The position numbers were made by a program, and so were the translations under genes. Below the pieces are notes generated by a model. The model saw nothing but the letters and a program-made list of their open reading frames with translations. It was not told the origin of the DNA and made no database searches. 64,000 bases of DNA. Origin: Bispira polyomma (Eukaryota). Shown here in pieces: positions 1 through 64,000 of the stretch (its first letter is position 1; the number at the start of each line of letters is the position of its first letter). The DNA is taken from positions 7,378,001 through 7,442,000 of the forward strand of contig OZ287751.1 of the NCBI GenBank assembly GCA_965649765.1, in the 5' to 3' direction.

Positions 1-64
1 CGCATTTGAAACATGTAGCTAATTTAGCCTCAGTGTGGATCAAAATCAAATACAGGGTCATTAC

Positions 65-77
65 CTGATTTGTGCAT
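65..77 (-). CDS. Possible 13-nt microexon of the nested gene (D-AQI-R/S)
   Basis: - strand: taatctag|ATGCACAAATCAG|gtaatg; good donor, weak pyrimidine tract. Open frame after the 8-nt exon; abuts the 33-bp tandem array. Confidence 0.35.
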
Positions 78-346
78 CTAGATTAACTATGTCTTAGATC
101 TCCCTCAATACTAGATTGACTATGTCTTAGATTTGCCATAATACTAAATTGACTATGTCTTAGATTTCCTCAATACTAGATTGACTATGTCTTAGATTTC
201 CCTCAATACTAGATTGACTATGTCTTAGATTTCACTCAATACTAGATTGACTATGTCTAAGATTGCCATAGTACTAGATTGACTATGACTTAGATTTCCC
301 TCAATACTAGATTGACTATGTCTTGGATTTCCCTCAATACTAGATT
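78..346. repeat. Minisatellite, ~32-33-bp unit, ~8 copies
   Basis: Repeated tagattgactatgtcttagatttccctcaatac. Confidence 0.95.
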
Positions 347-750
347 ATACTATACTCTCCCAAATCTCTACAACCACACTCCCAAATGTATCTTTTCCTC
401 TTATTTTATACAGAAGTATGTCCCCTATTTTATGACCCTTCTATTATATGAACAAAATCTTGTTCTCCCAACATGTTCTGATAAGAGAGTTTTTACTGTA
501 AATATAACCTATATTTCAAATATTCACTTTTATGTGCACATTGCTGTATTTGTCTGTTTGTTCAATATTATTGTGTTTCAATTATTTATGAATGTTCTTT
601 TATCCAAATGAAATACTGGGATAATAGATGTCCTTTGTGCAGTAATAAAAAATGTAGAAAATAACCCAATAGTTTTTATTGTTTAGTTTCACACAATATT
701 TCATCCCTATTTATACATTCTCAAACATTTCTTTGACATGATACTGTTAC

Positions 751-758
751 CTTTCCAT
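751..758 (-). CDS. 8-nt microexon of the nested gene (R-WK-D)
   Basis: - strand: aagTGCttttacag|ATGGAAAG|gtaaca, separated from the 32-nt exon by an 84-nt intron; keeps the frame open. Confidence 0.5.
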
Positions 759-842
759 CTGTAAAAGCACTTTTGATTGTTTTTGTAACACTATCAACAT
801 AGCAAATATTACTTATGATATTATTAAGGTTGATAATATTAC

Positions 843-874
843 CTGAAACGGTGGAGTGACACAATATTTTTATC
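843..874 (-). CDS. 32-nt exon of the nested gene (DKNIVSLHRF-R)
   Basis: - strand: ctcac..ctctctgttctcctgccag|GATAAAAATATTGTGTCACTCCACCGTTTCAG|gtaata; open in phase 0, matching the 6352 donor. Confidence 0.65.
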
Positions 875-2381
875 CTGGCAGGAGAACAGAGAGTGAGTAT
901 TCCAACTGATTAATTATGATTGAAAAATAATTTTCAGTTAAAAACAGAAATAATGTGATGCCAAATAGAGTAATGTTGTCGGAGTTGTATTTTAAAGAGC
1001 TGTGGCCTGTCCTTGTAACAGAAGTTAGTCTGGGCTCATATTGTTCATGTTAACTCATTTAACTGAAACTGAACTTAGAATGTAACTCAAGTCATCAAAT
1101 CTCTGTCTATAATACCAATATTTAATATATAATTACATATCTTTTGTTAATTGAATTATCACAATTTTTTGCATAAATCATTTCAAGTTTTGAGCAATTC
1201 AACATGAAGTTAGGTGTAAGTCTGAATATAAGCTTTTAAATTATTTGGAAAATATCAATTGTGGTTTCAACCACGTTCCATTTGCTTTAAAGTCAGATTT
1301 CAACCCAGTTTTCAACCCACTATCTCTCTCTATAGGTGTCACCTTTTACCAACTCTAATCTCTAACAGCCCTGAGGGAGGGTTTTCTAACACCCATGTCA
1401 CTATCGTTTTATGACAGTCCCTGGCTAACAGTTTGATCCATGCCTTTAACGCTATATGACATGGCAGTTTTCCCAACTCCCCCCTCCTTCCTCCTCCTCT
1501 GACTTTCAAACACAGAGGCTGGAGAAAATTCCTGGGCTTTGATAAATGTGTGCAATTACTTCAGTGTTGCTAGCCCTTGTCAGACAGAAGCTCCTAAACA
1601 CAGCATTGCTAGACCTGTCACACAAGGAATAAATGTCCCAGTTGATTTCAAGGTGACCTTGGACACCACCCCGAGTCCTTCAAATACTGAGAATCGTTTA
1701 GCCTCTGCCGCAAAATCTTTAATCCATTTTCCCGGGAGTTTTTTTTAAGGGTGTTGTAAGTCTCTATTAGCTTTAGAGTAGGGGATTTTTGGATAATAGA
1801 CTAAGTGTTATGGCTACAAATGTATACAGGATCCCTAAGTCATCCCTTTAATGATTCAGTAAACACAAGTATCGCTCATTTTCCTTTTTTTATGTAAGAA
1901 AATCTGACACATTAATAGTGATTGGTTAATTCAGCTCACAGTTTAAGGCACTAACATTTCATGCTCTTTATTTCCTACTTTTTAAGATTTATCGGCTCAA
2001 AAACTGAAGACTTACAGACCTATAAACTTTTGATTCCATGCTGAAGATATCTTAAAACTGCTTCTGTAATTTATGGTCACATAGCTATTTAGTATTCAAT
2101 TAAATTGTTGCATTTACAATGTACTTGTATGTATATTCACAGATAATTTCTAAGCCTTTGAACCCTTGTGTTTTAGTGTCTCAACGTCTGCTCAGTTAGA
2201 TTTTACTTGTTGATTTCTCAAATTGTTGAAGAATGCTTCTCTACGAGACGTTAAGTCCCAGTTGTGTCATGCTGGTTGTGTGTCCCTAAAACTGGAGCAA
2301 GTCATTAATTCACCCCAATTCCACTTGCTGTGTAAAGCCCCACTGGATGTCAGTGTGGGAGGTTATTCAAAATTTTTAATT

Positions 2382-2533
2382 ACAGTAGAACCTCTATTAT
2401 CCAAACATTTATTATCAGAAATATCCCATTTTATAAAGTCATTTATTTGATTTCATAATGCTAAACAATGCCACTTATTTTATGAATCATGAAGTCTTGC
2501 TTTTTGAAAACAATCAGATTGAGGTTCTACTGT
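2382..2533. mobile_element. Tc1/mariner (pogo/Tigger-like) MITE, representative of more than 15 copies
   Basis: ta-cagtagaacctctattatcc ... gaggttctactg-ta (TA TSD). Other copies or halves at ~400-499, 3291-3472, 4971-5147, 10020-10097, 16677-16845, 17198-18550, 22314, 30229-30400, 33100, 41520-41608, 46903-47046, 48238, 49930, 55250 and 56138. Confidence 0.85.
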
Positions 2534-4466
2534 AATGACTGTATTGTGTCTCAAGAGCCACATTTAGCTTAAGTTATTAAACGTAATGCCATGCGTAAAT
2601 TCAAATACGGTTATACCACATGGAAAGGTTTTCCTATTAGTGGAATTAATGTAGGCATGTTGTCACATTAGAACTTTTAGTGAGGAATTCAAATATTTTT
2701 TATTGCATACAAATACACATGTTCACATATTTTGAGAATATTTTGGGTTCAAGTTTGAGACTGTTGATAAATACTTGTCCTGGTCCCTTTTGATTGAATA
2801 AAAAATTAAAAAAAAATTTAAATAGACAATAGCTGTAAGGTATTGTAATAAAAATGCCTTTCCATATGTTTTCAAAGTCACTTTAAAGGCAAGCAGATTA
2901 GCTTTCCTACACCTGATTTTTGACTTGTGTAAAGTGTTTAATATACAAATAACTAAAGTTTTAACCCTAAATAAAATTCTTTTGATCTTCTTTTCTAGTG
3001 TGAAAGTGTTGGTATCCCTTTGTCAAATTTGTAGTTATGTGTCAGCAACTACTTTTTATGTACTGAGACCAAAATCTGTAAAAGGGGAAGATTGTAGTTA
3101 TTCAGCCCTACAACTAATTAGATCTGCAAACAACACGTAAATATTTCAACTGTATAAAATTGAATCAAATCAGCTATTAAAACCTTTAGATATAATACCT
3201 GTTTGACACCTTATGGACTAGAATGTAGTGTGAGCAATATGGAAACTTATAAACGTATAAATAAGACTAGACACAAAAAAAAGAATTTACCGTAGAACCT
3301 CTATTATCCAAACATGTTGGGAGAGAATGATTTGTTTACATAATAAAAGGTTCATAAAATAAAAGAAGCCTCTTAGTACAGTTTTAGAAAATATAGATCT
3401 TGGAGAGTGGAAATAAGTTCATAAAATCAAATATTTGGATAATACAAGCTAGAATAATAGAGGTTCTACTGTGCTTAAAATAAGAAGAAATATGCATTGA
3501 AAATACATCAGAAAGTTGGTTTAATTCTGTGACAAGATAGTTTTGTTCAATTAAAGAACCTTTGTGGATATTTAGTTACTCATTTGTTCTTTCATGTTAG
3601 AAAATCAAACAGAAATAGTACTCATTTTCTGATTGGTATTCTTTAACTCCATTAGAACTTCACAGAGTTATTGTTAGGTCTCCTTGCACATTTCTGCTGA
3701 GATAGTAATACACTTTTACTATCACACTGGCCTTGCCAAAAGCTTAAATTTCTTCAAAATAAACATCCATTTAATTCTCTATCAAGTATTCTTCATATTA
3801 ATGTGAAATCTTTGTAGCTTAAATATCGAAATACAAAAATCTTCCAGGTGCCCTTATTTTTAAAAGTGGCAAACCTAAACTTGAGTACCATATGTATGAA
3901 TTTCCTTATTAATGGGAGTAACCTAAGCAAGTTACCACTCATTTAAGATAGCCTTTTAATAAGTTAAAAACTCAATTTGTAGTCGGATTTTAAATATCTT
4001 TCTTTTGTATATCAAAAAACATCAGTACATATTTTGACATATTTGGAAGTTTAAGTTTAACACCTTGAATAAATACAAGCCCTAGTTAAATTTTTTGATA
4101 AATTTTTGAAAAATCTAATCTAATCTAGTCGTACTTTTATAGCGCTTAATCTTTGTACAACAAATTCTAAGGCGCAACAAACCCAAAACGTTAATCGAAA
4201 AAATGCAATATGTACTTAATTTGTTTCAAATGTAGCCAGGCTTTCTCCTTTTCTCATACATTTGTAGCCATCAAAGCATTTAGGCTAGTCATACACTCCG
4301 TATGTAAGCAGAACCTTCAGGAAAATGGCTAGAGGTGGAGCAGATTTAGAGAAAAACCCATTAGCTTTGCTGATAAACCGAGGTGATTGGAATACCTCTG
4401 GCTGTGATAATTCACACCGGATTTAGTTAAGTGTTCCTAACTTTTACATGCTGAAGTTTTTGAAAG

Positions 4467-4690
4467 GGGACTCTCGGTGGTGTAGTGGTAACATACGTGC
4501 TACTACCTCTGCCATCATGGGTTCGAACTTTAAACCTACAATGTATGTTGGGAAGTTGGGTAGTAGGCTTGCTGAAGTCTGGCGACTTGCACTGCAGAAA
4601 ACCCTGATCAACTGCTGTGTTCTGATTATCTTCACCAGTTTGTTGAGAGCAATGTAAACTGAAACTACTAAACCAGATACCAAAAGTTAA
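4467..4690 (+). mobile_element. tRNA-derived SINE (family also at 26130-26388(-), 56228-56460 and 62455-62690)
   Basis: A-box ggtggtgtagtggt and B-box gggttcgaac, followed by a conserved body gtgggaa(a)gttgg.ag...cttgc.ga...cttgatcaact shared among copies. Confidence 0.75.
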
Positions 4691-6351
4691 GGGATGTATA
4701 TAGAAATAGTCATGGTCAGTTTACTTTCGCAGGTGTGACCTTGCTGGCACGATTTGCTACTGCAACACCAGCCTCTTTCCCACTTGTTTTTGTCATTGAA
4801 AACCATTGACTTATTAGAAATGATTTGTTTACTGGTTTGGATTTTCTGAGCTGATGAGCTTAACTTTAATAAGGGTCACTTTCAAAAGTTTTACAGTTGG
4901 GGTGGACGGCTAAGGCAATGACCATATGTCCCCAGGCAGGAAATATTAAATTTGTCATAATAAATACAATACAGTAGACTCTATATAAGTAGAACCAGTG
5001 TAAGTCGAATTTAGGTAAAAGTGGAACCAGTTTTGAGGTTCCAATATCAGAAAATGCTGTATTTTTTGTAGGTGTAATTGGAAGTTAGCTATAACTAGAA
5101 CCAAATCCTGTAGAAAAAGCAGGTTCTAGTAATACAAAGTCCACTGTAGTAGTGTTTGAAATCGCTGGAGGTATTTGAGAGAAAGCAAATTATTATTCTT
5201 TAAACAATCTAGGGACCAGTATTAAAGTCCGCTACACATATGGATGTGTATGTTACCTATTTTAGATCTACGCAATTATGACATAATATCAGTCAGCTGC
5301 AGGGAAAAAGATATGAAAACAAAGTTATATTGTCACAGCTGTATTTCATGTTTGTTATAGGAAATGCACTTGTGCTAGCCAAGTAAAATGGAATGTTTAG
5401 TCTACCAGAGTTGATGTTCTTTGGCAAACAGAATGTTTCAAAGATTATTAGCTGTGTTTCATAGATATGGTCATTAAAAGATATTAAGATGTAGTCTAAT
5501 ATCATACAAACTAGCTATACACACAAAATTACAATTGTTGTTTTAACTAAGCATAAATACAGTGTTTTTCAATATACACCAAACAAGTAATGGTCATTTA
5601 GAGATTAGTAATTATAATACAGCTAAATATTTTAGAAATGTTCCCTGAGATTTAATTTAAATTTTCAATGTGATGAAACTAATTTTCTTATGTTTTCATA
5701 TAGTAAGTTTGATTATTAAAAAAATGCCTCAGACAAAAAAATTATTATCAATGTATGGTGTGATTAATGTTCAGTTGCATAAAAATAAGAAAGGTGAAGA
5801 AAATGGTACAACCTAATTTCAATTTTAAAGTTCTCAAATAAGAAAGTACCAATTACTGTTGAGTATTTATTTATATGTAAATTATACCCATGCATCCAAA
5901 AAATATAATAACCCATTCTCTCTGAAAAATTATATATTTTTTTCGTAACAGTGTTATATTATAAACAAATATTGTAGTTGTGTTCTATTCACATTGCAAC
6001 AAATGCGGATTTTCAAAGTTGTTGGCTCTTATAAATTAACAATGTCATTCACACTGCCCCAAATCAGAATATTGATATAGAAATGTGGTAGGGATCAAAA
6101 GTTGCAGGAATATTTTTTCTAATTTTCACAAAAATTTTTGAAAGAGATACTTAAAGCAAGTGGAAATAAAACATCATCTAAAACATAAGAAAAAGTGACA
6201 CATGTACGCATGATTTGGACGAATATTTAAGCCCTGTATACACTGCAAATGTCTACAATTTGGTTTCGTGTGTATTGCCAAATTCCTTGATAAGTCTGCA
6301 TTCGATGCAATGTGAATGGAACATAAAACAGCTTCAGGAGTTACCTCTTAC

Positions 6352-6477
6352 CTCAATCGACACCACAGTTAAGTCATTGTCTTTGAAAGGCCTGCGATTC
6401 CTCTTCGCCTGCACTTCCAGAATGACGATAATTAGAACCAACAGGGCAAATCCTATTTCTAGCTTTCCCCTAAGCAT
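6352..6477 (-). CDS. First coding part of a nested antisense gene encoding a predicted secreted or signal-anchored protein (MLRGKLEIGFALLVLIIVILEVQAKRNRRPFKDNDLTVVSIE); whole exon about 6603-6352
   Basis: On the - strand: acceptor acttttgcag| at 6604, start context tcaacATG, basic-hydrophobic-VQA signal-peptide pattern, and strong donor GAG|gtaaga in phase 0. Family not recognised. Confidence 0.72.
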
Positions 6478-7759
6478 GTTGACTATCAGTTAGCTTAAAT
6501 CCACAAAAAAAGAATCCCAAAAACTGATAGAATTTGCTCCAGCTGCTGCTACATTTATTTAATTAGCATCTTTCTGTTTTTTGGTTTTCTGTTCTCTCAA
6601 TTGCTGCAAAAGTATAGTTTTTAAAAATCAATAAAGAAGTTCTGTATAAGCAGATGCCTCCATTAGGAGTTAATTATTTTTAGCTAACCTAGCTTTAATC
6701 ATTTAGGATACTAGTAAACATTAAGTAACAGTACAAAGTTAACCTTGTATTGCTATTTAAAAACTGAAACGATAGCTAATAGTGACAAATATCAATTCCA
6801 GTGAACTTCTCAAAATGTGTTTAAAAGATACATAGTGACATTTTATTCAAGCTAAAAATGTCTACTTCACTTATTACAGTATTTTGTGTGTTCTTCCCAT
6901 AATTTATAGAATCTCTGTGTAATACTTTGATCTCTAATTGCTGTACCAAAAATATCACCAACAACACCATACACCCCTCTTCCCTTCCTCTCCTTATGTG
7001 AACTTTGATTGGATTCTTACAGAACAATGACTTCAGGCCTTTTCTGTGTATGTGTGGCTATTTCGCAGTTGCCCTTTCATTTCCTGGGTAATGCGCTCTC
7101 TCCTCAAAATAACACACAATGCACTCGCCCCAATCTGATAATATGCAACACATTTTACTCTTGACTTGCCCCTGTGTATACGTTTCCTATCTATTTTTCT
7201 CACTCACTGAACGAGCGTGTTTGTGTGTGTGTCAATATACCGGTATATGCGTCTATCCATCTCCTAATAAAGTAAATGTCATTCCTCCCAGATTGTCCAT
7301 TATTTTTAGCCCTGCACACAAAGAGTCCTGGAGTCCATGAACATATAGATTTACTGCTTTTAAAAATTATGTCAGCTCCAATAACACAAATTATAAATAC
7401 ATGTGACACTTAATACATTAAATGTGTTTACACTTTACAGAATCTGAAATCTGATCCATTCTCCGTTAAACATTTATACCTAATGTGGGATTTGAACACA
7501 TTCTCCTTGAAAAATTTATACCCAAAGTTGGTTGTGGGTTTTAGTAATTTGAACCACTTGGCAAATGTCCTCAGTTTTCTATATGTTGGACTTAATAACC
7601 CTTTTTTAAACGCCCTACTCTAGGTTTCAATTATCCATAGTAGTTTACAAAATGATGTGTCTCTGCTTTTCTCCCCTCCACTTTTCTGACTTTGGTGTTG
7701 TATATTGATGTAAGCACACAATTTGTTATTAAATATACAATGATTGTACATATCTACAC

Positions 7760-8350
7760 CAAGAACTGGTGGTAAGTGTGGTAAATGTCAGCAATGTGTC
7801 AGATCCCTGTCCCTTTTGTTATAAGGGAGCTATTCCTATTATGGTCAGAGCACCACACTGTGTGAACTACATACACAGTCCACTGTGTCTAATAATTCAA
7901 TTGGCTGGAGAACCCTCACTGAGAAGTCCCTGCTCTGTGCTACGATCTTTAATAAACCCACCCCGCCAGTAGAATAAAGGAGCTTCTTCAAGTCCACTCG
8001 ATCCTTATAAATACCAACAGTGAGTAGAGGAGGAGGGAGCAGCCTCAATTCCTCCACTCCTGGTCACTTGACTTTCAACTGCTCCAAATCTACAGACCAA
8101 GGGAGGAAGACAGAGAGAAATGCTTGCAGTAAACATAGCACAGAGTTCAGTCTCTCCCTCTCAGTAGATAAAGCTGTCGGAAATGACTGATTTGCCAGTA
8201 ACTGTGCATTAATTGTGTCGACCAATGGCATCACTCGACAGGAAACTTGTGATTAAAGGCAAGTTTTAAAGGGAGAGTGGTTTGGGTCGGGCTATATTTG
8301 GGAGACAGAAACAGAATTGGAATTGACACAGGCACGCAGGAAGTTTCTAC
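7760..8350. promoter_or_regulatory. Promoter/enhancer-like unique island
   Basis: Repeat-free and less AT-rich; attgg (~7900), GC-box cccaccccgcc (~7957), tataaata (~8006), ccaat (~8222), and ETS-like caggaa sites. Motif-level evidence only. Confidence 0.3.
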
Positions 8351-10191
8351 TTTTTGTTCTTGCAGTAGTTTTGTTCTTTTGTTTGATGTAGTTGATATTA
8401 TAGTGAACCTCTGGGTTTATTTTGATTTACAAATCACTGGCCTGTTGGTCAGAGCTAGGGGAAGTAGATAACTTGTAACTTTGACAATTTGAGTTATGTA
8501 TATATATATACATGGAGGTTTGTTTCAATCAGCAGCTTGTTAACTTTATCCTGTCTGAATATAAGCTTCGGCATTGAAGAATTTAACTGTTTTTTGGTAC
8601 AGTTTTTTTGTAGGCATTCATTTGATATGGACTGGAGTGAGTTATTGGGGTGTTAAGAGGAGGACAAGTTATATATATATATATATTACATCCAAGATTA
8701 GAAATAAGCATAATATGTGATATATATATTGTTTTTCCAAGACCCAAGGACAGTTTTCTCCTTCATATTTTTTACATTTTTGTGGGAAATTACTTTTATA
8801 CTTTTCAGACTAAATATACTAACTCTGACTCCAGTACTTTTATACCATTTAATCAGTTAATACTTGTGTATAGACTAGACTCACTGTAACTAGAATTGCT
8901 ATAATGAAGTCAAATTTCTCTACAACTAAAACCAATTCTCTGGTGCAAACATTCAACAATACCAGTTTAAGATTTGGTGTAAGTAGATTCGACTTTACAC
9001 TGTATATATGATGGCCCAAATGATGGATAACACTGTAAAAAGTCTGGGAGCCAATGCACTTTGCCGGTACCAATTTTGTTTGTTCATAAACATTTTGCAA
9101 GAAAGAATATAGCTTACAAGTGAAATTTTTGAAGCAAATATTACATAAATAATATCAAATTAAGCATTGATAAATAGTTTATAATAGTTAGCCAAAAATA
9201 GTTTATAATAGTTTAGCAAAAGCCCCCAAACCCCTTGTTAAAATTTTAAAGTGGAGTTAGTGACATCATATTGGTACCGGCAAACTACATTGTACCCAAA
9301 GTCTGGTCTGTGTTTTTATTGTCACCCCGGAGAGACTGGAAATCAGACTACCTTTGAAAACAGTTGATATTATTGCCATTGTTTGTCTATAATTGTAATA
9401 AGTGCTCTGGGAGAAGGACATCATACTTGGAGACAAAAAAACACAAAATGAGGGGGGGCGGGGAGGTCATCAGCAGGGGACTAATAAACTAAGCTAGCTT
9501 TACATGTAAGGGTTGAATTACATGTTATAACCCTCTATTATGCAAGCAAGGAGGGGCAAAATTAACTCTTTTAATCACAAGAAGAGATCATAACATAAGT
9601 CCAGACAATTTAGAATGACACAAAATTAAAAGCTAATTTTGAGAAAAAAAAAATGAATCAAGTTCATAATTTCAAAATAGAAGTTTGGATAAAAGACGCT
9701 GTTGTTTTTTCTGTAAATTAGGAAGTATGTACAAATATTCCCAGCAGTTGCATTTTTAAAACTCTGCCGAATTCCCCCCCACTTATTTTTATAGGGAATT
9801 TTGTAGTCCTACTAAGACATTTCCTTTTCAAAAAATAACCCTTTTGAGAGAAAATGCTGCCCATTGAGTTTTAACTGTAATCTGTTCAACAAAGAGAGCA
9901 GAAATTTTGCCTTTTCTAAAAACATTGATTCTCTAATAAGTTGTATAGTTTTAACTGTATCGCTTAATGACAAGGAGTTTTTGTCTTCATTTGAGCTGGA
10001 CGAGATTATGCAGAACTGCCTCTTTTATTTCTGTGTACCTTCTATTATACGAACATCTTGCACACCAAACATGTTTGGATAGTAGAGGTTCTACTGTAGC
10101 TTGATTGGCTTCACTACCGTAGTCTGATATTAGTGTAATACTTTGTCATCAATGTCTTATTGTCATTAATGTCCTGTACTGTGTCTTCTCT

Positions 10192-12742
10192 TGTATTGTC
10201 CATGTATTGTAATGCAGTATTGTCCATGTATTGTAATGCAGTATTGTCCATGTATTGTAATGCAGTATTGTCCATGTATTGTAATGCAGTATTGTCCATG
10301 TATTGTGATGCAGTATTGTATCCTCTTGAGGCTCTTGTATTAGTATGTATTGTACATTGTATTGTAATGCAGTATTATCCATGTATTGTAATGCAGTATT
10401 ATCCATGTATTGTAATGCAGTATTGTCCATGTATTGTAATGCAGTATTGTCCATGTTTTGTGATGCAGTATTGTCCATGTATTGTGATGCAGTGTTGTCC
10501 ATGTATTGTGATGCAGTGTTGTCCATGTAGTGTAATGCAGTGTTGTCCATGTAGTGTAATGCAGTGTTGTCCATGTATTGTGATGCAGTATTGTCCATGT
10601 ATTGTAATGGATTGTCAATGTATTGTGATGCAGTATTGTCCATGTATTGTAATGCAGTATTGTCCATGTAGTATAATTCAGTATTGTCCATGTATTGTGA
10701 TGCAGTATTGTCCATGTATTGTGATGCAGTATTGTGTATGTAGTATAATGCAGTATTGTCCATGTATTGTGATGCAGTATTGTCCATGTATTGTAATGGA
10801 TTGTCAATGTATTGTGATGTAGTATTATCCATGTATTGTAATGCAGTATTGTCCATGTAGTATAATTCAGTATTGTCCATGTATTGTGATGCAGTATTGT
10901 CCATGTATTGTAATGCAGTATTGTCCATGTATTGTGATGCAGTATTGTCCATGTATTGTAATGCAGTATTATCCATGTATTGTAATGTAGTATTGTCCAT
11001 GTATTGTGATGCAGTATTGTCCATGTATTGTGATGCAGTATTGTCCATGTATTATAATGCAATATTGTCCATGTATTGTAATACAGTATTGTCCATATAG
11101 TATAATGCGGTATTGTCCATGTATTGTAATGCAGTATTGTCCATGTTTTGTGATGCAGTATTGTCCATGTATTGTGATGCAGTGTTGTCCATGTATTGTG
11201 ATGCAGTGTTGTCCATGTAGTGTAATGCAGTGTTGTCCATGTATTGTGATGCAGTATTGTCCATGTATTGTAATGGATTGTCAATGTATTGTGATGCAGT
11301 ATTGTCCATGTATTGTAATGCAGTATTGTCCATGTAGTATAATTCAGTATTGTCCATGTATTGTGATGCAGTATTGTCCATGTATTGTGATGCAGTATTG
11401 TGTATGTATTGTGATGCAGTATTGTCCATGTATTGTAATGGATTGTCAATGTATTGTGATGCAGTATTATCCATGTATTGTAATGCAGTATTGTCCATGT
11501 AGTATAATTCAGTAGTGTCCATGTATTGTGATGCAGTATTATCCATGTATTGTAATGCAGTATTGTGTATGTAGTATAATGCAGTATTGTCCATGTATTG
11601 TGATGCAGTATTGTCCATGTATTGTAATGCAGTATTATCCATGTATTGTAATGTAGTATTGTCCATGTATTGTGATGTAGTATTGTCCATGTATTATAAT
11701 GCAATATTGTCCATGTATTGTAATACAGTATTGTCCATATAGTATAATGCAGTATTGTCCATGTATTGTAATGCAGTATTGTCCATGTATTGTGATGCAG
11801 TATTGTCCATGTATTGTGATGCAGTATTGTCCATATATTGTGATGCAGTATTGTCCATGTATTGTAATGCAGTATTGTCCATGTGGTATAATGCAGTATT
11901 GTCCATGTGGTATAATGCAGTATTGTCCATATAGTATAATGCAGTATTGTCCATGTATTGTGATGCAGTATTGTCCATGTATTGTAATGCAGTATTGTCC
12001 ATGTATTGTGATGCAGTATTGTCCATATAGTATAATGCAGTATTGTCCATGTATTGTAATGCAGTATTGTCCATGTAGTATAATGCAGTGTTGTCCATGT
12101 ATTGTAATGCAGTATTGTCCATGTATTGTGATGCAGTATTGTCCATGTATTGTAATGCAGTATTATCCATGTATTGTAATACAGTATTGTCCATGTATTG
12201 TGATGCAGTATTGTCCATGTATTGTAATGCAGTGTTGTCCATGTATTGTGATGCAGTATTGTCCATGTAGTATAATGCAGTATTGTCCATGTATTATAAT
12301 GCAGTATTGTACATGTATTGTGATGCAGTATTGTCCATGTATTATAATGCAGTATTGTCCATGTAGTATAATGCAGTATTGTCCATGTATTATAATGCAG
12401 TATTGTACATGTATTGTGATGCAGTATTGTCCATGTATTGTAATGCAGTATTGTCCATGTAGTATAATGCAGTATTGTCCATGTATTATGATGCAGTGTT
12501 GTCCATGTATTGTAATGCTTTATTGTCCATGTAGTATAATGCAGTATTGTCTATGTATTGTAATGCAGTATTGTCCATGTAGTATAATGCAGTATTGTCC
12601 ATGTATTGTAATGCAGTATTGTACATGTATTGTAATGCAGTATTGTCCATATAGTATAATGCAGTATTGTCCATGTATTGTAATGCAGTATTGTCCATGT
12701 ATTGTGATGCAGTATTGTCCATGTATTGTGATACAGTAATTG
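10192..12742. repeat. 24-bp tandem satellite, ~105 copies, with variant units and higher-order duplication
   Basis: Consensus gtattgtccatgtattgtaatgca; explains all the MDNTALQY/CIVMQYCP ORFs. Confidence 0.98.
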
Positions 12743-12745
12743 TAC

Positions 12746-12944
12746 CTTATATCTACACTATAGTCTGTAGACATTCTTCAGACGGGTGGACTCATAGCAC
12801 TTGTACTGACTTGCCCTCTATTATTTCATTTTGGCAGCAACCAGGACATGACACGTTCATCCTTTTACAACTGTCTTCAGTTCGTTTTATAACAGCATAC
12901 ACTTTCAGCATCTCAGATAAACTGGCCAAACCCATCTGTGAAGA
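12746..12944 (-). other. Leader exon of the nested gene carrying most of the 59-aa ORF (SSQMGLASLSEMLKVYAVIKRTEDSCKRMNVSCPGCCQNEIIEGKSVQVL*, stop 12794-12792) and the start of a short uORF (ATG 12774)
   Basis: - strand acceptor ttattctttatag| (alternative cacag| at 12936, in frame) and donor AAG|gtacaa. Unique, less AT-rich sequence; the 24-bp satellite starts exactly at the donor. Confidence 0.55.
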
Positions 12945-13715
12945 CTATAAAGAATAATCATTGTCTGGCGTCATTGCCAAATGCCTTTTTAGGTAGATTA
13001 TTTCTCTAATAAAATTAGATGAGATAAAAATAAAAGATCCTATTAACCTTAACGGACCAAGAGAGATAAGAAAAAAAAGTATTTTTGGAACTACAAATTT
13101 TTCTCAAGATAAACGGGAAATTGGTTAAACAGACTACCATTTAAATTGGGTTTAACTCTCGTATGAAGTCTTGTTCAACTGGGAGAAATTCTTTGCTGTT
13201 GTAATTGATTATGCATATAATTAAAACAACTTAATTATATTTGTTTTAGAATATCTTTTGAAAGCTGTAAATCACAATGTCCTTTGATAAAGGCTTTTAG
13301 GAAGCAGAGATATGTACACAGATTGACACAGTATGAGGCCATGTATGGGTACTTCTGATTTACCAGTGTATACAGTGTGTTGGAAAGATACCCAGGGCTT
13401 CAAGACAGTCATACCCTAGATTTTCCCTCAGTGAAAGGTGTACAATTGAGTTCATAAAATTGATTACTCTGATAATAGAATACAGATAACATTGCAGCAT
13501 ACACATATACTTGACTGTTGTGTGTTCCGTCTCTGTGGTTCCACTGTTCAGGAAGTGGTTCTTGTTAACATTATCTTGCTGCTGCTAAAATTTGGCCTCT
13601 TTTTGAAAAACAAGATGGCCGCCGTGAAAAGCTCTTCAATAATTATTATAATCAATGTTGATACTATTGCAACTTGTATCACCAAATTTTAACGATATGT
13701 TAACTGCTATCATAC

Positions 13716-13796
13716 CTTCCTCCTGCTGAACTTTGGCCTCATTCAGAAAGACAAAATGGTTGTCATAGCGGAATTGAATATTTTTACTTTCACATT
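13716..13796 (-). other. Upstream (leader) exon of the nested gene, 81 nt; contains the start of the 59-aa ORF (ATG 13742, MRPKFSRRK)
   Basis: - strand: gttttactcctag| ... AAG|gtatga; canonical splice signals at both ends. Confidence 0.55.
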
Positions 13797-13906
13797 CTAG
13801 GAGTAAAACATATTGCAGCCACCAAATCATTTATCAGCTCTGGTAGATACAACATGCATTGGTTCTTTGATGAGATTGGTCTATTTGGAAGATAAAATGT
13901 AAAAAC

Positions 13907-14284
13907 CAGTCACCATAATGAAATGTATAAACTAGTCACTATAATAAAATGTATAAACTAATCACTATAATGAAATGTGTATACCAGTCACTATAATGAA
14001 ATGTATATACCAGTCACTATAATAAAATGTATATACCAGTCACTATAATGAAATGTATAAAATAGTCATTATAATGAAATGTATAAACTAGTCACTATAA
14101 TGAAATGTGTATACCAGTCAATATAATAAAATGTATAAACTAGTCACTATAATGAAATGTATATACCAGTCACTATAATGAAATGTATAAAATAGTCACT
14201 ATAATGAAATGTATTAATAGTCACTAGAATAAAATGTATATACTAGTCACTATAATAAAATGTATATACTAGGCACTATAATAA
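13907..14284. repeat. 26-bp minisatellite, ~14 copies
   Basis: Repeated tagtcactataatgaaatgtataaac. Confidence 0.95.
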
Positions 14285-15283
14285 ACAAATATCTGGCTAT
14301 CTATCTAGTATTCACAGTCATACTAAGACAACTATTCTTAAATTCTTGTTTGTCTCAAATTGAATAAAAATTATCTGCTACAAAGTATGTTGTGATGACA
14401 ATTAAAGAGTGCAATCTAATTTTCTATTTCCCCAGGTCTGGTATTCACAAAGAGTCTTATTCTTAACTCTTTGTATCAACCATTTTGATTAGCTGAAAAT
14501 GTTGGTTCAAGAATCTGAGTGACTGACTTTATCAAAATTCAAAGAATGTTTGTGAATATGACCCTATATCAGCTTCAGAGTTTTCAGCGGGCATTTGACT
14601 TGTGGCTTTGCATTACCACAGGTTTAATCTGATCTGGATTTCTGAACATAAGTTTTGACAAATTTAATTGAAGATATTGGTTAGTACTCTGACAAATCAG
14701 TGTAAATAACTTTACACAGAAAGTGTCCCAGTATTAATATTTGCAGTATCTGAATTGTATATATTTGAATCAAGTAGTTCCTTTAACTTAGGAACAAAAT
14801 TATAATCTTTGATTGATTGATTGTGCTTTGACAAAGTAACTTTCATATCTGTTTGCTAGATGGTGATTAAGTAGGTTATACATGGGCTAAAGAAATAAAT
14901 GGGAACCACTTATTTGAGAAGGCTGCAAATGGTCAACCCATCCCTCCCAGGCTAATGACACACTTGGGTATAGAGTTGTATTAAAAACAATTTCCCCAAA
15001 AACTATTTGTCATCAGCATAAAGGTGGCATTTTATGGGTTGAATAGCTTAGGAAGCAATTGCAAGTTAGGGCAGTAGAAGAAGGGCCTTGTGGGAAATCC
15101 CCAGGGATACTATCCCATGGTCACTTGTGATATTGGGCTGTAGTTCCAAATTTGATAGATTGCTGCAATCTTTCAACAACAAAAAAGCTATGGACAAATC
15201 CTACTCATTTATTTATACAATGTGACAAAAACTCTGCTGCTGTATTTATGTAGATATTTGGTATCTGCAGGAGAATATTTAAC

Positions 15284-16021
15284 TAGGAGATTATGTTTTT
15301 GACTCTTGTCAGTTGCTTGGTTTGTTTTACACCAAAAATGCAGAAGAAACTTATGCCATGGTCACACTGGCCATACGTTTCAATCACGCACATGTCTAAG
15401 AATAGAACATGTAAGCATTTGCGTAGTGTACTTAAGTAAACTTAAGCATGTGTGAGTAAGATGGTCCCTTAATGTCAAAATTTTGTGCTGCTCGGAATTT
15501 AAGTTCATTTCAGCCATTTTAGCGAAATGGTTGGTGTGTATGACATATTTTTAATACGAATATGACTAAAAGGACGGCAGTAAAACATACTATACATTCA
15601 AATAATATTTTTAACGAAGAGAACGAGATCAAACCGTGTTTAGAAACGTAAATTTTGTATTTTAAAATGTGGCTAATGATACAAGCTTAATTGAAACGGC
15701 TATTAAAACGTGTTAAATGTGTGTACAAACGTGTACAGAACGTACACAAACACAGCCCATACATTGATTTTTTGCTACGTTTTCTCGAATTTTCACTTTG
15801 TTTATTTTTGTTTGCTTACGTTTAAAATGCGAAAGTAAACACAAACGTACTCAGTGTGACCACGGCTTTACATCAAATATGGTGGAGGGATGTCGCATGG
15901 ACCAAAGAAAAATCTATTAAATTTTGGAGAGTATCCAGATACAAGGATGGATCTAGAATTGTTTTCCCCCAACTTTGGTGGTGTCTTGGCAGAGGCATGC
16001 TCTCTACTGAATGTTCTAGTT
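15284..16021 (+). mobile_element. Short HINE-like element interrupted by a PIF/Harbinger-like MITE (15354-15867)
   Basis: Outer element ends ...cttggcagaggcatgctctctactgaatgttctagt, with relatives at ~40333-40440, 41900-42152, 47365-47575(-) and 62275-62400(-). The inner element has TIRs tgccatggtcacactg/cagtgtgaccacggct and a TTA TSD. Confidence 0.72.
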
Positions 16022-17280
16022 ACTTCCTTGTTTCTTCCCAGTTTCAGGGCAGCAAGATACGTCAATTTTATAAACGTGTGTCTTAGGCATTAAATAGGTA
16101 ATTTGGTTGTATTTACATCGCCACCATTAATGGGTGATATGGGATGCTTTTATGCTTCAATCAGTTCTGTGTTAATGTATTCTAGAAAAAAACAAAACAC
16201 ACACAGTGTTGATATATTGTATTCCGATCTTATTTTGTACTTTGGCCTCTTTATTCTGACGATAAACTACATATTCCCAAGCTTTGGATCACTGGAACTA
16301 GTTAGGGTTGATCGAATGAAACATTAACAGATGTAAGTTCAACTTTCACTCTATCTTTGCAACCTCTTCCATCATCCCAACTCAAATATCACAATATAGA
16401 TGTATGTTATACTGGCCATGACCTCAGCATAATCCCTAACCATGAGAATGTAATGCCTGTAGGCTAAAACCTGTGGACAAGACAAACATCAGAAATCAGT
16501 TGACATATAGCAGCATCCATGTTGTCAACTGATATTATGTTTAAACATTTTATAAAAAGAAAAAAATTGGTATTAAAACTACTCAGAAAATATATGTTCC
16601 AATGTAGTTCAAAATATTCTACTGAATTAAGTAATGTAAGAAGTGAGTTTATGTTATGACTTGTACATTACCTATACAATAGAACCTCAATTATCCATTA
16701 TTAATTTTAAAAACTCCATGTCATCCTTTTAAATTTATATTTTGCTATTGTTTTGAACTCAAGCACCTCTTTCATTTTATGACCCTTCTATTGTCTGAAC
16801 TAATTCTTGCTCTCCCAACATGTTCGGATAATAGAGGTTCTACTTTACTAGGCCCTTAACATACCATGATGTCACAGTGTGTGCTCATTGCTATGCAATA
16901 CAGAATTTGTTATTCCCATAGCTGAAATATAATGACACCAAAAAGATGTATAAGTAAATGGACAAAATCCTTGATTTAGTGGGCCAATTTTTACAACTTG
17001 AGGCCAAATCATAAGCTTGTTAATTTATTGGAGAATATAGTAATGATCTTCTGTCCCGTTGGTGGTTTACATTTCACTGTGATCTCCTCTCCAGGGTAAT
17101 TTGGCACCCATTTTGGGGTTAGTGGTGGGGGGGGGGGGAGTCCCTTAGAAGTGAAGTAAACTGCTGCTGGCAGGACCTGTATGGTGCTTTCTGAAATACA
17201 GTAGAGTCTCAACTATCTGAGCATGTTGGGAGAGACAGGTTCTCTCCAGATAACAGAAGGTTCATAATATATTTTGTTCT

Positions 17281-17964
17281 GGGCCCGTATTCACTAAAGT
17301 TCTTATATTTAGAATCATTCTTATACTTAGAATAAGAATAATTCTTATACTTAGAAAATTTTCTATTCTAAGAATTTTGTTATTTTTATTTTTAGAATAA
17401 GAATTTTCTTAACTAAGAATTGTAAAAAGCAATACATAAGAATGCCAAGGGCCTTATTCACTAAAGTTCTTATACTTAAAATCAGAATTTTTGGTGTTAA
17501 CTAAAGTTCTTATACTTAGAATAATTCTTATATTTAGAATTATTCTTAGAAAAATTCTTATACTTAAAATTTTTGCTTATTTCTAAGAATGAGCTTTGAT
17601 TCTAAGAATGGTCAAGACCTTACTCAAGTTAAGGAAAAGACATGGCATTGTTTTGTGCAACTCTTAGCTAAGAAAATTCTTATTCTAAGTATAAGAATAA
17701 AAAATTCTTAGAATAGAAAATTTTCTAAGTATAACAATGATTCTTATTCTAAGTATAAGAGTGATTCTTATTCTAAGTATAACAACTTTAGTGCATACGG
17801 CCCTATGTCTTTTTCCTAACTTAAGTCAGGTCTCGACCATTCTTAGAATTAAAACTCATTCTTAGAAAATTTTCTAAGAATAAGCAAATATTTTAAGTAT
17901 AAGAACTTTAGTGAATACCAAAAATTCTTATTCTAAGTATAAGAACTTTAGTGAATACAGGCCC
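17281..17964. mobile_element. Composite palindromic MITE (GGCCCGTATTCAC TIR family) inserted in a Tc1/mariner-like MITE
   Basis: gggcccgtattcactaaagttctta ... taagaactttagtgaatacaggccc; built from ttcttatacttagaa repeats, with internal extra TIR copies. Family members at ~14435, 22903, 28755, 44674, 45621, 49172 and 57473. Confidence 0.8.
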
Positions 17965-18067
17965 AGATTATAGAAGGTTCATAGAATAAAAAGAAACAGA
18001 TGTGTATAAAACATCGGGACAACCTAAATATTTGGACAGTGGAAATGGGTGTTTCATAAATGTGAAT

Positions 18068-18552
18068 ATTCAGATAACAGAAGTTTAGATAACAGAGGTT
18101 CAGATAATGGATGTTTAGATAACAGAGGTTCACTTAACAGAGGTTCAGATAACAGAAGTTTAGATAACAGAAATTTAGATAATAGATGTTTAGATAACAG
18201 AGGTTCAGATAATAGAGGTTTAGATAATAGAGGTTTAGATAACAGAGGTTCATATAATAGAGGTTCAGATAATAGAGGTTTAGATAATAGAGGTTCAGAT
18301 AATAGAGGTTCAGATAATAGAGGTTTGGATAACAGAAGTTCAGATAACAGAAGTTTAGATAATAGAGGTTCAGATAATAGAGGTTCAGATAATGGAGGTT
18401 CAGATAATAGACGTTTGAATAACAGAAGTTTTGATAATAGAGGTTCAGATAATAGAGGTTCAGATAATGGAGGTTCAGATAATAGACGTTTGGATAACAG
18501 AAGTTCAGATAATAGACGTTTGGTAACAGAAGTTCAGATAATAGAGGTTTAA
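18068..18552. repeat. 15-bp minisatellite, ~32 copies, derived from a MITE terminus
   Basis: Repeated gataatagaggttca/gataacagaagttta, the same motif as the MITE end ggataatagaggttctactg. Confidence 0.93.
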
Positions 18553-20071
18553 ATAAGTTTAGATGAGTTTGTCCTGTAGTTGATCATTAGATGTGAACAG
18601 AATTATGGGAAAACACAGGTGTATGATTAAACTTTATTGTAATTAATAATTATTGAAATTTGCCATCTGTAAAACGTAGAGGGTACTTCTGTTACAACTT
18701 AAAATATTAAATAATCTGGTGTCCATTCTGTTGTGTGATCAAGAATAATATCACATTTGCTGTAAGCCCTCCGGATGGTGCAAGTATTATTATAAAACCG
18801 ACCTAAAATAGCTTGGGTTGATTCCAAAGTTGATGATTTTTTGGTTTTACTGCTTATCAGTAGCAAAACAGAACCATAATTTGAAATGACTGGAAATAAT
18901 AAGCTGATCTCTGTCTCACAGAAATTTCAAGTATCCTGTGCTTTTTTTGTGTTTTAAAAAAATGTGCACATAAAAGACAGTTTCATACTGATTTATGCTG
19001 TTTTTATAGAAATTAATTTTACATTAAATCAATTGCACAAAACAATTATGAGCACTTTGTGACATTTCAGAAAAAAAAGAGTTTATCAATAAATTCAAAT
19101 GGAATACAATTTGCAACTGAAGATATGATTTAATGAGACATTTAATTTTGTGAATTTTTCTTCTGAAGCCATGATTTTATAAGATATTACATTTTTGGGT
19201 GTTTTTATTTCGTATTTCAGTCTTACTCCATGTATAGTGAAGCCTACAATCTAGAAGACGATGTCTTTGCCCTCTATTTGATTAGTATGAGTCGTTTTTG
19301 GAGTGATATCCCACCATTTGTCCCTGTCTCTCCCTCTCCTCCTCTTACCAGCGTTTAATCTCAAAATTGAATTGGAATGTGCATCCAGTTGGGAATTTTG
19401 TAGCCCTCTTTTTTGTGGTATGGATAATTGTGGGTAAAAATTGTCCCAGAATATCTTGTTGTTAAGAGCACCTTAAAGTTTAAACAGATTTAAAGGTAAT
19501 AGTAACTGCACAAAAAAGAATGTCTATAGTTTACTGCTTAAAAAAATAGAAAATTAGTATAAAATAGAAATTATTTGTAGAATTTGAAACATTTTGTAAA
19601 TGTACAATTTTTGTAAAAACATTTATGTACAGTAACTTTTTTTAAATGGTTGGCATAACTTTTGAAATTGCACGAGATAACTGCACAGCTAACACAAGAT
19701 TCTTGTTTTCCCCAGTTTTCGATACTAAAAATCTACTTGGGAACCACCTAAGCTTTGGTTTAAAGAAGGTTGATTTACATTGTAACCCCAAACAATTAGA
19801 TTTAAGCTTCACAATATGCAGACTTCTGTTACCAAAAACGTGAAATGCAGTCTATGGCATGAGCAGTTTTTCTTTTTAACTTGGAGAATTTGTAAATATC
19901 CTGATCACAAGTCTTTGGTTTTCTCAAGCATGAGTGAGAGAGGTTGGATAATAATGGATCCATACGATAAAGATGCTGCACTTTATAAAGTCTTCTTGAG
20001 ATTAGATTTGGTTAAATGTTGCTTTGAACACATTTTATGGTAAGAAAACTCACTTGAAGTTCTTACCTCTG

Positions 20072-20506
20072 TAAGTGAGCGTTTCCATGCGGGCAATTTT
20101 CTGAGGCGACCGGCCGACAGCAATTCTATCACTTTCATTTATTTATAAGCAATTGTTCTCATGTGAGCAACGCCGACAGGCGGCAGATAATGCTAGGCGA
20201 TTTTTTTTGGTACCAGGGGCAAAAAAACTGCCTAGCATCGCCTGTCACGTAAATGCCGGTTATTAATAACTCAGGAATTAGAGAAGATAAAAATTTTGTG
20301 AAAATATGGTGAGAAAGCTTATTTTATTGGGTTTAATCTGCTTTTTGTTGCGTCAAAAACGGTTGAGAAATGGCTAAAATTTTTCAAGATTAAATATAAG
20401 TATCCCTTTTTGTTAAATAATTCTATGGACACATAAAAATTGCCGATTGCCCGTCGAACGTCAGCTGATCTCCGTCGCCAATTGCCAACATGAAAACACA
20501 CACTTA
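20072..20506. mobile_element. PIF/Harbinger-like MITE (second copy at 21688-22090)
   Basis: TIRs taagtgagcgtttccatg...catgaaaacacacactta, with a related copy 1.6 kb downstream; TAA/TTA ends. Confidence 0.75.
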
Positions 20507-21687
20507 TTGTGGGTTTGAAGCTCAACCCTGGGATATATTTGGAAAAGATGGCAGTTGACTTGCTGAATATCGATGGTTAAAACCCCAAACTTACAATTGT
20601 AACCCTAACCACTAGAAGTCATTTCACCCCTATAGTTTTGACTGATGTATAGCTTTTACAATTGGCATTCTATGAGCACCCAACCAAATGAAAAAAAAAA
20701 TGTCACCCTGCTGGTAACATTGAAGGATAGTATTTCTAGGGAACTTGGCAATGTAAGAGATATTAGATAAATGGAGGCTTTCACAGCTGATTACTATCAA
20801 ATAGTTGTACAAAAGGGTATGTTGTTTGAATGGAAAAATTTTGAATCATTGATTAAACCCTATATGGTGTTCTACGTTGGTACAAATTCTAGTCCATTCA
20901 ATTATTTTGCAAAACCATGTACATGTAATTCATAGGAATTTTTTATAAGGCAAATATCAGTTTGTATTGATAGCCTGAGCAACCAAAAGTTAGGGGACAT
21001 TTTGTCGGTCATACAGGTTGTCTGATAAGTTGTGTGCAATTTGTGATCTATTTTTAACTATGCCCACATCATATTTAAACAACATTCTTGCACCTATGTT
21101 TTATGGCTGGGGAAAAGATGTAATTAACAATTCATATGGTGTGGTGCTACATCTGTTTAAAACTTTTTGCAAAATTTAAAATTATGCTTTAATAACTTGT
21201 GAAAATATTATGCAGTGTAACCCTGTTAATTGGAATCCGAAGGGACTATAAACATTGTTCTACTTAACCGAAATTCGACTCAACCGGCTAAATTTTAATT
21301 AGAAATATAGCAATGGGACATTACAATAACTTCTAATTAACAGGTAATTCCACTTATCAGAGTTTTATTTAAAAGTGTTTGACTGTACCTTGAAAAAAGT
21401 TACATAACCTTTTAAAAATATCTTTGGTGAAATTGACATAACTTTGGGTAAAAACTGTAAAGTGCAAGTAATATCATGGGTTGATAGGCTGGTTAGAAAA
21501 AAAGGGGAGATAAGGAGACCCTTATATATTAAATACAATTTAGGTGTCGTGCTAAAACCTTTATAGTTGGTTGTTGCTACTATATTTTCATTAAGTGATG
21601 CAAAATTGTGCTTAGAAAAGTGATTTATATCCTGGAATTGTCCTTAGTTATAAGTGTTCTTACCATGCCTGTGAGATCCATGCAATA

Positions 21688-22090
21688 TAAGTGAGTGTTT
21701 CTATGCAGGCAACTTTCTAGGATCAGGCGACGGCCGACGGCGATTCTATCAGTTTCATTGATTTATAACCAAGTGTTTTCATGTGCGCAACGTTGATAGA
21801 AGACGGGCAATGCCAGATGATTTTTTTCGCTCATAGTACTGAACAAATCGCCTAGCATTGCTGGTCGCCTTGTAAACATTGCCGATTTTTCTAAAATAAC
21901 TTTTGTGAAAATATGTAATTGAGTTTATGCTGCTTTTTGTTGCATCAAATTTGTTTGAGAAATAATTAAAATATTTAACTTTAAACACAGGTATCCAGTT
22001 TTCTTAATATTACATAGAAAGATAAAAAATTGCCGTCAGCCGTCGCCTGATTGCCCATCGGCAATTGCCGACATGGAAACATACACTTAA
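21688..22090. mobile_element. PIF/Harbinger-like MITE, relative of 20072-20506
   Basis: TIRs taagtgagtgtttctatgc...catggaaacatacacttaa; shared internal motifs ggcgacggccgac and aattgccg. Confidence 0.75.
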
Positions 22091-23084
22091 GCTTTTCTAC
22101 ACTTATTTACCTTGTGTAAATATATACGCAGGATGCAAGATTGGACTGTTTCCAGAAAGTACATGGAATGTCACAAGCTGATAACAATATATGTAAAGTT
22201 TTTGTGATATGAAGGGAATATGGGCCATATATTTCTACAGTAGATTCAATAGTGTACTACATGTATATCTGTTCTGACCTGTTCCGGAAATAGTAGAACG
22301 ATTCTTCCAAATACAGTAGAACCTTGCATTATCTGAACTTGTTGGGCGAGCAAGATTTTGTTCAGATAACTGAATGTTGATGAAATCAGATAATTGAATG
22401 TTGATTAAATAGAAGAGACTTTTTAGTGTTGAACAGTAGGGAACCTCTATATTGGGATAGCAAAAATGTGCTTATAAAACCAAATAATTCGGATAAATAG
22501 AAGTTTGGACAATGGACCGGATCTGTTTTACTTACTGTTGTGATATCTCAATTATTTTGTCCATTAAATGAGTTCCTTTCAGTAATCTCTCTATGGGTCA
22601 TCATAATTACCATGGTGTCTAACGTCTTCTCTAGCATTAGGTTGATATGTTGGTGGCCCTTTCTTGTTGAAGCTGTTTAACATTCAGCACCAACCAGTGA
22701 CTCCCCCCCCCCCCCCCCCTACCCCCGTCCAGGGTAGTAGCTTTAGGTCAGTCCTATTATAGCCCTTGGCATCCATTCTAATTAGACGCGTAGTGTTGAT
22801 GTCTGGCCTGTTTTATAAGTCAGTGATTGTGGATGGAGAAAGTAATGAGTGAATCAGGAAGTGATCATCTCATCAAATATCATGGGTGGTCACAAAATAG
22901 TGTCCCAAGTACTCACAAAGATTCTTATTCTTAAATATTTGTATTAACCATTTTGATTGGCGGAAAATATCATTTCAAAGAATCTGATTGGCTGAGACAA
23001 AGAAAAATGGTAAGAATGGCATTCTAAGAATGTTGACGAATGTGACCACTTACCGTTTTTCTTTGTTGTTTATGTATATTAATT

Positions 23085-23256
23085 ACCCTAAACTCCCTCG
23101 TAATAGCCCATGCTCTCATAAAAGCCCAACCCTAGTTTTATATAAATATTTTTAAAATTTAAAATAAAAAAAACCACATTCTCTTTAGAGCCCATCCCCT
23201 ACATTTCCTAAAGTTCAAGTTAAAAGCCCATGGGCTATTACGAGGGAGTTTAGGGT
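23085..23256. mobile_element. Short MITE with ~27-bp perfect TIRs
   Basis: taccctaaactccctcgtaatagcccatg ... catgggctattacgagggagtttagggta. Confidence 0.8.
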
Positions 23257-23899
23257 ATTATGTTCCAAAACTAATTTAATTTTGAAATCGATATGTTTGT
23301 TGTGGTAACTTTTGAAAAACGAATTCACACAATCAGTAGTAACTTAAGAGAACACCTAAAAACTAGCTATACATAATGAGGGCACTATCATGACCCAGAT
23401 ATTATTATGATCACCCAGTGTGCGATACTTCTCACATTTCAGTTATTTCAGGGCATGACTGTATCATAATCCAGCAAAAATTACAGGAATATTTATAGTA
23501 CACAGGGGGGTTGTGGACATGTATTGAACACTGTAGTTGTCTGTATTGAATTAGTTAGAAGGCGGCATCAATGGAACTTCTGTCATTCTTGGGCTAAAAG
23601 CTTTAAGAAAAAGAATCTATGTACGCTACATATAATATTGTAGAGCAATGGTACAGTGGTACAACCCCCCTTTCAATGTAGAACCCAGTTGAGACAATTC
23701 TCCTGCCTATCTGGGGAAAATATCTTTAATCCCACAAAGGCCTTTTCTTTTTTCCAATCTTCCCTACTGAGTGGGAATCCTGCTTAAGTGGAGATATTTC
23801 TTTTGGTCCCTTGAGATTTGACCTTAAGGAGTTTAGCTGTATATGGCGTTACCATGCACACTAAATAGTTCACACTTGGCAGTAGGGGTATTTGATTTT

Positions 23900-25925
23900 G
23901 TAATTAAGCATCCCTTGAAAAGGGCGCTTATTTGGTTTCACCCCTGGTTTCCTCCCTGCCGCCGCCGCATGGTCTTCCTTGAATATCTCCTTCAATATTA
24001 TCTGCATCAAAATTATTTTTGGCAGTTCTCTTAACCAGGAGTGGGAAATTTTTTTCATATTCTTGGCTTTGAACTTTGGCCTACTTAAATGTCAGGTGAC
24101 CCTGGGGGTGTAAAAGTGCTTGTCACTAGGTTTTCTCAGAAAGTATTCATCATAGCTCAATGAAATTTGGTATGTACCTTGGTAAGGCAATTTTCAGGAC
24201 GGGAGACACTGATGAGATTAATCGGATGATAATTGACCGATTGCCAACCGATTGATTTTTATTGAAATGCGAAAAATCGGTACTTTTTTGCTATCTCAGA
24301 AACTATTGGGATTTCGGCTTTTTCTTGGTATAAGTTATTCATTTACTTTTTGATTTTATGTATGATGTAAAAATCTCACAGTTCTAAGTCCAGTACTCAA
24401 TGAGTATTGAGTACTTCAAATGAGTAGTTTGCTCTATTTTGCTCTATCTTGCACTTTTATCAACTTTTCTTTTGAAGTACTTGTCATAGTTCAATGAAAT
24501 TTCGCATGCACATTGCAAATACCAAAGCATAGATGTCCGTAAATTTTTAGATCAATCTGGTTATAATTGACTGATTGACAGGGTCGATCAATCATACAAA
24601 ATGGGGAAAAAAATGTGTTGATAGGTGCTTTTTTGAGCGTGTGAGGATTTTTTTTATTTTTAATTTTAGACCAGTAGATGCAGCGCGTAACTTTTAAAGA
24701 ATAGCCTGAATTTTTATTTATTTTTTACCCCATCCAAAAATATGCGATCGTTACTGAGATAAAACGATTTCAATTTCAAAAATTTTAAAAATTAAGGTTT
24801 TTTTCTAAAGCGTCCATTATCTCGGAAACGGTGCTAGATAGAGCGATTTCGAGCTCATTTTCGATCTACAGGGTTGATTTTGCTCATATGTAAACTTTCC
24901 AAAAATTTTCAATTTTGGCGGCCATCTTGAATTTCTGCGCCTTTTTCGAAAATGTCTGTTATCTCGGAAACGGTGCTAGATAGAGCGATTTTGAGCTTGT
25001 TTTCGACCCACAGGGTTGATTTTGCTTATATGCAAACTTTCAAAAAAAATTTTAATTTTGGCAGCCATCTTGAATTTCTGCGTCTTTTTCGAAAATGTTC
25101 AACATCTCGGAAACGGTGCTAGATAGAGCGATTTCGAGCTCATTTTTGAACCCAGGGTTGATTTTCCTTTTTCGAAAATATCCGTTATCTCTGAAACGGT
25201 GCTAGATAGAGCGATTTCAAGCTCATTTTCGACCCACAGGGTTGATTTTGCTTATATGTAAACTTTCAAAAAATTTTCAATTTTGGCGGCCATCTTGAAT
25301 TTCTGCGTCTTTTTCGAAAATGTCTGTTATCTCGGAAACGGTGCTAGATAGAGCGATTTCGAGCTTATTTTCGATCCACAGGGTTGATTTTCCTTATATG
25401 TAAACTTTAAAAGAATGTTCAATTTGGGCGGCCATCATGAATTTCTGCATCTTTTTCGAAAATGTCCAATATCTCGGAAACGGTGCTAGATAGAGCGATT
25501 TCGAGCTTATTTTCGACCCTCAGGGTTGTTTTTGCTTATATTTATACTTTTAAAAAAAGTTCGATTTTGGTGGCCATCTTGAATTTCTGCGTCTTTTTCG
25601 AAAATGTCCTTTATCTCGGAAACGGTGCTAGATAGAGCGATTTCGAGCTCATTTTCAATCCACAGGGTTGATTTTGCTTTTGTAAACTTTTGAAGTAATT
25701 TTTGATTTGGGCAACCATCTTCAATTTCTGCGTCTTTTTCGAAAATGTCTGTTATCTCGGAAATGGTGCTATATAGAGCAATTTCGAGCTTATATCTGAC
25801 CAAAAGTGCTGATTCTGCTTATATGTCAACTTTTAAACAATATCAAACCTTGTACACTTAACAATTTCATTATTATTTTAACTTTAGGGACGCTTCGTTT
25901 TTGTTATCAAAAACCGTTTTCTAGT
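23900..25925 (+). mobile_element. Helentron-associated non-autonomous element (HINE/DINE-like) with internal ~142-bp tandem array, copy 1
   Basis: 5' aagcatccct..aaagggcgctt hairpin/sub-terminal IR, (gcc)n microsatellite, ~7 units of 142 bp (one deleted to 83 bp), 3' agggacgctt IR and ctagtt end. Confidence 0.8.
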
Positions 25926-26129
25926 TAGTGGTTGGACTCAAGAGATGAAAGTTCAAACTCTGAGGTACAATGATGATCTAGAAATCACGAATCAAAGTGG
26001 GTAAAGTGCTGATAATGAATAATACAGATGCAGTGTTTTCCTTTAATTAACCATGATGTTGTATGAGGTAACTACATGTACATGTATATAACACAATGAG
26101 TTGCAGTAATTTGGTCACCATAGGCTTAA

Positions 26130-26388
26130 ATTCGAATTTGAATTGAGATATTACACGTCCACTCTAGTACCTGTTTTGGTTATATTGGGATGGGTAGTTG
26201 GAAACGCTGGAGGAAACACTGCATACAGTTGATCAAGGTTCTGGACTGAAACCAGCGGCCCACAGTAAGGAACTACCACCTTTCCCACATAGGCATCGAT
26301 GGGATTCGAACTCACGCCGCCCAGAGGTGAGAGACCAGTGATAGTGAAGTGCAATGCTTGCTAACCACTAGGCCACCGCGGCCCCCTT
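26130..26388 (-). mobile_element. tRNA-derived SINE
   Basis: - strand ggggccgcggtggcctagtggttag ... gagttcgaatccc head, plus the family body. Confidence 0.8.
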
Positions 26389-26585
26389 GGTCACCATGGA
26401 CAATTTGAAAGTTGTCTACTTCCAGATGGATTGCCCACATGCAGTGAATGTAACTCACTTCTGGGAAGTGGAGGTTATTTATTCAAAATATATAAAAGTG
26501 TAAATCGCTTGGAGACAAAACGGGACCAGGAAAAAGTGTTCACGATAGAGAGGTGTTCACTATTCGGAGGTGTTCACTGATGGAG

Positions 26586-26848
26586 GTTTTTCTGTCTATT
26601 TAGGTCAGTCTGGTGTGTGTACCCAGTGCTAAACACAACAAGTTTAACCAGATGGTGCCTTTAGTTCACGCATGTGTTGTGGTTTTCTGTGTATTTAGGT
26701 CAGTCTGTGTGTGTACCCAGTGCCAAACACAACTAGTTTAACCAGTTGGTGCCTTTACTTCATGCGTCTTCTGTGTTTTTCTGTGTTTTTAGGTCAGTCA
26801 GATGCGTGTAGACAGTGCCAAACACAACAAGTTTAACCAGATGGTGTG
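26586..26848 (+). repeat. Triplicated 3' splice site plus exon start of EXOC2 (~94-95-bp period)
   Basis: Three copies of ttttctgt...ttag|gtcagtc...cagtgc(t/c)aaacacaac(a/t)agtttaaccag(a/t)tggtg, with AGs at 26602, 26697 and 26791. Confidence 0.9.
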
Positions 26849-27004
26849 GGAGGTCATTGACCTGTTCTCTAAGCTGGTGAGGGCCGCCTTCCTGCCTCAT
26901 TCCTTACAGAGCATGGACGCGGGTGTGAGGGAGAAATATGGGGTATGGGGGGAGAATAGGGACTCACCCACTGGATGGCTGCCAATCTGTGTCAGATGTG
27001 TCAG
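26793..27004 (+). CDS. EXOC2: EXOC2/Sec5 internal exon (VSQMRVDSAKHNKFNQMVWEVIDLFSKLVRAAFLPHSLQSMDAGVREKYGVWGENRDSPTGWLPICVRCV-R)
   Basis: Acceptor tttttag|GTC and donor AG|gtatga; 212 nt, open frame, ends in phase 2. Resembles the vertebrate EXOC2 segment KMIQEVMHSLVKLTRGALLP...YGGW...GQWLAHAIQTVR (recalled, not searched). An in-frame alternative acceptor at 26801 is possible. Confidence 0.9.
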
Positions 27005-27554
27005 GTATGAAAGCTCAGGCTAAAGCCTGGGTAATAGACAGATTATACTATAGTCTACTGCAATTTGTGGTCAAGTCTCATCAGTAATATATATGTAGTT
27101 TAATGAGCTAAAGCCTGTGTAAGAGGCAGATTGTACTACTGCAGTTTGTGATTAGTAAGTAGTCTAATTAGTAATAGTTTAATGAGCTAATGCTTAAGTT
27201 AGAGGCAGATTGTGCTTTCTGCAATTTGAATTTTAGGCAGATTGTACTACTGCAGTTTGTGGGAAAGTTTAATTAGTTATTGCCTATGTTAAAGGATAAT
27301 TGTACAACTGCAGTTTGTGATTCATTTTAATGAGGTAATGTCTGTTTTTAGACTGTACTGCTGTAGTATGGCTCTGAACAGATTGTGTACTGTCAAATTG
27401 GATTTCTACCATGACATGTATATTGTGATACCAAAACCTAACTTGTGATGTTGGGCCTGCGTATAACTAGAATTTATTTTGTAAACAAGTGTCACATTCC
27501 CTCCCAGGATATCTTGTATAACATACTCTAACCGTTACTGTATATCTGTTCCAG

Positions 27555-27676
27555 GGCATGCATGCTGTTTGTGACTCCTTACGACCTGCCCAGTGACTCT
27601 ATGGAGATCTTACAGGACCTTGCGTTTGACATGAGGACCAACTGTATGGGTATATTGCTGAAACAGGCCATTGATG
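27555..27676 (+). CDS. EXOC2: EXOC2 exon (ACMLFVTPYDLPSDSMEILQDLAFDMRTNCMGILLKQAID)
   Basis: ttccag|G ... G|gtgagt; 122 nt, phase 2 to 1, joins the previous exon in frame. Resembles EXOC2 [32 protein letters not shown]. Confidence 0.92.
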
Positions 27677-27800
27677 GTGAGTAGTGTACATAGACTGCTA
27701 CTTACTTAACACATCTAGTAAGGCTCTAACTGTATGGGTATACTGCTGAAACAGGCCATTGATGGTGAGTAGTGTACATCGGCTCCTACTTAACACATCT
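27640..27800 (+). repeat. Duplicated exon end plus 5' splice site of EXOC2 (88-bp period)
   Basis: aactgtatgggtata(t/c)tgctgaaacaggccattgatg|gtgagtagtgtacat at 27640 and 27728. Confidence 0.92.
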
Positions 27801-30587
27801 AATACTGGTAGGCTCCCACTCTATGTCACCACAGTATTATGTCAACCTCGCAAGTTAATTAATGAAAACAGCTGTTGCCACTAGACTAGCCTATAATGAG
27901 GCTCAGATCTCTGTTTGATAAACAAGATATATAACTGGGATAGAGTACATTGTACAAGTGACTAATAGCGGCACGAGATGTCCTTGTAACATTGTAAAGC
28001 TAAAATAATAAGCAATTGAAAAAGCAAGAAAATAAATATAGTTTTTAACTGATAAATGACAAATGTTCTTCCAGTAAATCACTAGTCACAAGTGGAAACA
28101 AAGGGGGAGTATGTCAGGAACCTAACTACATCAGCTGTATTTCTCTCATCTCATCATCTACTCGCTTTTCTGCTTTAAAATTCATCCGCTAGTTACCCCT
28201 GAACTCTGATCACCAACCCTTTCCCTCCTATCGGACTATTTCTCTTGAAAACTTATTGGGACGTGTGCACCACAGAGAATGCCTGGACATCGATTGTGGC
28301 GCTATAGTAATCAAACATTAATATGTTGAGAGAAAGCACGTTTTGAGTAAACATAAATTTGTGGGGAGAGTGAAAAAGGAGTGAATCAAATCAGTTTGGA
28401 TCACAGAGGTTCCACTTTATTCAGATATAAGATTCTCTGATAATGGGGAGTTGGACTTTAATCATATTATATTATTTACTATTTTAGGTATTCAGGTACT
28501 TTGATAGTATTCTAATTCTAAGCCATAGTTATAAAACAAAAAATAACAATCATAGGTCATTTTTATCAACAACTGTGAAACAAAAGAAGAGGCAAAACCA
28601 ATAAGCTATTCCACATGAAAATAAATGTGAAGGAATCAGAGTATATTGTTAATATTTTAGTTATTATTGAACAAGTTTGTTAAACTGCAGTAAAGGCTTT
28701 AAGTACTCCATAGCTCTTAGTCTATTTGTGACTTGAAATAGCTCTTGTCAGTCTGAGCCCTTATTCTCTAAAGAAACTACAACTCAGATTTAACTACAAT
28801 GAACATTATGTGCAAGTTTCTTCAGTAGAATACCTTTAGATAGAACTTAATTTATGTTGTGAAAAGTCTGTACTCCTTTAAGATCTTCCTGGTCAACAGG
28901 AAATTCTGCTAAAGAGGTAATATGCCAGGTACCTTGAGATTCAAATTTAACAGATTCATTTGTATATGGAAATTACCTATTCTCATGACTATTCATTTGA
29001 TAGAACTTTCAGCACTGAATTTCAATAGGAATTCAAAGTTGAAATAACTAAACTTCCTCCAGACAGAGGGAAAGCTTAGACTTGAGTTTGTGTCTGAACT
29101 GAGCTTGATAGTTTTGTTGAGAATAGAGCCACTGAAGAGCTTTTTAATCGAATATGACTTGGGATATGATAGAAGATATAAACAGAGATAAATAAAAATG
29201 TACTTCCCAAAAATCTGTCTAAAAATCTAAAGTTTACTCAGAACACTGCTATCAGACAGAATCATGTTATTGTCTTAAGAAAAATTCAAGCCTGAGAGGG
29301 TGCTAAAGGTAAATATATAAACATGTGCAATATTAACTCTGCTGGGAAATCCTCTTGTTTTCAAATTACCTGTGGCACTCCATTAGGATATCTTTGTTTT
29401 GTAGAAAAATGGCTACTGATCTGGTAAGGGAGCCACTACTTTGAGGGCTGAAATTACCACATTAATCTTAATATTGGCCTGTATCTGAAAAACAACAAAA
29501 ACCTCCATTTCTATGTTTTATTTAAACTCAACGGATTGTTCTGCTAATAGTTCTCAACATAACTGGATTCCATTTACCATGATTTTAGTTTGTTTTTAGT
29601 AGGGTATCAATCTTTCTTAATTTGTTGTGGATTAAGAGGAAAGAGATGAAAAATTCATATTGTGGTCTTGTGTGTTTAAAACCGTCTAAAGCTTTAAAAG
29701 GATGAATTGCTCAATGGGTTGGTGTACCTAATCTTAGTGATCACATTTCTGTGTTTTAACTAGGGCTTGTTTGGCTTAGTAAAAAAAAAACTTCACAAAA
29801 GGCAGCACCAGATGTTGACGATAAATAGATAGAATAGAAACTACAGGTATGAAGTAAATGTTATAATTAGATAATGGTAAAACTACCTTGAGTGGTTTAT
29901 ATTAAAAATTTATAAAACAAGAAAAGATAAGCAGCATACAAGCCCAGTAAGTCTGCGTTTCCATATCGACAATAGGCGATGAAATCATTTAGCTATGTGA
30001 AATCTTATTTAAGTTAATGGTTCTGTCTTGTGTTCCGATGGAAAAATTTACAACATTTTTCAAAGTTTTTCTCTAAATAGAAGTATATTTTGCCTTAATT
30101 CAACAATTTTTGTTTGCGCAGTGGGTTAGGAATAACATTGTAATTTTATTATTTTTTACATCTAATACTGTGTACTTCATCCTTGTTTTATTCTAGTTTT
30201 CTCTTCAACTTTTGGTGACAACTAAAGTACAGTATTTATTATCCAAACTTCTGTTATCCAAATATTTAAATTTTTTAACTCTCCCAAATTTATGCCTTCC
30301 CAATACTAAAATAAATGCCTCTTCTATTTTAGTAACCTTCTATTATCCAAACAAAAGTCTTGCTCCCCAAAGATGTTTGGATAAAAGAGGCTCTACTGTA
30401 CTACTAAATTCTACTTTAGGAAAAACTTTTCATGCTGCCACAATATTTTCTGGTTCTATATTTCTTTTTCCATTCCATATTCCATACAATGTTCAGTATT
30501 TCCCTTCAGAAGTGCTCTATTTAGTGCTGGTCAACCAGGAAAATCGTAAAACTACTGAGCTCCCCCCCCCCCCCATATTTCTACTTA

Positions 30588-31275
30588 AGGTCTTATCCCA
30601 CATAGGCAAATTGATTAGGCGCCAAACAAGGAAATACATAAATTGGTGTGCAATCGCAAAAAGTTCTCCCCATTGTCTCCTTGCAGTCTCTTCAATTCCT
30701 TTCGTAGTGTCTCTCTTTTGTCTTTTAGTTGTTGCAAGTAATCGCCTCTGCTCGCGTGGCACGGAATGTAAAAATGTTCAAATTCCTTGCCATGACAACC
30801 CATTGAGGAGGCAATGTGGAGACAATCACCTTATTGTCTCATCTTTGTCTTTGAAGTCACCAGCTTGTTGCTTTGATGTCATATCTTCATTGTTTTCTAT
30901 TGTCGCCAAACCAGTTGAAGTAGGTGACAATTAGCAGATATGAAGGAGACAATGAGGCCACAAATGTCATATAAAAAATTGCATTTATTTCTCACAGTAC
31001 TCTTGTAACTGTTGTGCAACAACCAAAAATGGCCATCTGTCACCATTTATCGTACCGTTGTCCTTTCGTTGTCTCTATACTGTCTCACTGTGGTCTCATG
31101 GCTGTCCCATCTATGTCTCCAGGGTGTCGTTATACCTTCTCAACGATTGCGTTGAGAGGCCCCTTTGTTGTTGTTGTTTTTTCCAGGTGACAGAAACCAA
31201 ATAATGGAGACAATCACAAAACAAATTATCACATTTACTGTTGTGCATTTTTGTCGCCCATGTGGGACGCTGGCT
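30588..31275. mobile_element. PIF/Harbinger-like non-autonomous DNA transposon
   Basis: Imperfect TIRs ..tcccacataggc / gcccatgtgggacgctggct flanked by TTA; internal ttgtctc/gagacaa motifs. Confidence 0.65.
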
Positions 31276-34200
31276 TTACTAGTACAGTTAATATACTTGC
31301 CTCGATCAAATTCTCTATAATAGGGTGGGGGATGTATCTTCAGGCAGACAAAAGGTTTGATGTAATAAGTAAAAGTCAAGGTTGCTAGGTTTACTGCACC
31401 TCTCCTCACTATAATGCAACAACAATCTGGGGTCTTTTTGGGCCCCGTTACACACACACACACACACACACACATACACACCAAGAAATCTATTTAAGTA
31501 TAAAGGGTCGGGGTTATTCATCATTTGGCCAGAGGAAATAGGGCAGGCACGAGAATTAGTTTGTTTTTGAAGGGTGTCTTTTTTCACAAGTCAGATATAC
31601 AGCATGTAATAGTTTGTTTTCCTATTGTTTTTTTACTAAAATCTCCCTTCTATTTTATCCAAGTTCAGATAATAAAGGTTCTGCTCCAGTCATTTTGAAT
31701 GATCAGATGTTTTAAACAAGATCTCAAAATTATGTCGGAGTCCAATGTATATCTATGTGTAGAAGAAAGGTGTTTAAAGTCTGGCTTGATTTCCTCTTGA
31801 AAACTCCATTAATTACAGGAGTTATGTCAAGTTGACCCCATCAATAAGGTAAGCTGTGCATCAGCTATCTGAGCATATGCATGAATCTGAGTTTAAGACA
31901 ATATTATTAAACGATAGTTCCCTCTTAGAAGTGAGCAATAGTTATAGCACAGTTTGACCTTAGGTTAACCTTAACTTAAGCGTAAAAATGCTGTATTACC
32001 TTGTTGACATAAAAGTAATAACTACCTTGACCATGATCCTTCTGCTTCAGTCAAACAGGACCTTATCTATCGCATCTCAAAAAAAAACCACCCATAAACT
32101 TAATCTCAAACCCATATTTCTGTCAAATAAAGGGCATGTGTAACGTCCCTGCATATATACATGTTCTCGTATTCATTTGTTTTTATTGCTGAATTCAAAT
32201 ACGTATAAGTAGTCAGATACTTACAGAACTTCATTTTCGCCAGAGATATGGAGACAGTTGAGTCTTTGAGGCGATCCCGAGATTTTTGAAGGTTGCTGCT
32301 AAGCCAGAATTCTGTATAGACATGGAGTAATAGTTATTATTGATTGGTTTAATATCCAAGGATATTAACAATCGTGTGTCTTCTCCCCCCCCCCCCCTCC
32401 CACTGCCCTTTTCTGGCATGTTTACTTTACACTTACTGCTCTGTGAAATTTGACAGTCAACCATAAGAAAGGGGTGTTAATAAAGGGTGATAATATGGTT
32501 GAGTTTCCTGATGGTTTAGTTGACAAAGTGATGATCATCTATTATCCAAACTTGTCTAATATGTATGGTATTTTTTAAACTCATTTCCGGTATTTTTTTT
32601 TTCACCGCACAGGCCATATATAGGGTATTGTTTTTATCCTGGTCATCCCGATGGGTGCGCAAAGCTTTGGCTGCCAAAGTTTGTCCGGATTAGTGCTCAA
32701 TATTCGTGAGGCAGAGGAAGTTCATGTTTAGTACAAGTGTTCAATGGGGATGTAAATATGAAGTATCTTGCTCTGACGTCATGGTCTGACCTTTTCACCC
32801 GCCATCTTTTTCTTTGTCTGTTAGAATCTTGACCCTGGTATGTATGTGGGAAAGTCAGCAGTAGACTTGCTGAAGGCCGATGGATTACAGCAGAAAACCT
32901 GTGCCAGTGATGCACCTCTGATTTCCTGCACTATTAAACTGTCCATCAAGCTATGACACAAATAACAAAAATTATCACAACGTGTTGCTACCCCATAATA
33001 TTTAGGAAATAGAGGAAACTTCTTTTATGTAAAAATTTTATTTTATAAACTCCTTTTTACTCCCGGAAATTTGTGTTTCCCTCTGGTTTTATACAAAAAT
33101 ACCTCTTCTAGTTTATGCACATTCTATTAACTGAATACTCTCCTAACATTTTGGATAATAGAGGTTCTCCTCTAATGCAGCAGTTTGGATAAGTAAGTGG
33201 CTAAATCAAACCTTGTAATACCATAGGGAGTTATGTACATTACAATAAGATACTTGAAGAAGATTGAATGGATTTGGTGTATCTATTTCGGGAGGTTTCT
33301 GATCATATCTTCAACCATCTAACCATCACTTCATTGATTTAGGGCCACAACCTTTTGATGTAACTATATTTGATAGTGATGGATCTTGATTCATGAGGAA
33401 AATAAAGTATTACCAAATTTTTATGATATTTACACAGTGACTATTTTTTTTCTCATGAACCAGTAGAATCACAGTGGAATTGAGTTGGTACAATGGGAGA
33501 CATTGTGTAACTGATTAATTGGTAAGATCTGGGTCTGTTTTTAAACCTAAAGTTAAAACCTCAAGCCTCTAACTGAAAATTAAGTCAAAATATGTCTTTG
33601 TGTATTGTTGTGGCCAAAAAATATAAATCTGAAATCTAAATGCAAATTTGAACTTCTCTGAGAAAGCGATGTTAATGCCATTATTAAGAAAATCTGAGTG
33701 TAACTATGAGTTTTGATAAATACAACCCACCTTTTGATTTATAAAAAAAAGTTGTGTATTGATAGTTTATTAAGGGTTTAGTAACATAAACACATGAAGT
33801 AATCGCTGATAAACCATGTAAAGTGGTGTTCACACTATGATTGAAAGTAAAGGCAGTCGGAGGTGTTATGGAGATCACCTTGTAGCATTGTGGACCCTAT
33901 CTCAAACTTCTCCTAAGTTTCCCTATGTTTATCTTCCTTCCCAAACCTTCTGAAGCCAGCTGTGTGGGGCGGAAGTTTTTGTTCGGGTCAAAACTTCCAC
34001 CTTACCAAGGATTCCCTTAATTCTGTGTGTTTCCATCTGTAAAACTATAAAGGAAATTCCAACTATGAGTGTGTTAAAACTGAGCTCATAAACATTGTAA
34101 GTTTTGAGATCCAGATGTTCAGATAATAGAGGTTCTACTGGAGTTTACATGGTATTAGAGATGAGTCTATATTAGTGCTTAATTGTCTTCAGACCGATGG

Positions 34201-35004
34201 AGACTAAGAACAACACTGGGGATTGTGTGATTATTTTTGGTTATTTAAAACTTTTGAGATTACTCCAAGAAAAGCAAACAATACAAGTTGGAATGGGAAT
34301 TTTATTATGGAGGGGAGTGGCGGGTGGGGGGAGTATTAAGGGTTGGTGGAGGGCCCCGAAAAAGAAAACTGCTTTGTTTGGTCTTGCAATAGGGATACAG
34401 GATACACATTACAGTAGATTGCTTTGAGTTTATTACATAATCATCGTTCATGAGAATTTAATAGCCAGTTGATACCACGGGGCCCACTTTTGTATTCATC
34501 CTTATGGAATAAGTGAGATTCCCTTTACAGACCTGGCATTAATGGACTCCACCTCTTTCTTACTGGCGGAGTTTGCTTAACAACACTCAAAACAGCCGCG
34601 GTTATTGCCTTATTGGGTTTCTTGAGTAATTTAGTGCTGGAGAAGGAAACGGTTACTGTTCTTTTAGAGCAAACAATGTGTGAACCTAATACATTAAGTG
34701 CTCTGGTTTGAGTTTAACTTTCCTTTCATATTGTGTTTGTTTCAGTTATTTATACCTCACTGCATACTATGAATTTTTGCATTCTGTCTAAAATGTCACC
34801 TGTAGGTGTTGAATTATCTTGATGGAATACTTAAGGGTTTAGTAACGTAAACACATAAACCAATCACCGATAAAAATTATTATGTGTGGAAGAGCTTCTT
34901 TGGACTTGTACTACCTCACTTTCGTGGCCTTTAACTCAATTTATGCAAAACATACTACCTCACTTTCGAGGTCTTTAACTCAATTTATGCATAACATATT
35001 TACA

Positions 35005-35912
35005 TTTTTACCCCACAGCCTGTAAAGGCTGTGCGGGTATTGTTTTTACCTATGTCATCCGGCTGGGCGGGCGGGCGGTGGCTGCTAACCTTGTCCGGGC
35101 CAGATCTCAGCAACCGTAAGGTGGAAGAAGTTCAAGCTTAGCAGGGATGTTCCTTAGGGGGTCTAGTTGTGCAACGTCATAATCTGACCTCAGTTTGACC
35201 TTGCCCCTGTGACCTTGGACCTCAAAGTCTTGTCCGGGCCAAATCTTGGCAACCATAAGGTGAAAGAAGTTCAAACTTGGCAGGGATGTTCAATAGGCGG
35301 TCTGGTTGTGCAACGTCATGGTATGACCTTAGTTTGACCTTTGAACTTGCCCCTGTGACCTTGGACTTGAAAATTTCATCAGAGCCAGATCTCGGCAACC
35401 GTAAGGTGGAACAAATAAAAACTTGGCAGGGATGTTCCTTAGGGGGTCTAGTTCTGCAATGTCAGGGTCTGACCTCAGTTTGATCTTGACCTTATGACTT
35501 ACAACTTCAAAATCTTGTCCAGGCTCTATCTCGGCAACCGTAAGGTGGAAGAAATTCAAACTTGGCAGGGATGTTCCCTAGAGGGTCTAGTTCTGCAACA
35601 TCATGGTCTGACCTCAGTTTGACCTGTCACCTTGACCCTGTGACCTTGGACTTGAAAATCTGTATGCTGTATTTTGGTAACTGTAAGGTGGAACAAGTTC
35701 AAATTTGTCAGAGATATTCCTAAGGGGGTCTTGTTTTGCATTATCTATTGTAAGGCTGGACAAACTTGGAAATGTATACCTTTCACATAACTTACACTTA
35801 GTCTCTTGCACACGACACATTACCAGTTGTACATTTTCACCTCTTCTATATCTGCTGGCCTCTCTGACCATTCACCCAAGCTGTGGGGTACGGGCATCGC
35901 TGATGTTATTTT
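35005..35912 (+). mobile_element. Second HINE-like family with ~141-145-bp internal tandem units
   Basis: Sub-terminal IR taccccacagc (35009) / gctgtggggta (35880), 5' hairpin acagcctgtaaaggctgt, (ggcg)n tract, 4-5 units. A related truncated 5' end lies at ~32600-32790. Confidence 0.75.
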
Positions 35913-36128
35913 TATGAGTAGAAATACATGTAATAAAGAAATACGGTGGATCCCTGTTAAGTCAAATCTGAAGGGACCATAAAATTTATTATAATTAACA
36001 GAAATTCTAATTAATAGGGTAAAATTTAATTAGCAATATAGCAATCGGACCTTAAAGTAATTTCTACTAAACAGATAATTTTCACTTATGAGAGTTCTAC
36101 TTAAAGGGGTTTGACTGTACATATATTG

Positions 36129-38208
36129 TAATTAAGCGTCCCTTGAAAAGGGCGTTTATTTGGTTTCACCCCTGGTTTCCTCGCCGCCGCCGCCACCGCC
36201 GCATGGTCTTCCTTGAATATCTCCTTCAATATTATCGGCATCAAAATTATTTTTGGCAGTTCTCTTAACCAGGAGTGGGAAATTTTTTTCATATTCTTGG
36301 CTTTGAACTTTGGCCTACTTAAATGTCAGGTGACCCTGGGGGTGTAAAAGTGCTTGTCACTAGGTTTTCTCAAAAAGTATTCATCATAGCTTAATGAAAT
36401 GTGGTATGTACCTTGGTAAGGCAATTTTCAGGACGGGAGACGCTGATGAGATTAATCGGATGATAATTGACCGATTGCCAACCGATTGATTTTTATTGAA
36501 ATGCGAAAAATCGGTACTTTTTTGCTATCTCGGAAACTATTGGGATTTCAGCTTTTTCTTGAAAAAAGTTATTCATCTTCTTTTTGATTTTATGTATGAT
36601 GTAAAATTTTACAGTTCTAAGTCCAGTACTCAATGAGTACTGAGTACTTCAAATGAGTATTTTGCTCTATTTTGCTCTATCTTGCACTTTTATCAACTTT
36701 TCTTTTGAAGTACTTATCATAGTTCAATGAAATTTTGCATGCACATTGCAAATATCAAAGCATAGATGTCCATAAATTTTTAGATCAATCTGGTGATAAT
36801 TGACTGATTGACAGGGTCGATCAATCATACAAAATGCGGAAAAAATTGTGTTGATGGGTGCTTTTTTGAGCGTGTGAGGATTTTTTTTATTTTTAATTTT
36901 AGACCAGTACATGCAGCGCGTTACTTTTAAAGAATAGCCTGAATTTTTATTTATTTTTTACCCCATCCAAAAATATGCGATCGTTACTGATATAAAACGA
37001 TTTTAATTTCAAAAATTTTAAAAATTAAGGTTTTTTTTTAAATGTCCATTATCTCTGAAACGGTGCTAGATAGAGCGATTTCGAGCTCATTTTCGACCCA
37101 CAGTGTTGATTTTGCTTATACATAAACTTTTAAAAAATTTTCAATTTTGGCGGCCATCTTGAATTTCTGCGTCTTTTTTGAAAATGTCAGTTATCTCGGA
37201 AATGGTGCTAGATAGAGCGATTTCAAGCTCATTTCGACCCACAGGGTTGATTTTGCTTATATGTAAACTTTTAAAAAATTTTCAATTTTGGCAGCCATCT
37301 TGAATTTCTGCGTCTTTTTTGAAAATGTCAGTTATCTCGGAAACGGTGCTAGATAGAGCGATTTCGAGCTCATTTTCGACCCACAGGGTTGATGTTGCTT
37401 ATATGGAAACTTTTAAAAAATTTCAATTTTGGCGGCTATCTTGAATTTCTGCGTCTTTTTTGAAAATGTCAGTTATCTCGGAAACGGTGCTAGATAGAGC
37501 GATTTCAAGCTCATTTTCGACCCACAGGGTTGATTTTGCTTATATGTAAACTTTTAAAAAAATTTCAATTTTGGCGGCCATCTTGAATTTCTGCCTCTTT
37601 TTCAAAAACGTCCGTTATCTCAGAAACGGTGCTAGATAGAGCGATTTCGAGCTAATTTTCGATCCACAGGGTTGATTTTGCTTATATGTAAACTTTTTTA
37701 AAAATTTTAATTTTGTCGGCCATCTTGAATTTCTGCGTCTTTTTGGAAAATGTCATTTATCTTGGAAATGGTGCTAGATAGACCGATTTCGAGCTCATTT
37801 TCAATCCACAGGGTTGATTTTGCTTATATTTAAACTTTTAAAAAAATGTTACATTTTGGCGGCCATCTTGAATTTCTGCGTCTTTTTCGAAAATGTCCTT
37901 TATCTCAGAAACGATGCTAGATAGAGCGATTTCAAGCTCCTTTTCGACTCATAGGGCTGATTTTTCTTTTATGTAAATTTTTATAGTAATTTTTGATTTG
38001 GGCAACCATCTTGAATTTCTGTGTCTTTTTAGAAAACGTCTGTTATCTCGGAAATGGTGATCCTTTTCGAGCTTACATTGACCAAAAGTGCTGATTCTGC
38101 TTATATGTCAACTTTTAAACAATATCAAACCATGGACACTAAACAATTTCATTATTATTTCAACTTTAGGGACGCTTCGTTTTTGTTATAAAAAACCGTT
38201 TTCTAGTT
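36129..38208 (+). mobile_element. HINE/DINE-like element, copy 2 of the 23.9-kb family
   Basis: Highly similar to 23900-25925 end to end; ~7 units of ~142 bp at 37051-38045. Confidence 0.82.
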
Positions 38209-38304
38209 ATGTAATGATTCATATACTTGAAGTGTTCTCTCAATACGTATTTTAAAACATAAAATACATACAGCAATGTGAAAAATTGTAGCAAAAATGG
38301 TAAA

Positions 38305-40172
38305 GATTCCTTGCAGGCAGCTTTGAATACCATAGAAATATTTGGCTCCATGTCCGGATTGAAAATGAATACGTCAAAGACCAAAATAGTATGGATCGGG
38401 AGGAAAAAACACAGTAAAGATAAGTTACAAGTAAGCTGTAAACTTGAGTGGGGCATCACAGAGTTCAATTTACTGGGTATATTATTTGATGTGGATCTAC
38501 ACAAGATGATACATAAAAACTTTGAAAGTGCTATTTTGCAGGCCAAAAATATACTTACTAATTGAAAAAAATGCTATCTTTCACCTTTGGGAAAAATAAC
38601 TGTGATTAAAACATTTATATTCTCAAAATTTGATCACCTTTTTGTATCATTACCTAATCCTACTGACGCTGTAATAAAATCAATATTTGATATGGTGTAT
38701 GAATTTTTATGGAATGGTAAACCAGATAAGGTAAGCCGAAAACAAATATGCAAGGAATATTTGGATGGAGGGTTAAAAATGATTGACCTTGACAAATTTT
38801 TAAAATCACTCAATTCAACCTGGATCAGACGCTTGGTAAGAGAACCCGAATCGCCATGGGCATATCTTACCAACCATAAATTGAATATTTCTCATAAACT
38901 GACCATTTATGGTCCAGCCTGGTGTGAAAAGCTGATTACTAAAACAGCAAACCCCTTTTGGAACGATGTTTTGAAGTCATGGCAAGCTGTGTCCGAATCA
39001 TGCCCAATCGAGTCGGATCAAGATATTTTAAACAGTCCATTATGGTATAATAAAAACATCAGTCATCATACACTTTTTTACCCAAGATGGTATGAAAACG
39101 GAATAATTTTCATAGGTGATCTATTCAGCGAAAATGGCACTTTCTATTCAATGAATGAACTAAAGATGTTGTATAATCTAGACTATATTAATCCTCTAGA
39201 ATATTATAGAATTAGATCACTCACTAAATTTTTCATTAAAAAGAATAGACCGACTTTGAATCTAGTAAAAAAATAGGACCTTTCATGCCATCACACGTAA
39301 AAATTTTATTTAAGAGTCAAAAAGGTGCACATGATCTGTATGAAATAATAAATAAGACTCCATTCCAACCAAAAATGAAGATAAAATGGAGTAAAGAACT
39401 AAACAAGGAATTAGAAGATATTGTTTGGAGAAAAATTTTCACTGTGTTTTGGATTTACAAGTGATGCCTCACTTACATGGTTACAATATAGAATTTTATT
39501 TAGAATAATTGGTGTTAGGAAACATTTAACTACAATACATAAAGATGATTCAAATATTTGTAGATTATGTTCAAATGATGAAGAAACCATTGTACATCTA
39601 TTTTTCTACTGTGAGAAGTAGAAAGATTTGTGGAATTTAATTTCTAACTGGGTTAGAATTAAACTAGGTATAACACTACTGTTTAATATAGAGCAAGTTA
39701 TTTTTGGCTATCTAAATATGGATGAAAATTATAAACCAGTTAATTTACTAATTATGCATGTAAACAAATATATATTTCGATGTGCAGTAACTTATAGAAA
39801 GATCAATATTTATTTTTTTCAAAAGAAGTTCAAGGAGATTTATTATGAACAAATAACACTAATCAAATTAAAGGATCCAAAAGTAAAATTTGTTAAATAC
39901 TTGGATACATGGGAGCCTTTATTTAGGGATATCTAACGTTTAAAAGAAGACATTGAAAAAAGGACACAAAAATGAAGTTTACTCTATACTGTATACTGTG
40001 TTTTTAATGAAATTATTAGTAAATGTGTAGTGTTAAAGTAATAAAGTAATGTAATATGGTAAAGAGTCAATCTCGTGTACTACACATGTTTCTGTTTTTT
40101 TACTACATATTTTGTAATACATATGAAAAGGAGAATGTATAATAAAAAAAAAATTAAAATTAAAAAAAAAAA
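38305..40172 (+). mobile_element. 5'-truncated, decayed non-LTR retrotransposon (Tx1/L1-clade-like ORF2 C-terminus) with poly(A) tail
   Basis: Broken ORFs 38278-39936 contain RT C-terminal motifs (FGSMSGLKMN.SKT, LGI, GGLKMIDL, W...GI..IGDL) and a zinc-binding CRLC...ETIVHLFFYC motif; stops and frameshifts present. AATAAA plus poly(A) at 40141; TSD aaaaatggtaaa at 38293-38304 and 40173-40184. Confidence 0.9.
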
Positions 40173-40611
40173 AAAAATGGTAAATATTTTTGCAGGGCAT
40201 GCTAAACAAATGGGACACAATTCATAAACAGAATTTTTTTGTTAATGCAGTATGATTTACTTCTGATACTTTTGTGTGCTTACCTCACTAAACACATATA
40301 GAGTGTCCTTTGTCCACCCCTCAAATATATCACTACCTCCACTAAGATGGTTATGTTTTCTGCCTCGTTCTGTCTGTTTGTTTGTCAATTGACCAATGTA
40401 CATAAAATTTGGTGGAGGGATCAGCCATGGAAGAATTAATGAAAGAATTCTTTTTTTTTTTCATTTTTTTGACAGGGTGGGGCATTGTAGGTACAGGTAT
40501 GAACCCCACTGTATCTCTTCAATTTAACCACCAGCTACAGGCTGAGTTGTAAAACAAGGACCTGTATTCTTATAGTACACTCATGATCCATATATGTCTT
40601 TGTTGTTTTAG

Positions 40612-40685
40612 ACATCAGACGTTTACATGAGAAGGAGACCTGGTCAGTTGATGCAGATGACGAAAGAGGAGGCACTACTATACTG
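40612..40685 (+). CDS. EXOC2: EXOC2 exon (D-IRRLHEKETWSVDADDERGGTTIL)
   Basis: gttttag|AC ... CTG|gtgagg; 74 nt, phase 1 to 0. Resembles [21 protein letters not shown]. Confidence 0.92.
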
Positions 40686-40687
40686 GT

Positions 40688-40860
40688 GAGGTCACATGAC
40701 TTTAATACAAGATCACATGACTTACAAGGTCACATGACTTCAGTACAAGGTGACATGGCTTACAAGATAACACAACTTTAGTACAAGGTTACATGCCTTC
40801 AAAAACAGGTCACATGATTTGATAAAAGGTCTCATGACTTCAATACAAGGTCACATGACG
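40688..40860. repeat. ~16-21-bp minisatellite starting at the EXOC2 donor, ~9 copies
   Basis: Repeated (ca)aggtcacatgactt beginning inside gtgaggtcacatgac. Confidence 0.85.
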
Positions 40861-43800
40861 GAACAATTTAGTAATAACCCAAGGCAAAGCATGGTATACG
40901 GTAATTTCTGCCACTAATGGAGGTGTAGTAACACAAATTCTTATTCCAACAAGAAAATTAAAATTATTACGTGATTACAGCTGTTTTTACTGCAAAATTA
41001 CGTTATTGAAGGAACTATATCCACTAGGCATCCAGTATACTACTGACAAAATTAGTCTATTTCCATATATGGGTATATGGTTATTTATATCATAATCGCA
41101 GACACAGCCTTGTCATGTTAAAATGCCAGTATTTACTAGAGAGGGCTTGATCATGTTGGATATATATAACTGAATCTCAAGGATAGTTACACTAAACTCT
41201 GATGCTGTGGTAGTATTAAAAACTACTATCAATTTGGCCATGTCGTGTCTAGATAATTCTAGAATTTAACCCACATAACTTCTATAAAAGGGTACAGGAC
41301 TGAAATGTTAGGTCAGATTTACTACACTCCACCAAGCTCAGAAGCCCAGTCATTTTGAAGAGGGGACAGCTTCATAATTGTGTTCCAGTGGAAAAGATCA
41401 TTCGTGTCATGCATGCTTTCCGATCCTATTTCATCCAATGATGCCACATGCCATAATATTTTATTGGTCCCCCGTGGTCTAGTGGTTAGGATAGGATAAC
41501 ACCAGTAGTGGTAAGAATAGGATAATACCAATTTGGGAGAGTTAAAAATGTGTTTATAAAATCGAATACTCGGATAATAGAAGTTTGGACAATAGAGGTT
41601 CTACTGTATGACAAATAACTTTAAAGTTTAACCTTACATTTTCTATTTCATCTTTAGTGCAATTAACACCAAAGCCAGAGTTTGTATACTCTTTGTAACT
41701 GTACTCTTTCCATTAAAGTTTAATTAGGAATTAGATCATCAATGCCAATTAATCTTTTTTACATCCATTTTGAATATTTTGGTCTTCATTTAAAAAAACA
41801 CCTCCAAATTAGAAAAAAAAGATAACAAAGAATATGAATTTTGCCAATTACCATAATTAAAATCTCTATAATTGCTTAAAACCTGTATTATCACTCATGT
41901 TACCACTGACAAAGAGGCTATGCTTTTGTCTGTGTTCATTGGTTGGTTGGTTTTTCAGCAGGATTACACAAAAAATACTTGAGCATGTTACATAATATTT
42001 GGTTGAGGAATGGAGCATGAACCAAGGAAGAATCCATTAAAATTGGAGGATCCGGGTAGAAGGACAGATCCAGGAATTTGGGTTGTTTTTTCACTTTTTG
42101 ACGCTGTGGTGACATTAGGGGATGTATTGGCTCCACTGAGTGTCCATCTAGTTTATTATATCATGAATTAAAAATTAGTTTAGTTGTGAGTTACTATAAT
42201 ATTGTCCTGTGTTACATTGCTGCCACTCTTTTGGGCTCTCACCTCTGCAGTCGTTGATTGGAATCTCATGATTGGCATGTGTGTATATAAAAAGGTGGCG
42301 GTAGAGTTGCTAAGGGGCTAGTTGTTTAGAGAGCCAGAAAACTTTGATTAAATGTGACCCTGCTCTCAGATTTGTTCCAGCAGTAAATTGCCCGCCCATC
42401 GTAATATGACACGAGATGTGTTGTTGAAAGTAGACATTAAACCCTAGCTGATCTAAAGTTTTTGGGTTACAACACTGCAACCATGTTTAAATATTTTTGA
42501 CATTATTTTTTAAAACTTTTGTTGTCTTTTAAGGGCAGTTTATGAAAATATGGTATTATCATCTGTACCTATCGTGAGCCTGTGACATTTCACATAAACT
42601 TCTATAGGTCCTTACCTATAATAATATAATCCCATTCCCCATCTCCCCCTCCTCTCAAAGTATATTTTGAAATTGGTAACTCGAACCAATTCTAGATGGA
42701 CTTACACTGAGTCTACTGTTTTGAAGATTTTATCCTAAAACTGGCCCTCTATGTACAAGGCTTAACTCTGAATATACATATATAAATCAGAGTTTTGGCT
42801 GAAATTCAATGTAGAAACATCAGATAGCAGGATGTGTAGTGTGTTCTCCATCCCATGGTGGAGATATATGATCTGTGTGTCTCCCTGCAGGCCATTAGGG
42901 TCTCCTGTTTTGTGGATCTTTGTGATAATAAGATCACACAGCCTTATGTCACCAGTGGTAATACCCACACAGCAGATATATGCTCAACTAACTCACACAT
43001 CAGACACATACTCAGAGCTAACTATAGATGCTACAGAAAGATACCTCCCCCCCAATCCCCCCCACCCTCACCCCCCAAAAAAGGGGGAAAAAAAGATATA
43101 TATATATATATAAATTAACTTTTTTTTTTTATTTAAAACATTTTAATAAATTGACAGGCAAGGATGGTGAATATCTGGTCACACTGTCATATATGGTTGG
43201 CTGATCAGTGTGTTGTCAAACCATTTTTCATGATTGGAACTGGGAGCAGGATTTTGTTTGCATCATAGGAGTTTTTATAAAATAGATGAGGCTTCTTAGG
43301 GGTAAATTAAATAGGACAGTCTAAATTGTGGTGATCTGAAATGAGATGAAACCTGCGGTAACCATAATACGGGTATAATGTCAAAACAATAATTTAAAAA
43401 CCATCTGTTAAATCAATTTTCCTCTTACGTAGAGAAAACCTGTAGTATCACAAATGGCCTTTCTGCTAAGTGGAAATCCTGCTTAAGTACAGGTCTATCT
43501 TCTAGTCCCTTGAGGTTCCATTTAAAGGGTTGAACTGTATGTATAAATGTTACTCTAGGATTACCAAAGTTGTTATCTAGATACACTAAAATTGTATGAA
43601 TGTATCCGTCCGATATTTTGATATGTCTGAAGTGGGCTTAACTTAGAAACAAGTAGACAAGAAAGCATTAATAACTACTAAATAGGTGACACAGAATGGC
43701 AAATTCAGCAGCTGATGTCACATTGACATTTAACCTTAAAAAGAATGACCATACATACTCTGATGATGAACCTTTTCTCCTATGCACTAACTATTCTTTT

Positions 43801-45332
43801 GCATACTGATCAGGATGTGTACCACAGAGGATGCCTGGTCATCGATTGTGACACTATAGATGTAAAAACATTAACTGTTGAAAATATAGATCCAACATGG
43901 CTGCCCTGTGTACCATTTGTTTTAAAATGTCATAGTTCTGATACCTGTCTGTGCACACAGCTAGTAGGCAGGTTTGCAGACAGTTTACTGGTTTAGTTTT
44001 CACTTTAGGTTCACATCTGTGTAATTGTAATGTTTTACATTTACTAACTTCCCTTAGACTGAGAAGAAGTCTGCTACCTTTTTACGCAACTCCTTCAACA
44101 TCAATAATTTAGAATAATAATTTTTTTTTTTTAAATTTACATGTAGTATATTTAGTATTCAGTTATTATTATCCATTATTATTCAGTAACACAAAAAAAA
44201 TTAAAACAGAATTACCAGCCTTGGTTATGATACACAGTACTTTGTAATTAGTACATTCCATGTGTACACACATCCACCGACCAAAGTGTGATACCCCCAT
44301 GTCTCGCATTACTTCACATTTTTCACCTGGTCTGAAATTTTAATAAAATTTGTAGAATTTAATCAACAGGGTTTATAAAAAGTGGTTGTTAGTTATTTTG
44401 AGCAAAGATCGCAACAGACTTTCACTGAAAAAATGTGATTCTATTTGCATTATTTGAATTCTACTAGCTCTAATAAATTCCCAGTGGATTTTGTTGTCTA
44501 AATTAGACATCATTGTCAAGGGGACTGAACACACTCTGTGATGCTACATCTTCTGTCAACATGAGATGCTTGTTTGTTAATTTAAAAGCATTTGAGTTCG
44601 TATCTGGAGGAGCTTCCTTTGCACAGACAGATTGGTTTTTTCACCATTGGTTTTTTGACATCTTTGTAACCCTGGGCCTGTATTCACGAAGGGACTTAGC
44701 CAAGTCTTAGGCTTAAATCAGTATACCTTTGTGCTAGATTTAAGCGTAAGACCTGGCCAAGACCTTTCGTGAATACGGGCCCAGAGTTTCCATGTAGAGT
44801 ATGTCCGACAGCCGGAGGTTGGCTGACGTTGGCTGATCTTATCAGCCTTGGTAGCGAAAACATTGGTTGGCATCGGCCTGTAAACAAACAGGGAAACCCC
44901 ATATTAAGGCGCCTTGTAAGAGTCAATTTCAATGCCAAAATGATACATATGAATATTGTACAATCAATTCTAAGCCCCCCCCCCTCCCTGTTTTTCAAGG
45001 GGTGACATAATATCGAAATAAACTGTGATTTATTATCGAATCGAATCCTATACTGGATTAAGAAATTATGGAAATGAGTAATTAAATGCATAAAACTCAA
45101 TTATATTGCCCCACATGCTCCCAACTCCCTTATATGGGAATATTAATTGAATAGAGATTAGCCAATAGAATGCCAGGCTGTTTTCCAGGGCAGTGTCTGA
45201 ATTTGTGCTAATCCCAAGTAATTGTCTCTGAGGTACAGTAACAGCCATGATTATCATATTTTAAAACTCTTAAAAAAGTAAATAATATTGTAAAAAAGGT
45301 AGATGACATTGTGCAAGTCTATAAAAATGTAT

Positions 45333-45618
45333 CTTACACACAAGATGGAACCAGCAATTAATCAGTCTCATAGTACAGGAAGCTATACTTACATACAAGA
45401 TAGGACCAGCAATTAATCAGTCTCATAGTACAGGAAGCTATACTTACATACAAGATAGGACCATCAATTAATCAGTGTCCTAGTACAGGAAGCTATACTT
45501 ACACACAAGATAGGACCATCAATTAATCAGTGTCCTAGTACAGGAAGCTATACTTACACACAAGATAGAACCATCAATTAATCAGTTTCATAGTACAGGA
45601 AGCTATACTTACACACAA
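45333..45618. repeat. 55-bp minisatellite, ~5.2 copies
   Basis: Repeated cttacatacaagataggaccagcaattaatcagtctcatagtacaggaagctata. Confidence 0.95.
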
Positions 45619-47614
45619 ATGACCCATATTTATTAAAGGCCTTTAAATCTTGCAATAATCTCTAAATAAAGTCTCAACTAGCTTTGTGTATATTGTAAAT
45701 ATATTTATGATTATAAGTTATGATTCTTATTGAACAGCTTATGGTAAATTCAATGATTACATCATGTCCAGGTTATTTGCGTCATTAAGTACACCATTTT
45801 ATGTGATATTTGAGCTTTAAGATTTTTAATGAATACTGCTCCACGATCCTGACCTGAGTGCTATAAAACATGTTGTTCCTGTAATGATGAATCGCCCATG
45901 CCAATAAAGATGATTATGAAAGTTTAACAGCCTGGCAATAAAAATCTCAATATTACTTGAACTATGATTTGTTGCTAAGATATATCCAGTTTAATGCGAC
46001 GTAAAACAATTAGGTACAACATACTGTTAATAAATCTAACTTCATAACGTAACTGTAAAAGCTAAGGTGAACGAAATAAATTACTTGTGAACTTTTAACT
46101 AATCTATCACATATATTTTGAAAAATTTATGAAATATATCTGCTATTTAGTGATCATTCCTTAATTGTATTATAATGTGGATTTTTATTATTGATGCCAG
46201 ACATTTTCTGAAGCACAATATCAGAATCAGTAAATGTTAATCACATCCCAGCACATAGCCCATCTCATTTCATATCTTGCTAAAGGATATTAGCTCCAAT
46301 GATCATGATGCTGTTACCTAGACCAAGTTTTCTGTCACCGAAACAGCCGTGTTTTTATTGATTTGCGGCTGCTAGCAACAGAGTGGCTACCATAAGCCAA
46401 ACTTCACAAATGATATAACTCTGTCTAGGTGTTACCAGGAGGCGAACCTGGGATCTTCCGATCACCATACCAACTCCTGAGTCGGGAGTTAAACTGGAGG
46501 CCTTCTTATCGCCAGACCAACTTCTTAACCCTCTAGGCCACAATGGGCCATCCACTAAAATGTGATGTTCTCCCCAAGAGAAAATATCATTTACTGCTTT
46601 GGTTTGACCCTTTTTACAAGGAAAAGATACACAGTTTTGACTCTCCCTACAACAGTGTGTTGGTTCTCGCAGATTTATAGCTCAAGTAAATATCCTTCAC
46701 TTCTGGCAAGAAATCAATGCAACATTATTTTAGGAAAAGCTAAAGCTGCTTAAATCTTTAAACTCTTGATCCGAGAAGAATTTATTCTTCTAACTCGTGT
46801 CAGTTTAGGAGATTTTTTGTTGTTGTTTTGAGAAGTCGTGTGGTTTAATTTAAGAACAAAAAAGAGAGAGCAATGGATACTAGTTTGGTCTTTAATGTGA
46901 TACGGTAGAACCTCTATTATCCAAACCTGATGAGAGGATTATAAAACAATAATAGTTAAACATATAGCTTTATAGTAGAGTGAAAAAGATTCATAAAATC
47001 AATTTGGAAATAAAAACAGCAGTTTTGATAAAACATGTTCTACTGTATATTGTAATTCGTTCCTCTGCAGTAACTTTAATGACTTCAGTGGTAATTGCCG
47101 TATTACTTATACAGTTCCATAAACTCATCAATGCCTGTACTTAACTCAGACTAAGGAATCCAAACTTTCCCTCCACTTCAGAATTCTCCATGTTATAACA
47201 TCAGTTTATCAAAGCGAACAGTAGAATTGAGAGAGACAGAAAAAATAAGCTCATTATAAATTTATTCTATACAATGGTGTACCGTTCATCTAACTAGATT
47301 AAGATTAAGTATAAACTTTACCATGTTTCTGAAATGTGTCACATGCTGAACTGTAAAGGCACCAAGTAGAGTGCATACCTCTTCCCAGGAACCACAGTCC
47401 AAAAAAAGTGATAAAACAATTCCTGGGTCTGCCCGTCTACCTAGATCCAATCCAAAGTCAAATGGATTCTTCCGTGCCCCATCTCTCCACTATATTTCAT
47501 CTTCATTAGTTTTTGGGTAATCCTGATAACGGACAAACCAATCTATACACTTGCGCGAAAGTCTTTGGCGGAGATAAACATTGACAGAGTGAACAAAATG
47601 GGACAAAATTAAGT

Positions 47615-47822
47615 GAATGACTAGTTAAAATAGGCTTAATGTGGTGGTAAAATATTCAAAATTAGGTGAATAACTGCTTTAAATAGGCTTAATATGCTGG
47701 TAAAATATTCAAAACTAGGTAAATAACTGCTTCAAATAGGCTTGTTATGGTGGTAAAATATTCCAAATTAATTAAATAAATAGTTAAAGTAGGCTCAAAA
47801 TAGTGTTAAAATATTAAAAATG
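47615..47822. repeat. Degenerate ~51-bp tandem repeat, ~4 copies
   Basis: Repeated aaataggcttaat..tggtaaaatattcaaaa.taggt.aataactgc. Confidence 0.75.
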
Positions 47823-49903
47823 GTGACCTTATAAAAATTTACTGATACATATTTCAAAAGTGAGGCATGCATCACAGAGTCTACTGTGATCATCTGTTGT
47901 TAGGTATACATTTTCTCAATTTTGGAACCCCTTTTTGTATTTTGATTTAGTAGTTTATCTAGCTTTAGTCGTGATATTTGCTAACCACAGGCCACCGTGT
48001 CACTTCATCCTGTAGTTTTTACTTGCAGGGTATTTATCCTTTGCTGTAATTATGTGCTGAGGTCGACAGCTTCGAGCCATCTATAAAAATACGAGTTAAT
48101 GAGTTTTGTGACGGATGACAAGGATAGCCATGCCTAGAAATCTAATGCTGTTGCTGGTCTGTCCATCTTGTGGAATAGATTCTGTGCAGCACAGGAAAAA
48201 TGTTAATGATCATTACATTTATTTCTGTATATCAAATACAGTAGAACCTCTATTATCTCACCTTCTATTATCCAAATTTTCGATTTTATAAACATATTTC
48301 CACTCCCCCAGTTTTATATATATTTTCCTTTTGGTTTTATATGAAAATTTGGTGAAAGGTGCCTCATTTTAATTGGTTAACTATTACGATGAAAGCAGAT
48401 GACGAGTGAACCTGTAACATTTTCACTCACCGCGATGTCAGTTCATTAGTACAAGTTTATAGGTTTAACAACTCAACTTAGAATCCATTAACCCGTCAAG
48501 AAGTCCCAAAAACCAATAGCGAAGGTCATAAGGAAGGATGTGAAGGTCTATAGGGAAGGGAATTGAGGGGGTTTTAGGTTTTAAGGTTTTTTTAAGTGTT
48601 TCTAGTGATCTAAGCTCTATAGGGAGATTATTCCTTACCCTAGCAGCAATAGAGAAAAAAAATTTTAAATGTCAAAAAAACGATTTTTAGAATGAGGTAA
48701 TTTCACTTCTTTATTACATATGGTTGAAGTCGAACACACAGCCATTTTTTTAATAGTCCTCCATCTTCATTGTCAGTTTAACTCAAAAATTTTGTGATAT
48801 CTGGATTTTATTATTACCAGTGGAATATATCTACACATTTTAAGCATCGGAAATAGTGGAAATAATTAAAAACAAATGCAGTGAAATAAATAATTCTGAA
48901 TAAATGCACTTTTTAAGGATCTCATTCGGAATTTGAAATATGGTGGATCATGGCAATGTGGTTGTTTTGTTGTGAATAAAATTTATGCAAATTGACACTT
49001 GATATGCGCTAACATTGATGGCTAATTTATGGTATTCATTGGGGTAATACTTTGTGATTCCATTTTGGATAAATTTTAAATCATATAAAGCTTGTATTGT
49101 TACTTAAAGAAGAAAGTGTCCCAAATCGATGTAATGTGTGTGACCAATTTTACATACTTGGTGAACATCATGACCCATATTCACTAACAGACTTAGGCTT
49201 ATATCTAGTATACCTTTGTGCTAGATTTAAGCCTAAGACTTAGCTAAGTCCATAAGTGAATACAGGCCCAGAAATTGTTTCATTTTCTCTCTTTCAGTAA
49301 CTCATTTTTTGTGAGCCTTCAGTAAGTCCAGATTCTTTACTTGGGTAATGAGACTGTAAAAACTGTGCCTTTAATTTGAGAGAAGCAAGAGAGTGTAAAA
49401 TGTAGGGTTAAAAAACCTGAAGAGTGAAGCTACTCGTTAGACGTCAACTGTGACTTAAGTAGAAGGGTTAAAGAGCTCCCGCCCCTCTCTCTTTTAAGTT
49501 ACTGTTTGAGTTGTCGATATTATCCAACTTTATGACACAATAATGTGGAGCCTAGATTCATAAACTCCAGAATTCGAGGGGTTTTTTTTTGTACCCATCT
49601 GTTAGCAAATTATTTTTAGTATATTAAATTTTTTCCCAACTTTTGAAGAAACTTTTATTATATTCGGTGAAGGTTATTAATAAAAGTACTAAATATGTAT
49701 ATATGTAGCTGATTTTTTGAGCAACAAATTGAAAGGCAGAATGAATTCAAAATATTTAAAAGATATTATCAGTTTGGCTTTGGTTAATGTTACTGCCATT
49801 CCACAATATGAACTTGTACAAACTAAATTCACCAACGTCTATTTTTCAAATGTGTTTTATCAAAAATTTGGATTCTGTTACCACGCTTGCACCTTTTCAA
49901 ATT

Positions 49904-50213
49904 AAATTTTCTCAATATAGTTTCTTCTAAATTGGCTCTTCTATTTTAGTAACATTCTATTATCCAAACAAATCTTGCTTATCCAACACGGTAGGATAAT
50001 ACAGGTTGTGCTGTATTTTTTGTTTGAGGTCACGGATATCCGTTGGGTATTGTAACCCAAAATTTTCTCAATATAGTTTCTTCTAAATTGGCTCTTCTAT
50101 TTTAGTAACATTCTATTATCCAAACAAATCTTGCTTATCCAACACGGTAGGATAATACAGGTTGTGCTGTATTTTTTGTTTGAGGTCACGGATATCCGTT
50201 GGGTATTGTAACC
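49904..50213. repeat. Exact tandem duplication, 156-bp period
   Basis: 49904-50057 is identical to 50060-50213 and includes a MITE right half. Confidence 0.93.
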
Positions 50214-53200
50214 ATAACAATAGTTTACATTATGTAACTATCGGGGTAATATATCTTGCATTAAGTAGGTCAATGGGTGGTTAAATTACAATGCTTTGAT
50301 CCTTTGTGTCAAGAGATAGTTCAAATAGCCTCTCAGTAGATGGCATGAGAAGTGAAAGCAGTGAGGGATATATCATCAGTAAATGGCATATTAAGAACAC
50401 TCATGAGGGAAGTGATCACATTGATACTTGACTTTTGTTATCTAAGAATGTGTGTGATGCTCTCGCAATAAAAGAGATTGATATTCCAGATAATTGAAGC
50501 ATAAAGAAAAGAATGCAACTAAGAAGCTAAAATAAAACCCCAACATGGATGCTCAATTAAAGTGCCGTTTTACCCTAGTGTTAACTTATATATCTTCCAA
50601 ATATATTGTACTAATGTCTACTATCTGAACATTCACTTTTTAACCAGACGTTTGCAAGCGTTTGGTTTTTCCTATTGAAGTTCTGGGATCTTGGGTAGAA
50701 ACAAGTAAATCTCAGAACTGGTGGGGATCTATGGTCTGTAATTCGCGTCGTTTCCAAAGTTAGGCTTCTTGTGCTCCCGAGATTTTTTGGGGGGGTCCAT
50801 TGTAATAAAGGAAATATTTTTATTTTTATTTTTTTGAAATTGTGGCCATGTTTACCGTGAAATCAATTGAGATTAGTGCTTCGCTTTCGCCTTGAAATAT
50901 TGTAGTTCATAGCTGTACTTTATTTGCAAATTTCTGTGACACAATTTCTATTGGTCGATTTCTGTTTATAAATAGTAGTAAACAATAATCCAATATGGTG
51001 CCCGACTTAATTTTGTTGTAGGTGGGGCGGAATTGGCTGAAAGTCAGGGCATCTTCAATGCGCATGCGTAAATGCGCAAGTGTGTGCGCTGTAGGTCACC
51101 TATAAAAGCCTGGGGGGGGGATTTCCCAGCAATAACCACGACTTTACGGCGGTGATAACAAAAGAAATAAAATGTTATTTTAGGAAATTGCATCGAATTT
51201 TAAAGCCACAATATTAAATGGTTCATATAAAATGAGGTTTGCAAAGTTTTGTTTCTATTTATATAGTATTGCTAAAGCAAATTTGAGTAATGGGCGGTAA
51301 CAGAAGTTCCTACATATAAATCGTTTTCAGAATCCATTTTAACCGCCAACTAGTGACTGGGTCACTATTTTTTGGAATCGACAGGAAACATCTGGTATGC
51401 AGCCATTGGCTGTTTTTTTGTGAGAGAGCAAGCAAGGCTAGCTTTTTCTCTCATTATAGAGTCCGTAAAATTTCTTGTGGCAACAGCATTTTCGTGAAAT
51501 CGGCCCGGAAAAATTCAAATTCATGCTTACCAGGTATCCTTTTTTAATTCTGGGGATAATGCAGTCAATTTGTTTTTGTAATAAAAAACTATAATAACCC
51601 TTATAAAAATCTAGGCCTCACTGACATAACCTTTGACATAGAAAAGACTTATTACACTTTATAGCCTTGCCTTCTCTTCTTCCACACACAATTCTTTGTG
51701 TGTGGAAGAAGACGTGTTGTGTGTGTGAGGCTGGGGGGGAGGGGGGGGATTTGCTGCAGTGAATGAAAGGCAAGTGGGGAAAGGGAAGGGGTGGCCATGG
51801 TGGCTGTGCTGTGTTGAAGAGTGTTTGGGATGCCGTGGTGGCTGTATGTTGGGGTAGTGTGTTGACCAGTAATATTATCCTACTTGAGTTAATTTAATCT
51901 GAAGCATGTTAATGAAGTCTTTCAGTATTATACTATTAAATATTAAGTGTAATTTCAATATAAAAATGAGGTTGGTGTCACTCTTAAAAATATTTAGAAC
52001 CAGTGTTCACTGCTAGACATTACATCCCAAATCTGACCATCTCTGAGCAGGAGTCAGATTTCCCTTATCTCCCTCCTAAGTATTAAACCTGGCAGTTAGT
52101 GGTTTTAAAACAACATACACTCACTCTCCTGTGGTGCATCTGCTGATTAAGTCTAAACATGTGTATATTCCTTCATGTCCAGTCTTGTACAGTAATATAT
52201 ACAGTATAGTACACAAGTTTGATCAAACAAGAAATGTCTTTAAAAAAGACTGGTAAATTGCTTTACTAGAATCGAAAAAAAACACATTGTTTTCTTGTGT
52301 AAAAGGAAGTGGATGAAAATTAAATGTTAACACAGCTGTTCTTGGCCAGGTCAAGTGGGGTGGGGGGGAAGTGGGGATGCTGGTGGGGGCACGGGGAGAA
52401 GTCCTCATCATAGAATCAGAAGGGGGGAGGGGGTTAGAATGTCCATATTCATAATATTCCATTATTTCATGATGTATAGTTTTGTATATTTTACTTATAC
52501 TTGACAAAGGTCATAGGTCATAGACCAGACTTTAATACCATTAGTTTAAAGTACATGCCAACTAAGACAATTGGAACAGAGCTCGGCTGGTGGTAAGCAT
52601 AAACCCTGATCAGCCCATTGGGGGTTTGTTCTGTATAACTGACAATGATTTGTGTTTAAGCACTTTGCCTGCAGCAATTAGTTTGTATTACACCCCTTTT
52701 ACACTGGTGGGTTTAATTGCAAACAAATTGATCAATATCCGTTTCTGGGTTATTCACCATTTTATGAAAACCATGACAATTCGGCCACCAATCTTTTGAA
52801 AATTTAAATTTTCAGTATTGACATGTACTATATATATACCTTTTACAATATAGTGGGTCGACATCTTCGGCAGTTTACAAAAATACCATAGGTCCTGGGT
52901 TCTAGCCTTAGCCATTCTGTTTCAATCATTTGGGAAGCTTTCAAAACATGGCATCAACAGCAGTATCTTAATTTTTGTATTAAATGCCGCCATGAAAAGC
53001 ATAAGGCTTCAAAATTATTTTATGTTCATAAAAAGAGAGTCAGAGAGTGGTGTCAAGATTATGATAGCCCTGGACATTTAAAAATCGATTTTGACATTGA
53101 AGTGCTGTTAATTATTGTTAAGAGTAGTTAAGAATAATGTTTATAAGCATGAACATTGTCTTCTATCTACACATGAAGCATTCAGACATTTTAGGAACAC

Positions 53201-53814
53201 TTTAATTGTTTTATTGATATTGACTTGATTTTTTGACATTTGTTATGTTACCTCGAAATAAAATTCTAGTTCAAGTAAAAAATTTTATTCTCAGTATTTT
53301 TCCAACAGCCAACAGGTAAAGACCAGTGTAAATTAAATATGGCAGCTTCCACAGTAAGGTGGGATATTGGTAAATATGTTAAATACTTCGTTTTTAGCAG
53401 AAAACTTGGAATATTTATACATTCAACAAAGGTTATATACCGAGCTGCCCCTGATATTTCTCTAATAATTGCCCCGGGGGGGGGGCGTTAAATGCTAGTC
53501 ATCATTGCTTGTTCCATCTTGGAATTAGGGTGTTTAAGAAAATCCTATGCTATTTGGACATTTGGAGTCGCAGATGCATTATTGAGGATATAGCTGCGTC
53601 AACTTGACGCTAGCTCCAGTTTTTATATTACATTGAACATTTCAGATATTCAATGCTTTTGTAAGAACAAATATTTCATTTCTATGTGTAATAAATCTAT
53701 CATGACATATAGTTGTTATTGTATAAATTGAAAACAGGTAATAAAGTTATTTCAGAGTAAGTCTTCAGAAATTTCATAAAAATATTTTTTTAAATCATTG
53801 TTTTGTATCAAATA

Positions 53815-54154
53815 GTACACCTTTTGCAAATATGTGCAGTTTATAAACCCTCAACATATAGCTGTACACCCTTTGCAAATATGTGCAGTTTATAAACCCT
53901 CAACATATAGCTGTACACCCTTTGCAAATATGTGCAGTTTATATACCCTCAACATATAGCTGTACACCCTTTGCAAATATGTGCAGTTTATAAACCCTCA
54001 ACATATAGCTGTACACCCTTTGCAAATATGTGCAGTTTATAAACCCTCAACATATAGCTGTACACCCTTTGCAAATATGTGCAGTTTATAAACCCTCAAC
54101 ATATAGCTGTACACCCTTTGCAAATATGTGCAGTTTATATACCCTCAACATATA
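53815..54154. repeat. 49-bp minisatellite, 7 copies, near-identical
   Basis: Repeated gtacaccctttgcaaatatgtgcagtttataaaccctcaacatatagct. Confidence 0.97.
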
Positions 54155-56545
54155 CCACAAGCAAACCAAGGATGTTTAAGATAAACACACCTAGAGAATA
54201 TTATCTGTAGGTAGTGGTGGATCATGTGTCACGCTTAGCAGGAGTTTAATTCCACTGAGATAAGGCCAGAGTTGAGGATTCCTTTAACTGAGCATTAAAG
54301 TGTAGCAGTGTGTTTAAAGTTAATTTACAGTGAAACTTTCAGGAATAAAATGGTATTTCAGCTCTACTGCATTTCTGTAAAAAGATTTTGTATCCTGTTT
54401 TTATTTATAGGGATTTTTCTTGTTATCACAATATGTGTACACACGTTATTTCTATATTGTCCTTCATTTTTAATAATATTTTCAAAAACATATTTTTTCC
54501 TATAAAATTTGACTTTTTTTTTTGTTTTTAAAAAATCCATACTTGAAGCAGTATGTTTTTTCCATGCAATAGTTTATTTATATTTTTAGAGGGATATGTA
54601 AGTGGAGTTATAAAGAACAGATTGAGTGAAAGATGTGTACTAAAATAAAAGGGATAAATTTCTATATTTATTTCCAATAACATATTTGGTTATTTTTCTC
54701 AGTAATACAACTAATAAAAATTCTTAATTATAACTATATCCTTTTTGAATTCTAGGGATAATGCAGTCGATTCGTTTTCTTAATTAAAAAACCATAATAA
54801 CGGTTTTAAAAATCTAGGTCACACTGACATAAATTTGACCTATATAGTTGTATATTTTATTTCTAGCATTGCTGACATGCAAAAATGGCCCTTATTTATA
54901 AAAACGCTGTATATACGCGAAAAGTCAATTAAAAGTTATAGGTAGACGGGTCGACAGATAGAAATTAATTTTTTTGTAATTTAAAGATTGACAGGTCGAC
55001 AGAAAATATTTTGTTTATTTTACTTTTAAGTGAACAGGTGAGTAGATCGATAAATAATTTTTTTTGTAGCCTTTAGGTTTATTTGGTTGACAGGTTGACA
55101 GATAATATATTTTTATTTTACTTTTAGATAGACAGGTTGACAGGAATAAGTCTGTGACTACTTTAGCTGACGTGATTACTGTTAGCGAATGAATACGTGA
55201 CCGATTCATTGGTCACTGATTGCTTGTTCTTGTATGAACTTATCTTTACTCTCCCAAATTTGCTATTGTTTTGTTCTATAATGCATCTTCTATTTCATCA
55301 ACCTTCTATTGTCTTAACAAAATCTTGTTCTCCCGACATATCAGTATAATAGAGGCTCTATTCTATTTTATACAAGTGAGAATTTTTACTTAGGATTAAT
55401 TTTAACTATTTTAACTAATGACATTGTTTTTTTAAATTAAAAATTGACAATAGTGAGAATTAATTCCAGTGGATTTCTTAAAACATTGTAAAATAATGAA
55501 AATGACTTCAAGCTAAAATTTCCTCTGATGCAGAACAACCATAATACAATGTATAATATAATGAGCACAATTAATACAAGTCGTATTAGAAGATGCCTAG
55601 CATCAATAAAGCGCGTTAAAAATGCATAATAATAATAATAAATAATAAGTATTAGGTTAATTGCTTTTTTATTAGGGTAATTGCTTTTATAGGCCTTCTG
55701 TTGATGGCAGTATTCTTTTTGATAAGCCATCTAAAAATTCATTTCTATCAAAATTTATTCCATTTATTGAACTCAAAGCATTAAATGAAACTTTTATTTC
55801 TGCACAAGTATATCTAATCGGTATATTAAGTAACTTACTACCTTATACTGAACACATTTGTCAATGTTCCCAAGCTTCTTGGCTTGCTGTTGTGGGTAGG
55901 GCCCAATAACGGGGGATTGCTATTTAAATTAGTCATCCTTACCGCTGCATTGTGTCTTCCAGTTCCAGGGCCTTTGTCTAATCCAGTGTATTACCACGCG
56001 GGCTATAATATTGTAGAGTTTTTATAGTACAGAATATGGAGAAATAAATACACATGATAAATAACCCAATAATATCACTCCTGAAAACAAGAAGTTTGTG
56101 CTCCCAATTTGAATATTTTAGTGTCATTTTAGTTGTACAATAGAACCTCTATCATCCGAACATGTTGGGAGAGCAAGAGTTAGTTCTGATAATGGAAGGA
56201 TCATCAAAGAATTGAATATTCAAATAATATAGGGTTCTATTATACATAAGTGCTAACGCACTCACCTCCAACCTCTAAAGTCCCAGTTTAAATATTGGCT
56301 AGGGCTCTAAGTGGGAAAGTTGACAGTTACTTGTCGATAATTGCTGGTTTCTGATGTAGAACCTTGATCACCTACTATACACTGGTTTCCTCCAGCACTG
56401 AAACTGCCTGTCGTGATATGACCTATACAATGTGTTATAAGCGCCATTAAACCTAAATCAAATAAATCTATTATACATATGTTATTTTAATTTTATGCAC
56501 AATACACAGAAATTTGCATGCTCATACTAATTCTTTCTGTTATGG

Positions 56546-57081
56546 TTAACATTTTGTGTTGTGCTTTTAGCCTGGCTTATATGAGAACATTGTGAGTGAC
56601 ACTTGTAGATAACATTTTGTGTTGTTGTTGTGCTTTTAGCCTGCCTTATATGAGAACATTGTGAGTGACACTTGTAGGTAACATTTTGTGTTGTTGTTGT
56701 GCTTTCAGCCTGCCTTTCATGAGAACATTGTGAGTGACACTTGTAGGTAACATTTTGTGTTGTTGTTGTGCTTTTAGCCTGCCTTATATGAGAACATTGT
56801 GAGTGACACTTGTAGGTAACATTTTGTGTTGTTGTGCTTTCAGCCTGCCTTTCATGAGAACATTGTGAGTGACACTTGTAGGTAACATTTTGTGTTGTTG
56901 TTGTGCTTTTAGCCTGCCTTATATGAGAACATTGTGAGTGACACTTGTAGGTAACATTTTGTGTTGTTGTGCTTTCAGCCTGCCTTTCATGAGAACATTG
57001 TGAGTGACACTTGTAGGTAACATTTTGTGTTGTTGTTGTGCTTTTAGCCTGCCTTATATGAGAACATTGTGAGTGATACTT
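56546..57081 (+). repeat. Eight tandem copies of the EXOC2 3' splice site plus the first ~33 nt of the exon (66/69-bp units)
   Basis: AGs end at 56570, 56639, 56708, 56777, 56843, 56912, 56978 and 57047; only the last continues into the full exon. Confidence 0.95.
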
Positions 57082-57128
57082 TACAACAGCTACAAGAAGT
57101 GGTCCATGCCAAACCTGGGGAAATGCAG
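57048..57128 (+). CDS. EXOC2: EXOC2 exon (PALYENIVSDTLQQLQEVVHAKPGEMQ)
   Basis: cttttag|CCT ... CAG|gtatgt; 81 nt, phase 0 to 0. Resembles [27 protein letters not shown]. Confidence 0.92.
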
Positions 57129-58369
57129 GTATGTTCTCACATTACTAAAGCTAGAGTAGCAAATCTTATGTTGGCCACTGTATCTGAAATTGGCCACCCT
57201 AACATTTAAGCCAAATCAATAAAAACTTCTGAAAAATAACTGGAATTTAGGTCAGTAAGGCAAAATAGTCACACAAATCTGAATTTAAGCAAATATTACC
57301 TACAACATTTTCTAGGTGGCGAATTTCAGATATAGTAGCGAATTTTATATTCTTTACACTACATACAAAAGGATTTATTGCTTTAATGTAGATAAAATAA
57401 GCAGATAACTGATTTAGGGCTACATTTTGTCGTTGATTGAATTTTGTAAGTCCTCCAGTATATATAAATAAGGGGCCGTATTTTGCTCTTTGATTTAGAC
57501 TCAAAAGGTTAAGATTTGGTGTTAGACCCAGTGATAGTAAGACAAGCTCTTTACTTATTGTTAACTTTGATCCTAACACTAAGACTAACTGTAGGAAGTC
57601 TTAAATATTTTAGATATAAATGTTAAGCTTATGACTAAAATAAGACTAAAACCTTTTGTGAATAAGGCCCAAGGTCCTCAGACAAATGTTCTGTATTTAA
57701 AATACTCGACATAGGCAAGGCCCCATGTTCTAGTATATAGCCCTTCATCCGGATTCCTGGGTTGATGTTTATTGACTGTTAAAAACTGACCTAATTCTTT
57801 TACCAGGGTGTACCATGATTTTAAACAAGGGTCTGTGTTTCCCCCAACTACTCCAAATTTCAGATCAGAGAGAAAACTCAGTTTGGCCTTCCCCTTCATG
57901 CCCAAGTGATCACTGGATACCGACCAGACAATGTTATGGGACTATTCGTCTTGAATATGGGCCAGCATGTGTTTATCGGAGACTCAGAATGTGTGACTCG
58001 GAGTATTGAGTATATAATCTACCTTATTGATGGCAGGCATCTTCTAGAGCGCAACATCCGAATCAATAAACCATTAAGAAGGATCCTTATACATAGTCAA
58101 GTGGTCTTCATCAGTATGCAATGCAATGGCATATTCACATCCAAGGGTGTGATCCCCAAAGACTGTTATGTTGAGATGGGAATCTTCTGATCACCAAACC
58201 AACTCCTTTACCAGTAGATGAACTGGGGACCATGTAATCACCAGACCAACTGCCTCACCAGTAGATGTACTGGGGACCTTCTAATCACCAGACCAACTGT
58301 CTAACCACTAGGCCAATGGAAATTACAAAGTATGGTAACTAATACATTACATTACAATGACCTCTTCAG

Positions 58370-58500
58370 CTTTTTGGCGAGTCTGAGACAGTGATAAAGC
58401 AAGAGACAGCAGACCTGTGTATAAAAGTGCTGCAGTCCTTTAATTCTACCCTAGAACAGCTGGCTATCACTGGGAATGTGGAGAGGGACAGTGTCAAAGG
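58370..58500 (+). CDS. EXOC2: EXOC2 exon (LFGESETVIKQETADLCIKVLQSFNSTLEQLAITGNVERDSVK-G)
   Basis: ctcttcag|CTT ... GG|gtaggt; 131 nt, phase 0 to 2. Resembles [30 protein letters not shown]. Confidence 0.9.
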
Positions 58501-58786
58501 GTAGGTACTGTCTTATACAGGGAATGTAGAGAGGGACAGTGTCAAGGGGTAGGTACTGTCTTATATACTGGGAATGTAGAGAGGGACAGTGTCAAGGGGT
58601 GGGTACTGTCTTATAGACTGGGAATGTAGAGAGGGACAGTGTCAAAGGGTAGGTACTGTCTTATACAGGGAATGTAGAGAGGGACAGTGTCAAGGGGTGG
58701 GTACTGTCTTATACTAGGATTATAGAGAGGGACAGTGTCAAGGGGTAGGTACTGTCTTATATACAGGGAATGTAGAGAGGGACACT
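58470..58786 (+). repeat. Tandem copies of the EXOC2 exon end plus 5' splice site (48/50-bp units, 6 donors)
   Basis: gggaatgtrgagagggacagtgtcaargg|gtrggtactgtctt, with GTs at 58501, 58549, 58599, 58649, 58697 and 58745. Confidence 0.95.
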
Positions 58787-59159
58787 GAGAAAAGAACAAA
58801 AATGCTAAAACATTAGATACATATTGACTATTATGTAGAAGTCTTGTTTTAATTTTACAAATAAATTATAATTCTATTTCACTTAATAGGGTAGATTTTC
58901 AAAGAAATGAAATGCTTTTGTGGTAGTGTCCACATAAACGAATTCTTACTTCTTGCAAGAAAGAGGGAAAATGATTAAATATTATTAAAATATTATTAAA
59001 AAAAATATATATTTATATTGTGTTACAATTATAGTAGCTGTTGTTATATGTACAATATTTATCACTGTGCTAACAATTGTATTTTTGTTCTATATATATA
59101 CTGTTTATAATGTAGACTGTCAATCTGTAATCACTTACTAGTGTGTGTTCTCTAAACAG

Positions 59160-59220
59160 GAGGAGGTCTGCCGTGGTGTCGGATGTGTTCACAAGTCCAG
59201 CAGAAAACATGCCGTCTTTG
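59160..59220 (+). CDS. EXOC2: EXOC2 exon (RRSAVVSDVFTSPAENMPSL)
   Basis: ctctaaacag|G ... TTG|gtaagg; 61 nt, phase 2 to 0, exactly bridging the neighbouring exons. Weakly resembles SVDVSSPDLFGSIHEDFSL. Confidence 0.85.
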
Positions 59221-59274
59221 GTAAGGAAGTCCTACATTCTCCTACAACTTGACTCGTACAATGTACTCACAACG

Positions 59275-59556
59275 GACCTCCTACCTTGCTTCTCGTCATT
59301 CCTTTAGTAACCTTAAGAGGGGAAAGAGACTCTGTTACCTCTAGTAAAGTCACCAAGAGGGCTGGATCTAGAGCTTTCTCAATTGCTGGCCCTATGTTAT
59401 GGAACAGTCTTACTGTTGAGCTTAGAGCACTAGAAACACTTTCTGGGTTCAGGAAAAAACTGGGTTTTTTTTACTTCTCTATTGGCTAATTGATTCTGTT
59501 GTTGCACTTAAGAAGATACCTTGCATCAATAAAGGCGGGTTAAAAATGCAAATTAC
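59275..59556 (+). mobile_element. L2/CR1-type LINE 3' fragment
   Basis: GSRAFSIAGPMLWNSL...FRKKL is the typical C-terminal ORF2 motif. The 3' tail catcaataaa.gcg.gttaaaaatgca recurs at ~55590-55645 with (taa)n. Confidence 0.75.
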
Positions 59557-62454
59557 ATAAAATTGTTGCCTGGCATGGGTAAAAAGTTATTGGAAGCTTT
59601 TTCTGGCTGTAAAATAAGGGTGTAGGTGTTGTGAAGATTACTTTCGCTCTTTGTCCGATGTTCGGTTAGTAACCAGTTCCGACCTACACCAAATAGCTTG
59701 AACCGTTGATGTATGGTGAATAGGATTTTTCAAACGACTGAAAAATTCAACTTGTGGTTTTAAATCAGAAATATTTCTAAAGCATTTATTAAAGGCATGA
59801 GAGACAAACCCAATATATTCCTAGATGTAACATATATTATATGAAGATTGTACCACTTTCAAAGTTTCCAGTATATTAGAGATCATTTAGAAAAACATTG
59901 ACATTCAACAAAAAACGTAGTTATCTGTTTCAAGGATACAGCGTTTCTACTGGTATTTAATGTAGAAAACATCTTAAAGTAAGATGTTGAAAATGTTTAT
60001 ACTGGCGATTGGAATAGACTGCATTCATTGAATATACATGTATATACAGTCACATTTTTGCCTACTTTATATACATAGTAAACTGTGGGGAAATGTTACC
60101 ACCACCAACAAATTGTAGTCATTTCATCTAGTCATGGGACATACTGCATGAGTACATTATGAACATATACCAAATAATGGTTATTGCAGAAATCCACAGT
60201 CAAACTATATATGCTGCAACATTTTATTACAAGAACTTGAAGAAAGGCTAATCACACATACAGTTGTGCTCATTTTGAGCATAGTTGCTAAAAGTAAACA
60301 AGAACATTTTGGTCAGCATATACATGTTCTGAATATAAACGTAATTGTTACATTCTTGGCCTAATAGGTTAAGCATGGTATAACAGGCTTTTATAGTTTC
60401 TTTAAATAGAGTTTTATATTATGCCCCATCCCCCCTCCCCCACCCCTACAATGATTTTGGTCAAATTTAATATTTATACAGTGTGCCAAATTTAAGATGC
60501 ACATCTTTCAGTTCATGATTGATGTGGATTGTTACAAAAAGGAAAATGTTTGGCTAATATAAACTAACATTTTTGCAGATCCAGAAGGTAGGTAATTGAT
60601 TATACCATAGAGGGGTACTCACTTTGTAGTTGAGCCACTAATTGTAGCTGGCAAGTTGGTTTTGCTCCCAACCTGAGTGGAAGTTTTACAAGAACCATCT
60701 TTTTTTTTAAAATTCCAGCCTTTGATTTTTTACACCTGTGTTATGTTTGCTCCTCCCCTCTCTCCAGGATATGTATATGTGACTCTCTATTTTACACCTT
60801 GAGCACATTTCCAGTCCTATGGCTATAATCTGTACTCTCCTAAAATCTCACCTCAAGCTGAACTGTTATAGACATCTCTGATGAGAGTGAAGTTAAGGAA
60901 AATGTCTCATTGCATATTTATATTCAGTGTGGGAAACTCTATTATAATAACTTGGTCACAAGTATTGATTAGGTCCATATTAAAGGGGCTTTTACATACC
61001 AATCGCTTGTGTTGATTGAATCTAAGTTTGAGCCATATTAAAGGTCTTCTACAAAGCCATCACTTAAGTTGAATTTCAGTCTGAGCTTGAATTGTTTTTT
61101 TTATGGTTTTTGGTGGACAAAAGCCTTTGATCTGCCTAGTTTTACACTTCCCCAGTAATTGACCTTGATTTGGGTTCTAGTGAGCTACTTCTTCACAAGT
61201 TTCAGTGTACATAGCTCTGGTGGGTTTTGAATTGATCTATTGCTATGTCTGGCTTTTGTTGGCTCTTTGTAATTTTATTTCCTCAGCACTAGAGATTAAG
61301 TAAACATTTTCTGACTTGTTTATTTTACACCTCCAGGGACAAGTGGGAACTTGCTATCAAAATATCACAGACTTTTGAATCTACTTTTTGTCAGAAGCTT
61401 CCATAATTGCTATCTTACAGATAAACACGAAAGGCTGGTTTGGGTTTTAAAATGGCAAACCTAGAATCATCTGAAGGAATCGCTTGGACCCCTTTCGTAG
61501 ATAGAACTGTGTTCAGTTTCTTTTTGATATTGGGAGTTGCATTGGTGTAAACCTAATATATGGCCAAAATAAGTTATTTAATAGGCTATGAATGTACTCT
61601 TGCAGGCATCACTGAAATTGTGGAATATTGGCGTATAAATACATGATAAAGATCATATTCCTAACCCTTAGATATTAAGAATTATACTATAAACCCTAAA
61701 TGCTGTAATATACTAGACCCTGTTATGGAATATAGTCTCCCTGTTAAGCTGAGATCACTTAAAACACTTTCGGAGTTTTGGAAAAAACTTAAAACCTATT
61801 TCTTGTTTGAGAACTACTTTTAAGTATAGTAGCTCACTGGCCAGTGATTTCCAGAATTTGGGCCCAAATTTGATTAAAAACCACAAAGAGAGTATTACAA
61901 TATAGTATTCTCTAAGATGGTCCAAGCTTACCACCTCTCCCATCATGGGTTTGATCTTTATACTTCTTGAGTCTAAATTGCTAAAATTGATCCTTCTTGT
62001 GTTACTAATGACCATTCTATATCTACTCAATTGATTTTGACAGTATATTGTAGAAATGTATGGCTTCTGAAGTCATTTATAAAGTGATATACAAAATGTA
62101 TATGAATATACCAGGCAGTAGTTTATCTAAGTTAGCTTTACTGTGCAAGTTTCTATATGTCTAAGTCAGATTTGTACACTTGGCTGATTTATTTTGATCA
62201 CAAGCCACTGTTGATGCAATAAATCTCTCTTTATTTTGTTAATGTAAAGGCATTTCATGTCAGAACTTAAAATGGCACTAAGTAGAGCGCATACCTCTGC
62301 TTAGGTACCACAGTCCATCAAAAATGTGTTGTGTCCCAGTCTTCCTCCAAGTTTCATGGAAATCAGTTATTTTTGTGTGTTCCTGGTGACAGAAATAAAC
62401 ACACACAAAAAAAACTAGTACTAGTAGACACATGCCTGACTACATAACCCCCTA

Positions 62455-62690
62455 GGGAGCTCGGTGGGGTACAGGTTAACACACTCGCCTCCCACCTCTG
62501 AGGTCATGAGTTTGAATCTTGGCCACAACTTTATGTGGGAAAGTTGGCAGTAACTTGCCGATGCCTGGTGGCTTACAGTGCAAAATCTTGACCAACTAGT
62601 ATGCACTGGTTTCCCCTCCTAGTAAAACTGCCCGTCGTGATATAACCTATACAATGTGTTGAAAGTGATGGTAAACCCTAATCATAAACA
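62455..62690 (+). mobile_element. tRNA-derived SINE
   Basis: gggagctcggtgg... head, family body, and 3' gatataacctatacaatgtgttgaaagtg. Confidence 0.75.
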
Positions 62691-62889
62691 AGATTTTTAG
62701 GTTGTAACTCCAAAGTTAAATTTGAGATCAGACGTTGCACCACTGTATCCCCAATAAATGTTTGTATGAAATATATGAACTTGCTCTGCTGAGTAGTTCC
62801 TTGTTACTTGGGGTCCAACTGCATAACTGTGGAATTCCTTTTGTCAAAACCCATTTTATTGCAAGGACAGTTGTGTTTTGTGTGTACAG

Positions 62890-63006
62890 GACAAGCGACT
62901 GATTGTGATGATGAGTAATTGTAACCACACGCGTGAACAGATCATCCCACGGCTGGTAGAAAGTCTGGAGAAACACGGCTACCCAGAGACTGCTAAGATA
63001 CACTCA
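62890..63006 (+). CDS. EXOC2: EXOC2 exon (DKRLIVMMSNCNHTREQIIPRLVESLEKHGYPETAKIHS)
   Basis: tgtacag|GAC ... TCA|gtaatg; 117 nt, phase 0 to 0. Resembles [39 protein letters not shown]. Confidence 0.92.
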
Positions 63007-63369
63007 GTAATGGGCTCTAAATACCCTTTTTGTAAACTTATTGGTGTCGGTGGAAATTAATGGTATAAAATCTGTGAAAACAAAGACTGGCAAAATACAC
63101 TTGGTTCTATAAACCCACTACTGTGTTCACTGTAAACTGTTAGATATTTCTTGTAATTAGCTGCAAAAAGTCTGAAAAACACGGCTACCCACAGGCTGCC
63201 CAGATACACTCGGTAGTGAACTCCATAAACCTGCTATTTTGTTTACTGTATTTGTATTCATGTTTTTACTCCTATATCTACCTTCATCTGGTATGCAGAG
63301 TGCTAATTAACCCTTTCCTGGCTATAAGAGTCAACTGCATTAGTTACTGTCATTCCCATTACCTGAAGA

Positions 63370-63612
63370 GAGAGGCTGGAGGATGACCATTCATATATCA
63401 ACGTCCACAAGGTTTTTTTTAGCCTGCCACTGGGGATAGGACCCAGTAACAGAGAACTCCCGCCATTTTAAGTGGTCATCCAAGCCACTAGGTGTGTACA
63501 CATCTTGTCCAAGGATGTTATCCCACCAATAAAACTAGCGGCTGGTACCGGGAGTGGAACCTGTGACCTTCTGATCATTAGAGTAACTCCCTAACCACTA
63601 GGCCACAGGGGA
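63370..63612 (-). mobile_element. Second tRNA-derived SINE family (relatives at 46340-46555(-), 58090-58316(-) and a tandem pair at 63695-64000(+))
   Basis: gtggcctagtggttag head, B-box-like ggttccactccc, and shared gatgaccacttaaaatggc motif. Confidence 0.65.
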
Positions 63613-64000
63613 CCACGTGTAAACCACTTAAAACTGTTGCTTGTAGTTAATGGTAGAAAGTCTAAAACACTTCTAACCAAATGCTTACTTGCACTCTGGC
63701 CTAGTGTGCAAGAAAATCACTTTGGAATGCAATGGAGGACCTGGGTTCAGTCCCAGTCTGGGGCAAGCTGATACAGGCAGATACATAGTGGTTTTGATGA
63801 CCACTTAAAATGGCAGTCCTCTTTCATTGCATCCTAAGCTTGTCCTCACAACACATAAGGAAATATTTGTCGTCTTCTATATTCCACTCTGGCCTAGGAT
63901 AACACAATCACTTAGGATTGTAGAGGACCTGGGTTCAATACCAGCCAGGGGTGATGAGGCACAGACAGGTACATAGTGGTTCCGATGACCCCTTCAAATG

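What the first reader, a model, noticed from the sequence alone, without database searches (positions are those of the whole stretch)
65..13796. Unannotated nested antisense gene in the large EXOC2 intron, invisible to the ORF track
Seen: on the - strand a chain of canonical GT-AG exons (13796-13716, 12944-12746, 6603-6352, 874-843, 758-751, possibly 77-65) with consistent phases. The main ORF starts in a caacATG context at 6477 and reads MLRGKLEIGFALLVLIIVILEVQA/KRNRRPFKDNDLTVVSIE-DKNIVSLHRF-RWK-DAQI..., a signal peptide followed by a basic mature N-terminus. It continues beyond the window start. Inference: a secreted or type-II membrane protein transcribed opposite to EXOC2. I cannot name the family.
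Basis: partly seen in the sequence, partly recalled or inferred. Interest (0 to 1): 0.8.

Follow-up and report, generated by a model that had tools for sequence, protein, structure and literature searches.

The report
Channel-less glutamate-receptor binding protein gene
Inside an intron of a housekeeping gene, this animal (probably an annelid worm) carries a gene for only the ligand-gripping part of a glutamate receptor, with no ion channel and probably a lipid anchor; it belongs to a large annelid family for which I found no description, and its pocket looks rebuilt for a small acid other than glutamate.

Summary
Exon 6477-6352 (signal peptide) most likely splices directly to two exons beyond the window start (G000:C4:7370946-7370764 and 7369137-7368439), giving a 335-aa frame inside one ~72-kb EXOC2 intron. 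The product is an iGluR ligand-binding domain with S1 and S2 joined in one exon, no M1-M3 channel helices and a GPI-type hydrophobic tail. The three micro-exons together shift the frame, and no relative has an insert there; exon 13796-13716 is a dispersed repeat. Four paralogues lie in this genome and about 97 channel-less relatives (50% clusters) in public data. Those with names are annelid (Capitella, Helobdella, Owenia, Ridgeia), and Capitella and Owenia share both intron positions. In the gene's 47-member clade the carboxylate arginine is kept (46/47) while the amino-binding glutamate becomes proline (43/47), which argues against glutamate as ligand. Best reading: a surface-tethered binding or decoy protein, an AChBP-like idea for iGluRs. 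No reads were available; ligand, anchor and expression here are untested. The scan noted paralogues of this family earlier on other DNA of this genome.

The parts
6352..6477 (-). First coding exon (A): signal peptide (about residues 1-24), short basic spacer, first beta-strand of the ligand-binding domain; ends in phase 0
   Evidence: best of only two phase-0 donors preceded by the family's strand-1 pattern among 781 GT-purine sites upstream of exon B; register matches 10 full-length relatives
6478..6603 (-). Probable 5' untranslated part of exon A, with an acceptor at 6603
   Evidence: canonical acceptor; not confirmed by reads
1..6351 (-). In-window part of the 13.4-kb intron after exon A. 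The remaining coding exons lie beyond the window start: exon B (G000:C4:7370764-7370946; L003:2764-2946; 61 aa, first part of S1, phase 0 at both ends) and exon C (G000:C4:7368439-7369137; L003:439-1137; 232 aa plus stop: end of S1, short linker in place of M1-M3, whole S2, spacer, terminal hydrophobic tail)
   Evidence: exon B: PF10613 E 1.2e-13, GluD1/GluK1 structures, splice sites; exon C: GluA2 S1S2 constructs in one stretch, E 2.4e-35, model and fold search, tail hydropathy 2.73 at the very end; intron length
12746..12944 (-).
   Evidence: unique sequence, canonical ends, several upstream ATGs
13716..13796 (-).
   Evidence: at least 43 matches genome-wide at 73-91% identity
65..874 (-).
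   Evidence: frame test; no insert in relatives; 77-65 abuts tandem repeat 78-346
26793..27005 (+). EXOC2 (Sec5) exon that closes the ~72-kb host intron, which opens after G000:C4:7332346
   Evidence: phase-0 donor and acceptor; flanking exons hit PF15469; this exon itself assigned by position and recalled similarity, no Pfam hit of its own

Best explanation
An intact three-coding-exon gene makes a 335-aa precursor. The signal peptide sends it into the secretory pathway (inferred from hydropathy). The mature chain folds as the two-lobed ligand-binding domain of an AMPA/kainate-type receptor (shown by homology and models). S1 and S2 are joined by a short linker, so no channel can form (shown in the DNA). 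The hydrophobic tail is probably swapped for a GPI anchor (inferred). The tethered domain closes on a small carboxylate that lacks an alpha-amino group, such as a hydrophobic organic acid, and buffers, scavenges or presents it at the cell surface, or is shed to do so (inferred from pocket residues). Nesting in EXOC2 is incidental.
For: Open 335-aa frame with GC3 0.55-0.70 against 0.33 intron GC. One-stretch match to engineered GluA2 S1S2. Four paralogues with the same last exon. About 97 natural channel-less relatives; 76 of 95 with a scorable tail end in a hydrophobic stretch. Full-length relatives of 300-373 aa, including a 346-aa uninterrupted frame on a 1.6-kb sequencing-run contig. Same two phase-0 introns in Capitella and Owenia. 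Model of relative P0025: pLDDT 87, TM 0.91-0.94 over the best AMPA LBD targets. Pocket in the 47-member clade: R485 kept 46/47, E705 to P 43/47, T480 mostly Y/F, S654/T655 mostly V/I/L. Acid-sensing insect IRs keep the same arginine (PMC8575457).
Against: No reads for this locus, so the A-to-B junction and expression are inferred. No signal-peptide or GPI predictor was run. No binding data. This copy is a long branch with no close orthologue (best 44-45% identity) and has His at 480 and Thr at 654, both rare in the clade.
Confidence: 0.6

Rival explanations
1. Same gene and anchor, but the protein works by docking onto full-length iGluRs or IRs through the ligand-domain dimer surface, as an auxiliary, co-receptor or inhibitory subunit; ligand binding is secondary.
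For: The whole domain fold and its terminal cysteines are kept; ligand-domain dimers are standard in iGluRs (established knowledge); the genome has many channel-bearing iGluR/IR genes.
Against: The pocket is conserved in a rebuilt form across the clade, which points to selection on a ligand. The dimer surface was not analysed.
Confidence: 0.2
2. It binds glutamate or another amino acid and buffers transmitter, as AChBP does for acetylcholine.
For: AMPA/kainate ancestry and R485 kept; other channel-less subgroups keep T480 and an acidic residue at 705.
Against: This protein has H480, I655 and P705; channel-bearing relatives have T, T/S and E/D there in over 90% of cases.
Confidence: 0.08
3. The tail is a retained single-pass helix (remnant of M4) or the protein is simply secreted, with no GPI anchor.
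For: The tail sits where M4 follows S2 in iGluRs; the model shows a helix at 214-230; a few relatives have weak tails.
Against: No residues follow the hydrophobic stretch, no charge in the last 15 residues, and a polar spacer with small residues precedes it.
Confidence: 0.1
4. This copy is silent or decaying, or the reader's micro-exon isoform is the main product.
For: No reads; the 32-nt candidate has strong splice sites; long branch.
Against: Intact frame, high GC3, conserved introns and family residues; the three micro-exons truncate the protein at 65 aa.
Confidence: 0.05

Closest known systems
AMPA/kainate/delta iGluR ligand-binding domain; engineered GluA2 S1S2 constructs (PDB 1FTK, 1FTJ)
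   Same: Same fold, about 35-37% identity over the modelled part, R485, C-terminal cysteine pair; aligns in one stretch.
   Different: Natural gene; no amino-terminal domain, no M1-M3; leader plus terminal hydrophobic tail; pocket rebuilt.
Acetylcholine-binding protein (AChBP) of molluscs and annelids
   Same: Concept: the ligand-binding part of a ligand-gated channel used without the pore (own knowledge).
   Different: Unrelated fold (pentameric Cys-loop family); soluble; binds the parent receptor's ligand.
Insect ionotropic receptors for acids (Ir75a, Ir75b, Ir84a)
   Same: iGluR-derived domain that keeps the carboxylate arginine and binds non-amino acids (PMC8575457).
   Different: IRs are channels with transmembrane helices and co-receptors.
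Vertebrate kainate-binding proteins (GLRK, GluR-U1)
   Same: Signal peptide followed almost directly by S1, no amino-terminal domain (hits; own knowledge).
   Different: They keep the channel domain PF00060.
Bacterial family-3 solute-binding proteins (PF00497)
   Same: Continuous two-lobed binding protein without a pore; PF00497 E 6.7e-10.
   Different: Much weaker match than to AMPA domains (one bacterial hit at E 7.6e-7); spliceosomal introns; animal iGluR motifs.

Membership tests
Ionotropic glutamate receptor (channel) | S1/S2 ligand-binding domain | tested here: met
Ionotropic glutamate receptor (channel) | M1-M3 helices with the SYTANLAAF motif between S1 and S2 (PF00060) | tested here: not met
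   S1 and S2 are contiguous in exon C; highest internal 19-residue hydropathy 1.08; no PF00060
Ionotropic glutamate receptor (channel) | Amino-terminal domain | tested here: not met
   leader runs into strand 1 in exon A and in full-length relatives
Ionotropic glutamate receptor (channel) | Amino-acid-binding set T480, R485, S654/T655, E705 | tested here: not met
   H, R, T/I, P
GPI-anchored protein | N-terminal signal peptide and terminal hydrophobic signal after a polar spacer, no internal helix | tested here: met
   hydropathy only; no dedicated predictor
GPI-anchored protein | Cleavage at an omega site and glycolipid attachment | not testable with these tools
   needs PI-PLC release or mass spectrometry
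AChBP | Cys-loop receptor extracellular fold, pentamer | tested here: not met
   fold is the iGluR ligand domain; analogy only
Annelid channel-less iGluR-domain family (unnamed) | S1-linker-S2-tail in one last exon, two phase-0 introns, R485 with P705/N686/I708 | tested here: met
   falls in a 47-member clade, local support 96 (FastTree)
Horizontally acquired bacterial solute-binding protein | Closer to bacterial proteins than to animal iGluRs | tested here: not met

The most novel reading that the evidence does not exclude
Annelids evolved a large family of GPI-tethered, pore-less iGluR ligand domains that act as extracellular binding proteins or co-receptors for non-amino-acid carboxylates (lipid or organic-acid signals or environmental cues), the iGluR counterpart of AChBP but with a changed ligand and possibly a partner channel.
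Probability: 0.45. Interest if true: 0.85.

Novelty: new variant of a known kind. Interest (0 to 1): 0.7.

Why it matters
The S1S2 fragment has been a laboratory construct for 25 years; here it is a natural, conserved gene family. A broad iGluR survey discarded sequences without the pore motif (PMC6307864), which may explain why the family went unremarked. If the proteins bind a ligand, they point to an unknown extracellular signal or scavenging step in annelids, and they offer small, probably well-folding domains for structure and ligand screens. The nesting in EXOC2 is ordinary by itself.

Tried and rejected
The joined spliced model was translated only locally to test the frame; it was not searched or folded. 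Exons were searched by reference, and a public full-length relative was folded instead. Word searches found only five last-exon fragments, which is why the large search was used. An out-of-frame duplicate acceptor 83 nt upstream of exon B leads to a stop and was rejected. A second strand-1-like donor at 14382 has a weak donor and no leader. Six paper searches for such a family found no description; the library lacks most subscription journals. P0101 looks like an engineered AMPA S1S2 construct and P0111 groups with channels; both were excluded from family counts. Conserved nesting in EXOC2 orthologues was not tested; the paralogues lie on other contigs and relative P0041 lies between Ras and WWC1 genes. 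The trees do not settle whether the pore was lost once or several times.

Full report
Location. The window is G000:C4:7378001-7442000 of a 1.04-Gb animal assembly. EXOC2 (Sec5, PF15469) exons lie on the + strand on both sides. One exon ends at C4:7332346 and the next one I found starts at window 26793; both ends are phase 0. The finding lies inside this ~72-kb interval. A small additional in-frame EXOC2 exon within it cannot be excluded.

Observation. I fetched 160 kb upstream of the window start and found a 239-codon open frame of 50% GC on the - strand at C4:7369158-7368442, and a second frame at C4:7370946-7370749. They hit PF00497 and PF10613. Splice sites give exon B (C4:7370946-7370764, 61 aa) and exon C (C4:7369137-7368439, 232 aa plus stop), all junctions in phase 0. 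Exon A (6477-6352) also ends in phase 0, and A, B and C give a 335-aa frame. GC at third codon positions is 0.55, 0.70 and 0.65 against 0.33 overall GC in the intron.

Micro-exons and upstream exons. All three micro-exons together stop the frame at 65 aa; each alone, and 32+8, also stop it. The pairs 32+13 and 8+13 keep the frame, but ten full-length relatives run from strand 1 straight into the EPY motif with no insert, in the same register as the end of exon A and the start of exon B. Capitella and Owenia have phase-0 introns at both of the same positions, and so does a third animal at the first. Thirteen candidates pass a crude splice score in this intron; the 32-nt one scores best, so a minor frame-shifting isoform is not excluded. 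Exon 13796-13716 is a dispersed repeat. Exon 12944-12746 is unique but unverified. An acceptor at 6603 suggests that some upstream non-coding exon exists.

What the protein is. Exon C aligns in one stretch with engineered GluA2 S1S2 constructs (E 2.4e-35). The end of S1 is followed by a short linker and then S2, so channel exons cannot lie between them. The model of exon C (pLDDT 75.9) matches AMPA ligand domains. A full-length relative, P0025 (44% identical to exon C), folds at pLDDT 87 and covers whole AMPA ligand domains, with TM 0.91-0.94 by target for the best matches. After the last cysteine come about 46 residues ending in an uncharged hydrophobic stretch at the very terminus. With the leader, this is the layout of a GPI-anchored protein; that step rests on hydropathy and established knowledge.

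Family. Four paralogues share the last-exon design (C2, C7 and two on C11). The ESM Atlas has a 147-member cluster without PF00060, commonest taxon Annelida. The large search returned many single-stretch matches; 99 were classed as channel-less, 97 after two exclusions (the count includes the five genes of this genome), and 76 of 95 with a scorable tail end in a hydrophobic stretch. Named members come from Capitella, Helobdella, Owenia, Ridgeia and Lamellibrachia, all as hypothetical proteins; one from a Siedleckia transcriptome is probably carry-over from its polychaete host (inference). P0025 is an uninterrupted 346-codon frame on a 1633-base sequencing-run contig, consistent with a spliced transcript. 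The host genome is therefore probably an annelid (inference). Most hits carry no taxon, so restriction to annelids is not shown.

Pocket. With GluA2 numbering (own knowledge, mapped through) this protein has P478, H480, R485, T654, I655, N686, P705, I708 and F732. In its 47-member clade R485 is kept in 46, position 705 is proline in 43, 686 is asparagine in 44, 708 is isoleucine in 45, 480 is mostly tyrosine or phenylalanine and 654/655 are mostly hydrophobic. Channel-bearing relatives keep T480 (43/46), E/D705 (45/46) and S/T at 654-655. The alpha-carboxyl anchor is kept and the alpha-amino and gamma-carboxyl contacts are gone. Acid-sensing insect IRs keep the equivalent arginine, proposed to bind the acid group (PMC8575457). 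Other channel-less subgroups, including paralogue C11:43258, mostly keep an acidic residue at 705 and may bind amino acids.

Mechanism. Shown: gene structure by homology, absence of a pore, fold, family, conserved rebuilt pocket. Inferred: expression of this copy, signal cleavage near residue 24, GPI attachment, ligand class and physiological role. I favour a tethered binding or scavenging protein for a hydrophobic carboxylate (0.6). The main rival is an auxiliary subunit for full-length receptors (0.2).

Comparison and novelty. It works, in concept, like AChBP, but it is not an AChBP, and it fails the membership test for iGluR channels. Six paper searches found no description. A major survey removed sequences lacking the pore motif (PMC6307864). 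Earlier notes of this scan describe paralogues elsewhere in the genome; I had reached the architecture before reading them, took the annelid and pocket leads from them, and tested both here. One note says at least seven such genes; I found five.

Limits. After one Pfam scan of exon A I kept letters of window 700-6650 out of search tools. The joined model was neither searched nor folded. Paralogue 5' exons could not be fetched.

Verdict. A real nested gene and a member of an apparently undescribed family of natural pore-less iGluR ligand domains; the micro-exon part of the finding is not supported. Interest 0.7; new variant of a known kind.

Noticed in passing
window 26586-26846 (+): A 94-bp tandem repeat made of degenerate copies of the EXOC2 acceptor and exon start at 26793; possible decoy acceptors.
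   Followed up: no
L003:2947-3029 (-), G000:C4:7370947-7371029: An 83-nt partial duplicate of the exon-B acceptor and first codons, out of frame and ending in a stop.
   Followed up: partly
G000:C4:7342153-7346564 (-), in L006: Retroelement with overlapping long frames (486, 683, 953 codons), reverse-transcriptase-like text and a weak tyrosine-recombinase hit, probably DIRS-like, in the same EXOC2 intron; a decayed similar copy at C4:7351100-7352935 (+).
   Followed up: partly
L003:1010-1040 (-), linker in exon C: The natural S1-S2 linker (KPTDGDPI) closely resembles the engineered linker of the GluA2 construct in PDB 1FTK (KPGTDGNPI); probably coincidence.
   Followed up: no
window 38278-39936 (+): Fragments that read like a LINE-type reverse-transcriptase region; no Pfam support for the piece scanned.
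   Followed up: partly
window 10193-12743 and 18069-18549: A 24-bp minisatellite of about 100 copies and a 15-bp array create long spurious open frames.
   Followed up: no
G000:C6:12289271-12795714: Cluster of about ten PF10613 hits, most in long open frames (about 520-710 codons), probably intron-poor ionotropic receptor genes.
   Followed up: no
L028-L030, L033 (G000:C1:99.52-99.62 Mb): Tandem cluster of four channel-bearing iGluR-like genes; the copy in L033 has its large exon split across frames.
   Followed up: no
proteins P0114, P0127, P0137: Channel-less relatives with long C-terminal extensions (486-675 aa) form their own well-supported branch.
   Followed up: no
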